Source of the DNA: Lacisediminihabitans sp.
Lineage (GTDB): Bacteria; Actinomycetota; Actinomycetes; Actinomycetales; Microbacteriaceae
DNA: 64,000 bases
NCBI GenBank assembly: GCA_046597035.1
Contig: JBKJLH010000191.1
Coordinates: 5,790-69,789 of the forward strand
Direction: 5' to 3'
Shown: positions 1 through 64,000 of the stretch, piece after piece
How positions within the stretch are numbered: position 1 is the first letter of the stretch
How the letters are laid out: each line of letters starts with the position of its first letter
The notes under the pieces: generated by a model
Database searches by the model: none
Seen by the model: the letters and a program-made list of their open reading frames with translations, nothing else
What the model was told of the DNA's origin: nothing
Made by a program: the position numbers and the translations under genes

Positions 1-1
1 C

Positions 2-646
2 CGTGACGGGATAGTGGTGAGCGCACCTAATCTCGAGTGGACGAATGTGCCCCTTCGGACCGTGCTGTCCGATCGGTTCGGGGTCGCGGTGGTCGTGGCG
101 AACGATGCGAATGCGGCGCTGCTCGCCGAGCACAGTTTCGGCGCTGCCGCGGGTGACCTCATGCTTGTCCGCATCGGTCGCGGCGTTGGGGCCGGACTGC
201 TGATCGGCGGTAGCCCGGTCTCTGGCAGCCGATATGCAGCGGGGGAGATCGGACACGTCGTGGTCGGAACGGATGGTGGTGAGCGGTGTGGTTGCGGAAA
301 ACACGGCTGCCTCGAGACCTGGATCGCCGCGCCCCGACTCCAGGCGAAGCTGGCGAATACCGGTCCCGGCTCAGTCTGCGACGAGATCCTCCGTGAGGCA
401 GGCGCCCGCCTCGGAATGGCCCTCGCCCCGATCGTTGGTGCACTTGATCTCGGCGAAGTGGTGTTGAGCGGGCCGGAAGAACTCCTCGCCGGGATATTCG
501 TGGAGTCGACCCTCGAAACGGTCCGCAGTCGCACGATGGGCCAGCTGCCCGGGGGGTGTGAGTTGCGCATGACGACTCTTGGCGATGACATCGTGCTGCG
601 CGGTGCCGCGGTGATGGTGATTTCGGCCCGACTCGGGGTGTCCTGA
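2..646 (+). CDS. ROK family transcriptional regulator (NagC/XylR-like), 5'-partial
   Basis: ROK motifs NDANAAL, GxGxGAG, GEIGH, CGCGKHGCLE; the frame stays open to the window start. Confidence 0.85.
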   Translation, partial: RDGIVVSAPNLEWTNVPLRTVLSDRFGVAVVVANDANAALLAEHSFGAAAGDLMLVRIGRGVGAGLLIGGSPVSGSRYAAGEIGHVVVGTDGGERCGCGKHGCLETWIAAPRLQAKLANTGPGSVCDEILREAGARLGMALAPIVGALDLGEVVLSGPEELLAGIFVESTLETVRSRTMGQLPGGCELRMTTLGDDIVLRGAAVMVISARLGVS

Positions 647-668
647 CCTTTCGCTGGAGCGGATGGGG

Positions 669-685
669 TTAGTAAGCTTTACTAA
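669..685. promoter_or_regulatory. Candidate ROK-repressor operator palindrome TTAGTAA-GCT-TTACTAA
   Basis: 7-bp AT-rich inverted repeat in a GC-rich genome, between the ROK gene and nagZ. Confidence 0.55.
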
Positions 686-719
686 CAAACATCGATGTAG
701 CGGAACGAAAGGAGTCGCG

Positions 720-2192
720 GTGGGGCCCACTGAGCTGCAGATACAGGCCGAGGCGCGAATACTCAACCCGTTGGCGGTGCTGCTGCCCGGCTTCGTCGGC
801 ACTTCCCTGCCTAGCTGGCTCGATGCCCGACTCCGTGCCGGCCTCGCCGGCGTCTGCTTATTCGGGCAGAATATCGCCTCCCCGGCACAGCTCCGCGAGC
901 TCACCGCCGCCATCCGCGCGGCGAATCCACTCGCGGTGATCGCCGTCGATGAGGAGGGTGGAGATGTCACGCGCCTCCACGACCGGGTCGGGTCGCCCTA
1001 TCCGGGTAACGCGATCCTCGGTCGTATCGATGATGAGCGCTCGACGGCGTCGGTAGCGACCATGGTGGGCTGGGAGCTGCGCCGAGCGGGGTGCACTCTC
1101 GATCTTGCTCCGGATGTCGACATCAACTCGAACCCGGACAACCCCGTGATCGGCGTGCGGAGCTTCGGCACCGATCCGCTGCTCGTCGGCCGCCACAGCG
1201 CCGCCTGGATCACAGCCCTCCAGTCCACGGGGATCGACGCCAGCGCCAAGCACTTTCCGGGGCACGGAGACACCGCACTCGACTCTCACCTCTCCCTTCC
1301 CGTGATCGATCGGTCGCGTGATCAATTGCGCGACCGTGAACTCGTGCCCTTCGTCGCCGCCATCGCGGCCGGTGTACGCACGATAATGACCTCGCACATC
1401 ATGGTGCCGCAACTCGACCCGCGGTTTCCCGCGACCTTTTCGCCCGCGGTACTTCAGGGTCTCTTACGTGACGAACTGGGCTTCGCGGGCGTGATTGTCA
1501 CCGATGCTCTCGACATGGTGGGCGCCAGTGGCGAGATCGGCATTCCGGAGGCGGCGGTACGGGCCGTGAACGCTGGGTGCGATCTTCTCTGCATCGGCAC
1601 TGAGACTACCGGCGAACTACTCGATGCCATCGAGAGAGCGCTCGCCGACGCGGTGGCCGGCGGGAGGCTCACCGAAGAGCGTCTTGGCGAAGCGATCGGT
1701 CGAGTGGAGTCCCTCGTCCGGGAAGCGTCGGTGCAGCGAGGGAACATTCCGTTATCGGAATACACGGATGATCCGAGCTTCTCCCTGGAGCGCACGACAA
1801 CCGCGTTCGATGCCTCCGCCTTCCACGCGTCCGGCCTCGGGGTCGAGAGTGGGCGATCCCTCGTCGTGTTGGACACCGCGGCGAACATCGCCGTCGGGTC
1901 GTCTCCCTGGGGTCCGTCCGCGGCCGGCGCGCAGGTCTCAATCCTTCGCGACGGCGAGACGCTCGCACTGCCGGCGGGGGTGCAGCCCGTGATTGTCGGC
2001 AGGGGTAACCACCGCAGTCCATGGGTGCGCGCCCTCATCGATGACACACGGCGGCAGCATCCGTCCACCATCGTCGTGGAGATGGGGTGGCCGGGCGACA
2101 GCCGCCAGTACGCCGATATCGCCACGTTCGGGGCGTCACGCCACGCCGGACTCGCTCTTCTTCGCTGGCTGGAGTCGGAGGCGGTCAGATGA
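720..2192 (+). CDS. nagZ: GH3 beta-N-acetylhexosaminidase (NagZ-like)
   Basis: KHFPGHG-x4-DSH signature and TDAL motif; AAAGGAG RBS before GTG at 720. Confidence 0.88.
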   Translation: MGPTELQIQAEARILNPLAVLLPGFVGTSLPSWLDARLRAGLAGVCLFGQNIASPAQLRELTAAIRAANPLAVIAVDEEGGDVTRLHDRVGSPYPGNAILGRIDDERSTASVATMVGWELRRAGCTLDLAPDVDINSNPDNPVIGVRSFGTDPLLVGRHSAAWITALQSTGIDASAKHFPGHGDTALDSHLSLPVIDRSRDQLRDRELVPFVAAIAAGVRTIMTSHIMVPQLDPRFPATFSPAVLQGLLRDELGFAGVIVTDALDMVGASGEIGIPEAAVRAVNAGCDLLCIGTETTGELLDAIERALADAVAGGRLTEERLGEAIGRVESLVREASVQRGNIPLSEYTDDPSFSLERTTTAFDASAFHASGLGVESGRSLVVLDTAANIAVGSSPWGPSAAGAQVSILRDGETLALPAGVQPVIVGRGNHRSPWVRALIDDTRRQHPSTIVVEMGWPGDSRQYADIATFGASRHAGLALLRWLESEAVR

Positions 2193-3142
2193 GGGTCGGC
2201 GTGGATGTCGGAGGCACCAAAACCGATGCTGTGGCAATCGACGACGCCGGTAAGGTCCTGCACCAGCTGAGAGTGTCGACGGGATTTGGTCCCGCCGCCG
2301 TGCTGAAAACGACCGCGGGAGTCGTCTCGGCCCTCGCCTCGGCGGTGCGCGTGTCGGTCGCCAACATGGAATCGGTAGGGGTCGGGGTGCCCGGCGCGGT
2401 CGACAGCGCGAGCGGGAGGGTGTCGCATGCGGTCAACCTCGGTCTGTCCGAGCTCGAACTCGGCGGGGAACTCGCTCGGTTACTCGGTGTCGCGGTGCGG
2501 GTCGAGAATGATGTGAATGCCGCCGCCCTTGGGGCCTTCCACCTGCTCGGGCTGCCGCCGGTATCATCCATGGCCTACCTGAACCTCGGAACCGGGGTCG
2601 CCGCGGGCCTTGTGCTCGATGGTCGACTGTGGCGGGGCGCCCGGGGAACGGCGGGGGAGATCGGGCATATCCCGGTCGATCCCGACGGCCCGCTCTGCCA
2701 GTGCGGACAGCGCGGATGCCTCGAAATGGTGGCTTCGGGATCCGCCGTGTCCCGGCAATGGCCGAGCGAGGCGGCCTCGCCCGTCCACGCGCTCTTCGAC
2801 GCGGCGGATGCGGGTGAATCGCTGGCCATCGACGTGCGTGACCGCTTCCTCGTGAATGTGGCCTCCGCGGTGCGCATACTCGCGTTGAGCATCGACGCAG
2901 AGGCGGTGGTGATCGGAGGTGGTATCAGCTCGCTCGGTGAGGCACTTCTCGCAGGAATCCGCGCCGTGCACGACGGGTGGTCGGAGTCCTCGCCGTTTCT
3001 CGCCTCACTCCGGCTGTCCGAGCGCGTGCGGCTGGTGCCGTCGGGATCCCCGGTTTCGGCAATCGGAGCCGCGCTCGTCGGTGCGACAGCGCACGACGCC
3101 AGCCACATTCAGACCAACCGGAGGACATCGACTGATGGCTGA
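2189..3142 (+). CDS. ROK family sugar kinase (probable GlcNAc kinase)
   Basis: GVDVGGTK, ENDVNAAALG, GEIGH, CQCGQRGCLE; ATGA overlap with the nagZ stop. Confidence 0.85.
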   Translation: MRVGVDVGGTKTDAVAIDDAGKVLHQLRVSTGFGPAAVLKTTAGVVSALASAVRVSVANMESVGVGVPGAVDSASGRVSHAVNLGLSELELGGELARLLGVAVRVENDVNAAALGAFHLLGLPPVSSMAYLNLGTGVAAGLVLDGRLWRGARGTAGEIGHIPVDPDGPLCQCGQRGCLEMVASGSAVSRQWPSEAASPVHALFDAADAGESLAIDVRDRFLVNVASAVRILALSIDAEAVVIGGGISSLGEALLAGIRAVHDGWSESSPFLASLRLSERVRLVPSGSPVSAIGAALVGATAHDASHIQTNRRTSTDG

Positions 3143-3905
3143 GATCGTGATCGTGGATGGCACCGAAACGGCAGGAGAATTGGCGGCGGACGCCATCCTC
3201 GCACTCGTCGCAAGGAGGACGGATGCCGTTCTCGGCCTCGCGACGGGATCGACTCCACTGGGAGTCTGGCGCGCCCTCGAGGCGCGACGGGCGGATCTCT
3301 CTCGCGTGCGCGGCTTCGCGCTCGATGAATATGTCGGCCTGCCAGAGGGGCATCCCGAAAGCTACCGCGCCGTGATCCTGCGAGAGGTGGTCGAACCTCT
3401 CGGACTGGACGAATCGCTGGTCGCCGTCCCCGGGCACCTCGGGCCGATCGAGACGGCGGGGGAGGACTACGAACGGGCGATCCGGGCGGCCGGGGGAGTG
3501 GACCTGCAGGTGCTCGGAATCGGCACCGACGGGCATATCGGATTCAACGAGCCGGGCTCCTCATTCGAGTCTCTCACCCGTGTCAAGACCCTGACACAGC
3601 AGACCCGCAAGGACAACGCCCGGTTCTTCGCTTCGGTCGCGGAGGTGCCGATCAACTGCATCACCCAGGGACTCGGTACCATCCGACGCGCACGTCACCT
3701 GGTGCTGCTCGCTTTCGGCGAGGGAAAGGCGGCGGCGATCGCGGCGGCTGTCGAGGGGCCGGTGACGGCGAGCGCTCCGGGGTCGGCAATTCAGCTGCAT
3801 CCGCACGTCACCGTAATCGTGGACGAGGCCGCGGCATCCGCCCTCGCCAACATCGACTACTACCGCTACGCCTGGGCGAACAAGCCCCAGTGGGAATCGC
3901 TGTAG
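3135..3905 (+). CDS. nagB: Glucosamine-6-phosphate deaminase
   Basis: GLATGSTP, LDEYVGL, LGIGTDGHIGFNEP motifs. Confidence 0.95.
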   Translation: MAEIVIVDGTETAGELAADAILALVARRTDAVLGLATGSTPLGVWRALEARRADLSRVRGFALDEYVGLPEGHPESYRAVILREVVEPLGLDESLVAVPGHLGPIETAGEDYERAIRAAGGVDLQVLGIGTDGHIGFNEPGSSFESLTRVKTLTQQTRKDNARFFASVAEVPINCITQGLGTIRRARHLVLLAFGEGKAAAIAAAVEGPVTASAPGSAIQLHPHVTVIVDEAAASALANIDYYRYAWANKPQWESL

Positions 3906-3915
3906 TCGCGGTCGG

Positions 3916-5049
3916 TTACAACTTCGCACCGGCGGCCCACACCTGGGTGACGCGCCAGTCGTGATCGAGCAGTACCGCGTCTGCGGCGAAGCCCGGTGCG
4001 AGGTAACCAAAACGGTGGCCGTAGCCGATCGCCGTGGCCGGCGTCGTCGTGAGGGCGGCGATCGCGTCTCGCGGGGAGACTCCGGCCGACTCGATCGCGC
4101 AGCGCAATGCGGCATCCTGGGTGAGGGTGGAACCGGCGATCGTTGAGGTTCCGGACAGCACCGCGCGGCCGTCCTGCACCGTCACGTTGAGGGATCCCAG
4201 ACGGTAATCCCCGTCATCGGCAGCGGCAGCAGCCATCGCGTCGGTGATGAGCGCAACGCGACCCGGCGCCGAACGGAACACCATCGCCGCGACATCCGGG
4301 TGCACATGGAGCCCGTCGAGGATCAGTTCGATGGTCACCCGTTCATCTTCGAAGGCGGCGATGATCGGACCCGGCGCCCGATGGTGGATGGGCGGCATGG
4401 CATTGAAGACATGGGTGAGAAGGCGCGCACCACGATCGAAGGCTTCGCGGGTGAGATCGAGCCCGGCATCGCTGTGGCCGACGGCCACTGTCACGCCCAG
4501 CTCTACGAGCACATCGATCGCCTCGAGCGCACCCTCCCTTTCGGGCGCGATAGTGATCTGGCGCAGCGTGCCGCGTGCCGATCCGAGCAGTTCTTCGACC
4601 GCCCACGGCAGCGGGTCGAGCAGAAACTGGGGGTTGTGGGCGCCGCGGCGATCCGCTGAGAGGAACGGTCCCTCGAGATGAGAGCCAAGCACAAGTGGAT
4701 CGGCTGCCGCGAGTTCGGCGATCACGCCGAGGCTCTCACGCAACTGGGCGACGGGATTCGCGACCAGGCTGATCACCGATCGGGTGGTGCCGTGGGCGCG
4801 ATGCGCGTCGAGCGCGGCGGAGATCTCTTCCCCACCGTCGTCGAAGGAGTGCCCACCGCCGCCGTGGGCGTGCAGGTCGACGAAACCGGGCACGAACCAG
4901 CGCCCGTCGACGTCGACACTGATGTCGGCCTCGGGATGCTGCGGGCCGGAGCCGACGGATTCGATCGTGTCGCCGCGCACGAGCATCCAGAAGTCGTCAA
5001 CCTGACCGTTGGCGTCGAGTTTGCGCGCCCCGTGGAAAAGCGTTGTCAT
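3916..5049 (-). CDS. nagA: N-acetylglucosamine-6-phosphate deacetylase
   Basis: PGFVDLHAHG, HLEGPFL, THVFNAM, LITDAM, IAGS motifs; start MTTLFHG. Confidence 0.93.
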   Translation of the reverse strand: MTTLFHGARKLDANGQVDDFWMLVRGDTIESVGSGPQHPEADISVDVDGRWFVPGFVDLHAHGGGGHSFDDGGEEISAALDAHRAHGTTRSVISLVANPVAQLRESLGVIAELAAADPLVLGSHLEGPFLSADRRGAHNPQFLLDPLPWAVEELLGSARGTLRQITIAPEREGALEAIDVLVELGVTVAVGHSDAGLDLTREAFDRGARLLTHVFNAMPPIHHRAPGPIIAAFEDERVTIELILDGLHVHPDVAAMVFRSAPGRVALITDAMAAAAADDGDYRLGSLNVTVQDGRAVLSGTSTIAGSTLTQDAALRCAIESAGVSPRDAIAALTTTPATAIGYGHRFGYLAPGFAADAVLLDHDWRVTQVWAAGAKL

Positions 5050-5438
5050 CGCGGTTCCCCCTCCTGTGCTGTCACTTCTCTGGCAATTTCTGCGCGGCCG
5101 GCGATCACTCCGCTGATGGCGGCGACGATGCCGAAGGCGATGCCGACCAGGGGATAGCCCACCATGAACCACACCGCAACGGCGGCACCCAGCACGAAGA
5201 TCTCAACGATCCACCGGCCGACGACATCGAGCGGGAAGACCGCCTTCGGTGAGCGGAACAGGGCCCACAGCACCGCGGCGAACAGGGGAGCCCCGATCAT
5301 GAACAGCACTCCCGGCCACGGGAACGGCCACGCCAGATAGCCCCAGAACCCGAGCGAGAACAGGGCGAAGAGTTCAAGCACGAAACGCAGCACATCGTTC
5401 GGTCCGATTCGAACCCCAACGGTTCCTGACGTTGTCAC
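5046..5438 (-). CDS. YrdB/DUF2568-like small membrane protein
   Basis: LRFVLEL...W..F.SPKA pattern and hydrophobic helices; GTG start 6 nt after TATTCT. Confidence 0.7.
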   Translation of the reverse strand: MTTSGTVGVRIGPNDVLRFVLELFALFSLGFWGYLAWPFPWPGVLFMIGAPLFAAVLWALFRSPKAVFPLDVVGRWIVEIFVLGAAVAVWFMVGYPLVGIAFGIVAAISGVIAGRAEIAREVTAQEGEPR

Positions 5439-5500
5439 TCCCCCAGAATAGCGACGCATTGACTGGCTGTCATGGAGGGGGAGAGCGTGGGCACACAGAG

Positions 5501-5524
5501 TGGACAGGTCTGAACAGGTATAGT
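5501..5524 (+). promoter_or_regulatory. Direct repeat TGGACAGGTC/TGAACAGGTA abutting a -10 TATAGT; candidate GntR operator
   Basis: 10-nt direct repeat with 8/10 identity, upstream of an operon that encodes a GntR. Confidence 0.4.
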
Positions 5525-5556
5525 GACAAAATCCACTTCAATCGAGGAGAATTCCT

Positions 5557-7032
5557 GTGAGTACGACCGAGTCCCCCCCAATCGCCCGAGGCATCGAGCT
5601 CAACGGCATCAACACGATCCAGGAGTCCGAACGTAGGGGAAAGGCATCCAGTCTGTTCTGGCCGTGGTTCGGCGCTAACGTGTCGGTATTCGGCATCAGT
5701 TACGGATCGTTCATCCTCGGCTTCGGCATCTCCTTCGTGCAGGCGACCGTCGTGAGCGTCATCGGCATCATCGTCTCGTTTCTGCTCTGTGGGATCATCG
5801 CTCTCGCGGGCAAGCGCGGCTCCGCTCCCACCATGGTGCTCAGCCGTGCGGCGTTCGGTGTACGGGGTAACCGGGTTCCCGCCGTGCTGTCGTGGGTGCT
5901 CACTGTGGGCTGGGAGACGGCGCTGACGGCGCTTGCCGTGCTCGCGACATCCACCGTCTTCCGAGAGCTCGGTTTCGATGGCGGGGTAGCGACCAAGATC
6001 GTCGCCCTGATCGTGATCGCCGCCCTCATTGTGATCGCTGGGGTCATCGGCATCGACTTCATCATGCGATTACAGGTGTGGATCACCGTGATCACGGGCG
6101 TACTCACGATCGTCTATGTCGTCCTCGCATTGCCGAGTATCGATTTCTCGAAGATCGCCGCCATTCCAGCCGGGCAACCCCAGGCGGTCATCGGCGCGTT
6201 CGTCCTCGTCATGACCGGCTTCGGGCTCGGCTGGGTCAACGCGGCAGCAGATTACTCGCGGTACCTCCCTCGATCCACTCGAAGCTCGGCGGTAATCGGA
6301 TGGACGACCTTCGGGGCCGCCGTCGCTCCGATCGTGCTCGTCGTGTTCGGCCTCCTGCTCGCCGGGTCGTCGTCCAAGCTGAGTTCCGCAATCAGCGGCG
6401 ATCCAATCGGCGCTCTCACCTCGATCCTGCCGGTCTGGTTCCTGATCCCCTTCGCGCTCGTCGCCGTGCTCGGGCTTGTCGGTGGCGCAGTGCTCGATAT
6501 CTACTCGTCCGGCCTCGCCCTCCTCAGCGCGGGCATCCGCATTCCGCGGTTCGCCGCGGCGGGGATCGACGGCGTGGTCATGATCGTCGGTGCGATCGTC
6601 GTCGTGTTCTTCGCGTCGAACTTCATCGGTCCATTCCAGGGCTTCCTCATCACGCTCGGCGTGCCGGTGGCAGCGTGGTGTGGGGTGATGGTCGCCGACG
6701 TGATCCTTCGCCGAAAGAACTACGCCGAGGCCGAGCTGTATTCGACCACAGGACGCTACGGCGACGTTCGCTGGCTGCCGATCCTGCTCATCGTCGTCGG
6801 CACCGGTCTCGGCTGGGGGCTCGTCGTCGCCACCGCCGACGTGCCGTGGCTCAACTGGCAGGGGTACTTCCTCGGCCCGCTCGGCCTCGCGAAAGACTGG
6901 TCCTACGCCAACCTCGGCGTGCTCGCGGCGCTCCTGATCGGTTTCCTCGGCACGGTCATCTTCAGTCGGGCGACCATCCGGCGCCAGGAGGCTCTGCCGA
7001 TCGAGGAGCCCGTCGAGACTGTCGTGCGATGA
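5557..7032 (+). CDS. NCS1/purine-cytosine permease family transporter
   Basis: LFWPWFGAN, SRAAFG, GWE, W...AADYSRY motifs; about 12 TM segments. Confidence 0.88.
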   Translation: MSTTESPPIARGIELNGINTIQESERRGKASSLFWPWFGANVSVFGISYGSFILGFGISFVQATVVSVIGIIVSFLLCGIIALAGKRGSAPTMVLSRAAFGVRGNRVPAVLSWVLTVGWETALTALAVLATSTVFRELGFDGGVATKIVALIVIAALIVIAGVIGIDFIMRLQVWITVITGVLTIVYVVLALPSIDFSKIAAIPAGQPQAVIGAFVLVMTGFGLGWVNAAADYSRYLPRSTRSSAVIGWTTFGAAVAPIVLVVFGLLLAGSSSKLSSAISGDPIGALTSILPVWFLIPFALVAVLGLVGGAVLDIYSSGLALLSAGIRIPRFAAAGIDGVVMIVGAIVVVFFASNFIGPFQGFLITLGVPVAAWCGVMVADVILRRKNYAEAELYSTTGRYGDVRWLPILLIVVGTGLGWGLVVATADVPWLNWQGYFLGPLGLAKDWSYANLGVLAALLIGFLGTVIFSRATIRRQEALPIEEPVETVVR

Positions 7033-7568
7033 GCAAGCCCTGGCTCGTCGTGATCGATATGCAGGTGGTATTCGGTGACCCGTCGAGCGCCTGGTTCACC
7101 CCGGGCTACTCGGCCATCGAGCCGACGGTGGCACGGCTGGTCGAACACTTCGGTGAGCGGGTCGTGCTTACGCGATTCATCGCGCCGGAGCATCCGACCG
7201 GCGCGTGGGTGCCGTATTACGAGCTGTGGCCATTCGCTCTGGTGCACCACACCGACCCGCTCTACGAATTGATGCCCGCATTCCTCGGCACCGGTCATCC
7301 GCAGATCTCGAGAACGACCTTCGGTAAGTGGGGTGACGAGCTCTCCACGATCATCGGACCGGATGCCGCGGTGGTGCTGGCCGGCGTCTCGACCGACTGC
7401 TGCGTGCTCTCGACCGCCCTCGCCGCGGCGGATGCCGGCGTGCGCGTGAGCGTGGTGGAGGATGCCTGCGCCGGCCTCACCGCCGCCGACCACCAGCGTG
7501 CGCTCGATGCGATGGCGCTCTACGGCCCGCTGATCGAGATCACGACCGCTGATACCGTGCTCTCATGA
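7029..7568 (+). CDS. Isochorismatase-family cysteine hydrolase (amidohydrolase)
   Basis: VVIDMQ and GVSTDCCV motifs; ATGA overlap with the permease. Confidence 0.85.
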   Translation: MSKPWLVVIDMQVVFGDPSSAWFTPGYSAIEPTVARLVEHFGERVVLTRFIAPEHPTGAWVPYYELWPFALVHHTDPLYELMPAFLGTGHPQISRTTFGKWGDELSTIIGPDAAVVLAGVSTDCCVLSTALAAADAGVRVSVVEDACAGLTAADHQRALDAMALYGPLIEITTADTVLS

Positions 7569-8293
7569 CACCGAGCGGTGCAAAAGTCACCGGGCTCAAG
7601 CACGAGGAGATCGCCCGCATCCTCACCGATGAGATCCGAGATGGACGGGTCGCCTACGGGCTGCAGCTTCCCGGGGAGACGACCCTCGCCGAGAGGTTCT
7701 CAGTGAGCCGTAATACTGTTCGTGCCGCGCTCATCGAACTCGGGCGCGCGGGGCTCATCAGCACGCGGTCGGGCAAGGGCTCCTTTGTCACCTACGATGG
7801 CCGACCGCTCAACGTGAGGCTCGGCTGGGCGCGCGCGCTCCAGCAGCAGGGCCTCCGGACATCGGTTCGGGTTGTGCGCGCCGAGCAAGTGGAGGATGCC
7901 GCCCTCGCTGCGGCCCTCGGTGAACCGAGTGAGCACTTCATCGCCATCGATCGCCTCCGTTCGATCGTGGATGGCCCGGTGATCTCTTACGAGAGGTCGC
8001 GAGTTCGATCGACCCCGCGGGCGGTCGACGCGGTCGCCGACGGCAAGGCCGCGGGTTCGCTCACCCGGATGCTGCTCGAGGCGGGGCTCGTCGCCTCCGT
8101 CGGCGAACAGTGGGTGGAGGTGCGGATGCTCGATGAGGCCGATGCCGACATGCTCGACCGGGCTCCCGACACCGCCTTCCTCTGGTCGCGCTGCGTCACC
8201 CGCAACACCGTCGGAGAGCTCGTCGAGCATGTGGAGAGCCTGCTCGATCCCGCACATTTCAGCCTGCATTTCCAGTTCTCGGCGCACGAGTGA
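7565..8293 (+). CDS. GntR family regulator (HutC/UTRA type)
   Basis: LPGETTLAERFSVSRNTVRAAL wHTH plus a UTRA-like C-terminus. Confidence 0.88.
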   Translation: MTPSGAKVTGLKHEEIARILTDEIRDGRVAYGLQLPGETTLAERFSVSRNTVRAALIELGRAGLISTRSGKGSFVTYDGRPLNVRLGWARALQQQGLRTSVRVVRAEQVEDAALAAALGEPSEHFIAIDRLRSIVDGPVISYERSRVRSTPRAVDAVADGKAAGSLTRMLLEAGLVASVGEQWVEVRMLDEADADMLDRAPDTAFLWSRCVTRNTVGELVEHVESLLDPAHFSLHFQFSAHE

Positions 8294-8392
8294 CGGCGCG
8301 TTGTCAGGTTTGCGCCACCCTCACGGTCACGCCGCGCTCCGGCGACCACGCCGATCGCCGCGGTCGATGCAAGCGCTCCTCGATGCCGGGAG

Positions 8393-9031
8393 CTAAGGCT
8401 GCAGTCGCTCCAGACTCCATCCGCCGTCGATGGCCGTGAAGACCAGTCGATCGTGCAGGCGCGAGGTGCGTCCCTGCCAGAATTCGATCGTGCTCGGCAC
8501 GACTCGGAATGCGCCCCACTGTTCGGGGCGCGGCACAGTCGAGCCTTCCGGATAGTGCGCCTCGAGCTCGAGCATCCGGTCTTCGAGCACCTGGCGAGAG
8601 GCGACCGGCTGCGACTGCTCGCTGGCGAGCGCTGCAAGACGAGATCCATGAGGACGGCCGGCGAAGTACGCGTCGGAGGTGGCGGCATCCGTGCGGTGCG
8701 CCACCCCGCGCACGATCACCTGCCGGGTGAGCTGGTACCAGGGGAAGAGCAGCGACACAGCCGGATGCGCGGACAGTGCCTGCCCTTTGTGGGACCGGTA
8801 GTTCGTCACGAACTCGAAGGCCGCGTTGTCGAGCCCCTTGAGTAGCACTGTGCGGCTGCTCGGCGTGCCATCGGCATCCACGGTGCTCACCACCATCGCG
8901 TTCGGCTCGAAGATCTCGGCATCCTCGGCCGCGGAGAGCCAGGCGGCGAACTGGGCCATCGGGTCGCGGAGCACCTCCGACTCGGAGAGGCCGGTCGATC
9001 CGTAGTCGGTGTGTCGTTCGAGTGAGCTCAT
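8393..9031 (-). CDS. pdxH: Pyridoxamine 5'-phosphate oxidase
   Basis: SRTVLLK, LLFPW, EFWQGRTSRLHDR. Confidence 0.95.
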   Translation of the reverse strand: MSSLERHTDYGSTGLSESEVLRDPMAQFAAWLSAAEDAEIFEPNAMVVSTVDADGTPSSRTVLLKGLDNAAFEFVTNYRSHKGQALSAHPAVSLLFPWYQLTRQVIVRGVAHRTDAATSDAYFAGRPHGSRLAALASEQSQPVASRQVLEDRMLELEAHYPEGSTVPRPEQWGAFRVVPSTIEFWQGRTSRLHDRLVFTAIDGGWSLERLQP

Positions 9032-9077
9032 GGCCCGATCCTAGGCACCTCGGCTGGAAGTACTTCCTCCCCGTTCC

Positions 9078-9171
9078 GGCATAACTCCTGCAATCCGGGA
9101 GGGATTGGGCGGCGGCCCGTGCGCGCGCGGTAAGGCGCTGGCTCCCGCCGGCAAATCGCAGGAGTTATGCC
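9078..9171. repeat. Intergenic inverted repeat, 14-bp perfect arms (REP-like)
   Basis: GGCATAACTCCTGC at 9078-9091 and GCAGGAGTTATGCC at 9158-9171. Confidence 0.75.
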
Positions 9172-9187
9172 ACGGGAAGAGGGAGCG

Positions 9188-10048
9188 TTACTTGAAGATG
9201 ATCGTGCGGGCGCCGTCGCGCAGCACGCGACTCTCGGCGAACCACTTGACCGCCTGGGTGAGGGTGCGGGATTCCTCGTCCTGCCCGATCGCCATCAGCT
9301 CGGCGGGCGTTCCGGAATGGTCGACGCGCACCACATTTTGCTCGATGATCGGGCCCTCGTCGAGGTCGCTTGTCACGAAATGAGCGGTTGCCCCGATGAG
9401 CTTCACGCCGCGGGCATGCGCCTGGCGGTAGGGATTCGCGCCCTTGAACCCCGGCAGGAAGGAGTGGTGGATGTTGATGATGCGCCCCGACAGTCGGTCG
9501 CAGAGGGCGGGTGACAGGATCTGCATGTACCGCGCCAACACCACCAGCTCGATGTCGAACTGTTCGACCGCATCGAGCACGCGGTCCTCGAACGCCAGTT
9601 TCTGGCCCTCGGAGGCCACGGGGTGCGACTCGAACGGAACACCGTAGAACTCGGCGAGACCACCAAGCGCCGGGTGATTGCTCAGCACGAGGGGGACCTG
9701 CACCGGGAGCTGTGCGGCACGCTGGCGAAACAGTAGGTCGTTCAGGCAGTGTGCGGCGGTGGAGACCAGGACGAGGGTGCGAAGGGGGCGGCCGACGATA
9801 TCCAGTGTCCAGGTCGCGTCGTAGTGCGCGGTGACCGGCACGATTGCAGCTTCAAAGGCTTCGCGGGTGACGGCAGATTGCACCTGGAGCCTCATGAAGA
9901 AGGTGCCGGTGTCGGCGCTCGAGAACTGCTGCGATTCCGTGATGTTGCCGCCGGCGGTCACGATCGCTCCGCTGATGGCGTGGACGATGCCCGGCCGGTC
10001 CGAGCAGACGAGGGTCAGCACCCAGTGGATCGATGGCAGAGAGGTCAT
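9188..10048 (-). CDS. purU: Formyltetrahydrofolate deformylase
   Basis: N-terminal ACT domain (CSDRPGIV), LARYMQILS, INIHHSFLP, GATAHFVT..LDEGPIIEQ. Confidence 0.95.
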   Translation of the reverse strand: MTSLPSIHWVLTLVCSDRPGIVHAISGAIVTAGGNITESQQFSSADTGTFFMRLQVQSAVTREAFEAAIVPVTAHYDATWTLDIVGRPLRTLVLVSTAAHCLNDLLFRQRAAQLPVQVPLVLSNHPALGGLAEFYGVPFESHPVASEGQKLAFEDRVLDAVEQFDIELVVLARYMQILSPALCDRLSGRIINIHHSFLPGFKGANPYRQAHARGVKLIGATAHFVTSDLDEGPIIEQNVVRVDHSGTPAELMAIGQDEESRTLTQAVKWFAESRVLRDGARTIIFK

Positions 10049-10181
10049 GTGCCAAGGCTATTACCTCCGTGGAGCCCCCGTGGGAGGGATGTCCCCTACT
10101 CTGGAGGGGAGGTCGCAGGAGCCGCGGCCTCCCGCGGACGGCGATACGTTCCACTCCCTCCTCGAACGGACTACCGGTCTC

Positions 10182-11435
10182 ATGACCGCGCCACGAACGA
10201 CAGCCTCCTTCCCCTATTTCGCCCTCGTGACCGTTGCGGTGGCGATCTTCCTCAGCGTGACCACAGAGATGCTGCCCACGGGTCTGCTGCCGGAGATGAG
10301 TGCGGATCTCGGTGTCAGCGAGTCCCTGATCGGAATCACGGTGTCGGTCTTCGCTTTCACCGTCGTAATCGCGACCGCGCCGCTCTCCGTTATCACCCGG
10401 CGCATCCCGCGTCACGCGCTCGTCGTGACGGTTCTGCTCGTGCTCGCGCTCAGTACCGTGCTCACCGCGAGTGCGCCGAACTACACGGTGCTCGTGGCCG
10501 CCCGTATCCTCGGAGGGCTCGCGCACGGTGTGTTCTGGTCGGTCGTCGGCGCCTATGCCGCGTACCTCGTCCCCCCTCACCAGGTGGGCCGTGCGGTTTC
10601 CATCACCCTCGGCGGTGGATCGCTCGCCTTCGTTCTCGGTGTGCCACTCGGCACCGCCCTCGGACATGCGATCGGGTGGCGGGCGAGCTTCTTCGTGCTC
10701 GGCGCACTCCTCGTCGTCGGCGCTGGATTCGTGTACCGATTCCTCCCAAGGGTCGACCACCTCTCGGGCGCTGCCGTGGTCGGAACGGCCACCGGCGGTA
10801 TCACGGTGCTCGACGAGAATTTCGACGCATCAGCTGTTCCCCGACGGGATCACTCGGTCATGGCCGTCGTCTTCGTGTGTGTGATCGCGGCCGTCATCAT
10901 GATCGGCCAATATTGTTTCTACACCTATGTCGCACCGTTCCTCGTGCGGGAGATCGGCCTCCGTGAGTCGACGGTGAGCCCGGCTCTTTTCGTGTTCGGA
11001 ATCGCCGGTGCAGCCTCACTCGTCCTCGTCGCGGTGGTGCTCGGAAAGCGTCCCCGCCTCGGGCTGATGGGGTCGCTGGTGCTGCTACTCGTGGCTGTGC
11101 TGCTGCTCGGAATCGTGCCGCGCGTATGGCCTATATCGCTCCCCGCTTTCGTGGTCTGGGGACTGGCCATCGGCATCATTCCGCCCCTGCTCCAGACGCG
11201 GATGCTGCACGCGGCCCCTGCACGTATCCGCGACACTGCGAGCGCGTTCTACACCACCGCGTTCAACGTCGGCATCGGCGGTGGGGCGCTGCTCGGCGCT
11301 GTGCTACTCGACACGCTCGGACTCGGGTCGCTCCCCGTCGTCTTCTCTGGGATCCTGGTGCTGTCGATAATGCTGGTGCTGGTGTCGGACGCGCTGCTGC
11401 GACAGCGCCCGCCGCGCCGCGTGGTCGATCACTGA
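10182..11435 (+). CDS. MFS transporter (AraJ/NepI-like, DHA1)
   Basis: TTEMLPTGLLP, ARILGGLAHGVFW; 12 TM segments. Confidence 0.88.
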   Translation: MTAPRTTASFPYFALVTVAVAIFLSVTTEMLPTGLLPEMSADLGVSESLIGITVSVFAFTVVIATAPLSVITRRIPRHALVVTVLLVLALSTVLTASAPNYTVLVAARILGGLAHGVFWSVVGAYAAYLVPPHQVGRAVSITLGGGSLAFVLGVPLGTALGHAIGWRASFFVLGALLVVGAGFVYRFLPRVDHLSGAAVVGTATGGITVLDENFDASAVPRRDHSVMAVVFVCVIAAVIMIGQYCFYTYVAPFLVREIGLRESTVSPALFVFGIAGAASLVLVAVVLGKRPRLGLMGSLVLLLVAVLLLGIVPRVWPISLPAFVVWGLAIGIIPPLLQTRMLHAAPARIRDTASAFYTTAFNVGIGGGALLGAVLLDTLGLGSLPVVFSGILVLSIMLVLVSDALLRQRPPRRVVDH

Positions 11436-11450
11436 CCCGTGCCCAGAGTT

Positions 11451-12754
11451 TCAGGGAACTGTCGCAGGATCGGCGAGTCCGAGGCGGGGGTAGAGCGACC
11501 GATACCCTTCCCGAAGCCCACCGTTGAGGGCACCGAGCACATGGCCACCGTTCGGGAGCTCGAAGTACGTCGTCTTCCATCCCGCTGATTTGGCCGCGGC
11601 TTCCACCTTTTTCGCCTGTGTCACATAGGTTCCGTCGTTGGAACCGACAGTGAAAACACCGACGGTGTCGGAATAATGGCGGCCTGCGAGAATGGACAGT
11701 GGCCAGACTGCCTGATAGTCCGATTTGTTGCCGGCGAAGGACTCCGCGAGGGTCCGATCGGACCGAGCCGATCCCGGATACTCCTCACCGCATATGTCGA
11801 GGACATTGCCCCAGATCTCGGGATGTTTGGCCCCGAGTGACAGGGCACACTGGCCACCGTTGGAGTAGCCGGCGATCGTCCAGTGCGCGGCATCCGGCAG
11901 CACATGGAGGTTCGCCCGTGCCCACGCCACCACATCCCCAACAAGGAAGGTCTCGGACTTGCCGTGGCGTACGGTATCGAGGCAGAGAGGATCCACTGTC
12001 GGATTTCCGAGTTGGTCGGCTACGAGCACAATCGGGGCGAGGCCATTGTGTCGGGAAGCGAAGGCGTCAAGGATCGGTTTTTGGAAAGACGGGTCCGGGT
12101 TGCCGGGCTGTCCCATCAGCATGATGACAAGCGGCAAAGGTGGCGCGTTCTTCACGAGGGCGGCCGGGGGCAGGTAGAGGCCAGCCGGTCGGGACCGAAA
12201 ACCAGAGAGGGTGTTGGGAATTGTCACCGAGCCGATAGTTCCTTCGGCGGGCTGACCTTTCGGCGGGATCCAATTCGCCCACAGCGGCCCCCCGGCCAGT
12301 GGTGTCCGGCTCGGGACGGGGGTCGGTGGCGGTGTCGGCAGGGCGATCGGCTTCTCCGTCGGGATGCCCGCAAGGTCCGCCACCGTGCGATCGAGACCGA
12401 AATCCGCGTTGATCCCGACGGTACCGGTGACGGCGAACAGCACGATCGCGACCGAGGCGATGGCTTTTCGCGGCCAGTGGGATTTCCACAGGTTGGCAAT
12501 CGCGAGACACACGGTCGAGAACGTCAGACAGACCCACGTCGAGGTGGTGGCACTGAGATCCACACCGAAGCATTGGTTGACCTCACGAGCAACGGCACGA
12601 GGAGGGCGATTACCGACCCGGCCAGCAGCGCGCTGGTGGCGGTGATGATCCAGCGTCGCGTTGGTCGGCGCAGAGCGAGAAAAAGCACGGCACCGACTGC
12701 GAGGGTGTAGACAACTCCGACGAATGGGCCGTCGATGATGTTTATTCTCAGCAA
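11451..12754 (-). pseudogene. Membrane-anchored alpha/beta-hydrolase (putative esterase) split by a 1-nt frameshift near 12570
   Basis: The N-terminal TM ORF 12524-12754 and the hydrolase ORF (GYSNGG) join if one base is restored (ACC AAT GC- TTC GGT GTG GAT = TNAFGVD); could be a sequencing error. Confidence 0.65.
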
Positions 12755-12892
12755 CTGATCGATGGGGTCCTCCTGTCAGTGTCGGGGGCAGGTGAGTCTA
12801 AGGGAAGCAGGTTGCGCGGGTGTCGCGGGTCGGTTTGTGCCGTCCGAGTCGTCGACACTCACCCAGACCTCGACTGAGTCGTTTACACTGGA

Positions 12893-12968
12893 AGGCGTCA
12901 CAACTGGCGTTCGGATGGGCATCCATCAGGGAGTGACCACCTCCACGTTTCGGCCGTTCGCCTGGGCC
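12893..12968 (+). promoter_or_regulatory. ZMP/ZTP (pfl) riboswitch
   Basis: GTCACAACTGGCG, GATGG/CCATC hairpin, GGGAGTGAC and 3' GCCGTTCGCCTGGGC match the pfl consensus; upstream of glyA. Confidence 0.85.
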
Positions 12969-13019
12969 GAACCGGATAACCATTTTCCCGATCCGGTCAC
13001 GCCAAGAGGAGTCATCCCG

Positions 13020-14306
13020 ATGCCCAATACTTTCAATTCACCGCTGAGTGACGTCGACCCCGAGATCGCCCGCGTACTCGAGCAGGAGCTCGACCGCCAG
13101 CGCGGCACCCTCGAGATGATCGCAAGCGAGAACTTCGTTCCGCGTGCGGTGCTCGAGGCCCAGGGCTCGGTGCTCACCAACAAGTACGCGGAAGGTTACC
13201 CCGGACGCCGATACTACGGAGGCTGCGAGTTCGTGGATGTCGCGGAGACCCTCGCCATCTCCCGGGCGAAGAGCCTCTTCGGGGCTGCCTACGCCAATGT
13301 GCAGCCGCACTCGGGTGCGTCCGCCAGCGCGGCGGTGCTCGCCGCGATCGCGAGCCCCGGCGACCGAATCCTGGGGCTGGAACTTGCCCATGGCGGTCAC
13401 CTGACCCACGGCATGAAGCTCAACTTCTCTGGCAAGCTGTATGAGGCTCACGCCTACGGTGTCGACCCGAAGACGTTCCTCATCGACATGGATGTCGTAC
13501 GTGAGAAGGCGCTCGAGATTCGTCCACGGGTGCTGATCGCCGGCTGGAGCGCCTACTCGCGCCACCAGGACTTTGCCGCATTCCGCGCCATCGCCGACGA
13601 AGTGGGAGCCACGCTCTGGGTCGATATGGCGCACTTCGCCGGACTCGTCGCCGCGGGTCTGCACCCCAGCCCGGTGCCGCACGCGCACGTCACCTCCTCC
13701 ACGGTGCACAAGACCATCGGTGGACCCCGTTCGGGTTTCATCCTCAACAACGATCTGGACCTGCAGAAGAAGATCAACTCCAACGTCTTTCCCGGCCAGC
13801 AGGGTGGCCCGCTCATGCACGTGATCGCTGCGAAGGCGACGGCCTTCAAGCTCGCCGCTGAGCCGGAGTTCAAGGATCGCCAGGAGCGCACGATCCGTGG
13901 GGCCCAGATCATCGCCGAGCGACTCACCGCCCCGGATGCCACCGCTGCGGGCATCGACGTAGCCACGGGTGGCACGGATGTGCATCTTCTGCTCGTGGAC
14001 CTGCGGAAAGCCGCGATCCACGGCCAGGAGGCCGAGGACATCCTGCACTCGGTCGGTATCACCGTGAACCGCAACGCGGTGCCGTTCGATCCGCGGCCTC
14101 CGATGACGCCGTCGGGCGTGCGCATCGGAACGCCCGCCCTCGCGACGCGCGGATTCGGCGACGAGGAGTTCACGGAGGTCGCCGACATCATTGCAGCTTC
14201 CCTCAAGCCGACTCCGGATGTCGAAGCCCTGCGTTCCCGCGTGCTGAAACTGACCGACGGATACCCCCTTTACCCGGGCCTGGTGTCCCCCGGAACCTGG
14301 TCCTGA
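13020..14306 (+). CDS. glyA: Serine hydroxymethyltransferase
   Basis: [35 protein letters not shown] (PLP Lys). Confidence 0.97.
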
Positions 14307-14324
14307 CCTCCCATCCCCTCGTGA

Positions 14325-14376
14325 GGGGTCGACTTCGCACCTTCCCGCTCGCTCCGAGCAAGTGAAGTTGACACCC
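14325..14376. repeat. REP-like palindrome, same family as 30424-30547
   Basis: GGGGTCGACTTCGCACCTTCCCG...GTGAAGTTGACACC versus GGGGTCAACTTCGCATCTTCCCG...GCGAAGTTGACCCC. Confidence 0.7.
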
Positions 14377-14431
14377 GGGGTGGGTGGAGCGGCGTGGGCT
14401 GCACGAGAGAACGCCTGAAAGGACGTGAGAC

Positions 14432-15307
14432 ATGACTGCAGTACGCATGGACGGTGTCGCCACCGCGACGGCCGTGAAGAACGAGCTCGTCGGTCGCATC
14501 GCCGCTCTGAAGGCCCGTGGCATCCATCCCGGCCTCGGAACGCTGCTGGTGGGCAGCGACCCGGGATCGCTCTCGTACGTAGCCGGTAAGCATCGTGACA
14601 GCCTCGAGCTCGGCATCGAGTCGATTCGGGTGGACCTTCCGGCAGAGGCGACCGAAGACCAGGTCCGAGACGCCATCCGTGATCTCAATGAGAATCCGGC
14701 GGTCACCGGCTACATCATCCAGCTACCGCTGCCTGCGGGCATCGACGAGAACGCGATGCTCGAGCTGATGGACCCGGCGAAGGATGCCGATGGCCTGCAC
14801 CCGACCAATCTCGGCCGTCTCGTTCTCGGCGTCGGTGGCGACCTGGACTCCCCGCTACCCTGCACGCCCGCTGGCCTCGTCGAGATGCTGCGTCGCTACG
14901 ACGTGACGATCGCCGGCAGGCACGTGGTCGTGATCGGTCGCGGCCTCACCGTCGGTCGCCCGCTCGGACTGCTGCTCAGCAATAAGGGGGTGGATGCCAC
15001 GGTCACCCTCACCCACTCGCGCACCGTCGACCTCGCCGCCGAGGTGCGCCGCGCCGACATTGTGATCGCCGCGGTCGGCGTGCCCGGACTCGTGAAGGCC
15101 GACTGGGTGAAGCCCGGCGCCGCCGTGCTCGATGTCGGAATCACTCGCCTGATCAACCCGGACACCGGCAAAGCGAAGCTCATCGGCGACATCGATCCAG
15201 GCGTCGCCGAGGTGGCTGCCTTCCTCTCGCCGGTCCCCGGCGGGGTCGGTCCGATGACCCGCGCCATGCTGATGTTCAACGTTGTCGCAGCGGCGGAACG
15301 ACTGTGA
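14432..15307 (+). CDS. folD: Bifunctional methylene-THF dehydrogenase/cyclohydrolase
   Basis: [35 protein letters not shown]. Confidence 0.96.
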
Positions 15308-15957
15308 GTGCTCCCGGTCGCACCATTCCCACTCGAATGGCCGAGAAATTCGTCTCCCCGAACCTCGACGCCCTTGCCACCCTGGTGAGGGACGCACGGG
15401 TCGGGCACTTCGCGTTCGTTGAAGACGGCCAGCCGCGTGTATTGCCGATCGCGATCGTGACGGATGGTGCGCACATCCTGCTTCACGGATCCTCGGGTTC
15501 GCACTGGCTGCGCCTACTCGCGACGGGCATCCCCGTCGCACTGTCGGTGACCGCGATCGACGCCCTCGTGGTGGCGCGTTCTGCGTTCGAGTCGTCGATG
15601 AACTACCGAAGCGCCGTTCTCTTCGGCAGCTGCACCCCGGTCGGCGACAGCCGTGCTGACACGGTGGCCGCGCTCGATCTCGTGACCGAGGGGCTGATCC
15701 CCGGCCGCGTCGCCGAGCTTCGGGCACACTCGGCGAAGGAACTCGCAGCGACCCTCGTGCTGCGGATGACCGTGGACGAATGGACCCTCAAGGTGTCCGA
15801 TGGCTGGCCCGATGACGCACCGGCGGATGTCGCAGGCCCGGCCTGGGCTGGCATCCTGCCGCTTCGCACCGGGTATACGGAAGCCCTCCCGACCCCCGAC
15901 CTCTCCCCGGGTATCCGACAGCCTGAGTCAGTTCGCAGTCTGCTCGGTACCTCATGA
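15304..15957 (+). CDS. PNPOx-like flavin-nucleotide-binding protein
   Basis: [27 protein letters not shown]. Confidence 0.8.
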
Positions 15958-15964
15958 ACAACGG

Positions 15965-16717
15965 CTATTCGCCGACGTAGCCGATCGTGCAGGAGTACCC
16001 GGTCGCAGACTGGCTCGGATCCCAGCCGGCCACGTCTGCGATGGTCGTCTTCGCGGCATCCGTGAGCGTCACCGTGCAGGCTTCGATCGTGGACTTCGAA
16101 TCCACCGGCACGCTGAAGCCGTACAGGGCATATTTCCAGCTACTGAGGTCCGGGCCAGGGTTGCCGCTCTCGAAGTCGGCGATTGCCCGACCACTGCCCG
16201 AGGTGGTCCAGGTGAAGCCGCTCGAACAGGGTCGCGCGGGATCCGTTGGCGCGATGCCCTTACCGGTGAGCGACTGGCCGAAATAGACATTGCCGAGCGT
16301 CACATCGACCGGGTATTTGAAGGCCTTACCGGTCGTACTCGATGCCAGGTCCATCGGGAGGAGGATGCTGCCGTTGGCGGCCAGGGTGGCGGCGGTGATC
16401 GGAGTCGTGCCATTCCCCGTGCCGCAGGCACTGACGAATTCGCTGACCAGGGATTTAGCTGCGCTGTCGCTGTAGGGCAGCGGCTTGTGGGCGGTGAGCT
16501 CGATCGCGATGGTGTTACCGGTCTTATCCCGCACCTTCGCCGAGATGGTGAAGAGCACATCCTTCGGCTTCGGGGCGGCGCTCGCGCTCGCTGACTTGCT
16601 CGGAGCAGTCGTCGGCGGCGCGCTCGGGGCGGCGTTCGTTGAGGACCCGCTACAGCCCGTGAGCAATGCAACGAGAATGGTACCGGTGACCGCACCGAGA
16701 ATCGATTTGGCTCTCAC
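15965..16717 (-). CDS. Uncharacterised lipoprotein
   Basis: Signal peptide with lipobox LLTG-C, Ser/Pro/Thr/Ala linker and four further Cys. Confidence 0.7.
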   Translation of the reverse strand: MRAKSILGAVTGTILVALLTGCSGSSTNAAPSAPPTTAPSKSASASAAPKPKDVLFTISAKVRDKTGNTIAIELTAHKPLPYSDSAAKSLVSEFVSACGTGNGTTPITAATLAANGSILLPMDLASSTTGKAFKYPVDVTLGNVYFGQSLTGKGIAPTDPARPCSSGFTWTTSGSGRAIADFESGNPGPDLSSWKYALYGFSVPVDSKSTIEACTVTLTDAAKTTIADVAGWDPSQSATGYSCTIGYVGE

Positions 16718-16742
16718 GGATGGCTCCTGCGTGCTTGGGGGA

Positions 16743-17909
16743 TCAGTTCTCGCGCGAGGCTCCCTGCGCGGCCCTCACGACGAAAGTATCAGGCTGGCCC
16801 CAACCATGTTCCGCGAATGCGCCGTCGATCGCAACCTGGAGGCGGGAAAGTTCATCCGAGCGGATGAGAGCGATCGCGGCCCCACCGAAGCCGCCGCCGG
16901 TCATCCGGGCGCCGATCGCGCCATTGGCCTGCGCAGTCTCGACGGCGAGGTCGAGCTCACGCACCGAAATCTCGAAATCGTCACGCATGGAGATATGCGA
17001 AGCGTCGAGCAGTTCCCCGATGCCCGCCGGTCCGATGTCGTTCAGCACATCGACAGTGTCGAGCACGCGCTGGTTCTCGGTGACAACGTGGCGCACCCGG
17101 CGGAAGGTCACGTCGTCGAGTATCTCGCGAGCGCGCGGCAGATCATCGACCGTCACGTCACGCAGGGACTCGACCCCGAGCATCCGCGCTCCGAGTTCGC
17201 AGGATGCCCGGCGCTCGGCGTACCCGCCGGTGGAGTGGTCGTGGCTCACGCCGGTGTCGATGATCAGCAGCACGAGCCCGGCGGCTTCGAGCCCGAGGTC
17301 GACGATCTCGGACTCGAGGCTGCGGCAATCGAGAAAGACCGCGCAGTCCTTCTGGCCGAGAAGCGACGCGGACTGGTCCATGATTCCGGTGGGGGCACCG
17401 ACGACCACGTTCTCGGCGCGCTGCCCGACCTGGGCGAGCACCGGCCGGGCGAGGGTGAGTCGCCAGACGTCGTTGAGGGCGATCGCCACCGCACTCTCGA
17501 TGGCGGCGGACGAGGAGAGCCCGGCTCCCACCGGCACGTCGGACTCGATGAAGATGTCGACCCCGGGAACGGCTGCCAGGTCGGCGCCGTGTTCGCTGAG
17601 CGCCCAGGCGACCCCGAGCGGATACGCGCTCCAGCCGTGCAGTGCGTCGGGGGCGAGCTCGGCGAGCGGAATCTCCACGACCTCCTCGGCGAAGGAGCTC
17701 GCTACTCGGATGATGCGATCCTCGCGCAGCCCCAAAGCGACGAAGGTGCGGCGGTTGATGGCGAAGGGCAGCACGAAACCCAGGTTGTAGTCGGTGTGCT
17801 CGCCAATGAGATTCACCCGTCCGGGAGCCGACCATTCGCCCGCCGGCTCGTACCCGTAGAGAGCGAGGAACTTCGCCTGGAGGTCGTCGCGGATATCGAT
17901 TTCGGTCAC
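16743..17909 (-). CDS. galK: Galactokinase
   Basis: APGRVNLIGEHTDYN, GAGLSSSAA, GIMDQ, GARMTGGGFGG; GTG start overlaps the galT stop. Confidence 0.95.
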   Translation of the reverse strand: MTEIDIRDDLQAKFLALYGYEPAGEWSAPGRVNLIGEHTDYNLGFVLPFAINRRTFVALGLREDRIIRVASSFAEEVVEIPLAELAPDALHGWSAYPLGVAWALSEHGADLAAVPGVDIFIESDVPVGAGLSSSAAIESAVAIALNDVWRLTLARPVLAQVGQRAENVVVGAPTGIMDQSASLLGQKDCAVFLDCRSLESEIVDLGLEAAGLVLLIIDTGVSHDHSTGGYAERRASCELGARMLGVESLRDVTVDDLPRAREILDDVTFRRVRHVVTENQRVLDTVDVLNDIGPAGIGELLDASHISMRDDFEISVRELDLAVETAQANGAIGARMTGGGFGGAAIALIRSDELSRLQVAIDGAFAEHGWGQPDTFVVRAAQGASREN

Positions 17910-19012
17910 TGGGGGTCCTTTACTCTGGTGAGGGCGTGCCGTACCAAGTCGGCCGTTTGTTCGGGGGTGACGTCGCCGATCCAGGCGCCCATGGCGGCCT
18001 CGGAACCGGCGAGGTACTTCAGTTTGCTCTCCGCGCGGCGCGGAGAGGTGACCTGCAGCATCAGGCGGATGTCGTCCCGCCCGGCGGCGACCGGCGCCTG
18101 GTGCCATGCTGCGATGTAGGGCGTCGGGGTGCCGTAGAGCTCGTCGATACCGCGAAGCAGGCGAAGGTAGAGATCGGCGAGCTCGTCGCGCTCTTCGGGG
18201 GAGGTGGCCGCGAAGTCGGGTACCTGACGGTGGGGAAGCATGTGTACCTCGATGGGCCAGCGGGCGGCGAAGGGTACGAACGCCGTCCAGTATTCCCCCC
18301 GTAGCACCACCCGCTCGGAGGCGGACTCGAACTCGAGGATCGACGCGAACAGGTCGGGCCCGAAGCGGGCGACCGAGTCGAGCAGCCGCGTCGTGCGCGG
18401 CGTGATGTACGGATAGGCGTAGATCTGGCCGTGCGGATGTCGAAGGGTGACACCGATAGCCTCGCCACGATTCTCGAACGGGAAGACCTGTTGCACGCCG
18501 GGCAGCGCCGAGAGTACCTGCGTGCGGTCGGCCAAGGCCTCGATCACCGTGCGGGCGCGGGAACGACTCACGCTGCCGAATGCTCCCTCGTGTTCGGGGC
18601 TGAAGGAGATCACCTCGCAGCGTCCGATCGACGGGAGCGTGCGGCCGAGGCCGATGGCGGTGAGTTCGGCGCTGTCGAATGCAGCCCCGATCTCGGGCCC
18701 GAAGCTCGGGGAGCGATTCTCGATGACGGCGACGTCGTAGGCATCCGGAATCTCGGAAGGGTTCGTGGTGCTTGCCGGGGCGAGCGGATCCTGGTCGGCG
18801 GGCGGAAGGAAGACCCGGTTCTGGCGGGAGGCGGCGATCGAGATCCATTCGCCGGTGAGCGGATCCTGTCGCATCGAGGCAGTGTCGGGGCGCGGATCCA
18901 GGTGCCGGGCATCCGGAGCGCGATCCGGGGGGAGCGTGGTGTCCGCATCGTCGAAGTAGATGAGCTCCCGGCCGTCGGCCAGTCGGTATTCGCGTTTGAC
19001 GATCGCGGGCAT
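17906..19012 (-). CDS. galT: Galactose-1-phosphate uridylyltransferase
   Basis: FENRGEAIGVTLRHPHGQIY (HxH), GSEAAMG. Confidence 0.95.
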   Translation of the reverse strand: MPAIVKREYRLADGRELIYFDDADTTLPPDRAPDARHLDPRPDTASMRQDPLTGEWISIAASRQNRVFLPPADQDPLAPASTTNPSEIPDAYDVAVIENRSPSFGPEIGAAFDSAELTAIGLGRTLPSIGRCEVISFSPEHEGAFGSVSRSRARTVIEALADRTQVLSALPGVQQVFPFENRGEAIGVTLRHPHGQIYAYPYITPRTTRLLDSVARFGPDLFASILEFESASERVVLRGEYWTAFVPFAARWPIEVHMLPHRQVPDFAATSPEERDELADLYLRLLRGIDELYGTPTPYIAAWHQAPVAAGRDDIRLMLQVTSPRRAESKLKYLAGSEAAMGAWIGDVTPEQTADLVRHALTRVKDPQ

Positions 19013-19094
19013 GGCTACCTCGGTCCTGGGTTATGAAATCACAGAAACGTTACCCGCCATTGACAAGAAAACACAAGTAATCGAAGATGAGCGC

Positions 19095-19904
19095 ATGATC
19101 GAACCGTTGTCTCGCCCGCCGGCTGCGGTACGGCGCGAGCAGATCCTGGCGAGCGTTGAGGAGCGCGGCTTTGTCAAAGTCGGTGAACTGAGCCGGCTGT
19201 TCGGCATCTCCGAGGTGACCGTGCGCGCTGATCTCGACACCCTCGCGAGTGCAAACGCCGTGCAGCGGGTGCACGGTGGGGCGGTGCTCGGTGGGGTTTC
19301 CGGCCGATCCCCCGGCAATGAGAGGCCCTTCGAGCAGTCACTACTCGCGCGAGCGCAGGAGAAGGGACGTATCGGTCGCGCGGCGGCGTCGCTCGTGCAG
19401 TCCCACCAGGCGATCGTGCTGGATGTCGGAACCACGACCTCCGCGATCGCCGCCGCTCTCCTCGAGCGCGACGATCTGCAGGGTGTCGTCGTGATCACCA
19501 ATGCCCTCAACATCGCCCTGCTGCTCGAACCGGTGATCCCACGCTTCACCGTGGTCGTCACCGGCGGCACCGTGCGACCGCTGCAGCATTCGCTTGTCGA
19601 TCCGCTGGCCGGGGTGGTGTTCGATCGCATCCGTGCCGACCTGGCGTTCATCGGCTGTAGTGGCGTGGACGCCGTCTCGGGAATCACCAACGTCAACCTG
19701 CCGGAGGCCGACCTGAAGAGGCGGATGCTCGGGGCTTCCGGTCGCTCCATCGTCGTGGCCGACAGCTCGAAACTGGGCATCACCCAGCAGAGCCGGGTCG
19801 CGCCGATCGGCGCGATCGACACTCTCATCACCGGGGAGGAGGCCGACGCCGACCAACTCGGACGGCTCGAGGCCACGGGATTGAGCATCCTGTTGGCTCG
19901 CTAG
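19095..19904 (+). CDS. DeoR/GlpR family regulator (probable gal repressor)
   Basis: RREQIL..VSEVTVRADL HTH, LDVGTT; divergent from galT. Confidence 0.88.
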   Translation: MIEPLSRPPAAVRREQILASVEERGFVKVGELSRLFGISEVTVRADLDTLASANAVQRVHGGAVLGGVSGRSPGNERPFEQSLLARAQEKGRIGRAAASLVQSHQAIVLDVGTTTSAIAAALLERDDLQGVVVITNALNIALLLEPVIPRFTVVVTGGTVRPLQHSLVDPLAGVVFDRIRADLAFIGCSGVDAVSGITNVNLPEADLKRRMLGASGRSIVVADSSKLGITQQSRVAPIGAIDTLITGEEADADQLGRLEATGLSILLAR

Positions 19905-19913
19905 GCTGACCGA

Positions 19914-20852
19914 ATGCGTGCCCCAACCGGAGACCAGTTCCCCCTCTCCAAGTCGACTCCGCACGGCGAGGCGATCGCCGTGATCACCGAGGTCGCCGCA
20001 TCGCTGCGCGTGCTCTCTATCGGCGGTGTCGACCTCACCGAACCCTACGAGGAGGACGTGGTGCCGCCCTTCGGTGACGGAACAGTGCTCGTGCCCTGGC
20101 CCAATCGCGTCGAAGACGGAGTGTGGATACACGAGGGGGCGGCCCAAGTGCTCGACATCACCGAACCTGCGCGTCACAATGCCCTGCACGGACTACTGAG
20201 GGACCGCCCCTATTCCGTCGTGGAGCGTAGTGCGGATGCCGTGACGCTCGCCGCGACGGTACATCCGACCCGCGGGTACCCCTTCACTCTCGATACGACA
20301 GTGCGTTACGAGCTCGTCGACGATGGCATCCGCGTGACGCACGGCGTGGGCAATGTGGGCGCCAACCGTGCGCCGTACGCGGTCGGAACACATCCGTTTC
20401 TCCGTCTTGGCGAGGTGCCGACCTATGAGCTCACGCTCGCGGTGGCCGCGGGAACGCGCTTCGAGACGGATGCCCGACTCAACCCGATCCGCGAGACGAC
20501 CGTCGACGGCACGGACTACGACTTGCGCGCCGGTCGGCTGGTGGCGGGGCTCGATCTCGACGACGCCTTCGGTGGCGTGAGTTCGGTGGACGGCGTGAGT
20601 CACCACCGGCTCACCGCGCCGGACGGCCGTTTCGTCGAGCTCTGGCAGGAGTCCGACTTCGCCTATGTGCAGGTGTTCACCACCCGCATCTTCCCGAAGG
20701 ACGGCGGTCTCGGCACGGCCATCGCCGTCGAGCCGATGACCGCTCCGCCCAACGCCCTCAACAGCGGGCAGGGCCTGCGCTGGCTCGAATCGGGCGAGAG
20801 CTGGTCGGGTTCGTGGGGCATCCGCTATTCTGGGCACAACGAAGGGGAGTAG
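19914..20852 (+). CDS. galM: Aldose 1-epimerase family protein
   Basis: LVPWPNRV, NALHG, GTHPF, AVEPMT. Confidence 0.8.
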   Translation: MRAPTGDQFPLSKSTPHGEAIAVITEVAASLRVLSIGGVDLTEPYEEDVVPPFGDGTVLVPWPNRVEDGVWIHEGAAQVLDITEPARHNALHGLLRDRPYSVVERSADAVTLAATVHPTRGYPFTLDTTVRYELVDDGIRVTHGVGNVGANRAPYAVGTHPFLRLGEVPTYELTLAVAAGTRFETDARLNPIRETTVDGTDYDLRAGRLVAGLDLDDAFGGVSSVDGVSHHRLTAPDGRFVELWQESDFAYVQVFTTRIFPKDGGLGTAIAVEPMTAPPNALNSGQGLRWLESGESWSGSWGIRYSGHNEGE

Positions 20853-20976
20853 TTCCCTCGCGCCGGGTCACGATGATCGGCGTGGTCGGGAGTATCGACA
20901 TACTGGCGGGTCACGACGACCGGCCCGGTACCCCACCGAAACGGCGAAGTCGCCCGCTTCGGCGAACGAGACCTTC
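20841..20976 (+). promoter_or_regulatory. yybP-ykoY (Mn2+) riboswitch
   Basis: 5' GAAGGGGAGTAG, internal GTATCGACATAC and 3' GGCGAACGAGACCTTC (GAAGG/CCTTC closing stem); upstream of a metal exporter. Confidence 0.8.
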
Positions 20977-21032
20977 GGTCCGACAGTAACCGCGGGAGAC
21001 TCCGGCGGATTTACGAGACCGAAAGGATCCCC

Positions 21033-22148
21033 GTGAGCGCCACGCGCCCGGACTCACCCTCCGCTCCTCCCTCAGCGTCAGACCTGCGACGCTGGCGCCA
21101 GTATCTCGCCGACGAGAAGGCCGAGGCCGCCGTCTACCGTGATCTCGCCAGCCGTCGCGCCGGGGAGGAGCGAGCGATCCTGCTCGCGCTCGCCGAGGCT
21201 GAGGGCCGGCACGAACAGCACTGGTTCGACCTGCTCGGCGACAACATCGGTAAGCCGCGCCGCGGCGACTTCCGCACCCGATCGCTCGGTCTTCTTGCCC
21301 GACGCTTCGGCTCGGTCTTCGTGCTCGCGCTCGCGCAGCGGGCCGAAGCGCGTTCTCCCTACGAGTCGGATTCGGATGCCACGGCAGCCATGGCCGCCGA
21401 CGAGCGGATCCATGCCGAGGTGGTGCGCGGTCTCGCTGAACGGGGACGCATCCGGCTTGCCGGCACCTTCCGCGCGGCCGTCTTCGGGGCCAACGACGGC
21501 CTCGTCTCGAACCTCGCCCTGGTGATCGGCATCAGTGCGAGCGGGGTGTCCCAGCAGGTCGTGCTCGTCACCGGTCTCGCGGGCCTTCTCGCGGGTGCGC
21601 TGTCGATGGGGGCGGGGGAGTACGTGTCGGTGCGGTCCCAGCGGGAGCTGCTCGAGGCATCCACCCCCGACCCGGAGAGCAACAGCGCACTCCCGAACCT
21701 CGACGTCGATGCCAACGAGTTGGCACTGGTCTACCGGGCACGCGGCATGACGCCCGAGGCGGCGGTGGCCCGGGCATCCGCCATGCTCGACACGCGTACC
21801 CGGCACGATCAGGGTCTCAACGATCACAGCCTGGCTGAGCAGAACGGCCCGGTCGACACACACGAAGCGGTCGGTACCGGATTCGGTGCCGCGATCTCGA
21901 GCTTCTGCTTCTTCGCGTCTGGCGCGGCTATCCCGGTGCTGCCGTACCTGTTGGGATTGCAGGGAATCGCGGCCCTCGTGGTCGCGGCAGTGCTTGTCGG
22001 GCTTGCCCTGCTGGGCACCGGCGCCGTCGTCGGGCTGCTCTCCGGCGGTCCGCCCTTGCGCCGTGCACTGCGCCAGCTGGGCATCGGCTACGGCGCTGCA
22101 AGCATCACCTACCTGCTCGGCCTACTCTTGGGCACGATGACCGGCTAG
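21033..22148 (+). CDS. Ferritin/rubrerythrin-like domain fused to a VIT1/CCC1 metal transporter
   Basis: E..EAAVY...EAEGRH and DERIH helices, then AAVFGANDGLVSN, SMGAGEYVSV. Confidence 0.88.
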   Translation: MSATRPDSPSAPPSASDLRRWRQYLADEKAEAAVYRDLASRRAGEERAILLALAEAEGRHEQHWFDLLGDNIGKPRRGDFRTRSLGLLARRFGSVFVLALAQRAEARSPYESDSDATAAMAADERIHAEVVRGLAERGRIRLAGTFRAAVFGANDGLVSNLALVIGISASGVSQQVVLVTGLAGLLAGALSMGAGEYVSVRSQRELLEASTPDPESNSALPNLDVDANELALVYRARGMTPEAAVARASAMLDTRTRHDQGLNDHSLAEQNGPVDTHEAVGTGFGAAISSFCFFASGAAIPVLPYLLGLQGIAALVVAAVLVGLALLGTGAVVGLLSGGPPLRRALRQLGIGYGAASITYLLGLLLGTMTG

Positions 22149-22444
22149 TGCCGAAGTCGAACGCCCGCGATGATCGTTCCTCGGCGGCGCCTGTGTGCCG
22201 CCTCGAACCGGCACAGACCTGTCGCATGGCACCAGCGTCTCGGGTCGAACAACCTACGGCTTCAGGATTGGCACCCGGCTCAGCGCGAGGACCGCAAGCC
22301 CGAAGAGTGGGCGCAGTAGCCCCAAAAGAGGTGTTTCACGGCGTTCGCCTCTCCGAGGCGTCGCGGTCCGGGCCCGCTGGAGATGGTGCGTATCACGTCG
22401 AAACGGTCTGGGAGCACCGACACCACGCCGTCGATCCGCTGGGG

Positions 22445-22765
22445 TTAAGACTTGTCCCCGCTCTCGCCGCGCGGCTCGGATTCATCGCTCAACTGGAGAC
22501 CCGAGGGTTTTCCTGCTGCCAGCAGAAGGGACTCGACCCAGGCGCGATTAATTCCGGCCGGGCGCGAGCCGCTGAAGAAGAAATGGATGCGGATTCCGTT
22601 GTCGATCCAGATGGCATGACGCCCGCTGCCACGCTCCATCGGTTGGGTCCACGACAGAAAGAAGTTCTCGCCCCGGCGCAACTTCGTGCTGATGACGACC
22701 TGGAGGTGGGTGAGGAGCCTGTCGTCGAGTTCGAATTCGCTGCCGCCGTAGTACAGAACGCCCAC
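22445..22765 (-). CDS. Small conserved Microbacteriaceae hypothetical protein (DUF7882-like, from memory)
   Basis: DDRLLTHLQVVISTKLRRGENFFLSW...INRAWVESL pattern. Confidence 0.7.
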   Translation of the reverse strand: MGVLYYGGSEFELDDRLLTHLQVVISTKLRRGENFFLSWTQPMERGSGRHAIWIDNGIRIHFFFSGSRPAGINRAWVESLLLAAGKPSGLQLSDESEPRGESGDKS

Positions 22766-22882
22766 GGAATCCCCCTTGAGGTCTCTGGCAACAGGCGAGT
22801 TCCTGCTTGTTGCAGAATAGTCGCCGGGGGGACTGTCGAGGCACGGGCGTACCCTTGACCAGCCGCCGATCGCGGCACCCTC

Positions 22883-23176
22883 GTGTCCCAAGTTAGGAAA
22901 CCAGTGATAGTGAACCGGCTCACCGTCGACGGGCGCGACTATTTCCTACCCGATCCCGTGACGGCGCTGAAGGCACGCATTCTCGAAGCGATCAAGAGCG
23001 GCGGCGGCTACGTGACCATCCCACCGCTCAAGTCGGGAACCGGTATCGAGATACTCTTCTCGCCCGGGATGCCCGTGTTGTGGACGCAGCTCGATGTCGG
23101 TGGAGACACGGCGGGCGAATCACAGCAGGGCTCCGGCGATGCCGCGGTCGGTGAGGATCTCGAGAGCACGCTCTAG
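22883..23176 (+). CDS. Small hypothetical protein; start uncertain (possibly 22904)
   Basis: ORF with plausible globular composition, divergent from the previous gene. Confidence 0.55.
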   Translation: MSQVRKPVIVNRLTVDGRDYFLPDPVTALKARILEAIKSGGGYVTIPPLKSGTGIEILFSPGMPVLWTQLDVGGDTAGESQQGSGDAAVGEDLESTL

Positions 23177-23982
23177 GAAGCCGAGCCGGGCGCCCATTCG
23201 GAGGCCCGATTCGCCGAGACCAGCTCTTCGAGAAGTTCGCCCGATGTGGGATGGGCAAAGAGAAACCCCTGCCCACGGTCGAAGCGAAGTTCACGCGCGA
23301 GCGCCAGGTGTTCGACAGTCTCGATGCCCTCGGCGACGACTCGGATATTCCGTTCGTGAACGAGCGAGACGATCGCCGCGATGAGCGCACGGGTCGAGTG
23401 GGTGCCGGACTGGATCAGAGTGCGATCGAACTTCAGCTCCGTTGCCCCCAGGCGAAGAAGCCGTTCGATAGAGGAATGCCCGGTGCCGAAATCATCGATC
23501 GAGATTCCGATACCCCTCTGACGTAACTGATCGAGGTGCTCTCGGACGGGCCCAATCCGACGGATCGCCTGGGACTCCGTGATCTCGAGGGTGAGGCATC
23601 CGGCGGGCACCGACATCCGATCGAGAGTCGACACGACCCGTTCGAAGAACTGTGGGGTGGAAAGTTGGGCCGCAGAGACATTGATCGATATCTCGAGGGG
23701 ATGACCCCGGCGCTGCCATTCGGCAGCACACCGGCAGCCCTCTTCGATCATGAGCTCGCCGATGAGGTGAATCAGTCCGGTTCGTTCCGCGAGGGGGATG
23801 AACTCTCCAGGACCGATGATGCCTCGGTGCGGATGCCTCCAGCGACTCAGCGTCTCGACGGCGACGATCTGTCCGGTCGCTACATCGATCTGCGGCTGGA
23901 AGTACGCCACGATCTCACCCCGCGCAAGCGCGTCCGCGAGGTCCGTCGCGCCCAGGGGAAACGGGACCGCTTGACTATTCAC
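23173..23982 (-). CDS. Stand-alone EAL domain protein (c-di-GMP phosphodiesterase, ETL variant)
   Basis: YFQP, VETLSRW, SINVS, EITES, IDDFGTG, EGIET, QGFLF. Confidence 0.88.
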   Translation of the reverse strand: MNSQAVPFPLGATDLADALARGEIVAYFQPQIDVATGQIVAVETLSRWRHPHRGIIGPGEFIPLAERTGLIHLIGELMIEEGCRCAAEWQRRGHPLEISINVSAAQLSTPQFFERVVSTLDRMSVPAGCLTLEITESQAIRRIGPVREHLDQLRQRGIGISIDDFGTGHSSIERLLRLGATELKFDRTLIQSGTHSTRALIAAIVSLVHERNIRVVAEGIETVEHLALARELRFDRGQGFLFAHPTSGELLEELVSANRASEWAPGSAS

Positions 23983-24134
23983 GCTGATCCCTTCCTTCGG
24001 GGCGACCGGTATCAGGCAAGGCTCACTGGTACATGTCGGGTTTGTCAAAGCCCCCTATTCCCCCCTCCGGTAAGCTATGCTCGCACGCCTTTCAGCGTTC
24101 CCAGCTTTCCGCGATCCACGACCCGAGGCCGCTG

Positions 24135-24953
24135 ATGAACCGAACCGTCAAGAGCGTCGGCGATCCCGTGATCCGTAATAATGTCCGTGTGTCGGGAAAT
24201 CCGACCGGTCGTCCCATCGTGTTCGCTCACGGCTTCGGCTGCAGCCAAGAGGTATGGCGCCACATGGTTCCGCTTTTCGAACGTGACTATCGGGTCGTGC
24301 TGTTCGATCACGTGGGAGCCGGGGGTTCCGATCTCACCGCCTACGACCGGGGCAAGTACGATTCGCTCGACGGCTATGCGCAGGACGTACTCGAGATCGT
24401 CGAGGAACTCGACCTGAGAGATGCGGTCTTCGTCGGACATTCGGTAGGCGCCATCGTCGGTGTTTTAGCAGCCAATCGCGACGGATCGCGCTTTGGCGCC
24501 CTGGTGCTCGTCGGACCCTCCGCCCGGTATGTCGACGAGGATGACTATCACGGGGGGTTCACCCGGGCCGATATCGATTCACTGCTCGATACCCTCGACG
24601 CCAACTACCTCGGGTGGTCCGCTTCCATAGCCCCGCTCATGATGGGCAACAGCGATCGCCCGGAGCTGGGGCAAGAGCTCACGGAGAGCTTCTGCAGTAC
24701 CGATCCGATCATCGCGAGACATTTCGCCCGGGTGACGTTTCTCTCCGACAACCGCCGTGACCTCTCCCGGGTGTCGATCCCCACTCTGGTGCTGCAGAGC
24801 ACCGAGGACGTGATCGCCCCCGAGCGAGTCGGCCACTACGTGCACGAGCAGATCACCGGGAGTGAACTCGTCATGCTCACCTCGAGTGGTCACTGTCCCA
24901 ACCTGTCGGATCCGGCCCAACTATCGCGTCGAATCCTCGACTTCTTCGCATGA
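24135..24953 (+). CDS. RsbQ-like alpha/beta hydrolase (KAI2/D14 relative)
   Basis: FAHGFGCSQEVW, GHSVG, RYVDEDDYHGGF, GHCPNLS. Confidence 0.88.
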   Translation: MNRTVKSVGDPVIRNNVRVSGNPTGRPIVFAHGFGCSQEVWRHMVPLFERDYRVVLFDHVGAGGSDLTAYDRGKYDSLDGYAQDVLEIVEELDLRDAVFVGHSVGAIVGVLAANRDGSRFGALVLVGPSARYVDEDDYHGGFTRADIDSLLDTLDANYLGWSASIAPLMMGNSDRPELGQELTESFCSTDPIIARHFARVTFLSDNRRDLSRVSIPTLVLQSTEDVIAPERVGHYVHEQITGSELVMLTSSGHCPNLSDPAQLSRRILDFFA

Positions 24954-26389
24954 CTGCGGACGGGCAGCTGTCAGGCCACGACCCGCTACCCGTCACGGAG
25001 TCGATTGAGGAGCTCTACAACGGTGCTCCCTGTGGGATCCTTTCGACAACTCCCGATGGTGAGATCATCGCCGTCAACGACACCATGGCGTCGTGGGTGG
25101 GAGTGCCGCCTGCCGCGTTGGTCGGGCGTACGTTTCGCCAGTTGCTTTCATCCGGTAGCCAGCTGTTTTACGAGACGCGCTATCTGCCGGTGATGCGACT
25201 ATCCGGACACATCCACGAGGTTGCCCTCACCATGCTGGGCCCCGGTGACACGGAGCTTCCCGTACTGGTGAATTCCCTCGTGGTGCCGGATGCCACGGGC
25301 TCGCCTCGCCTCATTCGAACTGCGGTCTTCGACTCGACATCCCGCCAGGACTACGAGCGGCAGCTGTTGTCGGCACAACGATCGGCCGAAATCTCAGAGT
25401 CTCGCGTTCGCATCATCCAGGAGGCCTCCACAGCCTTCGATTCGACCACGACGGAAGAAGCGCTGGCTGAGACGTTCGTCTCGGTGGCGCGGGACGCCTT
25501 CTCCGCCCCTGCAGTCGCGATACTGCTGCGGGCGAAATCGGGCACACTCCGGCTCGTTGCCGGCTCGCAGTCGGTCAACATCGCGGCATCAACGGATGCT
25601 CGTCCGGAGTTGGATGCGCTGGCCACCTCTCGCACGGTCACGCTCACCACTCTCGATGCCGCGCTGGCCCGGTATCCGTCGACAGGGGAGGCGATGTCGA
25701 TCGCGCGAGTCGAGGCACTGTGGGCTGTGCCCCTTTTCGCGGACGGTGGGGCAGTGGGTGTGCTTGTCTGCTATTTCGGCAGGGAGCGCACTATGGATGA
25801 ATCCGCCGCTCTGCTGATGGAGACCCTTGCGTGGCAAGCGATGCTGGTCTTGGGCCGGATTCGCCTGCAAAACGAGTTGGAACACCGTGCGCTCCACGAC
25901 CCGCTCACCGGGCTGGCCAACCGTCGTCTTCTCGAGGAGTACCTCACCCCTACCCTGGCGGCCGCGCACCGCCATGGCACGCCGGTCGCCATTATCTTTC
26001 TCGACCTCGATGGCTTCAAAGCGGTCAACGATGCCCTGGGGCACGGAATGGGTGACGGCATTCTGCGTGCGGTATCCGGCCATCTCCTCGGGGTCGTCCG
26101 TCAGGACGATATCGTCGGCCGGCTCGGGGGTGACGAATTTCTCATCATCTGCGCGGATACGGATGTGACAGCCGCCGAAGCGATCGCCGAGCGAGTGCGG
26201 ATCGCGGTGCGAACGCCATACGGCCCGGCGTCGACGACCCGCCCGATCACCGCGAGTATCGGGGTCGCAATCTATCGCCCCCGTCCCGGGTATCGAGCGA
26301 CGGGTGCCGATCTCGTCGCTGTTGCCGACTCCGCGATGTACGAGTCGAAGAATTCCGGTAAGGACCGAGTAACCGTCGTGCAGGCCTGA
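24950..26389 (+). CDS. PAS-GAF-GGDEF diguanylate cyclase
   Basis: RsbP-like PAS (SQLFYETRYLP), HDPLTGLANR, DLDGFKAVND, RQDD I-site, GGDEF. Confidence 0.9.
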   Translation: MTADGQLSGHDPLPVTESIEELYNGAPCGILSTTPDGEIIAVNDTMASWVGVPPAALVGRTFRQLLSSGSQLFYETRYLPVMRLSGHIHEVALTMLGPGDTELPVLVNSLVVPDATGSPRLIRTAVFDSTSRQDYERQLLSAQRSAEISESRVRIIQEASTAFDSTTTEEALAETFVSVARDAFSAPAVAILLRAKSGTLRLVAGSQSVNIAASTDARPELDALATSRTVTLTTLDAALARYPSTGEAMSIARVEALWAVPLFADGGAVGVLVCYFGRERTMDESAALLMETLAWQAMLVLGRIRLQNELEHRALHDPLTGLANRRLLEEYLTPTLAAAHRHGTPVAIIFLDLDGFKAVNDALGHGMGDGILRAVSGHLLGVVRQDDIVGRLGGDEFLIICADTDVTAAEAIAERVRIAVRTPYGPASTTRPITASIGVAIYRPRPGYRATGADLVAVADSAMYESKNSGKDRVTVVQA

Positions 26390-26590
26390 GGCACTCGGAA
26401 CTGACCGTGTAGCCAAAACGTGATGTGTCTCGCGAGGGTGCACGACCCAATGGTGGGCTGATCCAGCGCACTCGGCACACCGGGAGCAGCGTGTCAAGCC
26501 CCCGCGCACCGGTGCCAACGCCACGTAGCTTCGAACCGCTGTCCCTGAAACCGTCAGCCACCCGAACAGGCTGCCTAAAGGAGGCGAAGC

Positions 26591-27202
26591 ATGGCGATCT
26601 CACCGGGAGTCGACAGTGACTCGACGTCCGTTCTGCGAACGGCAACCAATGGCATGCTCATCAGGATCGCGGCCGGCGACCATGCGGCATTCCGCGAGCT
26701 GTACGAGTGCATGGCCCCCCGCGTCCACGGCTTGATAAGACGCACAGTGGTGGATGACGGACAGTCCCAGGAAGTGACGCAGGACGTGTTCCTGGAGGTG
26801 TGGCGGTCGGCGTCGCGTTTCGATGCCGCCCGTGGCTCCGCTGTGAGCTGGATCATGATGAAAGCGCACAGCAGCGCGGTCGACCGCGTTCGGGCATCCC
26901 AGGCCAGCCGCGATCGTGACCTGCGCATCGGGGTACGCGACAGAGACGTGCACTTCGATCTGGTCTCTGAAGCAGGTGAGCTCTCTGTCGAATCGGCGCG
27001 GGTCACCCGTGCGATGACCCGATTGACCGCCATCCAGCGCGACGCGATCTCAATGACCTACTTCGAGGGGCTGACCGGTCCCGAGTTGGCGGCTCGCCTC
27101 GAGATACCGGTAGGCACTCTGAAGTCGCGCCTGCGGGAAGCCCTCATCCGCCTTCGGGACGAACTCGGAATCGGACAGAGCCTCGAAGGGTCCCTCGTCT
27201 GA
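26591..27202 (+). CDS. ECF sigma factor, SigK-like paralog without an adjacent anti-sigma
   Basis: EVTQDVFLEVW, AVDRVRASQ, IPVGTLKSRLR; GGAGG RBS. Confidence 0.85.
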   Translation: MAISPGVDSDSTSVLRTATNGMLIRIAAGDHAAFRELYECMAPRVHGLIRRTVVDDGQSQEVTQDVFLEVWRSASRFDAARGSAVSWIMMKAHSSAVDRVRASQASRDRDLRIGVRDRDVHFDLVSEAGELSVESARVTRAMTRLTAIQRDAISMTYFEGLTGPELAARLEIPVGTLKSRLREALIRLRDELGIGQSLEGSLV

Positions 27203-27340
27203 ATGGTGAGATGGGGCAGTCTGGGGGGGACACCAGCGCTCGAAACCACCGACGCTCCGATACGCGTGTTTCGCCTCCGATCTCGACGGTGGTGTGCGCC
27301 CCCATGACACCGCATCACCAGACAACGACGAAGGAGAACG

Positions 27341-28156
27341 ATGTCACCGAAGAAGCATCTGCAGGCCCGTCGCACGCTGGCGAAGAGTGCGTACGAAACC
27401 GAACTCGAACGTCTTCAGATAGATCTCGTACAGATGCAGCAGTGGGTAGTGCAGTCGGGTGCCCGCGTCCTCGTCATCTTCGAAGGTCGCGATGCAGCGG
27501 GCAAAGGCGGCTCGATCAAACGAGTGATGCAATACCTGAATCCCCGGTCTGCACGAGTCGTCGCACTTCCCGCGCCGAGCGAACGCGAGCGAAGCCAATG
27601 GTACTTCCAGAGATATATCGAACGTCTGCCGGCGGCTGGCGAGATCGTGCTCATGGACCGGTCTTGGTATAACCGTGCCGGAGTCGAGCGCGTGCTCGGA
27701 TATTGCACCGAGGAAGAATATGACCGTTTCCTGAGGCAAGTGCCCATCCTCGAGCGGATGCTCGTCGAAGATGGCATCATCCTGGTCAAGTACTGGTTCT
27801 CGGTCTCAGACGACGAACAGCAGAAGCGATTCAAATCGCGTCTGAAGGATCCGATGAGACGGTGGAAGCTCTCGGAAACCGACCTCAAATCCATCGTTGA
27901 ATGGGAGGGCTACTCCAGGGCAAAGGACGCGATGTTTACGGTGACGGATATTCCCGAGGCACCATGGTGGACGATCGAGAGCGACGACAAGAAGTCCGCA
28001 CGAATCAATGCGATAAGCCACCTACTGTCTCAAGTTCCGTGGGAGAAGGTAGCGCCAAAACCAATAAAACTCCCCGATCGTCCGCTGGCCCACGACTATG
28101 AGCGACCCGCACGCGAGCTGCACAAGTATGTACCTGATCAGGCATCCACCCTGTGA
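27341..28156 (+). CDS. ppk2: Polyphosphate kinase 2
   Basis: FEGRDAAGKGG, DRSWYNRAGVERVLG, RRWKLS. Confidence 0.93.
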   Translation: MSPKKHLQARRTLAKSAYETELERLQIDLVQMQQWVVQSGARVLVIFEGRDAAGKGGSIKRVMQYLNPRSARVVALPAPSERERSQWYFQRYIERLPAAGEIVLMDRSWYNRAGVERVLGYCTEEEYDRFLRQVPILERMLVEDGIILVKYWFSVSDDEQQKRFKSRLKDPMRRWKLSETDLKSIVEWEGYSRAKDAMFTVTDIPEAPWWTIESDDKKSARINAISHLLSQVPWEKVAPKPIKLPDRPLAHDYERPARELHKYVPDQASTL

Positions 28157-28192
28157 ACTCGACGACCGTCGGGCGCATTCGCCCGGGACCGT

Positions 28193-29416
28193 CTACCCGG
28201 TAGGTCGAGACTCTTTTTGGATCACGGAGCCGGGACCGTCGTTGTCTGGCGCTCTCTCCTGCTCTGCGGTGATTCGGGCGAAGTAGCTGGCAATCGGAAC
28301 GTCGGTAGATGAATGGGCGACGATGGAGAGGGTGATCGCCACCACGATGAGGTGGAAGAGGTGCTCTGCGTCGGGATTTCCGCTTTCGAGTACGAGCAAG
28401 CCGTATAAAACGGAGGCGAACCCCTTTGGCCCGAACCAGGCGGCGGTCGCACGTTCCTGCCAGGGCAGTTTGCTTCCGAGGAGGGCTATCTCCACGGCGA
28501 TAGGCCTGGCGATGATCAGAGTCAGAAGAGCGAAAAGGTAGCCGGCCAGCGAAACGTCGGCGAGCACAATTGGAGTGATGAGGGCCCCGAAAACGAAAAT
28601 AGCCACCAGTTTGACGTTTTCGGCGATAAATTCGCCGTATTCCCTGAACGCGTCTCGAAGCGCGGGGGCCGCGCTGGCGATGGTGATGCCCCCGGAGAAC
28701 GCCGCCAAATAGAGGTTTGCCCCGGTCGCCTCCGCGACACCGTAGATGATGATCGCAATTGCGACGGGAGCAAGAGAGGCATAGAGCGGAGTCGTCGTGA
28801 TGAATCGGACGCGCAGTAACAGGGAAACGAGTAGCGGCACAGCAACGCCGAGTGCGATTCCCCCCACTAACTCCAGGGCTAGTACCAGTGGGTCGACTCC
28901 GGGTCCTCCCACCGCGGCGACGAGCACGAGCACGGCGGGAAGGGCGAGGCCGTCGTTGAGTCCGGACTCGACGTTCAGCAGGCCGCGTATCCGGGACGGG
29001 ATCTCGGTCCGCCCGACGATAGCGGAGGCGAACACGGGATCGGTCGGGGCAAGCACCGCCGATATGAGCAGCGCTTCGAGCAGCGGCAACCTGAGCAGTG
29101 TGACCCCGAGCACGGTGGTGATAATAAAAGTCAGCGGCATCCCGAGCAGGAGGGCTCGGCCGGGTAGACGCCACGCTCTGGCCAGGTCGCGCACGGCGAG
29201 ATGTTGACCGTCAGTGAAAAGAACGACGAACAGGGCAATCTGCGCGATCTGGGTGACCTGCGAATCTCCGGCCTTGAGGGTGATGACGCCAGCCATTCCA
29301 TCCCCGAGCAAGAATCCCGCGAACAAAAATACGACCGCAGTGGATAACACCGTCCGGTGCGCGATGCCCGAGATCAGGATTGCGGCTACCAGTACCAGGC
29401 CGAAACTGAGGATCAT
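28193..29416 (-). CDS. CPA1/NhaP-type cation:proton antiporter
   Basis: LAPTDPVFA, VESGLNDG, WFGPKG. Confidence 0.88.
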   Translation of the reverse strand: MILSFGLVLVAAILISGIAHRTVLSTAVVFLFAGFLLGDGMAGVITLKAGDSQVTQIAQIALFVVLFTDGQHLAVRDLARAWRLPGRALLLGMPLTFIITTVLGVTLLRLPLLEALLISAVLAPTDPVFASAIVGRTEIPSRIRGLLNVESGLNDGLALPAVLVLVAAVGGPGVDPLVLALELVGGIALGVAVPLLVSLLLRVRFITTTPLYASLAPVAIAIIIYGVAEATGANLYLAAFSGGITIASAAPALRDAFREYGEFIAENVKLVAIFVFGALITPIVLADVSLAGYLFALLTLIIARPIAVEIALLGSKLPWQERATAAWFGPKGFASVLYGLLVLESGNPDAEHLFHLIVVAITLSIVAHSSTDVPIASYFARITAEQERAPDNDGPGSVIQKESRPTG

Positions 29417-29567
29417 CGGGTCTGCCGGGCGGTCGGAGGTGTCAGGACCTCTTGGATCGGAGCGGTCGTCTCGCGCGGCACCCACCGGGCGGTGGCGGCT
29501 CGATCTGCACGGTGCACGGTGAGTGATCTCTCTCGTGAAATTCTTGCGGCAATATGGCCGAGAGGGG

Positions 29568-29640
29568 TGGGCCCCGTCGGGCTCGAACCGACGACCAACG
29601 GATTAAAAGTCCGATGCTCTACCAACTGAGCTAGAGGCCC
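29568..29640 (-). tRNA. tRNA-Lys(TTT)
   Basis: GGGCCTCTAGCTCAGTTGGTAGAGCATCGGACTTTTAATCCGTTGGTCGTCGGTTCGAGCCCGACGGGGCCCA; full cloverleaf, CCA not encoded. Confidence 0.96.
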
Positions 29641-29719
29641 CTTCTCTTAAATCTAGCGTGGATTGCGCGACTGGCGAACGCGCGACGGGTGAGGCATCCG
29701 CTGGCTTAGGCTTTGACGG

Positions 29720-30349
29720 ATGACCGACCAGTTCCATAAGCCGACCCAGTTCTCGGGCGCCAAGTTTGAAAGTTTCGTGGGCGGGGAGGACCCCGCGCAG
29801 ATCAGCCGCGTCGCCCATGAGACCGCGGGAGCGTTGCTCAGCCGAGTGCGGCAGAGCCCTGACCAGGGGGTGGTCGACCGGCTCGTCGCATTCACCGACG
29901 AGCATGGAATCGACGCCGTCGCCGAACTGTGGGCGCGCGCCAGTCCGCGCAGCCTGCCGGGCGCGCTCTGGCGCATCTACCTGATGCGAGCGCTCGTGCG
30001 CCAGGATGCCGAGGGCACCGCCCACCTCTTTCAACGCGGCACCGAGATCGCGACCACTATCGACCCGGTGGTGGCCGGCGCGACCGCCCCGACCGGTCCT
30101 GCAGAGATCATCGTTCTCGCCGACCAGATTCTTCGCGGACTGTTTCAGGGGGACTTCGGGGTCGCGCTCGACCGTGCAGCAGCCTTCTGCCGTATCACCG
30201 CACTGGGAGCAACGAGCGTTGCCGATGACGCGGACCTGACCTCGCCGGAGCGCGCGTCCGAACTCACCACTCGCGCCCTCCGCCTCTCGCAGACCGCGAC
30301 GGAGTTCGTCTCCTGCGCCAAACTCTGGCGAGCCGGGTCGCTCGACTAA
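29720..30349 (+). CDS. Conserved actinobacterial hypothetical protein
   Basis: Good codon usage, SLPGALWRIYL motif, TAGGCT -10 just upstream. Confidence 0.75.
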   Translation: MTDQFHKPTQFSGAKFESFVGGEDPAQISRVAHETAGALLSRVRQSPDQGVVDRLVAFTDEHGIDAVAELWARASPRSLPGALWRIYLMRALVRQDAEGTAHLFQRGTEIATTIDPVVAGATAPTGPAEIIVLADQILRGLFQGDFGVALDRAAAFCRITALGATSVADDADLTSPERASELTTRALRLSQTATEFVSCAKLWRAGSLD

Positions 30350-30423
30350 CTCCGCAAGTGCAGCCCCCGCGAATCCGCCGTACGAGGGCATCCCCGCCTC
30401 GCCCCTCCCCGCCACTCCCCTCC

Positions 30424-30547
30424 CCAGGGGTCAACTTCGCATCTTCCCGGCAACCAGAACGATGCGAAGTTGACCCCTGGCCGAAGGCGACGATGCAAAG
30501 TTGACCCTTGACCCCTGGCGATTCGGATTCAGGGGTCGACCTCGTAC
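30424..30547. repeat. BIME/REP-like cluster of about four palindromic arms
   Basis: Perfect 20-bp IR CCAGGGGTCAACTTCGCATC (30424-30443) / GATGCGAAGTTGACCCCTGG (30461-30480); degenerate arms at 30492-30519 and 30530-30547. Confidence 0.8.
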
Positions 30548-30625
30548 GATGCCCGGATCAGCTCCGCGAATGCGAATTGGTGGCGGCCAGAGCGGAAGCA
30601 TCCAGAGTCGGCCGGTACACTTGCC

Positions 30626-30775
30626 AACGGCCCGTAAGGGCCATCGCCGGGCCGCAGTAACCCCGGGCTCCAATATTCGCCGCTTCGAGCGGCCTAGCGC
30701 CGAGAGGCGTTTCTGCGGCCTGGCACCCCTTTCCGGAGGGAAATGGCCTCAACGCGACCGATTCAGGGCTGAATG
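30626..30775 (+). ncRNA. Putative structured non-coding RNA (family unknown)
   Basis: TACACT -10 at 30616-30621; GNRA hairpins, a 12-bp long-range helix and nested hairpins; strand inferred from the promoter and tetraloops. Confidence 0.55.
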
Positions 30776-30784
30776 CGCCGCAGA

Positions 30785-30811
30785 CCAATCCATTTCGCGC
30801 TCGGTGGCGAA
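30785..30811 (+). promoter_or_regulatory. Candidate SigK-type promoter CCAATCC-N16-CGAA
   Basis: Resembles the mycobacterial SigK CCATCC/CCGAA elements; upstream of sigK. Confidence 0.4.
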
Positions 30812-30967
30812 CTCCAGTTGTGACCCGCACAGACGCAACGGCATCGAACGCACAGAGAAGCTGTTACGCCTGCGTAGGTCGCACACAATTGAATATCGAG
30901 GTATTCGAAAAGTCACTCGACTCGAGTAACTTTTCGGTACCGCGTACGCTTACCCGGATTGTTTGCG

Positions 30968-31573
30968 ATGCTTAAGCTCGTGCCCCGTGAAACCGACCGC
31001 AGCCAGGACTATCAGTCCATGGATAAACCTGCGACAAAAGAGACCATGCTCGCGCAGATTGCGGGCGGGGATCAGGCGGCTTTCGGAGCGCTCTACGACG
31101 AAATCTCCCCGAGAGTATTCGGGCTGATCCGTCGTCTGCTGGTGGATCACTCGCAATCAGAAGAAGTGACCCAGGAGGTATTCCTGGAGATCTGGCAGAA
31201 CGCGTCACGGTACGAGCCGAACAAAGGCGGGGCATCCACCTGGATCCTCACCATGGCTCACCGGCGCGCGGTCGACCGCATCCGGTCTTCGCAGTCCGGT
31301 CGTGATCGTGACGTGAAGATCGGTATCCGAGATTACGTGTCCGACTACGACAATGTCGCGGACACGGTAGAAACAACTATTGAACACGAAAGGGTGAAGG
31401 AAGCCATGTCGCAATTGACCGAACTGCAGCGTCAGGCCGTCACCCTGGCGTACTACGGCGGATATAGCCACAGTGAAGTGGCGGCAATGCTCAAGGTGCC
31501 CATCGGCACCGTGAAAACACGACTACGCGACGGCATGATCCGTCTGCGCGACGAATTGGGGGTGGCATCGTGA
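30968..31573 (+). CDS. sigK: ECF sigma factor SigK
   Basis: EEVTQEVFLEIW, AHRRAVDRIRSSQ, VPIGTVKTRLRDG; followed by rskA. Confidence 0.88.
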   Translation: MLKLVPRETDRSQDYQSMDKPATKETMLAQIAGGDQAAFGALYDEISPRVFGLIRRLLVDHSQSEEVTQEVFLEIWQNASRYEPNKGGASTWILTMAHRRAVDRIRSSQSGRDRDVKIGIRDYVSDYDNVADTVETTIEHERVKEAMSQLTELQRQAVTLAYYGGYSHSEVAAMLKVPIGTVKTRLRDGMIRLRDELGVAS

Positions 31574-32439
31574 CCGATCGCGAGGAATTACATCTCCTGA
31601 GTGGCGCGTATGCGCTGAATGCACTCGACGGTGACGAGAAGGGTCGGTTCGAGGCGTACCTGCTGACATCCGAAGAGGCGCGGGCGGAGGTGGCTTCATT
31701 GTCTGACACAGCGGTAATGATCGGACTCTCGACCAACTCGGTCGCGCCTCCCGCCGACCTCAAAGCCCGACTGATGGCCCAAATCGCCGTGACGCCGCAG
31801 CTCGCGCCGCTTCCGGCGGTGCGCCCGCTGTTGACGGCGGTACCCCCGGTTTCGACCGGCACCACGTCTTCGCGGGAAACATCACAGGAGATGAAGTCAC
31901 AGCAGGATGCCGCGGCCACAGCCATCCGCACAGCGAGCCTCGGCACATCCTCACGAGCCATGACGAAGGCTGCCTCTCACTGGTACACCCGTCCGGCGTC
32001 GATCCTGGTAGCCGCGGCCGCTGCCGTCGCGCTGTTCGTCGGAGGCAACGTGCTCGGGCTGTCGGCGGCAAACGAATCTCAGCAGCAAGCCGCGGCCATC
32101 TCATCCATCGTGTCGGCGAGCGACTCCCAGCGGGCGAAGGCGGATGTCGCCGGCGGCGGCAAGGCCACGTTCGTCTGGTCCGTCGGCCTCAGGCAGTCCG
32201 CTGTGGTTATCGATCAGCTTCCGAAGCTCGCCGATAGCAAAACCTACGAACTCTGGTATATCGATAAGGCGTCCAGGGCGACTCCGGCCGGAACATTCAA
32301 CGCTGCGTCTTCCGGTACGACGGTGAAGCTGCTCTCGGGCGCGATGACCGAGGGGGATACCCTCGGCATCACAGTCGAACCGAGCGGGGGTTCTCAGGCG
32401 CCGACCACCGCACCGATCGTGGCAGTCCCGAGCGCCTGA
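31570..32439 (+). CDS. rskA: Anti-sigma-K factor RskA
   Basis: LSGAYALNALD..E...FE N-terminus, one TM, KTYELWYI, GITVEPSGGS..PT. Confidence 0.88.
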   Translation: MTDREELHLLSGAYALNALDGDEKGRFEAYLLTSEEARAEVASLSDTAVMIGLSTNSVAPPADLKARLMAQIAVTPQLAPLPAVRPLLTAVPPVSTGTTSSRETSQEMKSQQDAAATAIRTASLGTSSRAMTKAASHWYTRPASILVAAAAAVALFVGGNVLGLSAANESQQQAAAISSIVSASDSQRAKADVAGGGKATFVWSVGLRQSAVVIDQLPKLADSKTYELWYIDKASRATPAGTFNAASSGTTVKLLSGAMTEGDTLGITVEPSGGSQAPTTAPIVAVPSA

Positions 32440-32484
32440 GCCCCTGATCCCGGTTGGTCGGGCAGGTCGCCGGTGTCGCGGTGA

Positions 32485-33264
32485 TCATCCGAACTTGCCG
32501 GATACGTAGTCCTCCGTGGCCTGAACGCTCGGCCTCGAGAAGATCGTGTTGGTGTCGTTGTACTCGATGAGCTTCCCGGGCTTGCCGGTGCCAGCGATGT
32601 TGAAGAATGCGGTGCGGTCGGACACGCGTGAGGCCTGCTGCATATTATGGGTCACGATGACGATCGTGTACTCCAGCTTGAGCTCTTCGATAAGGTCTTC
32701 GATTGCGAGCGTCGAGATCGGGTCGAGGGCCGAGCACGGTTCGTCCATGAGCACGACGTCGGGCTGGACTGCGATTGCACGCGCAATGCAGAGGCGTTGT
32801 TGTTGGCCGCCGGAAAGGCCCGAACCGGGCAGGGCGAGGCGGTCCTTGACCTCATTCCACAGGTTCGCGCTCCGGAGGGATTTCTCCACGAGCGAATCGG
32901 CATCACTCTTGGAGATGCCGCGGTTGTTGAGTTTGACGCCGGCGAGAACATTGTCTCGGATCGACATTGTCGGGAACGGGTTCGGCCGCTGGAAGACCAT
33001 GCCGACCTGACGTCGCACGAGTACGGGATCGACGCCGGGTCCGTAAAGGTCGTTCCCGTCGATGAGCACCTCGCCTTCCACACGGGCACCGGGGATCACC
33101 TCGTGCATGCGGTTGAGTGTGCGGAGGAAGGTGGACTTGCCGCAGCCGCTCGGGCCGATGAATGCGGTGACCGTACGGGGTTCAATGGAGAGTGTCACAT
33201 CCTCCACGGCCTTGAACTTGCCGTAGTAGACATTCAGATCGTTGACTTCGATGCGCTTGGACAT
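32485..33264 (-). CDS. pstB: Phosphate ABC transporter ATPase
   Basis: [40 protein letters not shown]. Confidence 0.97.
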
Positions 33265-33290
33265 TGATTCCGTTCAGGGGTCGAGAGGAG

Positions 33291-34376
33291 CTAACGGCCG
33301 AGCTTCGGCGAGAAGATTCTGGCGATGGAACGGGCAATGAGGTTGAGGAGCATCACCAGCAGTATGAGGGTTAGCGCGGACGCCCACGCTCTGTCGAGGA
33401 AGTCGCTCGCAGCGGGCCCCTGGTTCGCATACTGGGTATAGGTGAACATGGGAAGTGTCATCATCTGGTTTTTGAATGGGTCATAGTTCATTCCGGCGGT
33501 GAAACCGGTGATGAGAAGCAGGGGAGCTGTTTCGCCGATGACCCGAGCCACTGCCAGCATTACACCGGTGGTGATTCCTGCGATGGCGGTGGGAACGACG
33601 ATTTTCAATACTGTCAACCACTTCGGTACTCCGAGGGCATAGGACGCTTCCCGCAGTTCATTGGGGACCAGCTTGAGAATTTCTTCCGACGAGCGCACCA
33701 CGATGGGAACCATAATCACCGAAAGCGCAACAGCGCCCCCGAATCCCGAACGGTATCCCGGGTCGCCGGTAATAAGCAGGAAAAGTGCGTAGGCGAAGAG
33801 GCCGGCCACGATCGACGGGATACCGGTCATGACGTCGATCATGAAAGTGATTGTACGAGCGAGTACACCGCGGCCGTATTCGACGATGTAAATAGAAGTG
33901 AGAAGACCGATCGGTACCGAGATCGCGGTAGCGATAAGGGTGATCTCGAGGGAGCCGACGACCGCGTGAAGTGCTCCACCCTCCGGGCCGAGTACGTTGC
34001 GCATCGAGCTACCGAAGAACGACGGCTGGAGCATTCTCGGCAGGCCGTTGAGCACCACCGTGTAGACGAGTGACACCAGCGGCAGCAGGGCGAGGATAAA
34101 AGCGGTGCCGACGAGAGAGGTGACCAGTCGATCCGTGGCCTGGCGCGCACCCTCCACCAGGCGGGACAGCGTGTAGATAAGCACGTCGAAAAGGATTGTT
34201 CCGAGGAAGAGTGCTCCGACGAGATTGAACTGTTTCGTTCCGCCCGCGAGTTGCACAAAGAGGAACACGATACCCAACACGACCCAGCTCCCCGCCAGAA
34301 CCATCCAGGCAGACCCGCGCGGCAGCCTGCCGGCGGTGAGGGAATTGCTGACCGGGCCGAGGGTCATCGTTGCCAT
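33291..34376 (-). CDS. pstA: Phosphate ABC permease
   Basis: GIPSIVAGLF, LREASYALG, ARVIGETAPL. Confidence 0.95.
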   Translation of the reverse strand: MATMTLGPVSNSLTAGRLPRGSAWMVLAGSWVVLGIVFLFVQLAGGTKQFNLVGALFLGTILFDVLIYTLSRLVEGARQATDRLVTSLVGTAFILALLPLVSLVYTVVLNGLPRMLQPSFFGSSMRNVLGPEGGALHAVVGSLEITLIATAISVPIGLLTSIYIVEYGRGVLARTITFMIDVMTGIPSIVAGLFAYALFLLITGDPGYRSGFGGAVALSVIMVPIVVRSSEEILKLVPNELREASYALGVPKWLTVLKIVVPTAIAGITTGVMLAVARVIGETAPLLLITGFTAGMNYDPFKNQMMTLPMFTYTQYANQGPAASDFLDRAWASALTLILLVMLLNLIARSIARIFSPKLGR

Positions 34377-35317
34377 TAGTTCGCTCCAGAAAAGGCTTTG
34401 CGACGGTTGACTGCAACGCGGGCGATCGCGTTCACGATAAAGGTGATGACGAACAATACGAGGCCCGTGGCAATGAGTGTGTTTACGGCCACACCGCTCG
34501 CCTCCGGGAATTGGAGGGCGATGTTCCCGGCGATGGTGTTCGGATTCTGGGTGGTGAGCAGAAAGAACGACACGACCCTCGCTGGAGAGAGCACCATCGC
34601 AACCGCGAGGGTCTCCCCGAGTGCGCGACCGAGGCCGAGCATTGTCGCGGAAATAATCCCGGCGCGTGCGAAGGGGAGTACGGCAATACGGATCATTTCC
34701 CAGCGCGTCGCGCCGAGGGCGAGGGCAGCTTCTTCGTGCAGTCGAGGGGCCTGGAGGAAGACTTCGCGGCTGACCGCCGTCATGATGGGCAAGATCATCA
34801 CCGCGAGCACTATCGCCACTGTGAGAACGGTGCGACCCGTGCCGGAGACTCTACCGTCGAAGAGAGGGAACCAGCCCACGTTGGCGCTGAGCCACGCGTA
34901 GAACGGCTGAACCAATGGTGCGAGGACGCCGATGCCCCAAAGCCCGAAGACAACCGATGGGACCGCGGCCAGCAGGTCGATGACGTAGCCGAGCACCGGT
35001 GAGATGCGACGCGGCGCATAGTGCGAGATGAAAAGAGCGACGCCGATGGAGACGGGGACCGCAATGACCAGGGCGATGGCCGCTGCCCAGACGGTGCCGA
35101 ATACCAGCGGCCATACGTAGACCCAGAAGTTGGCGGCACCGAGGGGGAGGGTTCCGGGCTTCGCCACGAACGCGGGGATACTCTCGCCGACAAGAAAAAT
35201 GGCAACAGCAGCGAGGACCAGCAGGATGATCGAGCCGGCGACGATGGTGCTACTGGAGAAGATGCGATCGCCCAGTCGGACTTTGGCCCTGATCGCCCCT
35301 GATGTCCCGGTAGTCAT
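34376..35317 (-). CDS. pstC: Phosphate ABC permease
   Basis: LLAAVPSVVFGLWG, EAALALGATRWE, GRALGETLAV. Confidence 0.95.
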   Translation of the reverse strand: MTTGTSGAIRAKVRLGDRIFSSSTIVAGSIILLVLAAVAIFLVGESIPAFVAKPGTLPLGAANFWVYVWPLVFGTVWAAAIALVIAVPVSIGVALFISHYAPRRISPVLGYVIDLLAAVPSVVFGLWGIGVLAPLVQPFYAWLSANVGWFPLFDGRVSGTGRTVLTVAIVLAVMILPIMTAVSREVFLQAPRLHEEAALALGATRWEMIRIAVLPFARAGIISATMLGLGRALGETLAVAMVLSPARVVSFFLLTTQNPNTIAGNIALQFPEASGVAVNTLIATGLVLFVITFIVNAIARVAVNRRKAFSGAN

Positions 35318-35421
35318 GATGCTGTGCGCCTACCTCACGGAATGTAAAGAAACAGTAGATTTTCCGAGCAAACCGGCTTGAGCTGTGCAATCACAGCTCA
35401 AGCCGGTTTGTGGGATTGTGA

Positions 35422-36519
35422 TTACTTGATGGTAGCGATTGATTTGGTGACCTTGGCGGCAAGGTCGCTCGCGAGAGGCGCGGACTTCGCTTGGTCGGAA
35501 CCTGCCTTCTGCCCAGCGGAACTCGCTACATAGGTCGCGAAGGCCTTGACGAGCTCCGACTGCGCCGGGTTTGCGTAGGTCTGGCACACGATCAGGTAGC
35601 TCACGAGGGCGATGGGCCATGCGCCGGCGGTGGTGTTCTTGCGGTCGATGGCGATGGCGAGATCATTGGTCGGTCGGCTGCTCTGGAGCGGCGACGCCGC
35701 TACGACGGCTGCGGCGCCCTTCGTGCTGATCTTCTCGTAGGTACTTCCTACCTTGAGCTGCGCGATGTCAAGGGTGCCGGCGGCAGACTGGTCGGCGTAT
35801 CCAATGCTGTTGGCGGCCGCAGTGACCGCTGAAACGACGCCTTGATTGCCCTTGGACGCGTCACCGATCGAGTACGGGTAGGTCTGTCCCGACGGCTTGT
35901 CCCAGACGGATCCGGCAACGGTGGCCAGATAGTCGGTGAAGTTCTGCGTCGTTCCCGAATCGTCAGAACGATGCACAACAGCGATCGCTGCGTCGGGAAG
36001 TTTCGCTCCCGAGTTTTGCGAGGCGATGGCCGGATCATTCCACTTGGTGATCGTGCCCTTGAAGATTCCGGCGATGGACGCCGCGTCGAGTTTCAAGTCT
36101 TTGACGCCGGCGACGTTGTAGATCACGCCGATCGGCGAGATGTAGACGGGCAGGTCGATCGCCTTGCTGGTGGCGGCGCAGCTGGCAAAGGTTCCGGTGA
36201 GCTCCGTGGCGTTGAGTGCGGCGTCCGAGCCGGCAAAGTCAGCCGATCCGCCGATGAAGGCTTTGCGGCCGGCGCCGGAACCCTGGGAGTTGTAGTTGAC
36301 GGTGACCTTCGGGTTGGAAGTCTGGAAACCGGCGACCCAGGCGGCCTCCGCATCCGCCTGAGCGGAGGATCCGATGCCGTTCAGCGTTCCGCTGAGCTTG
36401 CTGACCGGGGCTGCGGACCCGGATGTGGACGGTGTTGCCTCGTTTGCTGCGCACGAGGACAGGACGATGGTGGCTGCGACAGCAATGGCAGCGACGCTAC
36501 CAAAACGCGTGATGTTCAC
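35422..36519 (-). CDS. pstS: Phosphate-binding lipoprotein
   Basis: Lipobox LSSC, GSSAQ, GSGAG, HRSDDSGTT, WPIALVSY. Confidence 0.95.
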   Translation of the reverse strand: MNITRFGSVAAIAVAATIVLSSCAANEATPSTSGSAAPVSKLSGTLNGIGSSAQADAEAAWVAGFQTSNPKVTVNYNSQGSGAGRKAFIGGSADFAGSDAALNATELTGTFASCAATSKAIDLPVYISPIGVIYNVAGVKDLKLDAASIAGIFKGTITKWNDPAIASQNSGAKLPDAAIAVVHRSDDSGTTQNFTDYLATVAGSVWDKPSGQTYPYSIGDASKGNQGVVSAVTAAANSIGYADQSAAGTLDIAQLKVGSTYEKISTKGAAAVVAASPLQSSRPTNDLAIAIDRKNTTAGAWPIALVSYLIVCQTYANPAQSELVKAFATYVASSAGQKAGSDQAKSAPLASDLAAKVTKSIATIK

Positions 36520-36608
36520 AGGTTTCCCTTCGGGAGTTTGAAAACAGGACATGGGCCGGTGCCGACCCCTCAGCGAGACTACAAAGCCTCATTGACCAGA
36601 CCTTGCCC

Positions 36609-36630
36609 GGGAGGTTAACGAGGGGTTAAC
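36609..36630 (-). promoter_or_regulatory. PHO-box-like direct repeat upstream of pstS
   Basis: GTTAACCCCTC-GTTAACCTCCC, 11-nt period. Confidence 0.7.
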
Positions 36631-36651
36631 GGCACCCCAACAATCGGTGCT

Positions 36652-37602
36652 TCAGGGAAACGCGGGGCCGTGAGTCTCGACGGCCACGAGGGGGGCATCC
36701 GGATGCTCTGATGACACGTGCATCACCGTGAATTCGGAGGTCGACAGCATGCCGGCGCGGCGAAGTGGAGCATCGAGCGGAGTGTTCGTCAGGGCTGCGG
36801 TCTCGTCGATCATCTCGGGGATCACCGGACCGTGGCTGCACAGCACGACCGCGACTCCGGCGGCCAGGCGCTTGCGCATGGTCTTCCGCACCCGGGCGGC
36901 ACCGTCTTCGTAGGCGTCTTGGCTGATGCCGGAGGAGTGCTTCACCGGTAGTCCGGTGAGGGTTGCGACCGGTTCGATGGTCGCGAGACAGCGCACGGCG
37001 GTGCTGCTGATGAGTTTCGCCGGCGCCCAGGCCGCAATGGCCGGAGCAACGCTCCGGGACTGCTCGAGACCACGGTGCAGCAGGGGACGTGTCGCATCCG
37101 GTCCATCCCAGCTGGCCGGGGGTACGGCGCGACCGTGACGCAACACGATGATCGGGAAGGTACGGATGGTGCCAGCATTCACGCGCGCCGAGAACCGGTC
37201 GAGAATATCGCGGTCGAGTTCGTAGCTGAGTGCCGCCCGGGCCGCTTTGACCGATAGCCATTCGACCGCGCCGACCTCTTTGTTGGCGACGAAAGTGGAC
37301 TCGGCGACGGCCGCTTCCGACACTTCCGCCGACCAGTAGTGCACGATCTTTTCGCGCCCTCCTGGCATCGTGTACTCGGTCGTGCCGAGCGGCGCACCGA
37401 GCGCGATCGTGAGTCCGGTCTCCTCGGCGATCTCCCGAACGGCGGTTTGCGGGGGAGTTTCCCCGGGATCGACCTTGCCCTTGGGAATGGAGACGTCGGC
37501 GCGGTCGCCCCGGTGAATAACCAGCACTTCGATGCCGCTCCGGGTTTCGCGCCAGCAGACCGCTCCCGCTGCCTGCACGACCGCGGGGCCGGTGAGCGTC
37601 AC
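36652..37602 (-). CDS. NUDIX hydrolase-histidine phosphatase fusion (MutT1-like)
   Basis: Nudix box G-x5-E...REIAEETG, plus RHG and SHG motifs. Confidence 0.88.
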
Positions 37603-39776
37603 CGCACGACCCCGGTCCGCTTTTTCTGGGACACCTGTCGCATCAGCACATTCTGCATGTCCTCGAGCAGCGACCCGTCTTCCGCCCGGTAATGGCGTGT
37701 CCAGCTTCCAGTGGCCGCGAGCGTCCAGTGGGCGATGTCATCCGACATGGCGAGGTCGAACAGGTCTTCGATCTCGCGCAGATGCTCGGGGTTCGTGAGC
37801 CGCACCAGCGCCTCGACCCGGCGATCCAGGTTGCGGTGCATCAGGTCGGCACTTCCGATGTAGACCTGCGGGTCGCCGCCGTTGATAAAGGAGAAGATGC
37901 GGGAGTGCTCGAGGTAGCGTCCGAGAATCGACCGCACTTCGATGTTCCCGCTCAGTCCTTCGACTCCCGGCTTCACTCCACAGATGCCGCGGACCACCAG
38001 CTCGATGGGCACACCGGCTTCGCTAGCTCGATAGAGGGCATCGATGATTGACTCGTCGACGATCGAGTTGAGTTTGATGCGGATGCCGGAGGGCATGCCG
38101 TTGCGCGCGTTGTCGGCCTCGATGCGGATGCGTTTGATCAGGCCCTTGCGCAGGTGCAGCGGGGCCACGAGCAGTCGCTTGAATTTCTTCTCGATGGCAT
38201 AGCCCGAGAGCTCGTTGAACAAGCGAGTGAGGTCCTTGCCGACGGTGCTGCTCGCGGTGAGAAGCCCGAAGTCTTCGTAGATGCGGCTGGTCTTGGGGTT
38301 GTAGTTACCCGTGCCGATGTGGCTGTAGTGCTTGAGAACACCACTCTCCTGGCGGATCACGAGCGCCAGCTTGCAGTGCGTTTTGAGCCCGACGAGGCCG
38401 TAGACCACGTGAACGCCGGCCTTCTCGAGCTTGCGCGCCCAGGAGATGTTGGCCGATTCATCGAAGCGGGCCTTGATCTCGACCAGGGCGAGCACCTGCT
38501 TGCCGGACTCGGCGGCCTGGATGAGCGCCTCGACGATCGGGCTGTCACCGGAGGTGCGATAGAGGGTCTGCTTGATGGCGAGCACGTCGGGATCTGCCGC
38601 GGCCTGCTCGAGAAAGGCCTGCACGCTGGTGGCGAAGGACTCGTAGGGGTGGTGGAGCAGGATGTCCTGGCGCGCGATCGATCCGAAGATATCCGGTGCC
38701 GCGTTCGGTTCCAGCGGCATCAGCTGGGCCGCTGTCGTCGGCACATGTTTGCGGTATTTGAGCGTCGGGCGATCTATCTTGTTCAGTTCGAAAAGTCCGC
38801 CGAGGTCGAGTGGAGCGGGAAGCCGATAGACCTCCGAGTCGGTGATGTCCAGCTCGCGCACCAGGAGGTTGAGGGTGAGATCATCCATATCGTCAGTGAT
38901 CTCGAGTCGGATCGGGGGGCCGAACCGCCGGCGCAGCAGCTCGCGCTCGAGGGTCTGGATGAGGTTTTCCGACTCATCTTCCTCGAGCACGACATCCTCG
39001 TTGCGGGTGACTCGGAACTCGTGGTGGTCGAGTACCTCCATGCCGGGGAACAGGTCACCGAGGTGGTTGGAGATGAGGTCTTCGAGCGGGATGAAACGCA
39101 GGAGGCCGCTGCCGTCATCCGGGAGCTGCACGAAGCGCGGGAGCATCGGCGGCACCTTGAGTCGCGCGAACTCGTCCTTACCGATCTTGGGATTGCGCAC
39201 CCGGATCGACAGGTTGAGCGAGAGTCCGGAGATATAGGGGAACGGATGCGCCGGGTCCACGGCGAGTGGCATCAGCACGGGGAAGATCCGGGCGGCGAAG
39301 ATCTGGTCGAGCAAGTCACGATCGGCCTGCCCGAGGTCGGCCCAGGTCTCGATGTGGATGCCGGCGTCGTCGAGCTCCGGCTTGACGAGCTCGCGGAACG
39401 CCAGGGCGTGGCGGGCCTGCAGCTCATGCACGCGATCCTGGATGATCGCGAGCACGTCGCTTGGCGCGGCCCCGATGTTGGTGGGCACGGCGAGACCGGT
39501 GAGGATGCGGCGCTTGAGTCCCGCAATTCGCACCATGAAGAACTCGTCGAGGTTACTCGCGAAGATCGCGAGGAAGTTCGCCCGCTCGAGAAGCGGGAGT
39601 TCCGGGTCTTCGGCGAGTTCGAGCACACGGGTGTTGAACGCCAGCCAGCTCAGCTCCCGGTCGAGGTATCGCTCCGGCGGAAGGGTGCCGTCATCGACCC
39701 AGGACGACTCGTAATCGTCGTCATCGAGACTGTCGGTGGCCAAACCAGCGTCGCCAAGGTACGTCTCGTTGCTCAT
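37599..39776 (-). CDS. ppk1: Polyphosphate kinase 1
   Basis: [53 protein letters not shown]. Confidence 0.97.
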
Positions 39777-39815
39777 ACCTAAATCATTGCACCTTGCCTG
39801 TGGCGCGGATCGCGA

Positions 39816-39837
39816 GCAGTATTAACGCCGGATTAAC
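39816..39837 (-). promoter_or_regulatory. PHO-box-like direct repeat upstream of ppk1
   Basis: GTTAATCCGGC-GTTAATACTGC, 11-nt period. Confidence 0.6.
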
Positions 39838-39965
39838 GGGCGCGCCCCGGGCGAATTTCGTGACCCGAGAGTTGCGGTCTCTCCCTGCCAGGAAAACTCC
39901 CGGCGCGCCGAAGTGGGCGCCGTCGGACACGTGCCCGGCGGCAGCGTCCGGCCTCGCCCCGCGGC

Positions 39966-40041
39966 AAATGCAGGATGAATTTTCCGACACGCGGCCCGGA
40001 GCATTCTCTGCGCGGCGTGTCGTTTCACATTTCCTGCATTT
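39966..40041. repeat. Long imperfect intergenic hairpin
   Basis: AAATGCAGGA/TCCTGCATTT outer arms and CGACACGC/GCGTGTCG inner arms. Confidence 0.65.
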
Positions 40042-40149
40042 CAAACTTGGGTACGTGCAGGCGTGCAGGCGTGCAGGGGTGTGGAGGTGCACGCGGCTGG
40101 CAGCCCCCGAGCCAAGCGGGATCGTCTCTTTCCGGCGAGCGACGGCGGG

Positions 40150-40986
40150 CTACCGGCGCGCGTACTGGATGTCGACGGAGTGCTCCGTGAACCCGAGCGA
40201 GCGGTAGAGGCCGATCGCGGGCACATTATCCGACTCCACATACAGAGCTGCCGTGTGGATGCCGCGGGCGGCGAGCTGCGCGAATCCGGCATCCATGAGT
40301 CGGCGGCCGAGCCCCCCACCCTGTCGCTCCGGATCGACACCGACCACATAGAACTCGCCGATGCCCTCCTCGATCTTCAACCAGCAGTATCCGACGAGGG
40401 CATCGCCGTCTCGGCTGACGATGAAGTCGTCGGCGTCGAACCATGGCTCGGTCTCCAGCTCGGCGAGACCGGCAATCGTCACGGAACCCTGTTCGGGGTG
40501 GAATGCGAAGGCCTTCGCATTGAGGGCTACCCATGCCGCGTCGTCGGTGCCGGGGCGGAAACGTTCGAAATCGGGCGCAGTTCGCGCCATCACGGGCATC
40601 CGCAATTGCAGTAGTCGCCGCACCGGTAACAATCCGTGGCCTGCGGCGAGAGCGCGGGCGGCCGGATGATCCCCGTGCGCCCAAATTCTCACGCCAGCCT
40701 CGCATCGCTCCAGGAGTCGCTCGAGAAGCCGGGTGCCGAGACCGGCGCCGCGCTCGGACGGATCCACCACGAACTCGGCTTCAGCAGGCGAATAGATGGC
40801 TGCGGAGTAAGCGTGCGCGGCTCCGTCCAGCTCGAGCAGTTGCTTCTCGCCGGCACGCAGTTGCGCGAGCGAGCCGTCCGAGAACGGCGGTTGACCGTCG
40901 GCATCCCTTGCCCGCTCGATGAGTCGGGCGAGGGACTCAGGAATTGACGGTCTGGGCAAGGCGTTCGGTGTCGTCTTCGTACACAT
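40150..40986 (-). CDS. mshD: Mycothiol synthase (start uncertain, possibly 40959)
   Basis: Two GNAT repeats; [37 protein letters not shown]; syntenic with glnR. Confidence 0.9.
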
Positions 40987-41629
40987 TGAAGCGGTAACCC
41001 ACGTTGCGCACGGTGCCGATCAGCGATTCGAGGTCGCCGAGCTTCGCACGAAGGCGTCGCACGTGTACGTCGACCGTGCGCGTGCCGCCGAAATAGTCGT
41101 ATCCCCAGACCTCGCTGAGCAACTGCTCGCGGGTGAAGACGCGGGATGGATGTGTGGCGAGAAAGCGCAGCAGCTCGAATTCCTTGAAGGTGAGGTCGAG
41201 CGGGCGTCCTTGCACCTTGGCCGAATAACTGGCTTCGTCGATAACCACCCCGGAGGCGTGGATCTTATTGCTGGTCTTGTCGAGGGCCTGGCGTCCGACC
41301 ACCAGGCGGATGCGGGCATCCACCTCGGCGGGGCCCGCGGTTTCGAGGACCACATCGTCGACACCCCAGTCGGCGCTCACAGCTGTGAGGCCGCCCTCGG
41401 TGAGGATGAGCATGAGGGGAACGTTCACGCCGGTCGTGTTGAGGATCTTGCAGAGCGACCGCGCGCTGGCCAGGTCTTGCCTGGCGTCGACGAGGATCAG
41501 GTCGCAACTCGGCGCGGTGATGAGCGACGCCGGCGCGGCGGGAATCTGCCGCGTCCGGTGGCTGAGAAGGCCGAGGGCGGGCAAGACATCGCTGTTCACG
41601 GCGGAAGTCAGGATCAACAGCTGCGCCAA
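40937..41629 (-). CDS. glnR: Orphan OmpR-family response regulator GlnR
   Basis: Atypical receiver, [36 protein letters not shown]; glnR-mshD-pst synteny as in mycobacteria. Confidence 0.85.
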
Positions 41630-41707
41630 CGAGTCCTCCAAGTGCCGACCCACAGTCTAAACGAACTGGTGGGTTCCGTCAGGCACGGGTAGTGCAGAAT
41701 TGGGGTT

Positions 41708-41998
41708 GTGTCCATAGAACAGCCTGCTGCCCGCCTCGCTCTCACGAGTGTCGTGCCGGTCTGGTCCCTCGCTATCGTCGGCTCCGTTCTGATCGGACTG
41801 CTCGTGGCGCCAGCGCACTACCTCAACTGGTTACCCTTCGTGCTTGCGGCGGATGTGCTGCTTACTTTCTGCATCCAGCTCGCGATCGTCCAAAAGAACG
41901 GTCTCGTCGACCGCATGATGGCGTGCCTCGGTGGCTCCGTGGTGATTCTCGGCATCGCGACACTCGTGCTGGGCATTCTGCAGGTGCGCTCCCCGTAG
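41708..41998 (+). CDS. Small three-TM membrane protein
   Basis: Three hydrophobic segments. Confidence 0.65.
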   Translation: MSIEQPAARLALTSVVPVWSLAIVGSVLIGLLVAPAHYLNWLPFVLAADVLLTFCIQLAIVQKNGLVDRMMACLGGSVVILGIATLVLGILQVRSP

Positions 41999-42007
41999 AA
42001 TCGGATC

Positions 42008-42118
42008 ATGTACCTCGGTCTTGAATTGTTCTTCATCGGCCTGCTGATCCTTGCCACCCTGGCCATCGGCTATGTCTCCGTGGTGGTGCTGTTCAACCTC
42101 TTCCGCGGCCAGCGCTAG
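42008..42118 (+). CDS. 36-aa single-TM small protein, missed by the ORF track
   Basis: MYLGLELFFIGLLILATLAIGYVSVVVLFNLFRGQR; GC3-biased codons; TAGAAT 6 nt upstream. Confidence 0.7.
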   Translation: MYLGLELFFIGLLILATLAIGYVSVVVLFNLFRGQR

Positions 42119-42130
42119 TCCGGGGCCGTC

Positions 42131-42727
42131 GTGATCGATCTACCGGTCAACCTGCCCGCTGAGCTGGTACCGCTGTCCTGGCTCATCGGTGTCTGGGAAG
42201 GCACCGGGGTCGTCAATTACGTCGTCGGTGAGCAGACCCGTAACTACGAGTTCGGGCATCGCCTGAGCTTCACCCATGACGGACTCCCGCACCTCAATTA
42301 CACCTCGTACACGTGGCTTCTCGATCCGACTCTCACGCCGTTGGCAACCGAGACCGGCTACTGGCGATTGAGCCGCCAGGCCACCGAGGGCGACCCGGGA
42401 CCGGGTTTGTTGCCGGGCGTCGGTATCCAGCCGTTCACCACGGCGCGAGCAGTGGAGACGCTGCGCAACGCCTCGGATGGTTTCGACATCGAGGTGTCCA
42501 TCCTGCATCCGGGTGGGGTCAGCGAACTGTACATCGGCCAGGTCAAGGGGCCCCGCATCGATTTGGCGACGGATGCCGTGATGCGGTCCGTGACCTCAAA
42601 GGAGCACACCGCGTCCACTCGCATCTACGGCCTCGTCGACAACCACATGCTCTGGGCCTGGGATCTCGCCGCTCTGGGCCAGGAACTCGCGACTCACGCG
42701 TCCGGACGGCTGGCTCGCCTTGAGTGA
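42131..42727 (+). CDS. Nitrobindin/FABP-like (DUF1794) protein
   Basis: LSWLIGVWEG, ETGYWR, H..G.L. Confidence 0.85.
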   Translation: MIDLPVNLPAELVPLSWLIGVWEGTGVVNYVVGEQTRNYEFGHRLSFTHDGLPHLNYTSYTWLLDPTLTPLATETGYWRLSRQATEGDPGPGLLPGVGIQPFTTARAVETLRNASDGFDIEVSILHPGGVSELYIGQVKGPRIDLATDAVMRSVTSKEHTASTRIYGLVDNHMLWAWDLAALGQELATHASGRLARLE

Positions 42728-43799
42728 CCTCGTGCGGCCGGGTGCGGTGGACGGCACTGGAGCGGATGCCGGTGTAGCGGCTCACTACGGTAATCCGCTC
42801 GCGGAGCAGCGCGCGCTCGCCGCCGGCACGGCTGTGGTCGACCTCTCCCATCGTGGCGTGCTCTCCATCTCCGGGGCGGATCGTCTCACCTGGATCAATT
42901 CGCTCACCTCGCAGAGCGTCACCGGCCTGCAGCCGGGGCAGTCCGTCGAGACCCTGCTGCTCGATGCGAGCGGACGCCTCGAATACGCGGTTCGTCTGCT
43001 TGACGACGGTGCCGACCTCTGGCTCCTCCTCGAGCGTGAAGAGTCCCCGGGGCTTCTGGCCTGGCTCTCGAAGATGGTGTTCATGCTGCGGGTCGAGGTT
43101 CGGGACCGCACCGCGGAATTTGCCACCATCGGCACTCTCGGCCTGCCCCTGATTCTCGTGGCGGCTCCCAACGGCGTGCCGCTGGTCTGGAATGACCCGT
43201 GGACGACCGTGGCGCCCGGGGGCTGGCAGTATGCCACTGTCGAGCATCATCCGGCAGAGGACTGGACCTACAGCGAGGTACTCGTCCCTCGCGATTCGCT
43301 GCCCGAACTCGATCTCCCGGTCGCGGGGTTCCTCGCGCTCGAGGCGCTTCGGATCGCAGCCTGGCGCCCACGGCTCGCCACCGAGGGCGACGAGAAGACC
43401 ATTCCCCATGAGCTCGACTGGTTGCGCTCTGCCGTGCACCTCACCAAGGGGTGTTACCGCGGCCAGGAGACTGTGGCCAAGGTGCACAACCTCGGGCATC
43501 CGCCTCGGCGACTCGTGATGCTCCACCTCGATGGATCGGACTCGGTACTGCCCTCGCCGGGGGATGAGGTGTTGCTCGGTGAGAGCACGGTCGGGCACGT
43601 GACGTCTGCAGCCCGCCATTTCGAGCTCGGACCGATCGCGCTTGCGCTGGTCAAGCGCACCACTGACCCGCTGGCCGAACTTGCGGTGCTGTCGGAGGGA
43701 ATCCGGGTGCCGGCAGCGCAAGAGATCGTCGTGCCCCCGGACGCCGGCGCCGCCGCGAACGTGCCGCGACTGCCGCGTCTCGGCGCCATCAAACGCTGA
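42720..43799 (+). CDS. ygfZ: Folate-binding protein YgfZ
   Basis: KGCYRGQE signature. Confidence 0.92.
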   Translation: MSDLVRPGAVDGTGADAGVAAHYGNPLAEQRALAAGTAVVDLSHRGVLSISGADRLTWINSLTSQSVTGLQPGQSVETLLLDASGRLEYAVRLLDDGADLWLLLEREESPGLLAWLSKMVFMLRVEVRDRTAEFATIGTLGLPLILVAAPNGVPLVWNDPWTTVAPGGWQYATVEHHPAEDWTYSEVLVPRDSLPELDLPVAGFLALEALRIAAWRPRLATEGDEKTIPHELDWLRSAVHLTKGCYRGQETVAKVHNLGHPPRRLVMLHLDGSDSVLPSPGDEVLLGESTVGHVTSAARHFELGPIALALVKRTTDPLAELAVLSEGIRVPAAQEIVVPPDAGAAANVPRLPRLGAIKR

Positions 43800-43809
43800 G
43801 GATCGAGCG

Positions 43810-44910
43810 CTGAAGATACGTGCGAGTGGGCTGCACTCGGTCCCACCGCACCGGGTCACCCTGCGGGCCTCGGGGCAGCGAACCGTCGAGTCGATCGTGC
43901 CGGCCTTGCAGATCGCGATCGCGGCCTCTGGCGCCTTCGCGGTGGCGCACTACCTTCTCGGGCACGCGGTGCCCTTGATCGCCGTCACGGTCACCATGTC
44001 GACCCTCGGCTTCGCGCGGGACGCTCGCCCCATCCGGGTACTCGAGACGGCGATCGGCATCGTCATCGGAATAGCGCTCAGCGAGGCTCTACTCTTGACG
44101 GTGGGCCAGGGCCTCTGGCAGCTCGCCCTCGTGCTGATGCTGACTCTGCTGGCCGCGCGGGCCCTCTCGCCGAGCAACGCCTTCGCGGTCGCTGCCGGGG
44201 TGCAGTCGATCCTCGTGATGCTGCTGCCCGCTCCCGCGGGCGGTCCCTTCGTACGAAGCATCGACGGCGTCATCGGGGGAGCGGTCGCGCTCATCGTGAC
44301 GGCACTGGTACCCCGGGATCCGCGGCGTGTCGCTCGCAGTGAAGCCCGCCTCCTCTTCTCATCGCTCAGCAAAGCCCTTGCCTCCCTCGTCGTCGCGCTG
44401 GAAAAGGCTGATGAGACGGCCGCCGATCACGCCCTGGAGCTGCTGCGCACTACCCAACCGATCGTGGACAGCTGGGCGGAATCACTGGACTCTGCAACCG
44501 CAATCGCCCGGATCTCTCCGTTTCTCTGGCGCGGTCGCCCTGACCTGCTCGCCCAGGAGAGAGTGTTGCGTGGCATGGACTTGGCCACCCGCAATCTTCG
44601 GGTGATCGCCCGGCGCATCGACTTCCTGGTGCGTGACGGGGTGCGTCGTCCGGCGCTGGCATCGATCATGACCAGCCTCGGTACCTCGGTGGAACTGCTC
44701 GGCCAGAGCCTCGACGACCCACTCCTCGCCGACACTGTGAGGGTGGGACTCGTCGCGGTCGCCGAGCGGCTGCGCCCGGACACCGTCGTCAGGGATGCGC
44801 CGTTGACCGACTCGATCGTGATCCTGATGATGAGGCCGCTGCTGGTGGACCTCCTGACCTCTGCCGATCTGTCGGCAGAGAAAGCGCGCGCTCTGCTGCC
44901 GGAGGTCTGA
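43810..44910 (+). CDS. FUSC/aromatic-acid-exporter family membrane protein (start uncertain)
   Basis: N-terminal TM cluster, then a helical cytoplasmic tail (DLATRNLRVIARR). Confidence 0.8.
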   Translation: MKIRASGLHSVPPHRVTLRASGQRTVESIVPALQIAIAASGAFAVAHYLLGHAVPLIAVTVTMSTLGFARDARPIRVLETAIGIVIGIALSEALLLTVGQGLWQLALVLMLTLLAARALSPSNAFAVAAGVQSILVMLLPAPAGGPFVRSIDGVIGGAVALIVTALVPRDPRRVARSEARLLFSSLSKALASLVVALEKADETAADHALELLRTTQPIVDSWAESLDSATAIARISPFLWRGRPDLLAQERVLRGMDLATRNLRVIARRIDFLVRDGVRRPALASIMTSLGTSVELLGQSLDDPLLADTVRVGLVAVAERLRPDTVVRDAPLTDSIVILMMRPLLVDLLTSADLSAEKARALLPEV

Positions 44911-44923
44911 CCTGCGATTCGCG

Positions 44924-45709
44924 TTACCAGGCGAATCGCTTCGGTGCCACCGCCATCCAGTCCACGGTGAGTTCACCGAGCTTCCAGCGCGAGCGCCCAC
45001 CCTGCACGGGCCAGCCCTCGTTCGCGACGCCCTGGGCGGTGGCGATCCATCGTTGCGATGGACCGTAGACCGAGAGTGCCGCATTCCGCTGCCACTGTCG
45101 ATCGAGGTCACCCAGAAACGCGTGCACTCCCTCCCCGGGCACATTGCGATGGATCAGCACCTTGGGCAGTCGCTCCGCGACGATGGACGGCCGTTCGAGG
45201 TCGGCGAGGCGCAGACTGACGGTGAGGGTGCGGGGACCGTCGGCTGTGACATCCACCCAACTCGCCACCCGGCCCACTTCGTTGCAGGTACCCTCCACGA
45301 GTACCCCATGAGGCTCAAGCCGCGACACCATCCGGCGCCATGCGGCGAGCACCTCGGATTCGTCGTACTGCCGCAACACATTCAGCGCGCGGATGACCGT
45401 GGCCGCGCGACCACCGGGCAGCGGCACCTCGAACCCACCGAGCGCGAAGTGCACGCCGGGTCGCGCGGAGAGCGCCGCGAGTGTCACCCTGGCCGGATCG
45501 ATCTCGAGGCCGACGACCGTCACCTCCTGCCGCACCCGTGAGAGACGCTGGTGAAGCTCGAGAGTGGTCGTGGCGGATGCCCCGTAGCCGAGGTCGACCA
45601 CGAGGGGATCGTCCGCCCGGCGGAAGGCCGAAAGCTCGGCGATCCAGCGGTCGATGCGTCTCAGCCGGTTGGTGCCGGTGGTACCGCGCGTGATCGAGCC
45701 GATGGGCAT
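44924..45709 (-). CDS. Class I SAM-dependent methyltransferase-like protein
   Basis: VDLGYG, GLEID, RALNVLRQY. Confidence 0.75.
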   Translation of the reverse strand: MPIGSITRGTTGTNRLRRIDRWIAELSAFRRADDPLVVDLGYGASATTTLELHQRLSRVRQEVTVVGLEIDPARVTLAALSARPGVHFALGGFEVPLPGGRAATVIRALNVLRQYDESEVLAAWRRMVSRLEPHGVLVEGTCNEVGRVASWVDVTADGPRTLTVSLRLADLERPSIVAERLPKVLIHRNVPGEGVHAFLGDLDRQWQRNAALSVYGPSQRWIATAQGVANEGWPVQGGRSRWKLGELTVDWMAVAPKRFAW

Positions 45710-45741
45710 CCGTAAATTATCCCGCTCGCTAGAGTTGGATC

Positions 45742-46485
45742 ATGACGTATACGCTGATTCTGCTGCGCCACGGGAACTCCGACTGGAACCAGAAGAACCT
45801 CTTCACCGGGTGGGTGGACGTCGACCTGAGTGACCAGGGGCGTGCCGAGGCGGTGCGAGCGGGCGAACTTCTCGCCGAGTCCGGCATGCTGCCCGACATC
45901 CAGTACACGAGTGTGCTCAAGCGCGCCATCCATACCGCGAATATGGCGCTCGAAGTCGCCGATCGCGACTGGATCGACGTGAAGCGCAGCTGGCGCCTCA
46001 ACGAGCGCCACTACGGCGCGCTTCAGGGCAAGGACAAGGCCCAGACCCTCGCTGAATACGGCCAGGAGCAGTTCATGACCTGGCGCCGATCCTTCGACGT
46101 GCCCCCGCCGCCGCTCGATGACGACAGCGAGTTCTCCCAGGCCAATGATCCGCGCTACGCCGGACTCGGAGCGGATCTTCCGCGCACCGAGTCCCTCAAG
46201 TTGGTGATCGACCGGATGCTTCCCTACTGGTACTCCGACATCACCGTCGATCTGGCCGCGGGCAAGACGGTGCTGGTGACCGCCCACGGCAACTCCCTCC
46301 GTGCGCTCGTAAAACATCTCGACCACATTGCGGATGACGCGATCGCCCAGCTGAATATCCCGACCGGTATCCCGCTGATCTACACCCTCGACGAGACCTT
46401 CGCGCCGGTGGAGCCGGGCCGCTATCTCGATCCGGAGGCCGCGGCTGCCGGGGCCGCCGCGGTTGCAGCGCAGGGCAAGAAGTAG
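45742..46485 (+). CDS. gpmA: 2,3-BPG-dependent phosphoglycerate mutase
   Basis: [30 protein letters not shown]. Confidence 0.97.
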
Positions 46486-46507
46486 CCGGACACCGATCCG
46501 CGCACGT

Positions 46508-46535
46508 CCGCCGCCGTGCCCGAACACGGCGGCGG
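46508..46535. terminator. Hairpin between convergent gpmA and phoU
   Basis: 11-bp stem CCGCCGCCGTG/CACGGCGGCGG. Confidence 0.65.
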
Positions 46536-46560
46536 CACTAAAACTGCGGCGGGAGAGCGG

Positions 46561-47214
46561 TCACAGCTGCGCGGCGACCCAGTCACCGGTGGCGAGGTAC
46601 TGGACCTTCTTGGCAATAGACACCGCATGGTCGGCGAAACGTTCGTGGTACCGCGATGCGAGGGTGGCATCCACCGTGTCGACGGCCGCACCCTTCCAAG
46701 TCTCTCCGAGCACCTTGTCGAACACACTGAGGTGAAGCGCGTCGATCCGGTCATCGTCGTTGCGGATCTCTTCGGCCAGTCGCACGTCTTCGGTGCGAAG
46801 CAGTTCGGTGAGCTTGCGGGCGATCTGCACATCGAGGTGGCCGAGCTCGGAGAACGTGGCGCGAAGAGATTTCGGCACGACCTTGTCGGGGAATCGATAG
46901 CGCGCGAGCTGGGCGATGTGCTCGGACATGTCGCCCATCCGCTCGAGTGAGGCACTGATGCGCAGCGCACTCACAACGATGCGCAGGTCCCGGGCGACCG
47001 GCTGCTGGCGGGCCAGGATGTTGATAGCCAACTCATCGAGGGCGATAGCGGCGCCGTCGATCTTGTCGTCGTCGGCGATCACGGCTTCCGCGAGGGATAC
47101 GTTCGATTCGTTGAACGCACGGGTGGCATTATCGATCGAGATCTCCACGAGGGTCGCTATTTCGACAAGGCGCTCCTGCACCTCCGCCAGTTCCTGTTGG
47201 AATACCTCGCGCAT
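46561..47214 (-). CDS. phoU: Phosphate signalling protein PhoU
   Basis: QPVARDLR, LERMGD, RYHERFADHAVS. Confidence 0.95.
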   Translation of the reverse strand: MREVFQQELAEVQERLVEIATLVEISIDNATRAFNESNVSLAEAVIADDDKIDGAAIALDELAINILARQQPVARDLRIVVSALRISASLERMGDMSEHIAQLARYRFPDKVVPKSLRATFSELGHLDVQIARKLTELLRTEDVRLAEEIRNDDDRIDALHLSVFDKVLGETWKGAAVDTVDATLASRYHERFADHAVSIAKKVQYLATGDWVAAQL

Positions 47215-47280
47215 CGGTCACGTCCCTTTCGCTGCGAGTGTTCGATTCCCGCACAGTTCTTTTTCCAGCCTGCCCCGCGC

Positions 47281-47310
47281 AGGTGAACAGCGGGGGAACC
47301 GCACCTGAAC
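47281..47310 (-). promoter_or_regulatory. Three PHO-box-like repeats between phoU and senX3
   Basis: GTTCAG, GTTCCC and GTTCAC cores at an exact 11-nt period. Confidence 0.7.
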
Positions 47311-47383
47311 AACACGCCAAGTGCAGGAGCCGGATGTTGCACGGGCGCGAGCCGACCCTGCGAATGTAACTAATCTAGTCGCT

Positions 47384-48535
47384 ATGAACTCCGTGCTGCT
47401 GGTGCCGCTCGCGCTGGCTTTCGGCGTCGTCGTCGGCGCCGGCGTCACGGCGGTGCTTGTCGTCTCCGCCCGACGCGGACATCGCGCGGTGCAGGTCGTG
47501 AGCACCGCCGTTCCGGATGGCGTCGACCAGGTGATCGAGGCTCTCGAGTCCGCCGGAGTCGTCCTCGACCCCTCCAATACGGTTGTGAAGGCGAGCCCGG
47601 GTGCGATGGCCTTCGGGCTGGTCTGGAACCAGGCGCTGGTGCATCCGGAACTCGTGACCATCGTGGATCGCGTTCGCCGTTTCGGTGAGCCGATCACGCA
47701 GGAATTGGAGCTCGCACGCGGGCCCTTCGGCGACGCCAACATTTATCTGTCCGTGCGGGCCGCCCGCCTCGGTGGACGCTACATCCTGCTTCTCGCGGAG
47801 GACCGCACCGAGTCTTACCGGCTCGATGAGGTGCGGCGGGATTTCGTCGCAAACATCAGCCACGAGCTCAAGACTCCGATCGGTGCGGTCGGTCTCCTCG
47901 CCGAGGCGCTGCAGGCGGCCTCCGACGAACCGGATCAGGTGCGTCGCTTCGCCAAACGCCTCAGTAAGGAGGCGGATCGCCTCGCTCGCATCACACGGGA
48001 GATCATCGAGCTTTCCCGGTTGCAGGCGGCGGATGCTCTCACCAGTCCGCAGGTCGTGGAGATCGACCACGTGGTCGCCCTTGCCATCGACCAGAATCGC
48101 GTCGCAGCGGAGTCTGGCCGGGTCACCATCGTGAGCGGTGGAGATTCGGGCGCCGAGGTCTACGGTGACGAGCCGTTGCTGGCGGTCGCTCTCCACAACC
48201 TCATCGCCAACGCCATCCAGTATTCACCCGCAGGTTCGCGGGTTGGGGTTGGGGTGAGTAACGCGGACGGTATCGTCGAGGTCGCGGTCACAGACCAGGG
48301 CATCGGCATCCCCGACGAGGAACTCGCCCGCGTATTCGAGCGCTTCTTTCGCATCGATCCGGCCCGCTCCCGCCACACCGGCGGATCCGGGCTCGGACTC
48401 AGCATCGTCAAGCACGTCGTGCAGAACCATGGCGGCGATATCCGCGTCTGGTCCCAGCCCGGCAACGGTTCGACCTTCACCATCCGCCTGCCCGGGGCAT
48501 CCCATGCCGCGGCGGCATCATTGAAAGAGGCCTGA
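47384..48535 (+). CDS. senX3: Sensor histidine kinase SenX3
   Basis: SHELKTP H-box, N/G1/F/G2 boxes; gpmA-phoU-senX3-regX3 synteny. Confidence 0.9.
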   Translation: MNSVLLVPLALAFGVVVGAGVTAVLVVSARRGHRAVQVVSTAVPDGVDQVIEALESAGVVLDPSNTVVKASPGAMAFGLVWNQALVHPELVTIVDRVRRFGEPITQELELARGPFGDANIYLSVRAARLGGRYILLLAEDRTESYRLDEVRRDFVANISHELKTPIGAVGLLAEALQAASDEPDQVRRFAKRLSKEADRLARITREIIELSRLQAADALTSPQVVEIDHVVALAIDQNRVAAESGRVTIVSGGDSGAEVYGDEPLLAVALHNLIANAIQYSPAGSRVGVGVSNADGIVEVAVTDQGIGIPDEELARVFERFFRIDPARSRHTGGSGLGLSIVKHVVQNHGGDIRVWSQPGNGSTFTIRLPGASHAAAASLKEA

Positions 48536-48536
48536 G

Positions 48537-49214
48537 TTGCGCATTCTTATCGTCGAAGACGAACCCTCCCTGAGCGAACCGCTTGCCTTCCTGCTCGGTC
48601 GGGAGGGCTACGACACCATGATCGCCGCCGACGGCATCGCGGCGCTCTCGGAGTTCGACCGCAACGGCACCGACCTGGTGCTGCTCGACCTCATGCTGCC
48701 CGGTATCGCCGGTACCGAGGTGTGCCGCGAAATCCGCACCCGGTCGCAGGTACCCATCATCATGCTCACCGCCAAGGACAGCGAAGTGGATGTCGTTGTC
48801 GGGCTCGAGCTCGGCGCCGACGACTACGTCACAAAGCCCTATTCCACCCGCGAACTGCTTGCCCGCATCCGCGCGGTCATGCGCCGTCGTATCGAGACCG
48901 ATGAAGACGATACTGCGATCCTCGAGTCCGGCGATGTACGCATGGACGTCGACCGACACACGGTCGCGGTGCGCGGTGTCGATACGGCCATGCCGCTCAA
49001 GGAATATGAGCTGCTCGAGGTGCTCCTGCGCAACTCCGGACGGGTGCTCACCCGAGGTCAGCTGATCGACCGGGTCTGGGGCTCCGACTATTTCGGCGAC
49101 ACCAAGACGCTCGACGTGCACATCAAGCGCATCCGTTCAAAAATCGAGAAGGAGCCGTCAGACCCGCGGATGCTGTTGACCGTGCGAGGGCTGGGCTACC
49201 GCTTCGAACCCTGA
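48537..49214 (+). CDS. regX3: Response regulator RegX3
   Basis: LLDLMLPG, GADDYVTKP, VWGSDYFGDTKTLDVHIKR. Confidence 0.92.
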   Translation: MRILIVEDEPSLSEPLAFLLGREGYDTMIAADGIAALSEFDRNGTDLVLLDLMLPGIAGTEVCREIRTRSQVPIIMLTAKDSEVDVVVGLELGADDYVTKPYSTRELLARIRAVMRRRIETDEDDTAILESGDVRMDVDRHTVAVRGVDTAMPLKEYELLEVLLRNSGRVLTRGQLIDRVWGSDYFGDTKTLDVHIKRIRSKIEKEPSDPRMLLTVRGLGYRFEP

Positions 49215-49236
49215 TTGCCGTCGAGGCTCGAGCGCG

Positions 49237-49788
49237 CTACTTGCTCGGGGTCGGGGTCGGAACCGGGATGACCGTCGGATTCGCGGAGGGTGTCGCGGTG
49301 GGCAGCGGCGTTGGCAGCAACTTCGAGTATTCGGAGAGAGACCCGTCGAGCACCGGAACGCGCAACTGTGCTCCGGTCAGCGTGCCGTACTGCACGAAGA
49401 CGGGGAACAGTGAACCGGGCTTCGAATCGATACCGTTGAAGAGCAGCTGGCGAGTGTCTGAGGATCCGAAGGTCTTCACCTCTCCCGCGTCGAGCTGCAC
49501 GCGGGTGTCGACCTTGCCTGGGGCTCCGCTTGCCGTGGTGCCGTCGTACTGGATGAGTACGTTCACCGTTTTACTACCGTCGTTGACGAGACTCACCAGC
49601 AAGCTTGCGACATTGCCGTCTCGGGTGAGAAGAAGCGCGTTGCGTATCTTCACCTGGCCGACGGTCGTGTCGACTCCATCACTCGGGCTGTACTGCTTGA
49701 CCATCTGAGGCGAGAAGAAGCTGCAGCCCGCAGTGGAGAGCAACAGCGAAGCCGCCACTACGACGGTTGCGGCGATGCGGACTCTCAC
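49237..49788 (-). CDS. LpqE-like lipoprotein
   Basis: Lipobox TAG-C, YSPSDG, Pro/Thr tail; typical position next to carD. Confidence 0.7.
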   Translation of the reverse strand: MRVRIAATVVVAASLLLSTAGCSFFSPQMVKQYSPSDGVDTTVGQVKIRNALLLTRDGNVASLLVSLVNDGSKTVNVLIQYDGTTASGAPGKVDTRVQLDAGEVKTFGSSDTRQLLFNGIDSKPGSLFPVFVQYGTLTGAQLRVPVLDGSLSEYSKLLPTPLPTATPSANPTVIPVPTPTPSK

Positions 49789-49947
49789 AGGACCCTCCAA
49801 AACGAAACAAAGACGATGAGATTACGGCACCGGATGACACTCGAAATCCCTGTCAAGGTTAGCCTACGGTTGCGGCCTCGAAGGCCCCGCCCGCGCTGTC
49901 AGAAACGCCCTGTGATAGCGTGGCGCCACTGAAACGGAGTGTCAGCA

Positions 49948-50079
49948 ATGCTTTTCGAGGTCGGCAAGACGGTCGTCTGCCCGCACCATCGTGCGGCGAC
50001 GATAACCGAAGGGAAGACGCGCAGCGTGAAGGACGAAGAGAAGGCCTCGACTGTGCTCGATGAGGTTCTTGCGTCCTGA
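49948..50079 (+). pseudogene. carD: carD remnant (43 codons; in-frame internal deletion)
   Basis: MLFEVGKTVVCPHHRAATITEGKTRSVK fused to DEEKASTVLDEVLAS = CarD N- and C-termini; canonical position before ispD. Confidence 0.85.
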
Positions 50080-51277
50080 CTCCGAACCCGAGGTCGGCAT
50101 CATCGTTGTCGCCGCCGGTAGCGGGTCCCGTCTCGGGCATCCCGATCCCAAAGCCTTCGTCGCGGTCGCCGGCCGTCCGATCCTCGCCCATGCGCTCGAG
50201 GGCGTGTTCGGCAGTACCGAACCGGCCCAGGTCGTGGTGGTGGCCCCCGCGGACTGGATCGACGAAGCACGGGTCCTTGCTGTCGAGGTCGCCGGAGCCG
50301 CGCATGAATCGGTGACGGTCGTCATCGGATCCGACTCGCGGCAGGGTTCCGTTGCAGCGGGCCTCGCCGCCCTTGCGCCAGGTATCCGCATCGCGCTCGT
50401 GCACGACGCGGCGCGATCGTTCACCCCGTCAGCCCAGTTCGACGCGGTGATCGCGGCCGTTCGGCAGACCGGAGCAGGCGTCATCCCTGGTCTCGCGGTC
50501 GCCGACACGATCAAACGGGTGGAGGGCGGGCTTGCGATCGCAACCGTCGACCGATCGCAGCTTGTGGCGGTGCAGACCCCGCAGGGCTTCCCCCGCACGC
50601 TGCTCGCCGCCGCCTACGCGGACGCGAGTGCAGACCACACCGATGACGCGGCCCTCTTCTCCGCCGCCGGGCACGACGTGCGCGTGATCGGCGGCGACGC
50701 GCTCGCGTTCAAGATCACGACGCCGTGGGATCTGCGCCGCGCGGAATCCCTGTTGGCGGGGAATGAGAACGCGGTGAAAGAGTCGGCAACCGAGATCCGC
50801 ACCGGTCTCGGTATCGACGTCCACGCCTTCGATGCCGACAGTCCGCTCTGGCTTGGCGGTGTCTTCTGGCCGGGCGAAGTCGGGCTGGCCGGCCACAGCG
50901 ACGGGGATGCCGTGAGTCACGCTATCTGCGATGCCCTGCTCTCCGCGTGCGGCCTCGGCGACCTCGGATCGAACTTCGGCACGGCAGACCCCCGGTTCGT
51001 GGATGCCCATGGAGAGGTCTTCCTCCGAGCGACGGTCGCGCTCGTGGTGACCGCCGGGTTCGCGATCACCAACGTGTCTGTGCAGGTCGTGGCGAACCAT
51101 CCGAAGATCGGCACCCGCCGGGAGGAGATCGAGGAGCGACTCGGCGCACTCGTCGGCGGGCCGGTGAGCGTGGCGGCGACGACCTCCGACGGGCTCGGAT
51201 TCACGGGACGCGGCGAAGGTATCAGCGCGATCGCAACCTGCCTGCTCGAGCGCATTCGGTCGGGGAGCACTCGATAG
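50060..51277 (+). CDS. ispDF: Bifunctional IspD/IspF (start uncertain)
   Basis: AAGSGSRLG, VHDAAR, QTPQGF; GIDVH, GHSDGDAVSHAICDALL. Confidence 0.93.
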   Translation: MRFLRPDSEPEVGIIVVAAGSGSRLGHPDPKAFVAVAGRPILAHALEGVFGSTEPAQVVVVAPADWIDEARVLAVEVAGAAHESVTVVIGSDSRQGSVAAGLAALAPGIRIALVHDAARSFTPSAQFDAVIAAVRQTGAGVIPGLAVADTIKRVEGGLAIATVDRSQLVAVQTPQGFPRTLLAAAYADASADHTDDAALFSAAGHDVRVIGGDALAFKITTPWDLRRAESLLAGNENAVKESATEIRTGLGIDVHAFDADSPLWLGGVFWPGEVGLAGHSDGDAVSHAICDALLSACGLGDLGSNFGTADPRFVDAHGEVFLRATVALVVTAGFAITNVSVQVVANHPKIGTRREEIEERLGALVGGPVSVAATTSDGLGFTGRGEGISAIATCLLERIRSGSTR

Positions 51278-51287
51278 GCTGGTCAGC

Positions 51288-52721
51288 GTGACTGTGCGCC
51301 TCTATGATTCCCGCTCGCAGGGGCTTCTCGACCTCGTGCCGATCGTCGAAGGCAAGGTCGGCATCTATGTCTGCGGCCCAACAGTGCAGTCTTCGCCCCA
51401 CATCGGTCACCTGCGTTCCGCGCTGGTCTACGACCAGTGGCGACGCTGGCTCTGCTACCGGGGTTACGACGTCACGCTCGTTCGCAATATCACTGACATC
51501 GACGACAAGATCCTCGCAAGCTCAGCCAGCGGCACCTCCGGTGAGCAATGGTGGGCTCTCGCCTACCGCTTCGAGCTCGAGTTCAGCCGCGGCTACGAGA
51601 GCCTCGGTATCCTCGCTCCCACCTACGAACCGCGCGCGACCGCGAGCATCCCGCAGATGCAGCGGCTGATCACCGAGCTGATCGATCGCGGGCATGCCTA
51701 CGCCGCTGATGACTCCTCGGGTGACGTCTACTTCGATGTGGCCTCCTGGCCGGCGTACGGCGAGCTGACCAACCAGAAGCCGGGAGACATGGCTGTGTCG
51801 GCGGAGGCGCCGTCTTCGGATTCGGACCGGGGCAAGCGCGATGCCCGCGACTTCGCCCTGTGGAAGGGGCACAAGCCCGACGAGCCGAGCTCGGCCGCTT
51901 ACCCCTCGCCCTGGGGTGACGGCAGGCCCGGATGGCACATCGAATGCTCCGCGATGTCGCAGCAGTATCTCGGAACGCGATTCGACATCCACGGCGGCGG
52001 TCTCGACCTGCGGTTTCCCCATCATGAAAATGAGCTGGCGCAGTCATCCGCCGCCGGCCACGGGTTCGCGGGCGCGTGGGTGCACAACGGACTGGTGAAT
52101 GTGAACGGACAGAAGATGTCCAAGTCGCTCGGCAACTCGATCTTCGCCGCGGAGTTCCTCGATCAGGCCCGCCCCCTGGTGGTGCGGTACTACCTCGGTT
52201 CGGCGCACTACCGCTCAACGATCGATTATCACGATGGTGCCCTTCTCGAAGCGGAAGCGGCGCTCGATCGTATCGAGGTCTTCCTCGATCGCGCGGCCCG
52301 GCGACTCGAGGGAACCCAGTTCGAGGGCACCGGGGCCGAAACCATCCCCGAAGAATTCTCGGAGGCTATGGATGACGACCTGGCCATTCCACAGGCCATG
52401 GCGGTGCTGCATGAGCAGGTGCGCGCCGGAAACGCGGCCCTCGATGCGGAGGACCTCGGAAGTGCCGCAACCCTGCAGGGCCAGGTGCTGGCGATGACCG
52501 AAGTTCTCGGAATCAACCCGATGGCCGTAGAGTGGCAGACTGCTGCGGATGATCCGGCGAGTGTAGCGCTCGCAATTCTCGTCGAGAAATTGCTCGAGGA
52601 CAGGGACGCGGCACGTAAGGCGCGCGATTTCGTGTCCGCCGATCGCGTTCGCGACGAGCTTGCCGCAGCCGGCATCCAGATCGAAGACACCCCCTCGGGG
52701 TCGCATTGGAGTCTTGACTAA
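51288..52721 (+). CDS. cysS: Cysteinyl-tRNA synthetase
   Basis: [26 protein letters not shown]. Confidence 0.97.
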
Positions 52722-53743
52722 TGAAGAGCAGTGGAGCCAACAAGCCGCGTGCGGGTGCCGTGCGAAAGAGCAGCACCGGCAAACAGGTCGGCTCCGGAGG
52801 CCAGGGACGCCAGGCACTCGAAGGCAAGAAACCCACTCCGAAGGCTGTCGACCGTCCCTACCATCCTGCGGGCAAGCGCAAGGCGGCCAATGACCGCTTC
52901 GCTGCCGCCGGCGGCACCAAGAAGCCGTCGAGCACCGGTGCTCCGCAACGAGCTGCGGGACTCCAGCGCGCACAGCGGCCGAAGCAGACGGATGAGTTCG
53001 AGGTCGTCACCGGCCGCAACTCCGTGCTCGAGGCCCTGCGCGCGAAAATCCCGGTGACCGCTCTATACATCGCGACCCGTATCGAATACGACGACCGCGT
53101 GAAAGAGGTCATGCAGATCGCGACCAAGCGCGGTCTGCCGATTCTCGAGGTCATGCGTCCGGAGCTCGACCGCCTCGCCGGCTTCGATTCGGTGCACCAG
53201 GGGCTCGCGCTCAAGGTCCCGCCGTACGAGTACGCCCATCCCACCGACCTGCTCGACAAGATCGTAGCCAGCGGTCGCGTGCCACTGTTAGTCGCGCTCG
53301 ACGGCGTGACTGATCCTCGTAACCTCGGGGCGATCATCCGCTCGGTCGCCGCCTTCGGTGGTCACGGTGTTATCGTGCCGCAGCGTCGGTCGGTCGGTCT
53401 CACCGCCGCCGCCTGGAAGACCTCGGCGGGCGCCGCCGCCCGGACGCCCGTTGCCATGGCCTCTAACCTCACGCAGACGCTGAAGGCGTTCAAGGAGCGC
53501 GGCGTCTTCGTACTCGGTCTCGCCGGCGACGGGGACACTTCGCTGCCCGAGCTGTCCTGGTCTAAGGAACCGCTCGTCCTAGTCGTCGGCAGCGAGGGCA
53601 AGGGACTGTCGCGACTCGTCACCGAGACCTGCGATGCCGTCGTCTCGATCCCGATCAGCTCGGCGACCGAATCGCTCAATGCTGGGATCGCTGCGAGTGT
53701 GACCCTCTACGAGATTTCGAAGCAGCGCGCAAAGAAGAAGTAG
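52721..53743 (+). CDS. rlmB: 23S rRNA 2'-O-methyltransferase RlmB (TrmH family)
   Basis: [25 protein letters not shown]. Confidence 0.93.
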
Positions 53744-53777
53744 GCCGCGGGGTGTGCCCTCCCTCTCGTGCGTATTT

Positions 53778-53875
53778 CATTATTCAGGAAGGTCTGTTGC
53801 TGCTGGGGCTGGAGTGGCAGGTGGGGTGACATCCTGCCTCGGGGGCCCCATCCGTCGCAACAGTTCCTGAATAAT
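53778..53875. repeat. Intergenic inverted repeat between convergent genes (REP-like / bidirectional terminator)
   Basis: 13-bp perfect arms CATTATTCAGGAA/TTCCTGAATAATG plus inner CTGTTGC/GCAACAG. Confidence 0.7.
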
Positions 53876-53923
53876 GGATGACTGTGGGCGGGCGTTCCAC
53901 CTCGGTGAATGACGTTCTGCCGC

Positions 53924-55201
53924 TCAGACCTTCGAGCGCCAGTCGTCTTCGGCGATGACGTCGACCGGAAGGGTGATCGTGCCGGTGGCCGGTGCGATCA
54001 CGGTGGCCTCGTCGCGGCGATGGCGCAGCACGGTGTCGATGTACGAACTGACGGCCTCGGCGAGGGGGACGTCCCGGTTCTCGTTCTGCGACAGATACCA
54101 CCGGTGGTCGAGCAGCTGGTGGAACATCTCCGCGGGTTCCAGTCGTCCCTTGAGGTCACGCGGGATGGCGCGGATCACCGGTTCGAACACCTTGGCGAGC
54201 CACTCGTGGGCCACCATCTCCTCGTCGTCCCCCTGTTTGTCGAAGGTGGCGGTGTAGGAGTCGAGGTCGTTGAGCAGACGCCGCGCCTGGTTCTCCTGAG
54301 CGTCGAGTCCGGTCAGGCGCAACAGGCGACGTTGGTGGTGCCCAGCGTCCACGACCTTCGGCTGGATGCGAACCCGCGAGCCAGCGTCATCCGTTTTGAT
54401 CGCCAGCTCTTCGATATCGAAACCGAGCTCATTGAGCCGCTCAACGCGCTCGTTGATACGCCAGCGCTCGGAGGAGGAGAAGGATTCGGATCCGGTGAGC
54501 TCTTTCCAGAGGGTGCGATAGGCCGCGACGATACCGTTCGACACCTCGACCGGGTCGAGCCCCTCCTCGAGTCGCCCGCCGGCGGCGAGGTCGAGAAGCT
54601 CTCCGGCGATATTGACACGAGCGATCTCGAGGTCGTTCTCCCGCTGGCCGTTCGAGAGGCCGTTATAGAGCTGGCCGGTCTCGGCATCCACGAGGTAGGC
54701 CGCGAATGAACCCGCGTCGCGGCGGAAGAGAGTGTTGGAGAGCGACACATCACCCCAGAAGAAACCGATGATGTGCAGCCGCACCAGCAGCACGGCGAGC
54801 GCGTCGACGGTGCGGGTGGCGGTCTCGGGTCGAAGGGTTTGCGAGTACAGCGCCCGATAGGGCAGCGAGAATTTGAGGTGGCGGGTGACGAGCACGGAGT
54901 CGAGTTCGTTGCCCTCGTCATCCGACCGATTGGTGATCACCGCGAGCGGGTCGACGCAGGGCACATCGAGCTTCTGCAGGGTGCGGAGCATCTCGTACTC
55001 GCGACGGGCGAGCTCCGATGAGGTCTCTTTAATCGCGATCACGTAGCCGCTGAGGTGCACGAACCGCACGAGGTGGCGCGAGATACCCTTCGGCAGGGCG
55101 GCGATGACGCTGTCTGGCCACGTGTCCAACGGAAGGTTCCACGGAAGGTCGAGGAGTGCGGGATCGACGGTCGCCGAGGTGATGTTGAGGGATCCGCTCA
55201 T
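53924..55201 (-). CDS. DUF4032 / Kdo-WaaP kinase-like protein
   Basis: GISRHLVRF, FFWGDVSLSNTLFRRDAG, DHRWYLS. Confidence 0.85.
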   Translation of the reverse strand: MSGSLNITSATVDPALLDLPWNLPLDTWPDSVIAALPKGISRHLVRFVHLSGYVIAIKETSSELARREYEMLRTLQKLDVPCVDPLAVITNRSDDEGNELDSVLVTRHLKFSLPYRALYSQTLRPETATRTVDALAVLLVRLHIIGFFWGDVSLSNTLFRRDAGSFAAYLVDAETGQLYNGLSNGQRENDLEIARVNIAGELLDLAAGGRLEEGLDPVEVSNGIVAAYRTLWKELTGSESFSSSERWRINERVERLNELGFDIEELAIKTDDAGSRVRIQPKVVDAGHHQRRLLRLTGLDAQENQARRLLNDLDSYTATFDKQGDDEEMVAHEWLAKVFEPVIRAIPRDLKGRLEPAEMFHQLLDHRWYLSQNENRDVPLAEAVSSYIDTVLRHRRDEATVIAPATGTITLPVDVIAEDDWRSKV

Positions 55202-55230
55202 CTGTCCTGCCTAACGGTGTGGTGACGCTG

Positions 55231-55270
55231 ACAAAGAAGTGCGGGCGACGATCGAGATCGTCGCCCGCAC
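55231..55270 (-). terminator. Intrinsic terminator after msiK
   Basis: Perfect 14-bp stem GTGCGGGCGACGAT/ATCGTCGCCCGCAC followed by TTCTTTGT on the minus strand. Confidence 0.75.
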
Positions 55271-55287
55271 CGAGAGAGTTCCGACGC

Positions 55288-56382
55288 TCAGTCGACCACG
55301 GCCTTGCTGAGACGGTGGCCCGACTCGATGTCGAAGGCGTGCACGTGGGCCGGCTCCGGGAGGATGAACACCGTCTCGCCGGAGTTCGGGTGCGAGCGAC
55401 CATCGACACGAGCGACGAGATCGACGCGCGCGCCGTCGATTTCGGTGTGCCCGTACAGGTACCCGTCCGCTCCGAGCTCTTCGACGAGGTCGACATGCAC
55501 CTCGAGACCTTCGCCGGTCGAGGAGACGCGCACGTCCTCCGGCCGGACACCGATGGTGACCTTGGTGTTGTCGGTCTTGCCCATGGAGGCACGGTCGAGA
55601 GCGGCCACTGCGGTTCCGAATTTGAGGCCACCGTCGACGAGGTCCGCGGTGAAGAGGTTCATCGCGGGCGAGCCGATGAAGCCGGCCACGAAGACGTTCT
55701 TGGGGTTTGCGTAGAGGTCGCGGGGCGTTCCGACCTGCTGCAGCACACCATCCTTCAGTACCGCGATGCGGTCACCCATGGTGAGCGCCTCGGTCTGGTC
55801 GTGTGTGACGTAGACGGTGGTGACGCCGAGACGACGCTGGAGGGAGGCGATCTGGGTACGGGTCTGCACACGGAGCTTGGCATCGAGGTTCGACAGCGGC
55901 TCATCCATGAGAAATACCTGGGGCTGGCGCACGATTGCCCGGCCCATGGCGACGCGCTGGCGCTGGCCACCGGAGAGTGCCTTCGGCTTACGCCCGAGGT
56001 ACGGCTCGAGGTCGAGCAGCTTGGCGGCTTCGAGTACGCGGGTCGCGCGCTCGTCCTTGTTGATACCGGCGATCTTCAGCGCAAAGCCCATGTTCTCGGC
56101 GACGGTCATGTGGGGGTACAACGCGTAGTTCTGGAACACCATCGCGATGTCGCGGTCTTTCGGCGGCACATCGGTGACGTTGCGGTCACCGATGAGGATA
56201 TTGCCCTCGTTGACCTCTTCCAGGCCCGCGAGCATGCGAAGCGAGGTGGACTTTCCGCAGCCGGAGGGGCCGACGAGAACGAGGAACTCACCATCCGCCA
56301 CATGGAGATCGAGCGCGTCCACCGCGGGCTTGGTCGAGCCGGGGTAGAGACGGGTTGCTTTGTCGAAAGTGACAGATGCCAT
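55288..56382 (-). CDS. msiK: Multiple-sugar ABC transporter ATPase MsiK
   Basis: [46 protein letters not shown]. Confidence 0.92.
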   Translation of the reverse strand: MASVTFDKATRLYPGSTKPAVDALDLHVADGEFLVLVGPSGCGKSTSLRMLAGLEEVNEGNILIGDRNVTDVPPKDRDIAMVFQNYALYPHMTVAENMGFALKIAGINKDERATRVLEAAKLLDLEPYLGRKPKALSGGQRQRVAMGRAIVRQPQVFLMDEPLSNLDAKLRVQTRTQIASLQRRLGVTTVYVTHDQTEALTMGDRIAVLKDGVLQQVGTPRDLYANPKNVFVAGFIGSPAMNLFTADLVDGGLKFGTAVAALDRASMGKTDNTKVTIGVRPEDVRVSSTGEGLEVHVDLVEELGADGYLYGHTEIDGARVDLVARVDGRSHPNSGETVFILPEPAHVHAFDIESGHRLSKAVVD

Positions 56383-56392
56383 GGTTGTACAG

Positions 56393-56437
56393 CTCCTTCA
56401 CCGGCAGGTACGTGCCGGACGATCCGTAGTGAATGGA
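56393..56437 (-). ncRNA. msiK RNA motif (cis-regulatory leader)
   Basis: TCCATTCACTACGGATCGTCCGGCACGTACCTGCCGGTGAAGGAG directly upstream of msiK, matching the actinobacterial msiK motif as recalled. Confidence 0.75.
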
Positions 56438-56622
56438 TGGTAACGCTCCCTCATTATGTCACCGGAACGGGGCACGCCGGGAGGGTCGTCCGTCTGGATA
56501 CGCTGGACAGCAGGGCATTCTGGCTTTTTCCCAGACAGCATGTTTAGTGTTCATAAGGCTCCGCTCACGGCAAACTGCAGCGGCTGATAGCCACGGCATT
56601 GATGGATAGTGAGTGAGGTTCG

Positions 56623-57552
56623 ATGACCTACGAGAGTTCGAGTGACACGGGTCTGAGCAAAAACGAGAGGCGGGAAGCCGCGCGTGACAAGTCCCGCGCG
56701 CTCCGCGAGCAGCAGAAGAAGAAGGATCGGCGCAGCCGCGTGATCCTGCAGGGGAGTCTTGCCGTCCTGGTTGTCGCCATCGTCGCTGTGATCGGTCTCG
56801 TAATCATGAACAGCGTGCGTCCTCCTTCCCCCGGCCCGGCGAACATGCTCAGTGACGGCATCAAAATCGGCCAGGGCTTCAAGGCAGTGCCGACTCCCGC
56901 GCTCCAGCCAGACGCCACTCCGGTGCCGTCGAAGACAAACGCGCCGAACGTAATCGCCCTCCGGCTGTATGTGGACTATCAGTGCCCCCGGTGTCGAGAG
57001 TTCGAAGCGACTAACGCCTCGCAAATCAAGAAGTGGATCTCCATCGGGGCGGCCACGCTCGAGATCCATCCCGTCTCCATCCTCGACCAGGCATCGCTCG
57101 GCAACAAGTACTCCACGAGGTCTGCCAATGCGGCAGCCTGTGTGGCCAACTACTCGCCGGACCAGTTCTTCGACTTCAGCGCGCTGCTCTTCGAGAACCA
57201 GCCGAAGGAGAACAGCGATGGACTGAAGGATGAGAAGATCATCTCCCTCGCCAGGCAGGCGAAGGTGACCGGGGCAGGTTCGATCGCGTCCTGCATCGAG
57301 GACCAGAAGTTCAAGTCCTGGACTAACGCTGCGACAGCACGCGCGACGACCGACCCCCTCGCCGGTACCGACGTGAAGAAACTGGCCAGCACCCCGACGA
57401 TCATCATCAACGGCAAGAAGTACGACGGCGCGATCAACAACGCCGCGGACTTCGCCAGCGCAGTGTCGAAGGCCGCGGGAGACAGCTTCAGCGATAACTC
57501 GACGAGTTCGCCAAGTCCGAGTCCCTCGCCGTCGACCGGCGCCGGCGACTAA
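56623..57552 (+). CDS. DsbA/thioredoxin-fold membrane-anchored protein
   Basis: N-terminal TM, DYQCPRC (CxxC), STPT. Confidence 0.88.
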   Translation: MTYESSSDTGLSKNERREAARDKSRALREQQKKKDRRSRVILQGSLAVLVVAIVAVIGLVIMNSVRPPSPGPANMLSDGIKIGQGFKAVPTPALQPDATPVPSKTNAPNVIALRLYVDYQCPRCREFEATNASQIKKWISIGAATLEIHPVSILDQASLGNKYSTRSANAAACVANYSPDQFFDFSALLFENQPKENSDGLKDEKIISLARQAKVTGAGSIASCIEDQKFKSWTNAATARATTDPLAGTDVKKLASTPTIIINGKKYDGAINNAADFASAVSKAAGDSFSDNSTSSPSPSPSPSTGAGD

Positions 57553-57659
57553 GTCGGGGGCGTTTCGGCCACGCGGGTGTTCCCGCGGGACAGGACTGTG
57601 CCGGCTCGCTCCGGCCCAAACCCGTCGCCGCGGAACAGTCACGACGCTGGTTGGCCGGG

Positions 57660-59354
57660 CTAGTCGGCCAGTGCTGCCGCCCGCACTGGAGCAGTGGCGA
57701 TGATTTTGCCCGGGTTGAAGGTGTTCGTCGGGTCGGCGGACTCGAACAGTCCCTGCATCACCGCGACCCCACTGGTCGAAATGTCCTGTTCGAGCCACGG
57801 AGCGTGCTCCAGCCCGACGCCGTGGTGGTGGGATACCGTTCCGCCGGAATCGATGAAAGCCTGCTGGATGGCGCTCTTGACCACGTCGTACTGGTCGAGC
57901 GAGTCGCCGCTCGGCAGGTAGGCGAAGGTGAAGTACAGGCAGGCACCCGAGTGATACGAGTGTGACAGATGGGCCATGATCCAGCCCTTCACCCCGATCT
58001 CGTCGAAGGCTTTGTTCGCCGCGACCATCACGTTGTCGTAGAGCCCGGAGAGCTTCGACCAGGGTGCCGAGGTCTCCGAGACATCCGCTGATCCGCCGAG
58101 ATCGAGCAGAAAGTCGCGGATGTACGGAGTGTCGAACTTCTTCTGGTCGTAGAGGGCACCGGGCCCCTTGCCCACCCCGATGCCGCCGTGCCGTTTGACG
58201 ATACGTCCGACCAGCTTCTCGTTGCGGGCGACGTGCTCGACGCTGCCCTCGTAGCCGATGAATGACAGGCACATCCTGTCGGTGTCCCAGCCCTTCGCCT
58301 TGAGGAAGACACCGAGTCCCTTGGTCACGAGGCTGGAGATGCCCGTGCTCTTTTTGCTGGTCGCGAATGAGAACACCGTTTCGCGTCCGTCGGAAACACG
58401 GGTGACCGAGGGGGTCGCATCGCTCTCCGAGATCTCCTTCATCGCCGCGAGGCCATCGGACCAGGTGGGGTAGAGGTACGCCTGGATCTCTCGCTTAGCC
58501 GGGATGCGGTGCACCTGCACCGTCACCTCGGTGATCACACCGAGCCGACCCTCGCTGCCGAGGATCATCTCGCGAACGCTCGGACCGGTGGAGGCGCTCG
58601 GCACGGCACGGATCACCAGCACGGTTCCCGGGCGCACGACACGAAGCCCCTTGGCGATGTCTGCGATATCGCCATATTTGTCGGACTGCATGCCCGACGA
58701 GCGAGTGGCAACCCATCCTCCGACCGTGGAGTGCGTGAAGCTGTCGGGGAAGTGGCCGATCGTCCAGCCGCGCTTCTCGAGCTGGGCTTCGAGGTCGGGG
58801 CCCTGGGCTCCGGCCTCGATGCGGGCGAGGCCGGAACTTTCGTCGATGTCGATCACTCGGTTGAGGCGACCGAGATCGAGCGAGATCACGGTGCGGGTCT
58901 CTTCGGCGAGCGGCTCGAGGCTGCCCACGATATTGCTTCCGCCGCCGAACGGGATGATCACGGCATCGGCCGCGACCGCGGCATCCACCACCTGCTGAAC
59001 CTCGAACTCGTCGGCCGGATAGATGACCACGTCCGGGGTGCGGGCAAGGGATCCGGCACGAACGCGGATCAGGTCACGGATGCTTTTGCCGAAGGTGTGC
59101 ACAACGCGGCTGTGGTTATCCGTAGTCACGTGCTCGTCGCCAGCGATGGCAGTGAGCCGAGCAACGAAGTCCGCGCTCGCTCGGCTGGCTGGCACGTCGA
59201 GATCGTCGAACGAGGGAGGAGCCTCTGTTGGTGCTCCCGGCTCGACCCCTAGGGCGAAGGTGAGGAAGGGCGCGAACCCGGGCTTGTCGTCGTGATGAAA
59301 TGCGACGCCATCCCGTCCCCAGCCCCACCACTTCATGTGCTGAACATCGGTCAC
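57660..59354 (-). CDS. FAD-linked alkyl-dihydroxyacetonephosphate synthase (AGPS-like)
   Basis: MKWWGWG, PFGGGSN, GHFPDS..HSTVGGWVATRSSG, GSEGRLGVIT, SGACLYFTF, SHHHGVG. Confidence 0.85.
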   Translation of the reverse strand: MTDVQHMKWWGWGRDGVAFHHDDKPGFAPFLTFALGVEPGAPTEAPPSFDDLDVPASRASADFVARLTAIAGDEHVTTDNHSRVVHTFGKSIRDLIRVRAGSLARTPDVVIYPADEFEVQQVVDAAVAADAVIIPFGGGSNIVGSLEPLAEETRTVISLDLGRLNRVIDIDESSGLARIEAGAQGPDLEAQLEKRGWTIGHFPDSFTHSTVGGWVATRSSGMQSDKYGDIADIAKGLRVVRPGTVLVIRAVPSASTGPSVREMILGSEGRLGVITEVTVQVHRIPAKREIQAYLYPTWSDGLAAMKEISESDATPSVTRVSDGRETVFSFATSKKSTGISSLVTKGLGVFLKAKGWDTDRMCLSFIGYEGSVEHVARNEKLVGRIVKRHGGIGVGKGPGALYDQKKFDTPYIRDFLLDLGGSADVSETSAPWSKLSGLYDNVMVAANKAFDEIGVKGWIMAHLSHSYHSGACLYFTFAYLPSGDSLDQYDVVKSAIQQAFIDSGGTVSHHHGVGLEHAPWLEQDISTSGVAVMQGLFESADPTNTFNPGKIIATAPVRAAALAD

Positions 59355-59385
59355 TTCTGAACTCCTTTTGATTCGGGTACCGCGG

Positions 59386-60138
59386 TCATTTCTGCCGGGG
59401 CCGTAGGTGACGGCCGAGGATATCGGCCGAATGCAGGTCTCGCAGGCGCACGATCTCCAGGCGGGTGCGCTCGGCGAATTCTCCCTTGGACTCACCTTCC
59501 GCGACTCGCAGCGGGTCTCCGAAGACTACGCCGACGGGTAACCGGCCGGGTCTCGGCCAGTTGGTGCCACGGGGATGCGCGATGTGCGCTCCAATGAGGG
59601 CCACCGGGATGCAGGGGACGTCGCAGGCGGCGGCCAGGGCGGCGGCACCCGGCTTGAACCGACCAAGCTCGCCGTCTTTGGACCTGGTACCCTCCGGGAA
59701 AATCAGTACCGGGATGCCCCGCATCAGCAGGGAGCGCGCGCTGGTCGAGGAGGTCTCCGTGCCGGTTCGACGCACCGGGAAGGCGTTGAAGAACAAAGCG
59801 GTCAGACCGCGGCGCCACCACACGTTGAAAAAGTAGTCCGCCGCGGCTCCCGCGGCGAGGTACCGGGCAAGCGGGCGGGGGAGCGACCCGACGATCAGCG
59901 GCGTGTCGAGGTGGCTGGAATGGTTGGCAACGACCACGAAGCCGCCTTTGACGTCCTTGAGCTTGTCGCTTCGAACCACGGTGACCCGGGTGAGCGACCA
60001 GATGAGAGGCTTCAGCAGCGCACGCTGCGCGAGAAAGCGGGCAACGGCCTGATAGGGCGAATTGAAACGGTCGTGAAGTCGCTTGGCAGCGGAACGCGGC
60101 CCCGCGGGGCGAGGCCGCGGAGGCATCCGCACCGTCAC
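59386..60138 (-). CDS. PlsC-family lysophospholipid/DHAP acyltransferase
   Basis: NHSSHLD (Hx4D), IFPEGTRS; GTGA overlap with the SDR stop. Confidence 0.88.
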   Translation of the reverse strand: MTVRMPPRPRPAGPRSAAKRLHDRFNSPYQAVARFLAQRALLKPLIWSLTRVTVVRSDKLKDVKGGFVVVANHSSHLDTPLIVGSLPRPLARYLAAGAAADYFFNVWWRRGLTALFFNAFPVRRTGTETSSTSARSLLMRGIPVLIFPEGTRSKDGELGRFKPGAAALAAACDVPCIPVALIGAHIAHPRGTNWPRPGRLPVGVVFGDPLRVAEGESKGEFAERTRLEIVRLRDLHSADILGRHLRPRQK

Positions 60139-60914
60139 CGCACCACGGGCTTCCGCCGCGACGACGAAATCGCGCCGGAGAATGAACGGATGGCACTCTT
60201 GGGGGCAAGGCCGGCCAACCCGATGAGAGCTCGGTAGCGAAGAGTAGGTATGGAAATCACTTTGCCTCGATCGACGTCGCGCAATGCTGCGCTCACGAGT
60301 TGTTCGGCGTCGAGCCACATAAAGTTTGGGATACTTCCCGAACGGATGCCGGCTCGCTCATGAAACTCTGTCCGCACCCAACCCGGGCAGAGTGCCGTGA
60401 CGCTGACGCCGGTGCCCCGCAGCTCCACCGCGAGCCCCTCGGTGAAGGACGTGACCCAGGCCTTGATCGACGAATAGGCGCCCATGGTGAGGAATCCGGC
60501 CGTACTCGAGACATTGACGATCTTGCCGGACCCTCGCGCAACCATCCCACGTGCCGCGGCTCCGCTCAGCACGTACACCGCGCGGCCCATCACCTCGAAT
60601 CCACGATCGAATTCCGAGACATCCGGATCGAGTGGCGACACATGCATTCCGAAACCGGCATTGTTCACCAGAAGGTCGATCGGGCGAGCGGAATCGCTCA
60701 GTCGATCGGCCACTCGTGTCACCGCGTGGCGGTCCGCGAGATCGGCCGGCAGCAACTCAACGGTGCGGCCAAGGGCTCTCAGCTCGATCGCCATCTCCTC
60801 GAGCCGCTCGGTCGACCGAGCGACGAGCACGAGATCGAATCCTCGCAGAGCGAGGAGACGAGAGAACGCGGCACCGATGCCAGACGTCCCGCCGGTGACG
60901 AGAGCTACAGCCAT
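60135..60914 (-). CDS. SDR family oxidoreductase
   Basis: TGGTSGIG, NNAG, YSSIK (YxxxK). Confidence 0.9.
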   Translation of the reverse strand: MAVALVTGGTSGIGAAFSRLLALRGFDLVLVARSTERLEEMAIELRALGRTVELLPADLADRHAVTRVADRLSDSARPIDLLVNNAGFGMHVSPLDPDVSEFDRGFEVMGRAVYVLSGAAARGMVARGSGKIVNVSSTAGFLTMGAYSSIKAWVTSFTEGLAVELRGTGVSVTALCPGWVRTEFHERAGIRSGSIPNFMWLDAEQLVSAALRDVDRGKVISIPTLRYRALIGLAGLAPKSAIRSFSGAISSSRRKPVVR

Positions 60915-60988
60915 GCCGTTAGGTTACGCTGCTCAGGGGGCAGGAGTTGCCTAAACGGGGGCTCCGATGGCAGCAAAGGCTTGAAATC

Positions 60989-61855
60989 ATGACATTCGCG
61001 AACAGCGATTCCACCACCGATTCCGCGGCGGGTTCGGGCGACGCTTCGACCGAGACTGGTGGCACGAGATTTGATGTGCGCGGCTTTGCCCGCACGGCGC
61101 AGGGCAACCACCGCGGGACACTGCATCTCTCTGACTTCGGGACCGAGCCACTCTCGGCCGAAAGCATCCGCTCCGTGCGTTATCTCGCTCGCCTCGAGAG
61201 CGGCACGATGGAGCAGCTGCGTAATCTGTTGGTAACGGCCACCCATAAGGACGCGCGTATCACCGCATTTCTCGTGACCTGGGCTTTTGAGAAATTCTGG
61301 ATCGCGGATGCCCTCGACGCCGTGCTCGAGGCGAACGGCCAGTCGAAGTCGCATGACGCCGCCGAGGGGTCCGCACGCCACTCCCGCACTGAGACTGTCG
61401 AGCGCCGCGGTCCCATCCGGCGGGCCATCGCCGGGCTCATCCAGGGGGTGCCGATCATCGGCGCTCATGTCACCACCGGCCTCGTAGACGAATGGGTCAC
61501 CCGCGCGGCATACGACCGGCTGGATGTTGCGAGCGCGAGCCCGGCGCTATCGTCGACGATTGCCACGATCGTCGCGGTGAAGGAACGCCACCGTGCCTTC
61601 TTCGACGACGAGGCAAGACGGCGACTGGCGGAAGATCCGCGCGCGGTGTCGCTTACGCGCCGCTCGCTGGAGCGCCAGGCCTGGCCGCTCGGTGCCATCG
61701 ACCGCGCGGGCGAAGACCGTTCCTTTTTTGAACACGCCGTATTCGGTGGGGACGAGGGTCGCGCGCGGGCCGCTGACATCGGGTATCGCGTCGCCGATCT
61801 GCCCGGCATGGACTCCCGCATCGGCGATGCCGTCACCCGGAAGCTGCGCGCGTGA
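60989..61855 (+). CDS. Ferritin-like fold protein with degenerate diiron ligands
   Basis: Helical; FLVTWAFEK and KERHRAFF occupy the positions of the WxxEExxH / DExRH motifs of acyl-ACP-desaturase-like proteins. Confidence 0.6.
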   Translation: MTFANSDSTTDSAAGSGDASTETGGTRFDVRGFARTAQGNHRGTLHLSDFGTEPLSAESIRSVRYLARLESGTMEQLRNLLVTATHKDARITAFLVTWAFEKFWIADALDAVLEANGQSKSHDAAEGSARHSRTETVERRGPIRRAIAGLIQGVPIIGAHVTTGLVDEWVTRAAYDRLDVASASPALSSTIATIVAVKERHRAFFDDEARRRLAEDPRAVSLTRRSLERQAWPLGAIDRAGEDRSFFEHAVFGGDEGRARAADIGYRVADLPGMDSRIGDAVTRKLRA

Positions 61856-64000
61856 GCACCCCCGAGGATGAGGTGAAGAAGGCGCCGGTTCGCACGGCTT
61901 CCGTGCGAAAGTCGCGGGCGAAGCCGAAGGCCGCCCCCGCGACGGGCCTCGGCTCCTCTCACATCTTCCTCACCGGTGGCACCGGGTTCGTCGGGCAGGC
62001 GATTCTCGAGCGGTTACTCTCGTCGCATCCGGACACCACGATCTCGCTGCTGATCCGCTCCAAGGGCAGCACCAGCGCCACCGATCGCCTCCGCACGCTG
62101 CTGCGTAAACCGGTCTTCCGCCTCTGGAGAGAGCGCGTTGGCGATGATGAGGTCGAGCGCTCCGTGCGCGAGCGCTTGCGGGTCATCGAGGGCGACCTCG
62201 GTTCGGTTCCCGCGCTCCCGGCAGACCTGGATATCGTCATCCACAGTGCCTCCTCGGTCTCCTTCGATCCGCCGATCGACCAGGCATTCGAGACCAATCT
62301 CGGGGGGGCGGTCGCGCTCTACACCGCGCTCCGCGACAGCGGTGCCGATCCGCACGTCGTGCACGTCTCGACGGCGTACGTCGGCGGCATCCGCAAGGGA
62401 ATCGTGCCAGAAGCGCGTCTCGCCCACTCCGTGCACTGGCGCAGTGAGTTCGACGCCGCCCGTGATGCCCGCGTGCGCGTCGAGATGGCCTCACGCCAGC
62501 CCGAGACCCTTCGTCGCTTTCTGGGCGAGGCCCGCGCCGACCACGGCAAGGAAGGTCCGCAGGCAGTCGCGAAAGCGTCAGAAGCCGCACGCGTGGAGTG
62601 GGTGCGTGCCCGTCTCGTCGACTACGGCCGCACCCGCGCGGAGAGCCTCGGCTGGACCGACGTCTACACGCTCACCAAGGCCTTCGCCGAACGTGCAGCG
62701 GAAGAGATGTGGGGCGATGCCGGTCACCGACTGTCTGTCGTGCGCCCCGCGATCATCGAGAGCGCGCTGCAGCATCCGTTCCCCGGCTGGATCGACGGCT
62801 TCAAGGTTGCCGATCCGCTGATCCTCGCTTACGGTCGCGGACTTCTGCCCGAATTCCCCGGTCTTCCCGATAGCGTGCTCGATGTGATCCCGGTCGACTT
62901 CGTGGTCAACGCGATCCTGGCGATCGCCGCACGCCCGTCGCCGACCGCCCAGTATGTGCATGTGAGTTCCGGCGCGAGCAACCCGCTGCCGATCCACCGA
63001 ATGCTGCAGAACATGAAAGAGTTCTTCACGGCTAACCCGATGCCGCACGTCAGCGAAGGCCAGGTGCGCGTGCCCACCTGGAGTTTTCCGGGTGATCGCA
63101 AGGTTGAGCGAGCCTTGCGCAATCAGGAGCGCTGGAACGATCGGCGCGAGCAGCTCCTCGAACGATTCCCGTCCACGGAACGCACGCGCGCTCAGATCGC
63201 GAAGGTGACGAGCCGGCGCAGTGATCTCGAGTCGCTGCGTAACTTCGCCGAGCTCTATCGCGCCTACGTGCAGACGGAGATCATCTTCGATGATCGGCAG
63301 CTGCGTGCTCTCGGCGAGTCCTTGGGGCTGAAACCCGGTGACGATACCGGGTTCGACGTGACGACGATCGACTGGGAGGACTACCTCCAGCGCGTACATT
63401 TCCCGGCCATCACCACCCTCACCCGCGCGTTCGCAGTGCGTCCGGCGGCGTCGGAAAGAGTGGAAAAAGCGCTTCCGGTCCGCACGGATGTCGTGGCCGT
63501 CTTCGATCTCGAAGGCACCGTCGTCGACTCGAACATCGTCGAGCAGTATCTCTGGGTGCGTTCGGCAGGATTCCGCAAGGCGGCCTGGCCCGGCGAAGTG
63601 GCGAGCCTGCTCGGCTCGCTCCCCGGCTACCTGAGTGCTGAGCGCCGAGACCGTGGCGAGTTCATCCGGGTGTTCCTCCGTCGTTACAGCGGGATGCCCG
63701 TCGCGAGGCTCGAGAGCGTCGTCTCCGGCGGCTACCGCGAGACCCTGCTGCGCCACACCATGCCGGCGGCGATCGCGCGTATCAAGGAACACCGCGCTGC
63801 CGGTCATCGCACCGTTCTGGTCACCGGGTCCATCGGTACGCTCGTGGCCCCCCTCGCCGATCTCTTCGACGAGGTGGTCGCGGGGTCGATGCACGAACGC
63901 GACGGCGTGCTCACCGGCTATCTCGCCCAGCCGCCGCTGGTGGATGAGGCGCGTGCAGCCTGGTTGCTTCGTTACGCCGAGACGAATGGATTCGATCTGT
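61852..64000 (+). CDS. Fatty acyl-CoA reductase (eukaryote-like FAR) fused to a HAD-IB hydrolase, 3'-partial
   Basis: Hand-translated open frame to the window end: LTGGTGFVG, HVSTAYV, YTLTK, PFPGWIDG, DVIPVDFVVNA, IDWEDY, then FDLEGT (63502) and LVTGS. Confidence 0.88.
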   Translation, partial: MSTPEDEVKKAPVRTASVRKSRAKPKAAPATGLGSSHIFLTGGTGFVGQAILERLLSSHPDTTISLLIRSKGSTSATDRLRTLLRKPVFRLWRERVGDDEVERSVRERLRVIEGDLGSVPALPADLDIVIHSASSVSFDPPIDQAFETNLGGAVALYTALRDSGADPHVVHVSTAYVGGIRKGIVPEARLAHSVHWRSEFDAARDARVRVEMASRQPETLRRFLGEARADHGKEGPQAVAKASEAARVEWVRARLVDYGRTRAESLGWTDVYTLTKAFAERAAEEMWGDAGHRLSVVRPAIIESALQHPFPGWIDGFKVADPLILAYGRGLLPEFPGLPDSVLDVIPVDFVVNAILAIAARPSPTAQYVHVSSGASNPLPIHRMLQNMKEFFTANPMPHVSEGQVRVPTWSFPGDRKVERALRNQERWNDRREQLLERFPSTERTRAQIAKVTSRRSDLESLRNFAELYRAYVQTEIIFDDRQLRALGESLGLKPGDDTGFDVTTIDWEDYLQRVHFPAITTLTRAFAVRPAASERVEKALPVRTDVVAVFDLEGTVVDSNIVEQYLWVRSAGFRKAAWPGEVASLLGSLPGYLSAERRDRGEFIRVFLRRYSGMPVARLESVVSGGYRETLLRHTMPAAIARIKEHRAAGHRTVLVTGSIGTLVAPLADLFDEVVAGSMHERDGVLTGYLAQPPLVDEARAAWLLRYAETNGFDL

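What the first reader, a model, noticed from the sequence alone, without database searches (positions are those of the whole stretch)
23173..26389. RsbQ-PAS sensing module wired to c-di-GMP synthesis, with a divergent stand-alone EAL
Seen: an RsbQ-like hydrolase (GHSVG/D/H triad) is ATGA-coupled to a protein with an RsbP-like PAS, a GAF and an intact GGDEF with an RxxD I-site. An EAL gene is divergent from them. Established: Bacillus RsbQ-RsbP(PAS) is a bipartite sensor found with varied output domains, and RsbQ is the bacterial relative of the plant KAI2/D14 receptors. Inference: a self-contained on/off c-di-GMP switch responding to an unknown small molecule, possibly a butenolide or plant-derived compound.
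Basis: partly seen in the sequence, partly recalled or inferred. Interest (0 to 1): 0.65.

Follow-up and report, generated by a model that had tools for sequence, protein, structure and literature searches.

The report
RsbQ-gated sole c-di-GMP cassette
A soil/freshwater actinobacterium (Microbacteriaceae) makes its c-di-GMP signal with a single enzyme that sits under a hydrolase-type small-molecule sensor of a kind catalogued in 2011; what is new is that this locus carries the genome's only recognisable enzymes for making and breaking the signal, and that the breaking enzyme has an unnamed small partner gene.

Summary
The locus holds a stand-alone EAL gene (23173-23982, minus strand), an RsbQ-type hydrolase (24135-24953) and a PAS-GAF-GGDEF cyclase (24950-26389). 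The last two overlap by ATGA. All catalytic residues are intact.

The core (RsbQ plus an RsbP-type PAS driving a diguanylate cyclase) is the bipartite module published by Nadezhdin, Brody and Price in 2011. This scan has met the same module before in other genomes. The butenolide idea is already published for Bacillus RsbQ.

Four points are new here:
- These are the only GGDEF and EAL genes found in this genome and in a near-closed (two-contig) relative. No HD-GYP or PilZ was found, and the own genome has no BldD or RsiG motif.
- The cassette is present or absent as a unit across the genus.
- In all 79 scorable Microbacteriaceae loci a GAF domain lies between PAS and GGDEF.
- The EAL is almost always convergently paired with an uncharacterised 90-residue protein (22904-23176). 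That protein was found only in Microbacteriaceae and only in genomes that have an EAL (26 of 26).

The ligand, RsbQ control of the cyclase and the small protein's role are all inferred, not shown. Verdict: a new variant of a known kind, of moderate interest.

The parts
22445..22765 (-). DUF7882 paralogue, flanking member of the cassette. The 236-codon plus-strand ORF 22148-22858 over it is spurious.
   Evidence: Pfam PF25355, E 1.2e-32. Codon-position GC favours the minus frame. A DUF7882 copy flanks the small-protein/EAL pair in most of the 80 loci. The family itself is multi-copy in 30 of 32 genus genomes, so it is not specific to the cassette.
22904..23176 (+). Uncharacterised 90-aa protein ('unk97'). 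It has a conserved 65-residue core and an acidic tail ending in a hydrophobic residue. It is convergent with the EAL, and the two 3' ends overlap by 4 nt.
   Evidence: No Pfam family. About 1053 clusters in the large protein database, all named 'hypothetical'. AF2 core pLDDT about 90, with no PDB fold match. Same 12-of-32 pattern in the genus as the stand-alone EAL. Paired convergently with the EAL in 58 of 62 EAL-bearing loci. Found in 26 of 151 family genomes, all 26 with an EAL. Found in 0 of 387 genomes outside the family.
23173..23982 (-). Stand-alone EAL c-di-GMP phosphodiesterase, predicted active.
   Evidence: Pfam EAL, E 1.5e-70. E43, R47, N101, E133, E136, D163, D164, K184, D186, E218, E221 and Q238 are present, and each is kept in 57-60 of the 57-60 orthologues aligned at that position. 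It is the only EAL hit in the genome.
23983..24134 (.). Divergent intergenic region between the EAL and the RsbQ gene. It presumably holds both promoters.
   Evidence: The spacer is about 100-320 bp in 52 loci with this arrangement. No family-wide conserved motif was found, and the consensus promoter scan found nothing here.
24135..24953 (+). RsbQ-type alpha/beta hydrolase (sensor/partner protein).
   Evidence: 1wom RsbQ, E 3.9e-85. Ser103, Asp225 and His253 are kept in 81 of 81 sequences. The B. subtilis pocket residues F27, Y125, L144 and F197 are all matched in the alignment.
24950..26389 (+). PAS-GAF-GGDEF diguanylate cyclase, the only GGDEF protein of the genome.
   Evidence: AF2 model, pLDDT 91.
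25004..25333 (+). RsbP-type PAS domain (residues 19-128), N-terminal-most domain.
   Evidence: 46% identical to the PAS of a PAS-PPM protein that itself follows an abhydrolase gene with a 4-nt overlap. Class residues are matched at offset +18 without gaps.
25337..25441 (+). 35-residue helical linker between PAS and GAF (residues 130-164).
   Evidence: AF2 secondary structure, H130-164.
25448..25846 (+). GAF domain (residues 167-299), weakly conserved, ligand unknown.
   Evidence: Pfam GAF, 2.3e-09. Present in 79 of 79 orthologous loci.
25889..26368 (+). GGDEF catalytic domain. GGDEF motif at 26126-26140; RxxD I-site at 26099-26110. It is preceded by a 32-residue helix (residues 284-315).
   Evidence: Pfam, 6.1e-43. 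GGDEF kept in 78 of 78, R384 in 79 of 79, D387 in 78 of 79. H284-315 in the model.

Best explanation
This is a Microbacteriaceae-specific version of the RsbQ-PAS bipartite sensing module, wired to c-di-GMP.

Proposed mechanism:
- The RsbQ-type hydrolase binds, and probably hydrolyses, an unidentified small ligand.
- RsbQ contacts the F-alpha face of the N-terminal RsbP-type PAS domain of the cyclase.
- The change passes through a helix, a GAF domain and a second helix to the GGDEF dimer, and alters c-di-GMP synthesis.
- The RxxD I-site limits output by product inhibition.
- The divergently transcribed stand-alone EAL hydrolyses c-di-GMP.

No other GGDEF, EAL or HD-GYP gene is detectable in the genome. 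The whole c-di-GMP pool would therefore be set by this one input.

A 90-residue protein always found beside the EAL is most likely a partner of the phosphodiesterase: a regulator, an adaptor or a c-di-GMP reader.

Shown here: gene identities, intact catalytic residues, conserved order and overlap, uniqueness in the genome, and co-inheritance.

Inferred: the RsbQ-PAS contact, the direction of regulation, the ligand, and the small protein's role.
For: Module identity:
- RsbQ identity, E 3.9e-85, with triad and pocket residues kept.
- RsbP class residues are matched at a constant offset: C10/C28, L13/L31, L48/L66, Q53/Q71, F55/F73, P62/P80, E72/E90, P86/P104. This includes F55, the residue needed for RsbQ binding in B. 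subtilis.
- The nearest PAS relatives among 1.84 billion representatives carry PPM, histidine kinase or GGDEF outputs, the three published classes.

Conservation of the arrangement:
- RsbQ followed by PAS-GAF-GGDEF in 79 of 79 loci; a 4-nt overlap in 58 of 72.
- EAL within 7 kb in 62 of 80 loci, in three different arrangements.

Uniqueness in the genome:
- One GGDEF and one EAL in G000 (97% complete) and in the near-closed (two-contig) G012.
- No HD-GYP or PilZ in G000, G012 or G002.

Genus pattern:
- 16 of 32 species have neither a GGDEF nor an EAL hit.
- 12 carry the stand-alone EAL with the small protein. Ten of those 12 carry RsbQ, and 11 keep the full-length cyclase (G047 has only a remnant).

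Structure: the AF2 model shows PAS, helix, GAF, helix, GGDEF at pLDDT 91.
Against: - No experiment on any RsbQ-linked cyclase was found in the searched literature.
- One class residue that gave a null phenotype in RsbP (Y59) is an invariant Arg here, in 79 of 79 sequences.
- One congener (G006) keeps the cyclase and the EAL but has no RsbQ between them, and none was detected elsewhere in its genome. RsbQ may therefore be dispensable.
- The interposed GAF domain could be the real or an additional sensor.
- Three of 22 RsbQ-positive genomes have no EAL.
- G000 is a 209-contig assembly, so absence of further GGDEF or EAL genes rests partly on its relatives.
Confidence: 0.7

Rival explanations
1. 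The EAL and the small protein form an independent two-gene module that merely often lies near the RsbQ-cyclase operon. It serves whatever cyclase the cell has, and is not a dedicated 'off' arm of this sensor.
For: - The small protein and the EAL stay together when the block is moved downstream of the cyclase or inverted (9 and 1 loci).
- The pair lies elsewhere in the genome in 3 of 5 genomes checked.
- Eleven of 26 genomes with the small protein have no RsbQ hit at E<=1e-60; in several of these the pair lies next to a different GGDEF gene.
Against: - In 52 of 80 loci the EAL is directly divergent from RsbQ.
- In the genus, 10 of the 12 genomes with a stand-alone EAL carry RsbQ and 11 keep the full-length cyclase.
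- In this genome there is no other cyclase for the EAL to oppose.
Confidence: 0.25
2. The GAF domain, or PAS on its own, is the real sensor. RsbQ is an accessory or vestigial partner that is not needed for regulation.
For: - GAF is present in 79 of 79 family members, unlike the published PAS-coiled-coil-output design.
- G006 has lost RsbQ but keeps an intact cyclase next to the EAL.
Against: - The RsbQ triad is invariant in 81 of 81 sequences.
- RsbQ is the best conserved gene of the cassette, at 64-84% identity against 38-66% for the cyclase.
- The stop/start overlap is conserved.
- The GAF domain is poorly conserved, with few invariant residues.
Confidence: 0.12
3. The hydrolase is an ordinary metabolic esterase or lactonase that happens to be co-transcribed, with no signalling role.
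For: Generic abhydrolase Pfam hits, and weak matches to PcaD-type enol-lactonases.
Against: - Identity to RsbQ is far above that to any metabolic hydrolase: E 3.9e-85 against about 1e-18 for the next class.
- Adjacency to the RsbP-class PAS is invariant.
- No catabolic genes lie in the neighbourhood.
Confidence: 0.04

Closest known systems
RsbQ-PAS bipartite sensing module with diguanylate cyclase output (Nadezhdin, Brody and Price 2011, PMC3183031; for example Psychromonas ingrahamii A1SVT3)
   Same: An RsbQ homologue sits immediately upstream of a protein whose N-terminal-most domain is an RsbP-type PAS. The output is GGDEF. The class is described in both Gram-positive and Gram-negative lineages.
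   Different: - A GAF domain lies between PAS and GGDEF here. The paper lists only extra PAS domains or a fused EAL.
- The phosphodiesterase is a separate, divergently transcribed gene with its own small partner gene.
- The module is the only c-di-GMP cyclase of the cell.
- Position Y59 is Arg.
Bacillus subtilis RsbQ-RsbP energy-stress pathway (RsbQ structure 1WOM)
   Same: The hydrolase aligns over its full length with 1WOM (E 3.9e-85) and keeps the triad and the named pocket residues. The PAS class residues include the RsbQ-contact residue F55. The two genes are adjacent on the same strand, as in rsbQP (here their stop and start overlap).
   Different: The output is c-di-GMP synthesis, not PPM phosphatase and sigma-B. 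No sigma-B partner-switching genes lie at the locus.
Plant KAI2 / D14 butenolide receptors
   Same: Same hydrolase family (E about 1e-54) and the same Ser-His-Asp chemistry. B. subtilis RsbQ hydrolyses GR24-type butenolides with a His adduct (bioRxiv 10.1101/2023.12.05.570042).
   Different: The downstream partner is a PAS-domain enzyme, not an F-box protein. The pocket is of the small RsbQ type. The ligand is unknown, and in Bacillus butenolides act as inhibitors.
Moorella thermoacetica RsbT with an RsbU-N-GAF-GGDEF cyclase (Quin et al. 2012, as cited in PMC12143880)
   Same: A separate partner protein controls a GAF-containing diguanylate cyclase through an N-terminal domain and helical linkers.
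   Different: The partner there is a stressosome kinase-like protein, not a hydrolase, and the N-terminal domain is not a PAS.
DUF7882 putative CryoRhodopsin transducers (PMC12227055)
   Same: They compare with the small EAL-partner gene. Both are small soluble Microbacteriaceae proteins with a beta-rich core and a disordered C-terminal tail. A true DUF7882 copy lies next door.
   Different: There is no sequence relationship (hhalign probability 0.7%). Structural similarity is weak (TM about 0.5). No rhodopsin lies at this locus.

Membership tests
RsbQ-PAS bipartite sensing module (Nadezhdin et al. 2011) | RsbQ homologue with an intact Ser-Asp-His triad | tested here: met
   1wom, E 3.9e-85. 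S103, D225 and H253 are kept in 81 of 81 sequences.
RsbQ-PAS bipartite sensing module (Nadezhdin et al. 2011) | The PAS-containing gene lies immediately downstream of the RsbQ gene on the same strand | tested here: met
   ATGA overlap at 24950-24953. Same order in 79 of 79 loci; 4-nt overlap in 58 of 72.
RsbQ-PAS bipartite sensing module (Nadezhdin et al. 2011) | [quoted passage not shown] | tested here: met
   PAS at residues 19-128, ahead of GAF and GGDEF.
RsbQ-PAS bipartite sensing module (Nadezhdin et al. 2011) | The PAS sequence belongs to the RsbP-PAS class (the paper required significant similarity to RsbP residues 1-109) | tested here: met
   - The B. subtilis RsbP sequence itself could not be fetched, so proxies were used.
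- 46-47% identity (E 2.9e-34) to PAS-PPM proteins, one of which was shown to follow an abhydrolase gene with a 4-nt overlap.
- The top relatives carry PPM, HisKA or GGDEF outputs.
RsbQ-PAS bipartite sensing module (Nadezhdin et al. 2011) | Nine class residues plus P62 (C10, L13, L48, Q53, F55, C56, Y59, E72, P86) | tested here: met
   - Eight of ten are identical at offset +18 with no gaps.
- C56 is Tyr, which the paper's consensus allows.
- Y59 is Arg, in 79 of 79 family members, so this residue is not met.
- Sources.
RsbQ-PAS bipartite sensing module (Nadezhdin et al. 2011) | No DIT motif at the C-terminal end of the PAS domain | tested here: inconclusive
   The sequence reads D128-S129-T130. 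The family consensus is D-A-T, as is the consensus of the wider class. This is not the canonical DIT, but the Asp and Thr are kept.
RsbQ-PAS bipartite sensing module (Nadezhdin et al. 2011) | A helical (coiled-coil) linker after the PAS domain | tested here: met
   AF2 helix 130-164. It leads to GAF, not straight to the output domain.
RsbQ-PAS bipartite sensing module (Nadezhdin et al. 2011) | Physical RsbQ-PAS interaction, and dependence of output on RsbQ catalysis | not testable with these tools
   Needs pull-down or two-hybrid assays and enzyme assays.
Active GGDEF diguanylate cyclase | GG(D/E)EF active site, the conserved DxD-FK-ND active-site block, and an RxxD I-site five residues upstream | tested here: met
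   GGDEF at 393-397; D352, D354, K357, N360 and D361 present; RQDD at 384-387. All are conserved in the family.
Active EAL phosphodiesterase | Catalytic and metal-binding residues: E of ExL, R, N, ExxE, DD, K, E, Q | tested here: met
   E43 (in ETL), R47, N101, E133, E136, D163, D164, K184, E218, E221 and Q238 are all present and conserved in the orthologues.
KAI2/D14-type butenolide receptor | Binding and hydrolysis of a butenolide ligand with a covalent His adduct | not testable with these tools
   Only homology (E about 1e-54) and conserved RsbQ pocket residues were seen. The biochemistry is published for B. subtilis RsbQ only.
DUF7882 (PF25355), considered for the small EAL-partner protein | Match to the family profile | tested here: not met
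   No Pfam hit even at E 1. hhalign probability 0.7%.
PilZ, BldD or RsiG c-di-GMP effectors, considered for the small protein and the genome | PilZ profile; BldD RGD-x8-RQDD motif; RsiG ExxxSxxRxxxQxxxD motif | tested here: not met
   No PilZ in G000, G012 or G002. No credible motif hit in the six-frame ORFs of the own genome. The BldD and RsiG tests are motif-only.

The most novel reading that the evidence does not exclude
The cassette may be a complete minimal c-di-GMP pathway: sensor (RsbQ-PAS), writer (GGDEF), eraser (EAL) and a new kind of reader or adaptor. It would either bind c-di-GMP or dock through its acidic, hydrophobic-ended tail to control the phosphodiesterase. This would be the missing effector in genomes that lack PilZ and, in the genome tested, BldD and RsiG motifs.
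Probability: 0.25. Interest if true: 0.7.

Novelty: new variant of a known kind. Interest (0 to 1): 0.45.

Why it matters
What RsbQ senses, and how it passes the signal to PAS, has been open since the early 2000s. No RsbQ-linked cyclase study turned up in the literature searched here.

Species such as this one, and its cultured near-closed (two-contig) relative Glaciihabitans sp. INWT7, have one cyclase and one phosphodiesterase and no competing c-di-GMP enzymes. Total cellular c-di-GMP would therefore report directly on RsbQ signalling. That is an unusually clean system for ligand screens and for mutants.

The survey also shows that c-di-GMP signalling is sparse and patchy in Microbacteriaceae. 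About half of the species sampled have no GGDEF gene.

Finally, it gives a concrete candidate for an unknown effector or regulator, in a lineage where no known c-di-GMP receptor was found.

Tried and rejected
- **B. subtilis RsbP sequence.** I could not fetch it for a direct PAS alignment. The single genome-contig scan returned only Microbacteriaceae, and PDB holds no RsbP PAS. I used the residue numbering printed in the 2011 paper and PAS-PPM proxies instead.
- **Shared operator in the EAL/RsbQ spacer.** A k-mer search across 53 spacers gave only clade-limited -35/-10-like words, with nothing family-wide. The consensus promoter/terminator scan found nothing useful in the locus.
- **Fold of the small protein.** There was no PDB match (best E 0.76). 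AlphaFold DB and ESM Atlas returned only unnamed small actinobacterial proteins, plus weak DUF7882 and DUF3107 hits.
- **Small protein as a divergent DUF7882.** Rejected.
- **DUF7882 as a cassette-specific gene.** Rejected, because it occurs in 30 of 32 genus genomes.
- **The 236-codon plus-strand ORF at 22148-22858.** Rejected as spurious from codon-position GC.
- **The ORF 27211-27672 as an anti-sigma factor.** Rejected on the same ground.
- **The ECF sigma factor downstream (26591-27202).** It is conserved next to the cyclase only in the nearest relatives, so it is not part of the cassette.
- **c-di-GMP-I riboswitch.** The search of the genome was negative, but its control genomes were silent too, so this result carries no weight.


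Full report
**1. What is there**

Translation and Pfam confirm three genes.

- **EAL.** The EAL gene lies on the minus strand. Its longest ORF starts at TTG 24048. A GTG at 23982, preceded by GGAAGG, fits the orthologues and gives 269 aa.
- **Hydrolase.** Its longest ORF starts at 24033. ATG 24135 (272 aa) is the start supported by the alignments.
- **Overlap.** The hydrolase TGA overlaps the ATG of the 479-aa cyclase as ATGA at 24950-24953.
- **Cyclase.** Pfam finds PAS_9, GAF and GGDEF. An AlphaFold2 model built on 35 orthologues (pLDDT 91) shows PAS 19-128, a 35-residue helix 130-164, GAF, a 32-residue helix 284-315 and GGDEF.

**2. Identity of the parts**

- **Hydrolase.** It matches B. 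subtilis RsbQ (1wom) at E 3.9e-85, then a marine homologue, then plant KAI2 and D14 at about 1e-54. Ordinary esterases follow only at about 1e-18.
  - In that alignment the B. subtilis pocket residues F27, Y125, L144 and F197 are all matched. These are the residues named by Melville et al. (bioRxiv 10.1101/2023.12.05.570042).
  - The triad is invariant in 81 orthologues.
- **PAS domain.** It is 46-47% identical to the PAS of PAS-PPM (SpoIIE) proteins. One of these sits 4 nt overlapped behind an abhydrolase gene, the RsbQ-RsbP arrangement.
  - I used the residue numbers printed in Nadezhdin et al. (PMC3183031). The class residues line up at a constant offset of +18 with no gaps.
  - C10, L13, L48, Q53, F55, P62, E72 and P86 are identical. 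C56 is Tyr. Y59 is Arg, which is invariant in this subfamily.
  - F55 is the residue whose Ala substitution broke RsbQ binding in Bacillus.
  - I scored the PAS against 1.84 billion cluster representatives. The best 150 carry PPM, histidine kinase or GGDEF outputs, the three published classes. Both PAS-GAF-GGDEF and PAS-GAF-PPM forms occur.
- **Cyclase active site.** The GGDEF motif, the DxD-FK-ND active-site block and the RxxD I-site are intact and conserved.
- **EAL active site.** It has every residue expected of an active enzyme (ETL for EAL, R, N, ExxE, DD, K, E-G-x-E, Q). These are conserved in about 60 orthologues.

**3. What is already known**

The RsbQ-PAS module with a diguanylate cyclase output was described bioinformatically in 2011, with 45 examples in both Gram lineages. 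It is cited as such in eLife 2025. That paper also proposes a model in which RsbQ docks on the PAS domains and linkers of an RsbP dimer.

Butenolide perception by RsbQ is published for B. subtilis. There the compounds are hydrolysed, modify the catalytic His and inhibit signalling, and the native ligand remains unknown.

I found no experimental work on any RsbQ-linked cyclase and nothing on c-di-GMP in Microbacteriaceae. Earlier notes of this scan record the same module in other genomes and reached the same verdict.

**4. What is particular here**

*(a) Uniqueness in the genome*

- The window's genome (3.37 Mb, 97% complete) has one GGDEF hit and one EAL hit, and they are these two genes.
- The same holds for congeners G012 (two contigs, 100% complete) and G002.
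- None of the three genomes has HD-GYP or PilZ.
- The own genome shows no BldD-type or RsiG-type c-di-GMP binding motif in its six-frame ORFs.

*(b) Presence and absence in the genus*

| Feature, 32 species of the GTDB genus | Genomes |
|---|---|
| GGDEF hit | 16 |
| EAL hit | 15 |
| Neither (many 95-100% complete) | 16 |
| Stand-alone EAL | 12 |
| RsbQ, all among those 12 | 10 |
| Small neighbouring protein, the same 12 | 12 |

- The nearest named hits place the genus at Lacisediminihabitans, including Glaciihabitans sp. INWT7.
- Two of the 12 lack RsbQ. In G006 the cyclase abuts the EAL directly. In G047 only a GGDEF remnant remains.

*(c) Survey of the family by locus*

A scan of species-representative genomes with an RsbQ profile gave 80 loci, almost all Microbacteriaceae.

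- All 79 loci with downstream sequence have PAS-GAF-GGDEF.
- 62 loci have an EAL within 7 kb: 52 directly divergent, 9 downstream of the cyclase (Agromyces-type) and 1 inverted upstream.

*(d) The small partner gene*

- **Coordinates.** 22904-23176, plus strand. The Atlas and the orthologues place the start at GTG 22904.
- **Pairing with the EAL.** It is convergent with the EAL, with a 4-nt 3' overlap in this window.
  - The pair is kept in 58 of the 62 EAL-bearing loci, through all three rearrangements. Three of the other four are cut by contig ends.
  - In 3 of 5 genomes whose RsbQ locus lacks an EAL, the pair lies elsewhere in the genome.
- **Sample of 151 high-quality Microbacteriaceae species**:

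| Feature | Genomes of 151 |
|---|---|
| GGDEF | 81 |
| EAL | 61 |
| RsbQ (E<=1e-60) | 22 |
| Small protein | 26 |

  - All 26 genomes with the small protein have an EAL, against 35 of the other 125.
  - In 21 of the 26 it lies convergent within about 330 bp of a stand-alone EAL.
  - In 15 of the 26 RsbQ is also present.
- **Range.** It was not found in 387 genomes of other families of the class.
- **Annotation.** The large protein database holds about 1053 clusters of it, all 'hypothetical' and without a Pfam family.
- **Structure.** The model (core pLDDT about 90) is beta-beta-alpha-beta-beta-beta with a disordered tail. It has no PDB counterpart.
- **Tail.** It is strongly acidic, with a mean of 6.8 Asp/Glu against 0.4 Lys/Arg in the last 22 residues. 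It ends in a hydrophobic residue in 56 of 59 sequences, usually after an aromatic one. This looks like a docking peptide.
- **DUF7882.** The neighbouring minus-strand gene is a DUF7882. Pfam created that family for putative CryoRhodopsin transducers, which are predicted to form rings that capture a partner's C-terminus. DUF7882 is multi-copy and is present in c-di-GMP-free congeners. It is not related by sequence to the small protein.

**5. Mechanism**

The best-supported reading is the published model transferred to this output.

- RsbQ, loaded or modified by a small ligand, contacts the PAS F-alpha surface and linker.
- This shifts the dimer geometry. The shift passes through two long helices and the GAF domain to the GGDEF pair.
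- The I-site caps output, and the EAL removes the signal.

Gene order, the stop/start overlap (58 of 72 loci), conservation of the catalytic and contact residues, and co-inheritance are shown. The contact, the sign of regulation and the ligand are inferred.

The data weaken the idea that the EAL is a dedicated arm of this sensor. Its tightest partner is the small protein. Some RsbQ-cyclase genomes have no EAL at all (G520, G531, G561 and the Naasia genome G051).

**6. Caveats**

- Related genomes are not independent samples.
- The absences rest on profile searches of draft assemblies.
- The BldD and RsiG tests are motif-only.
- The riboswitch search had a silent control.
- The B. subtilis RsbP sequence itself was not available, so the residue mapping relies on the paper's numbering and on proxies.

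**7. Verdict**

The finding is real and correctly read. Its core is a known kind of system.

The Microbacteriaceae version is a distinct variant in three respects: the GAF insertion, the separate EAL with a new small partner, and its status as the cell's only c-di-GMP turnover machinery. It offers a clean experimental handle on RsbQ signalling and a candidate new c-di-GMP-linked protein family.

Noticed in passing
window 22904-23176 (+): An uncharacterised 90-aa protein family found only in Microbacteriaceae. It is almost always convergent with a stand-alone EAL gene, and it has an acidic C-terminal tail ending in an aromatic-x-hydrophobic motif. It has no Pfam family and no PDB fold match. 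It is a candidate partner of the phosphodiesterase or a c-di-GMP reader.
   Followed up: yes
window 22148-22891: The long plus-strand ORF (236 codons) is an artefact of high GC content. The real gene is a DUF7882 on the minus strand (about 22445-22765). Pfam created that family for putative CryoRhodopsin transducers. A DUF7882 copy flanks the small-protein/EAL pair in most related loci.
   Followed up: partly
genus and family genome samples: c-di-GMP signalling is sparse in Microbacteriaceae. Seventy of 151 high-quality species have no GGDEF hit and 90 have no EAL hit. Half of the window's own genus has neither, including genomes that are 99-100% complete.
   Followed up: partly
L021 (G006:C88) and G047:C212: Natural deletion variants. 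G006 has the PAS-GAF-GGDEF gene only 243 bp from the EAL, with no RsbQ gene between them and none found elsewhere in the genome. G047 keeps the EAL and the small protein beside a 41-residue GGDEF remnant.
   Followed up: partly
window 26591-27202 (+): An ECF-type sigma factor lies about 200 bp downstream of the cyclase. It is conserved at that position (81% identity) only in the two nearest relatives, so it is probably not part of the cassette. The ORF 27211-27672 after it has non-coding codon-position GC, and PPK2 (27341-28156) is the real gene there.
   Followed up: partly
G012 (contig of 3,328,990 bases): The near-closed (two-contig) congener carrying the same one-cyclase, one-EAL cassette matches records named Glaciihabitans sp. 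INWT7. That is the cultured strain used for the CryoRhodopsin-transducer predictions, so it could serve as an experimental host.
   Followed up: no
cyclase residue 77 (window 25178-25180): The position equivalent to RsbP Y59 gave a null phenotype when mutated in Bacillus. Here it is an invariant Arg in all 79 Microbacteriaceae cyclases, while the wider RsbQ-partnered PAS class mostly has His. This may be a lineage-specific change at the RsbQ-facing helix.
   Followed up: no

What the first reader, a model, noticed from the sequence alone, without database searches (positions are those of the whole stretch)
30616..30775. Unannotated highly structured putative ncRNA between a conserved hypothetical gene and sigK
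Seen in a 600-bp intergenic gap: a TACACT -10, then GGCCC-GTAA-GGGCC (30629-30642). A 12-bp helix GCCGGGCCGCAG/CTGCGGCCTGGC (30646-30657/30713-30724, one G-U) encloses an unpaired A/U-rich segment and the hairpins GCCGCT-TCG-AGCGGC and GCGCC-GAGA-GGCGT. It is followed by TTTCC-GGAG-GGAAA and ATTCA-GGGC-TGAAT. GNRA loops and G-U pairs favour the plus strand. Inference: a stand-alone sRNA or a long sigK leader. An Ms1-like RNA-polymerase-binding RNA is one hypothesis, and I cannot assign a family.
Basis: partly seen in the sequence, partly recalled or inferred. Interest (0 to 1): 0.75.

Follow-up and report, generated by a model that had tools for sequence, protein, structure and literature searches.

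The report
Conserved actinomycete small RNA gene
The flagged stretch is a real, free-standing gene for a folded small RNA of about 105 bases. It belongs to a family found in about 60% of sampled Actinomycetes genomes, is missing from Rfam, has no known function, and is neither a sigK leader nor an Ms1/6S-type RNA.

Summary
The TACACT -10, the 5' hairpin, the 12-bp closing helix and the two inner hairpins are all at the stated coordinates.

**Structure and spread**
- All 11 pairs of the closing helix show compensatory changes across relatives.
- The RNA is a three-way junction with an invariant 12-nt single strand, CCCCGGGCUCCA.
- It matched in 54 of 61 relatives and in 93 of 151 Actinomycetes genomes. 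It matched in none of about 139 genomes from other classes of the phylum.
- It is single-copy in this genome and has no Rfam match.

**What it is not**
- It is not a sigK leader. sigK lies downstream only in some Microbacteriaceae, and in 18 loci the RNA faces the 3' end of a convergent gene.
- It is not Ms1 or 6S. Size, shape and gene neighbourhood are all wrong.

**Closest relative and extent**
- In Streptomyces-like genomes the homologue lies between a malic-enzyme gene and a HelD-like helicase gene. That is the locus of the uncharacterised 84-nt sRNA scr2952.
- Many relatives carry a SigH/SigR-type promoter. This window has only a degenerate copy of it.
- The two 3' hairpins at 30733-30775 are not conserved. 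The RNA most likely spans about 30628-30734.

**Function and prior reports**
- Function is inferred only. I favour a trans-acting regulator that uses the C-rich strand.
- This scan reported the same family twice before, on other genomes.

The parts
30593..30597 (+). GGAAG, a remnant of the -35 of a SigH/SigR-type promoter. It is followed 17 nt later by GTA rather than GTT.
   Evidence: Read. Relatives carry an intact GGAAT-N17-19-GTT at the matching place. In this window the -10 trimer is mismatched, so ECF sigma-factor dependence here is doubtful.
30616..30621 (+). -10 hexamer TACACT (TAnnnT type) of the sRNA gene's own promoter.
   Evidence: A TAnnnT hexamer sits at a fixed distance from the core in 109 of 122 non-redundant loci. 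The consensus scan, which needs both hexamers, found nothing.
30629..30642 (+). 5' hairpin GGCCC-GUAA-GGGCC, an optional lineage-specific module. The transcription start is inferred at about 30627-30629.
   Evidence: It is present in 30 loci. Stem variants are GGCUC/GGGCC (a U-G pair, valid on + only), GGCUC/GAGCC and GGUUC/GAGCC, mostly with GNRA loops. A similar GGCCC-UUCG-GGGCC module occurs in other lineages.
30646..30657 (+). P1, 5' strand of the closing helix.
   Evidence: Pairs with 30713-30724. All 11 modelled pairs show changes on both sides.
30659..30660 (+). P1b, two further pairs (30659-30712 and 30660-30711) beyond the bulged U30658. They close the three-way junction.
   Evidence: Alignment columns 29/106 give AU 38, GC 8, UA 5, GU 2. 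Columns 30/105 give GC 33, AU 16. Both are out of 58 sequences.
30661..30678 (+). J1/2 single strand. The invariant part CCCCGGGCUCCA is 30661-30672 and the variable A/U-rich part is 30673-30678. This is the proposed interaction surface.
   Evidence: These columns are invariant or nearly so in 122 sequences, though 30661-30672 was fixed by the search pattern that collected most of them. In loci found by BLAST or by the model it differs by at most two bases. In a single-sequence partition function it competes with an alternative pairing to P3: mean unpaired probability is 0.37, against 0.93 for the variable part.
30679..30693 (+). P2 hairpin GCCGC-UUCGA-GCGGC.
   Evidence: It was fixed by the search pattern within the order. 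It covaries in model-found distant members, as GUCGC/GCGAC and GUCCC/GGGAC.
30697..30710 (+). P3 hairpin with a GAGA loop. The core is CGCC/GGCG, with an outer G-U pair.
   Evidence: The stem is invariant in 122 sequences although it was not part of the search pattern. The loop varies among GAGA, GACA, GACU, GUGA and GUCA.
30711..30724 (+). 3' strands of P1b (30711-30712) and P1 (30713-30724).
30725..30734 (+). Tail ACCCCUUUCC. The 3' end and termination point are inferred to lie here.
   Evidence: Across 119 loci, T frequency is 0.31-0.50 at positions +2 to +8 after P1, against a background of 0.16. It returns to background by +10. No reads were available.
30735..30775 (+). They are species-level features and not part of the conserved RNA. 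They may be a back-up terminator or spacer structure.
   Evidence: Sequence and fold differ even among same-genus genomes.
29720..30349 (+). Syntenic neighbour: a 209-aa conserved, acidic, all-alpha protein of unknown function, called 'up209' in this report.
   Evidence: A homologue is adjacent to the RNA in 120 of 169 loci: 102 co-directional upstream and 18 convergent downstream. It has no Pfam family. The model has pLDDT 90 and no PDB fold match. Median pI is about 5.

Best explanation
Window positions about 30628-30734 (+) hold a free-standing gene for a structured small RNA of about 105 nt. It belongs to a family spread across the class Actinomycetes.

**Shown**
- The RNA has its own TAnnnT -10.
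- Its 5' and 3' ends pair in a long, freely covarying helix (P1 plus P1b), followed by a U-rich tail.
- The helix closes a three-way junction. The junction presents an invariant 12-nt C-rich single strand (CCCCGGGCUCCA) and two hairpins conserved in sequence.
- The gene is single-copy here.
- It is linked to the 3' end of a conserved 209-aa gene, not to sigK.

**Inferred**
- It acts in trans as a regulatory RNA, with the invariant C-rich strand as its contact surface.
- The most likely mode is pairing with G-rich, Shine-Dalgarno-like sites in mRNAs, as the C-rich actinobacterial 6C RNA does.
- P1 and the hairpins would give stability and termination.
- Ancestrally the gene was driven by a SigH/SigR/SigE-type stress promoter (GGAAT-N17-19-GTT), which is intact in many lineages. 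In this genus that promoter has decayed to GGAAG-N17-GTA, and the housekeeping-type TACACT -10 probably drives expression.

My confidence that this is a real stand-alone member of the family is about 0.9. My confidence in base pairing as the mode of action is about 0.35-0.4. The figure in the confidence field covers the statement as a whole.
For: - **Structure and covariation:**, and for P2.
- **Strand:** G-U pairs and the promoter orientation. The model scores 92.2 bits on + and gives no match on the opposite strand in the window.
- **Distribution:** 54 of 61 relatives, 93 of 151 genomes in the class, 0 of about 139 genomes in other classes, and named taxa from Bifidobacterium to Modestobacter.
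- **Promoter:** TAnnnT in 109 of 122 loci. A SigH/SigR-type motif in 16 of 28 class-level loci, including all 7 Streptomyces-like and f26 loci. The consensus GGAAT-N17-19-GTT comes from PMC10012870.
- **U-rich tail after P1:**
- **Not cis-acting:** the downstream genes vary, and 18 loci are convergent.
- **Expression of the probable Streptomyces homologue:** scr2952 (84 nt), sar5126 (91 nt) and svr2719 were detected by RNA-seq (PMC3765725 supplement). PMC8388888 reports that expression of scr2952 was confirmed.
- **C-rich single strand:** it contains CCCC and CUCC, the complements of GGGG and GGAG (read directly from the sequence).
Against:
- A duplex scan of the J1/2 strand against crude start regions of this genome scored no better than the reversed-seed control.
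- The exact 12-mer complement occurs once more in the genome, in the middle of a gene.
- The best RBS-like 10-mer site lies inside a longer ORF.
- P2 and P3 are invariant in sequence across the class. That is more typical of protein-, ligand- or tertiary-contact RNAs than of base-pairing sRNAs.
- In a single-sequence fold the C-rich strand can pair with P3: -57.8 kcal/mol, against -53.7 for the consensus fold.
- The ECF-type promoter is not intact in this window.
Confidence: 0.45

Rival explanations
1. The RNA works by binding a conserved protein, another macromolecule or a small ligand rather than by pairing with mRNAs. Under this reading it would be a sponge, a ribonucleoprotein component or an aptamer-like RNA. 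The invariant junction strand and the P2/P3 hairpins would form the binding site. The RNA polymerase-binding (Ms1/6S-like) version proposed by the first reader is a special case.
For: - P2, P3 and J1/2 are conserved in sequence from Bifidobacterium-type to Streptomyces-type members, while P1 varies freely.
- The RNA is tightly syntenic with one conserved protein gene in both orientations.
- In Streptomyces-like genomes it lies beside a HelD-like gene. HelD is an RNA polymerase recycling factor (SCO2952 in PMC8655204).
- No target signal came out of the duplex scan.
Against: - The syntenic protein is acidic, with median pI about 5.0 and net charge about -9. It was not detected in the Streptomyces-like, f26 and f104 genomes tested that carry the RNA.
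- HelD adjacency is confined to Streptomyces-like loci.
- For RNA polymerase specifically: the RNA is far shorter than any 6S or Ms1 RNA and has no rod-with-bubble shape. RIP-seq in S. coelicolor reported only scr3559 and scr0792 as polymerase-associated (PMC11077062).
- No ligand or partner can be named from sequence.
Confidence: 0.3
2. The RNA is a cis-acting 5' leader of sigK-rskA: an attenuator, riboswitch or thermosensor in which forming P1 plus the U-tail terminates transcription before sigK.
For: In this genome and 53 other Microbacteriaceae loci, sigK follows on the same strand about 230 nt downstream. P1 plus a U-rich tail looks like a terminator. The alternative J1/2:P3 fold lies within about 4 kcal/mol of the consensus fold.
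Against: - sigK is downstream in only 54 of 165 loci. Other lineages have DUF47-Pit, an aminotransferase, ABC-transporter genes, or a convergent gene end.
- A conserved ECF-like -35/-10 pair (ACCAATCC ... CGAACT, 30784-30813) lies between the RNA and sigK within the genus.
- The 110 nt between the RNA and that motif are not conserved.
Confidence: 0.06
3. The RNA is a 3' UTR or terminator structure of the upstream 209-aa gene, or an sRNA processed from that mRNA. It would have no promoter of its own.
For: The RNA lies downstream of that gene on the same strand in 102 of 169 loci, often only 20-100 nt after the stop codon.
Against: - A conserved -10, and often a full SigH/SigR-type promoter, lies between the stop codon and P1.
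- In 18 loci the RNA is on the opposite strand, convergent with the gene.
- In this window 270 nt of spacer, holding a dispersed repeat, separate the two.
- The RNA occurs in the Streptomyces-like, f26 and f104 genomes tested, in which the protein was not detected.
Confidence: 0.05
4. There is no functional RNA. The conservation reflects a DNA-level element such as a protein-binding site or a repeat.
For: Several blocks are invariant at the sequence level, which covariation cannot test.
Against: - Compensatory changes in 11 of 11 P1 pairs, plus P1b and P2.
- G-U pairs that work on one strand only.
- The element is single-copy in this genome.
- The probable Streptomyces homologue is an expressed sRNA.
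Confidence: 0.02

Closest known systems
scr2952 of Streptomyces coelicolor (with sar5126 of S. avermitilis and svr2719 of S. venezuelae), an uncharacterised sRNA from Vockenhuber et al. 2011 and Moody et al. 2013
   Same: - The model built from this family gives one hit in each of the 9 Streptomyces-like genomes searched (7-9 Mb).
- In the one locus where I annotated the flanks, the hit lies between a malic-enzyme gene and a UvrD/HelD-like helicase gene.
- scr2952 is mapped between sco2951 and sco2952. SCO2951 is a malic enzyme (PMC7494193). SCO2952 and SVEN_2719 are HelD proteins (PMC8655204).
- Sizes agree: 84-91 nt against a core of about 86-94 nt.
   Different: - I could not compare with the published sequence, because no named S. 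coelicolor record was reachable.
- The strands given in the Moody table (+, -, -) cannot all agree with the strand my model and the SigR-type promoter indicate.
- The Streptomyces version differs in J1/2 (CCCCCGGGCCCA), in P2 (GUCGC/GCGAC) and in its neighbours.
- PMC8388888 says scr2952 is in Rfam, but Rfam 15 gives no hit at these loci.
6C RNA (Rfam RF01066), the conserved C-rich sRNA of Actinobacteria
   Same: Both are small, highly conserved across the group, have their own promoter, and expose C-rich unpaired segments that could pair with G-rich mRNA sites. This is the basis of the proposed way of working. It is an analogy, not homology.
   Different: - No 6C model match in the window or anywhere in this genome.
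- 6C carries its C-runs in two hairpin loops. Here the C-rich strand sits in the junction of a three-way fold closed by the RNA's own ends.
- 6C in C. glutamicum is driven by a SigA/SigB-dependent promoter (PMC5014011 abstract). Many members of this family carry a SigH/SigR-type promoter.
Ms1 RNA / 6S RNA (RNA polymerase-binding RNAs; scr3559 in Streptomyces)
   Same: All are abundant-type actinobacterial non-coding RNAs lying in an intergenic region with their own promoter. The resemblance ends there.
   Different: - Ms1 and scr3559 are about 230-300 nt and 6S-like in structure (PMC9130861). The shortest known 6S RNA is about 160 nt (PMC11077062).
- Ms1 flanking genes are absent.
- No RF00013 hit.
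- This family also occurs where Ms1 was not found.

Membership tests
Ms1 RNA | Length of about 230-300 nt with a 6S-like secondary structure | tested here: not met
   The conserved RNA is about 86-94 nt, or about 105 nt here with the 5' hairpin. It folds as a three-way junction.
Ms1 RNA | Conserved gene neighbourhood: HAD-IB hydrolase / phosphoserine phosphatase / CpaE on one side, and oxidoreductase / PH domain / regulator / glycosidase on the other (PMC9130861, Tables 1-3) | tested here: not met
   Here the flanks are a 209-aa protein of unknown family and sigK-rskA. In Cellulomonas chitinilytica the order is that same protein, the RNA, DUF47, then Pit.
Ms1 RNA | Binds the RNA polymerase core | not testable with these tools
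   Indirect evidence only: RIP-seq in S. coelicolor named scr3559 and scr0792, not scr2952 (PMC11077062).
6S RNA (RF00013) | Match to the Rfam covariance model; a long helix with a central bubble | tested here: not met
   No match at the gathering threshold or at E <= 10 over 30300-31050.
scr2952 family (Streptomyces sRNA) | In Streptomyces, lies in the intergenic region between the malic-enzyme gene (SCO2951) and helD (SCO2952 / SVEN_2719) | tested here: met
   The model hit in a 9.2-Mb Streptomyces-like genome lies between a malic-enzyme ORF and a UvrD-like helicase ORF.
scr2952 family (Streptomyces sRNA) | Size of about 84-91 nt | tested here: met
   Model hits span 90-97 nt including 5-6 nt of flank on each side. 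The published lengths are 84, 91 and 148 nt.
scr2952 family (Streptomyces sRNA) | Sequence identity with, and same strand as, the published scr2952 (3208719-3208802, +) | tested here: inconclusive
   The published sequence is not held. The table's strands (+ for scr2952, - for sar5126, - for svr2719) cannot all fit one orientation. My strand call rests on G-U pairs and the GGAAT-N18-GTT promoter.
6C RNA (RF01066) | Match to the Rfam model; two hairpins with C-rich loops | tested here: not met
   No match in the window or in the whole genome. The C-rich segment is a junction strand, not a hairpin loop.
SigH/SigR/SigE-dependent promoter | GGAA(T/C)-N17-19-GTT upstream of the transcription start (PMC10012870) | tested here: not met
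   The window has GGAAG-N17-GTA. The motif is intact in 16 of 28 class-level loci and in 26 of the 122 pattern-collected loci. It is a property of the family, not of this copy.
Intrinsic terminator | G+C-rich stem followed directly by a run of U | tested here: inconclusive
   The simple scan finds none, because it needs a loop of 3-8 nt. P1 is a long-range stem. T is enriched two- to three-fold at +2 to +8 after it across 119 loci. Here the tail has only UUU.

The most novel reading that the evidence does not exclude
This is a new functional RNA class of Actinomycetes, comparable in spread to 6C or Ms1. Under this reading it is a structured RNA driven by a stress sigma factor (SigH/SigR). Its invariant junction strand and two invariant hairpins would bind a conserved cellular partner, either a protein or a small molecule, rather than mRNAs. 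It might also toggle between the three-way-junction fold and the alternative J1/2:P3 fold.
Probability: 0.3. Interest if true: 0.8.

Novelty: new member of a known kind. Interest (0 to 1): 0.6.

Why it matters
Few non-coding RNAs are conserved across Actinomycetes. The main ones are tmRNA, RNase P RNA, SRP RNA, 6C and Ms1.

This family matched in about 60% of sampled genomes of the class, including Bifidobacterium, Actinomyces, Cutibacterium relatives, Microbacteriaceae and Streptomyces-like genomes. It has a well-supported fold and, in many lineages, a thiol- and heat-stress-type promoter. Despite this it has no Rfam family, no described consensus and no function.

A curated model would annotate one extra gene in thousands of genomes. 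It would also give the uncharacterised Streptomyces sRNA scr2952 a phylogenetic context and a testable structure. If the SigH/SigR link holds, the family would be a non-coding member of a deeply conserved stress regulon.

For this particular window, the result also removes a false lead: the sigK region has no long structured leader.

Tried and rejected
1. **Rfam.** The gathering-threshold scan of the whole window and the E <= 10 scan of 30300-31050 gave only chance miRNA-type hits on a neighbouring repeat hairpin. Nothing appeared at the homologous Streptomyces-like and f26 loci either.
2. **Ms1.** I read PMC9130861 and its supplement. The supplement gives coordinates only and no sequence motif to match. 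I rejected Ms1 on size, fold, gene neighbourhood and taxon range.
3. **sigK leader.** Rejected on gene neighbourhood.
4. **A ribonucleoprotein with the upstream 209-aa protein.**
   - The fold is confident but matches nothing in the PDB: best Foldseek E = 0.54.
   - The profile search against PDB sequences gave nothing significant: best E = 0.062.
   - It has no Pfam family.
   - The protein is acidic.
   - It was not detected in the Streptomyces-like, f26 and f104 genomes tested that carry the RNA.
   - I therefore kept it only as a syntenic neighbour.
5. **Target search in this genome.**
   - The 12-mer complement occurs at control frequency.
   - Its one other exact copy lies in the middle of a gene.
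   - The duplexfold scan of start regions gave the same distribution as a reversed-seed control. My gene calling there was crude, with only 889 ORFs.
   - The best RBS-like site is internal to a 435-aa ORF.
6. **HelD adjacency as a general link to RNA polymerase.** It holds only in Streptomyces-like loci. The helD-like gene of this genome is on another contig.
8. **Vockenhuber et al. 2011 (PMC3218513).** The paper is not held.
Full report
**Setting**

The window is contig C57 of a 3.37-Mb, 209-contig actinobacterial assembly. The flanking protein's best matches are Microbacteriaceae. One same-genus locus has blast statistics identical to those of Frigoribacterium sp. CG_9.8 (L010 and L057). 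The genus is therefore probably Frigoribacterium; this is an inference.

The finding lies in the 609-nt gap between two genes:
- An ORF at 29720-30349 (+), 209 aa, with no Pfam family.
- sigK at 30959-31573 (+), which scores 275 bits against NCBIfam SigK. rskA follows at 31570-32439.

The single-sequence fold is only mildly better than shuffles: z = -2.56 on + and -2.06 on -. On that basis alone the case would be weak.

Comparison settles it.
- BLAST of 30560-30960 found a match in 54 of 61 related genomes. An 80-nt core (30645-30724) is 78-95% identical across about 20 families of the order, while the flanks diverge.
The named taxa include Cellulomonas, Brevibacterium, Bifidobacterium, Actinomyces, Mobiluncus, Rothia, Kocuria, many Microbacteriaceae, Propionibacteriales and Modestobacter.

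**Structure**

I aligned 122 non-redundant copies (A1) and built a covariance model, R1. I then re-aligned 58 diverse hits plus one weak opposite-strand match (A3).

- **P1 (30646-30657 / 30713-30724).** It has compensatory changes at 11 of 11 pairs. 96.9% of cells are paired, against 32-55% when partners are slid by 1-3 columns. None of 500 shuffles reached the observed values. A caveat is that A3 was fitted to the model. However, the unfitted MAFFT alignment already showed both-sided changes at all 10 P1 pairs.
- **P1b.** A scan of all column pairs revealed two further pairs beyond a bulged U (30659-30712 and 30660-30711), with A-U to G-C exchange in 50-53 of 58 sequences. No unpaired bases are left between P3 and P1.
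- **P2 (30679-30693).** It was fixed by my search pattern within the order. It covaries in model-found distant members, as GUCGC/GCGAC and GUCCC/GGGAC.
- **P3 (30697-30710).** Its stem is invariant although it was not part of the pattern. Its tetraloop varies among GAGA, GACA, GACU, GUGA and GUCA.
- **J1/2.** The strand between P1b and P2 begins with CCCCGGGCUCCA (30661-30672), followed by six variable A/U-rich bases. The pattern scan fixed these 12 bases in the loci it collected. In loci found by BLAST or by the model they differ by at most two bases.
- **5' hairpin (30629-30642).** It is an optional module, present in 30 loci with U-G and U-A stem variants. A similar module occurs in other lineages.

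The G-U pairs and the model score identify the + strand. The model scores 92.2 bits on + and gives no match on the opposite strand in the window.

**Ends of the RNA**

- A TAnnnT hexamer sits about 7-12 nt before the first paired base in 109 of 122 loci. Here it is TACACT at 30616-30621, which puts the start at about 30627-30629.
- After P1, T frequency rises to 0.31-0.50 at +2 to +8, against a background of 0.16. It is back at background by +10. The RNA therefore probably ends there, in this window within ACCCCUUUCC at 30725-30734.
- These ends are inferred.

**Distribution**

- R1 finds a single copy in this genome.
- It finds matches in 93 of 151 evenly drawn genomes of the class, covering 65 of 97 genera. 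A few genomes have 2-3 copies.
- In the phylum-wide draw, none of about 139 genomes from other classes matched. That search used stricter filters, so weak matches could be missed.
- Rfam 15 has no match at the gathering threshold or at E <= 10, either here or at distant homologous loci.

**Gene neighbourhood**

- A homologue of the 209-aa upstream protein lies next to the RNA in 120 of 169 loci. In 102 it is directly upstream on the same strand. In 18, mostly Microbacterium, it is downstream and convergent. In both arrangements the RNA stays at that gene's 3' end.
- sigK-rskA is downstream in only 54 loci, all Microbacteriaceae. About 24 of 122 loci have DUF47 plus a Pit phosphate transporter, including Cellulomonas. 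Others have unrelated genes.
- The convergent cases and the varying downstream genes rule out a dedicated 5' leader.
- Within the genus, a conserved ACCAATCC-N16-CGAACT motif (30784-30813) lies between the RNA and sigK. It looks like sigK's own ECF promoter. This rests on inference and on my recollection of the mycobacterial SigK promoter.

**Promoter type**

- Many relatives carry GGAAT-N17-19-GTT, with the GTT abutting the TAnnnT. It is present in 26 of the 122 pattern-collected loci and in 16 of 28 loci from the unbiased class search, including all seven Streptomyces-like and f26 loci.
- This is the SigH/SigR consensus; with GGAAC it is also read by SigE (PMC10012870).
- In this window the motif has decayed to GGAAG-N17-GTA, so here a housekeeping-type -10 is the likelier driver.

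**Comparison with known RNAs**

*Ms1 and 6S.*
- Ms1 and its Streptomyces homologue scr3559 are about 230-300 nt and 6S-like. They are flanked by HAD-IB hydrolase or CpaE on one side and oxidoreductase or PH-domain genes on the other (PMC9130861).
- None of this applies here.
- The family is present in Bifidobacterium, Actinomyces and Brevibacterium, where that study found no room for Ms1.
- RIP-seq in S. coelicolor reported only scr3559 and scr0792 on RNA polymerase (PMC11077062).

*scr2952.*
- An earlier report of this scan named scr2952 as the probable relative. I tested that lead.
- In a 9.2-Mb Streptomyces-like genome, the single R1 hit lies between a malic-enzyme ORF and a UvrD-like helicase ORF.
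- scr2952 (84 nt) is mapped between sco2951 and sco2952 (PMC3765725 supplement).
- SCO2951 is a malic enzyme (PMC7494193). SCO2952 and SVEN_2719 are HelD proteins (PMC8655204).
- Locus and size therefore match. Sequence and strand could not be checked, and the published strands are not mutually consistent.

**How it probably works**

This section is inference.
- The fold presents a long accessible strand containing CCCC and CUCC, held on a stable scaffold. This resembles the C-rich actinobacterial 6C RNA and favours pairing with G-rich, ribosome-binding-site-like mRNA sites.
- I could find no target signal in this genome, but the test was crude.
- The invariance of P2 and P3 in sequence also fits a protein or ligand partner. 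I give that rival 0.3.
- The syntenic protein is a poor candidate for that partner. It is acidic, with pI about 5, and it was not detected in the Streptomyces-like, f26 and f104 genomes tested that carry the RNA.
- A competing fold, in which the C-rich strand pairs with the P3 sequence, lies within about 4 kcal/mol of the consensus fold. It cannot be tested by covariation because both partners are invariant.

**Verdict**

This is a real gene and a member of a widespread, uncurated and functionally unknown sRNA family. Its extent should be trimmed to about 30628-30734. The sigK-leader and Ms1 ideas fail.

The same family was reported twice before by this scan, on other genomes. I confirmed those reports' main claims independently: class-wide spread, no Rfam family, a stress-type promoter and the scr2952 locus. 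I added the P1b pairs, the link to the 209-aa gene in both orientations, and the HelD/malic-enzyme identification of the Streptomyces flanks.

Noticed in passing
window 30379-30548: The spacer between the 209-aa gene and the sRNA promoter holds a nested inverted-repeat element. Its 27-nt arms are at 30424-30450 and 30454-30480, a third partial copy is at 30489-30510, and outer arms are at 30379-30395 and 30532-30548. Its 20-mer GATGCGAAGTTGACCCCTGG occurs 15 times in this genome at up to 3 mismatches, against 0 for the control. It therefore looks like a dispersed REP/MITE-like repeat. It also explains the chance miRNA-type Rfam hits.
   Followed up: partly
window 30784-30813: ACCAATCC-N16-CGAACT is conserved within the genus upstream of sigK. 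It is probably the autoregulated ECF promoter of sigK-rskA.
   Followed up: partly
window 29720-30349: A 209-aa protein family with 2670 homologues at E <= 0.001. It has no Pfam family, a confident all-alpha model (pLDDT 90) with no PDB fold match, and is acidic. Several NCBI records name it 'DNA-directed RNA polymerase subunit beta', which nothing here supports. It keeps its 3' end next to the sRNA gene in either orientation.
   Followed up: partly
L176:1501-3084 (Streptomyces-like genome G113): In Streptomyces-like genomes the sRNA lies directly downstream of a HelD-like gene and upstream of a malic-enzyme gene, with a GGAAT-N18-GTT motif in front of the RNA. HelD is an RNA polymerase recycling factor. 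The C. glutamicum HelD gene (cg1555, uvrD3) is itself SigH-dependent according to PMC10012870.
   Followed up: partly
genomes G222, G232, G237, G259, G271, G288, G338: Some genomes, mostly in family f85, carry two or three copies of the sRNA, whereas most have one.
   Followed up: no
window 30659-30711: A single-sequence fold prefers pairing the invariant C-rich strand with the P3 sequence: -57.8 kcal/mol, against -53.7 for the consensus fold. This could be a conformational switch. It cannot be tested by covariation.
   Followed up: partly
window 12890-12974 (+), 56387-56445 (-), 29568-29640 (-): Rfam matches at the gathering threshold elsewhere in the window: a ZMP/ZTP riboswitch, an msiK RNA and a tRNA.
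   Followed up: no
whole genome G000: No match to 6C RNA (RF01066) anywhere in this 97%-complete assembly. 6C is described as highly conserved in Actinobacteria.
   Followed up: no

What the first reader, a model, noticed from the sequence alone, without database searches (positions are those of the whole stretch)
49948..50079. carD reduced to a 43-aa remnant at its canonical locus
Seen: the CarD N-terminus is joined in frame to its C-terminal tail at K-DEEK. This fits recombination between the two GAAGAGAAG (EEK) microhomologies, removing roughly 115 of about 160 residues, including the NWSRR tryptophan wedge. Normally conserved residues also differ (E7K, Y11C, G15R relative to the consensus as I recall it), suggesting decay rather than a single assembly slip. 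A TAGCGT -10 and GGAG RBS remain. Established: CarD stabilises open complexes and is essential in mycobacteria. Inference: this lineage has a relocated or replacement carD, or transcribes without it.
Basis: partly seen in the sequence, partly recalled or inferred. Interest (0 to 1): 0.75.

Follow-up and report, generated by a model that had tools for sequence, protein, structure and literature searches.

The report
Eroded carD relic, replaced by paralogue
The 43-codon frame upstream of ispDF is a genuine deletion relic of the normally essential transcription factor gene carD; an old, extremely conserved carD paralogue elsewhere in the genome has very probably taken over its job, so this is gene replacement, not life without CarD.

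Summary
Observation confirmed. Window 49948-50079 (+) is CarD codons 1-28 joined in frame to codons 146-160. The 351-nt deletion lies exactly between two copies of a 10-nt direct repeat (CGAAGAGAAG) that intact relatives still carry 351 nt apart.

It is not an assembly slip: a different species (G044) has the same junction.

The genome is not CarD-less. An intact 163-aa CarD with both Pfam domains and the NWSRR tryptophan lies on another contig (G000:C124:7783-8271). It belongs to a distinct "extra-locus" paralogue clade of Microbacteriaceae and is under very strong purifying selection (dN/dS 0-0.02).

Within the genus, all 8 genomes with an eroded canonical carD carry this paralogue. There are at least five different deletion histories. 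None of the 9 genomes that lack type A (7 with only the canonical copy, 2 with a different extra copy) has an eroded one. Three or four other genera of the family also keep only a paralogue-type CarD.

All 8 relics keep the carD promoter, start codon and an open frame ending at or in the ispDF start; seven keep GGAG intact. The initiation region is 3-5 times more conserved than neutral flanks. This suggests, but does not prove, a translated leader for essential ispDF. A control showed that in-frame deletions are largely expected from codon periodicity.

Moderately interesting.

The parts
49913..49921 (+). Former carD promoter -10 region (TG-n-TAGCGT). It is now the only plausible promoter for ispDF.
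   Evidence: The TGTGATAA block is conserved at this position across the aligned genus genomes, including 6 of 8 relic-bearing ones (G042 reads GCTGATAG, G014 TGTGGTAA). The upstream gene is divergent, so ispDF must be transcribed from this roughly 150-nt region. The sigma-70 consensus scan found nothing, so the assignment rests on conservation and inference.
49936..49939 (+). GGAG ribosome-binding site of the relic ORF.
   Evidence: It lies 8 nt upstream of the ATG. It is kept in 7 of 8 relic genomes; G009 reads GGGG. The GGAG-to-ATG stretch differs at 0.14 per site between relic genomes, against 0.40-0.54 in neighbouring intergenic DNA.
49948..50079 (+). 43-codon relic of canonical carD (type B), open from the native ATG to the native stop.
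49948..50031 (+). The segment derived from CarD codons 1-28 (the start of the RNAP-interacting domain). It carries E7K, Y11C, G15R and V22G; residue 26, variable among relatives, is S.
   Evidence: Alignment to 20 intact genus copies.
50034..50043 (+). The single surviving copy of the 10-nt direct repeat CGAAGAGAAG, which marks the deletion junction.
   Evidence: The repeat is present twice, 351 nt apart, in intact carD of G022, G011 and G041. The deletion size is 351 nt. G044 has the same junction.
50032..50079 (+). The segment derived from CarD codons 146-160 plus the stop. It contains the ispDF start region.
   Evidence: The last 14 residues are identical in G000, G044, G019 and intact G012. 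The tail differs at 0.18 per site among relic genomes, against 0.48 just after the stop.
50060..51277 (+). The ispD-ispF fusion gene. Its ATG (50060) or its only alternative in-frame start, TTG (50069), lies inside the relic ORF, 10-20 nt before the relic's stop.
   Evidence: Pfam IspD 4.8e-57 and YgbB 1.2e-51. There is no other in-frame start before the conserved VVAAGSG motif.
51288..52721 (+). cysS, the downstream member of the conserved carD-ispDF-cysS neighbourhood.
   Evidence: ORF list. The neighbourhood is described in PMC2919716.
49237..49800 (-). The divergent 187-aa gene (lipoprotein-like N-terminus, no Pfam match) that bounds the locus upstream.
   Evidence: It is syntenic in every genus genome whose locus was recovered (29) and in other genera.
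47321..49214 (+). The senX3-regX3-like two-component pair, used as the synteny anchor of the canonical locus.

Best explanation
The 43-codon frame is the relic of the ancestral, syntenic carD (type B).

(1) Shown: a 351-nt deletion between two 10-nt direct repeats removed codons 29-145. That is most of the RNAP-interacting domain and nearly all of the C-terminal DNA-binding domain, including the tryptophan wedge. The deletion occurred in a common ancestor of G000 and G044.

(2) Shown: the genome keeps a full-length CarD of a separate, older paralogue clade (type A) at a syntenic MFS-SDR-carD-DUF427-acyl-CoA-synthetase locus on contig C124. This copy is under extreme purifying selection.

(3) Inferred: type A made the canonical copy redundant. 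This is supported by the pattern of loss. All 8 eroded canonical copies in the genus occur in genomes that carry type A, and none occurs in the 9 genomes that lack type A (7 with only the canonical copy, 2 with a different extra copy).

(4) Inferred: what survives of the old gene is what essential ispDF needs. That is the promoter, the 5' leader with RBS and ATG, and the last roughly 14 codons, which contain the ispDF start.

The relic is probably still translated as a short leader ORF that terminates 10-20 nt past the ispDF start, giving translational coupling or protection from polarity. The peptide itself probably has no function.
For: An intact second CarD exists. It has the CarD_C domain at 2.1e-34 and the RID domain at 1.5e-12. 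It aligns over residues 1-161 with M. tuberculosis CarD 4kbm at E 1.3e-65, with NWSRR kept.

The canonical locus regX3-lipoprotein-carD-ispDF was verified in 29 genus genomes: 21 intact (20 of 160 aa, G041 165 aa) and 8 eroded. It was also verified in nine other genera and in part in other families of the order.

The tree splits canonical copies from extra-locus copies with 100/100 support. Type A of the genus is monophyletic at 99/95.

Type A dN/dS is 0-0.02; G000 and G044 differ at 56 nt and 0 aa. Intact type B is at 0.03-0.11. The G000 and G044 relics compare at about 0.74.

The eroded copies in G000/G044, G019, G010, G001/G009, G014 and G042 have different, non-nested boundaries.

All 8 keep the ATG and an open frame reaching the ispDF start; 7 keep GGAG (G009 reads GGGG). 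In G042 the carD ATG runs straight into ispDF.

Among relic genomes the initiation region differs at 0.11-0.14 per site, against 0.40-0.54 in neutral flanks.

Natural controls exist. G111 has lost carD and ispDF together and no relic remains. G060 has a 39-codon leader behind a carD-like 5' UTR, ending in an ATGA overlap with ispDF.

carD-ispD is an operon in M. smegmatis (PMC8820732).
Against: The in-frame pattern is weak evidence for selection. Exact direct repeats of 6 nt or more inside intact carD are in phase 78-86% of the time, and 4-5 nt repeats 60-70%. Eight in-frame indels therefore have a joint chance of roughly 0.01-0.1, not (1/3)^8.

The absence of stop codons in the relics is also not striking: P is 0.16-0.78 per relic.

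G068 lost carD without leaving any leader and evolved its own ispDF start, so a leader is not obligatory.

The first six carD codons are also nearly invariant at synonymous sites in intact genes. The conserved 5' element could therefore act at the RNA level rather than through translation.

No expression data, reads or experiments were available. That type A performs CarD's function rests on sequence only.
Confidence: 0.8

Rival explanations
1. Purely neutral relic. The canonical carD became redundant and is simply being deleted. Only the promoter and the ispDF start region are constrained. Translation of the relic frame is irrelevant, and its open, in-frame state is a by-product of in-phase microhomology and of recency.
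For: In-phase bias of repeats is 60-86%. The no-stop simulations are not significant. The relic peptide evolves at dN/dS about 1. G068 manages without any leader.
Against: GGAG, the ATG and codons 2-6 serve only initiation of the relic frame. Yet they are 3-5 times more conserved than neutral flanks in the 8 genomes where the protein is destroyed. All 8 of 8 keep the ATG. G009's extra 18-nt duplication and 3-nt loss are also in frame. G060 keeps an unrecognisable but open leader with an ATGA overlap.
Confidence: 0.3
2. Assembly or binning artefact. Either the real genome has a full-length carD here, or the C124 copy belongs to a contaminant.
For: The assembly is fragmented: 209 contigs and 2.6% contamination. 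Reads could not be examined.
Against: G044, a separate species assembly, has the same 351-nt deletion and the same junction. In complete relatives (G012, one 3.3-Mb contig) the type A locus and the canonical locus lie on the same chromosome. Genes on C124 are 85-94% identical to those of relatives, like genes on the window's contig. C124 is 63.8% GC against a genome mean of 63.7%.
Confidence: 0.02
3. The 43-aa product is a functional micro-protein, for example an RNAP-binding or CarD-antagonising peptide.
For: The frame is open, has an RBS, and is conserved at both ends.
Against: Residues 7-28 evolve at dN/dS about 1.25 between G000 and G044. Other relics keep quite different pieces: 20, 55, 60, 83 and 111 aa. 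G014 keeps only 6 + 14 residues. Twenty-eight residues cannot form the Tudor-like RID fold (general knowledge of CarD structures). There is no Pfam hit.
Confidence: 0.03
4. The lineage transcribes without any CarD.
For: None remains after the whole-genome search.
Against: A full-length CarD lies on C124. All 121 Microbacteriaceae genomes sampled have at least one CarD.
Confidence: 0.01

Closest known systems
CarD / CdnL of Mycobacterium, Thermus and Myxococcus (RNAP-binding open-complex stabiliser; Pfam PF02559 + PF21095)
   Same: The relic's first 28 and last 15 codons are clearly homologous to CarD, and it sits at the classical carD-ispD(F)-cysS position (PMC2919716, PMC8820732). The C124 paralogue is a full-length CarD that aligns end to end with M. 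tuberculosis CarD.
   Different: The relic lacks 117 of 160 residues, including the tryptophan wedge and the basic DNA-binding helices, so it cannot be a working CarD. The working copy is not the syntenic orthologue. It belongs to a separate paralogue clade only 69% identical to the canonical copy.
Paralogous gene displacement after duplication, with loss of the ancestral syntenic copy of an essential gene
   Same: Two paralogues coexist in many genomes (8 in the first draw of the genus, 11 once G043, G045 and G046 are counted, and in several other genera). In sub-lineages only the newer-locus copy survives.
   Different: Here the loss is caught in progress. There are at least five independent deletion histories within one genus, and the relics are constrained by an overlapping essential downstream gene.
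Translationally coupled upstream or leader ORFs in bacterial operons (stop/start overlaps of the ATGA type)
   Same: The relic has its own RBS and ATG and terminates 10-20 nt downstream of the ispDF start. G060 has an exact ATGA overlap. The initiation region is conserved although the protein is dead.
   Different: Coupling is not demonstrated here. The overlap is inherited from the intact carD-ispDF arrangement rather than newly evolved. At least one lineage (G068) dispensed with it.
Microhomology or short-direct-repeat mediated deletion (replication slippage, or RecA-independent recombination)
   Same: One repeat copy remains at the junction, and the repeat spacing in intact relatives equals the deletion length.
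   Different: Nothing unusual. G000 reads GAC where G044 reads GGC just before the repeat, which is a later substitution or an imperfect repeat edge.

Membership tests
CarD/CdnL family - the relic ORF (49948-50079) | Complete N-terminal RNAP-interacting (Tudor-like) domain, PF02559 | tested here: not met
   No Pfam hit at E<=1. Only codons 1-28 of about 60 remain.
CarD/CdnL family - the relic ORF (49948-50079) | C-terminal helical DNA-binding domain with the conserved tryptophan (NWSRR), PF21095 | tested here: not met
   Codons 29-145 are deleted and only the last 15 codons remain.
CarD/CdnL family - the relic ORF (49948-50079) | Descent from carD (sequence homology and conserved genomic position) | tested here: met
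   tblastn E 1.6e-7 within the genome. 38 of 43 residues are identical to the matching parts of intact G012 CarD. The position regX3-lipoprotein-[carD]-ispDF is the same as in 21 intact genus loci.
CarD/CdnL family - the paralogue on G000:C124:7783-8271 | Both Pfam domains above the gathering score, full length, tryptophan wedge present | tested here: met
   PF21095 at 117.8 bits and PF02559 at 47.8 bits. Residues 1-161 align to 4kbm_B with NWSRR conserved.
CarD/CdnL family - the paralogue on G000:C124:7783-8271 | Binds RNAP beta and stabilises open complexes; essential | not testable with these tools
   Only indirect support: dN/dS 0-0.02, and it is the sole CarD in 8 genus genomes and in G060, G068 and G111.
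Short-direct-repeat mediated deletion | The repeat is present at both breakpoints in the undeleted allele, one copy is left at the junction, and spacing equals deletion length | tested here: met
   CGAAGAGAAG at nt 86 and 437 in G022, G011 and G041. The deletion is 351 nt with a single copy at 50034-50043.
Translationally coupled leader ORF | Own RBS and start; stop overlapping or within a few nt of the downstream start | tested here: met
   GGAG at 49936-49939, ATG at 49948, stop at 50077-50079, and the ispDF start at 50060 or 50069.
Translationally coupled leader ORF | The initiation signals of the leader are under selection independent of the peptide | tested here: inconclusive
   The initiation region is 3-5 times more conserved than the flanks and the peptide is at dN/dS about 1. 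However, the in-frame and no-stop patterns are explainable by mutation bias, and the same nucleotides are also invariant in intact genes.
Translationally coupled leader ORF | Downstream translation depends on leader translation | not testable with these tools
   This needs reporter fusions or ribosome profiling.

The most novel reading that the evidence does not exclude
The eroded carD frames are not just debris. In each lineage selection has kept a translated mini-ORF from the carD ATG to the ispDF start. If so, the corpse of an essential transcription-factor gene has been exapted as the leader that drives translation of the essential MEP-pathway gene ispDF. Alongside this, Microbacteriaceae possess a distinct 'CarD2' clade that is functionally competent enough to have replaced canonical CarD at least four times (this genus, G060, G068, G111).
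Probability: 0.4. Interest if true: 0.55.

Novelty: new member of a known kind. Interest (0 to 1): 0.4.

Why it matters
CarD is treated as an essential, single-copy, syntenic gene of Actinobacteria and is under study as a drug target in mycobacteria.

This locus shows that in one actinobacterial family a second CarD lineage exists. It coexists with the canonical copy in many genera and has repeatedly become the only CarD. That offers natural experiments on which CarD features are truly indispensable and on what distinguishes the two paralogues.

The series of eight relics is also a clean natural example of how an overlapping essential downstream gene shapes the way a redundant gene is dismantled.

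For annotation, the practical point is that 'carD missing or truncated next to ispD' in Microbacteriaceae should trigger a search for the extra-locus paralogue. It should not be read as loss of CarD.

Tried and rejected
(1) Naive statistics, rejected. I first took eight in-frame indels as (1/3)^8 evidence for selection. A control on 20 intact genes showed that direct repeats are in phase 60-86% of the time because of codon periodicity, so I dropped that argument to 'suggestive'.

(2) The simulation of stop-codon avoidance in the relics gave only P = 0.16-0.78 per relic. It is not informative.

(3) The sigma-70 consensus scan found no promoter at 49700-50200. The promoter assignment rests on conservation only.

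(4) An MFE fold places the ispDF AUG in a hairpin. No covariation test is possible inside coding sequence, so I did not use it.

(6) Literature searches for CarD paralogues in Microbacteriaceae, and for natural relics kept for translational coupling, found nothing relevant in the held library. Absence there is not proof of novelty.

(7) Earlier scan notes near this place concern other features of the window. None bears on this finding.

(8) The three-protein locus tree leaves the crown of the genus unresolved (supports 38-48%). It groups G001 with G010, although G001 and G009 share two deletions that G010 lacks. I therefore count deletion histories by their boundaries, not by the tree.

(9) G118's sole CarD could not be assigned firmly to either clade.

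Full report
**What is at the coordinates**

The window region reads phoU(-), senX3, regX3, a divergent 187-aa gene with a lipoprotein-like N-terminus (-), then a 43-codon ORF (49948-50079, +), then the ispD-ispF fusion (50060-51277), cysS and a TrmH-family methyltransferase.
- The 43-aa product gives no Pfam hit.
- tblastn with the genome's own intact CarD hits it at aa 1-38 with 58% identity, E 1.6e-7.
- Aligned with intact canonical CarD of the same genus, it is codons 1-28 followed directly by codons 146-160 and the native stop.
- The deletion is 351 nt, or 117 codons.
V22G and G29D are also present, and residue 26 (variable among relatives) reads S.
- TAGCGT with an upstream TG (49913-49921) and GGAG (49936-49939) are present.

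**How the deletion arose, and why it is not an artefact**

- Intact relatives (G022, G011, G041) carry the 10-nt repeat CGAAGAGAAG at nt 86 and nt 437 of carD. The spacing is 351 nt, which equals the deletion.
- G000 keeps one copy at 50034-50043.
- A different species, G044, has the same 43-codon relic. Its junction keeps the upstream flank (AAG GGC) and the downstream flank (GCT TCG) around one repeat copy.
- The event is therefore a classical short-direct-repeat deletion that predates the split of G000 and G044.
- That also argues strongly against an assembly slip.

**The genome is not CarD-less**

A Pfam PF02559 search of the whole assembly finds two loci: Mfd, and an open 163-aa CarD at G000:C124:7783-8271.
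- This CarD has both domains: PF21095 at 2.1e-34 and PF02559 at 1.5e-12.
- It aligns over residues 1-161 with M. tuberculosis CarD (4kbm, E 1.3e-65), including NWSRR.
- Its neighbours are an MFS sugar transporter, an SDR (-), a DUF427 protein (-) and an acyl-CoA synthetase. They are syntenic in G044, G046, G012, G019, G003 and G042.
- In G012 this locus and the canonical locus lie on the same 3.3-Mb contig.
- Contamination is therefore not a credible source for this copy.

**Two CarD lineages**

- *Canonical type B.* In 29 genomes of the genus the locus regX3-lipoprotein-carD-ispDF is conserved. The same holds in nine other genera that have extra copies, and partly in other families of the order.
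- *The tree.* A maximum-likelihood tree separates canonical copies, including those of other families, from all extra-locus copies with 100/100 support. Type A of this genus is monophyletic at 99/95.
- *Identity and names.* Type A is 69% identical to type B of the same genomes. It is 81-94% identical to proteins that their sources name Glaciihabitans, Lacisediminihabitans, Conyzicola and Clavibacter.
- *Origin.* Type A is an old Microbacteriaceae paralogue, not a fresh duplicate.
- *Selection.* Type A evolves at dN/dS 0-0.02; G000 and G044 differ at 56 nucleotides and no amino acid. Intact type B evolves at 0.03-0.11.

**Pattern of loss**

- Seven genomes have only type B, all intact.
- Two (G041, G016) have B plus a different extra copy.
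- Eleven have A and intact B.
- Eight have A and an eroded B: G000 and G044 (43 aa), G019 (83), G010 (111), G001 (55), G009 (60), G014 (20) and G042.
- The boundaries are different and non-nested. This gives at least five deletion histories: G000/G044; G019; G010; G001/G009; G014.
- G042 is too degraded to assign.
- On a tree of the flanking genes, type A maps to one subclade (95% support). G014's loss is clearly separate from those in the crown group.
- The crown of that tree is poorly resolved, so I count events by boundaries.

In a family-wide sample (121 genomes, 95 genera) every genome has a CarD, and about 25 genomes have two or three.
- G060, G068 and G111 have only a paralogue-clade copy. 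G118 possibly does too.
- Replacement of canonical CarD by the paralogue is therefore recurrent in the family.

**Why a relic persists**

The upstream gene is divergent. ispDF can therefore only be transcribed from the roughly 150 nt that contain the old carD promoter.

The ispDF start is the ATG at 50060, or its only in-frame alternative, TTG at 50069. Either lies inside the last codons of carD.

All eight relics keep the ATG and an open frame that ends at the native stop; seven keep GGAG (G009 reads GGGG). In G042 the frame runs straight into ispDF.

| Region, compared among the eight relic genomes | Differences per site |
|---|---|
| GGAG-to-ATG | 0.14 |
| Codons 2-6 | 0.11 |
| Codons 7-20 | 0.31 |
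| Unconstrained intergenic DNA | 0.40-0.54 |
| First 40 nt after the stop | 0.48 |

Between G000 and G044 the peptide evolves at dN/dS about 0.74, and 1.25 for the first 29 codons. The last 14 residues are invariant.

Three natural comparisons help:
- G111 lacks ispDF altogether. There carD and ispDF are both gone and the lipoprotein gene abuts cysS, with no relic.
- G060 keeps a carD-like 5' UTR and a 39-codon unrecognisable leader whose TGA overlaps the ispDF ATG.
- G068 has no leader and a new ispDF start.

I read this as follows. The ends of carD are retained because they are the expression signals of ispDF. The frame is probably still translated as a coupling leader. This is a transitional state that can be resolved by fusion (G042) or by evolving an independent start (G068).

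**Caveat on the in-frame argument**

All eight indels I could define are multiples of three: 351, 231, 147, 153, 162 and 420 nt deletions, an 18-nt duplication and a 3-nt loss.

In this GC-rich gene, however, exact repeats are in phase 60-70% of the time for 4-5 nt and 78-86% for 6-9 nt. The joint probability without selection is therefore about 0.01-0.1. Stop-codon avoidance is likewise unremarkable. Translation of the leader therefore remains an inference, which I put at about 50-60%.

**Comparison with what is known**

carD-ispD is an operon in M. smegmatis (PMC8820732). cdnL/carD is typically next to ispD, ispF and cysS (PMC2919716). I found no paper in the held library describing CarD paralogues in Microbacteriaceae or natural relics kept for coupling.

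The relic fails both defining domain tests of the CarD family and is a pseudogene fragment. The C124 copy passes them.

**Verdict**

The observation and the proposed deletion mechanism are correct. The exciting alternative, life without CarD, is excluded.

What remains is a well-documented case of paralogous displacement of an essential transcription factor. It shows parallel erosion of the ancestral copy under constraint from an overlapping essential gene. Interest is moderate (0.4). I class it as a new member of a known kind.

Noticed in passing
G111 (L094:1707-1925; L093; L095) and G118 (L098): These two Microbacteriaceae genomes have no ispDF orthologue; the best IspD-like hits are 28-35% identical. 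In G111 the canonical locus reads senX3-regX3-lipoprotein(-)-218 nt-cysS. These genera may lack the MEP pathway, perhaps using the mevalonate route, and both keep only a non-canonical CarD.
   Followed up: partly
G146:C1:3139236-3139712, G049:C2:469045-469515, G053:C1:152147-152611, G143:C1:449025-449498, G125:C173:26085-26552: Several genera carry a third, much more divergent CarD-like gene, 40-48% identical to both types, in addition to the canonical one.
   Followed up: no
window 49948-49964 and the homologous positions in genus loci L033-L060: The first six carD codons (ATGCTTTTCGAGGTCGG) are almost invariant at the nucleotide level, synonymous sites included, in both intact and eroded genes. 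This hints at an RNA-level element at the start of the carD/ispDF mRNA.
   Followed up: partly
L050 (G042), between the lipoprotein gene and ispDF: In G042 the carD ATG is fused in frame to ispDF through a stretch that contains a tandem repeat encoding GTNVGTNVG. ispDF may have gained a 28-residue N-terminal extension, or it may start at an internal ATG.
   Followed up: partly
L034 (G001), L035 (G009), L052 (G010): The tree of flanking genes groups G001 with G010 at 100% support. Yet G001 and G009 share two deletions that G010 lacks, and G010 has its own. This suggests recombination at this locus, incomplete lineage sorting, or a chimeric MAG; G010 is 73% complete in 570 contigs.
   Followed up: no
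window 49237-49800 (-) and 49857-49871: The divergent 187-aa gene has no Pfam family but is syntenic across the whole family. A conserved block, AAGTTTAGCCTACGG, lies upstream of it (AAGGTTAGCCTACGG in this window). On its own strand that block reads as a TAAACT -10 box (TAACCT here).
   Followed up: no
L096:3245-3600 (G060): A 39-codon ORF sits behind a GAAAC-n-GGAG-n-AATG leader that resembles the carD 5' UTR. It ends with a TGA that overlaps the ispDF ATG (ATGA). It is probably a carD relic eroded beyond recognition.
   Followed up: partly
window 50060-51277: ispD and ispF are fused into one 405-aa gene in this genus and in most of the family. In other families of the order the matches are split into two pieces.
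   Followed up: no
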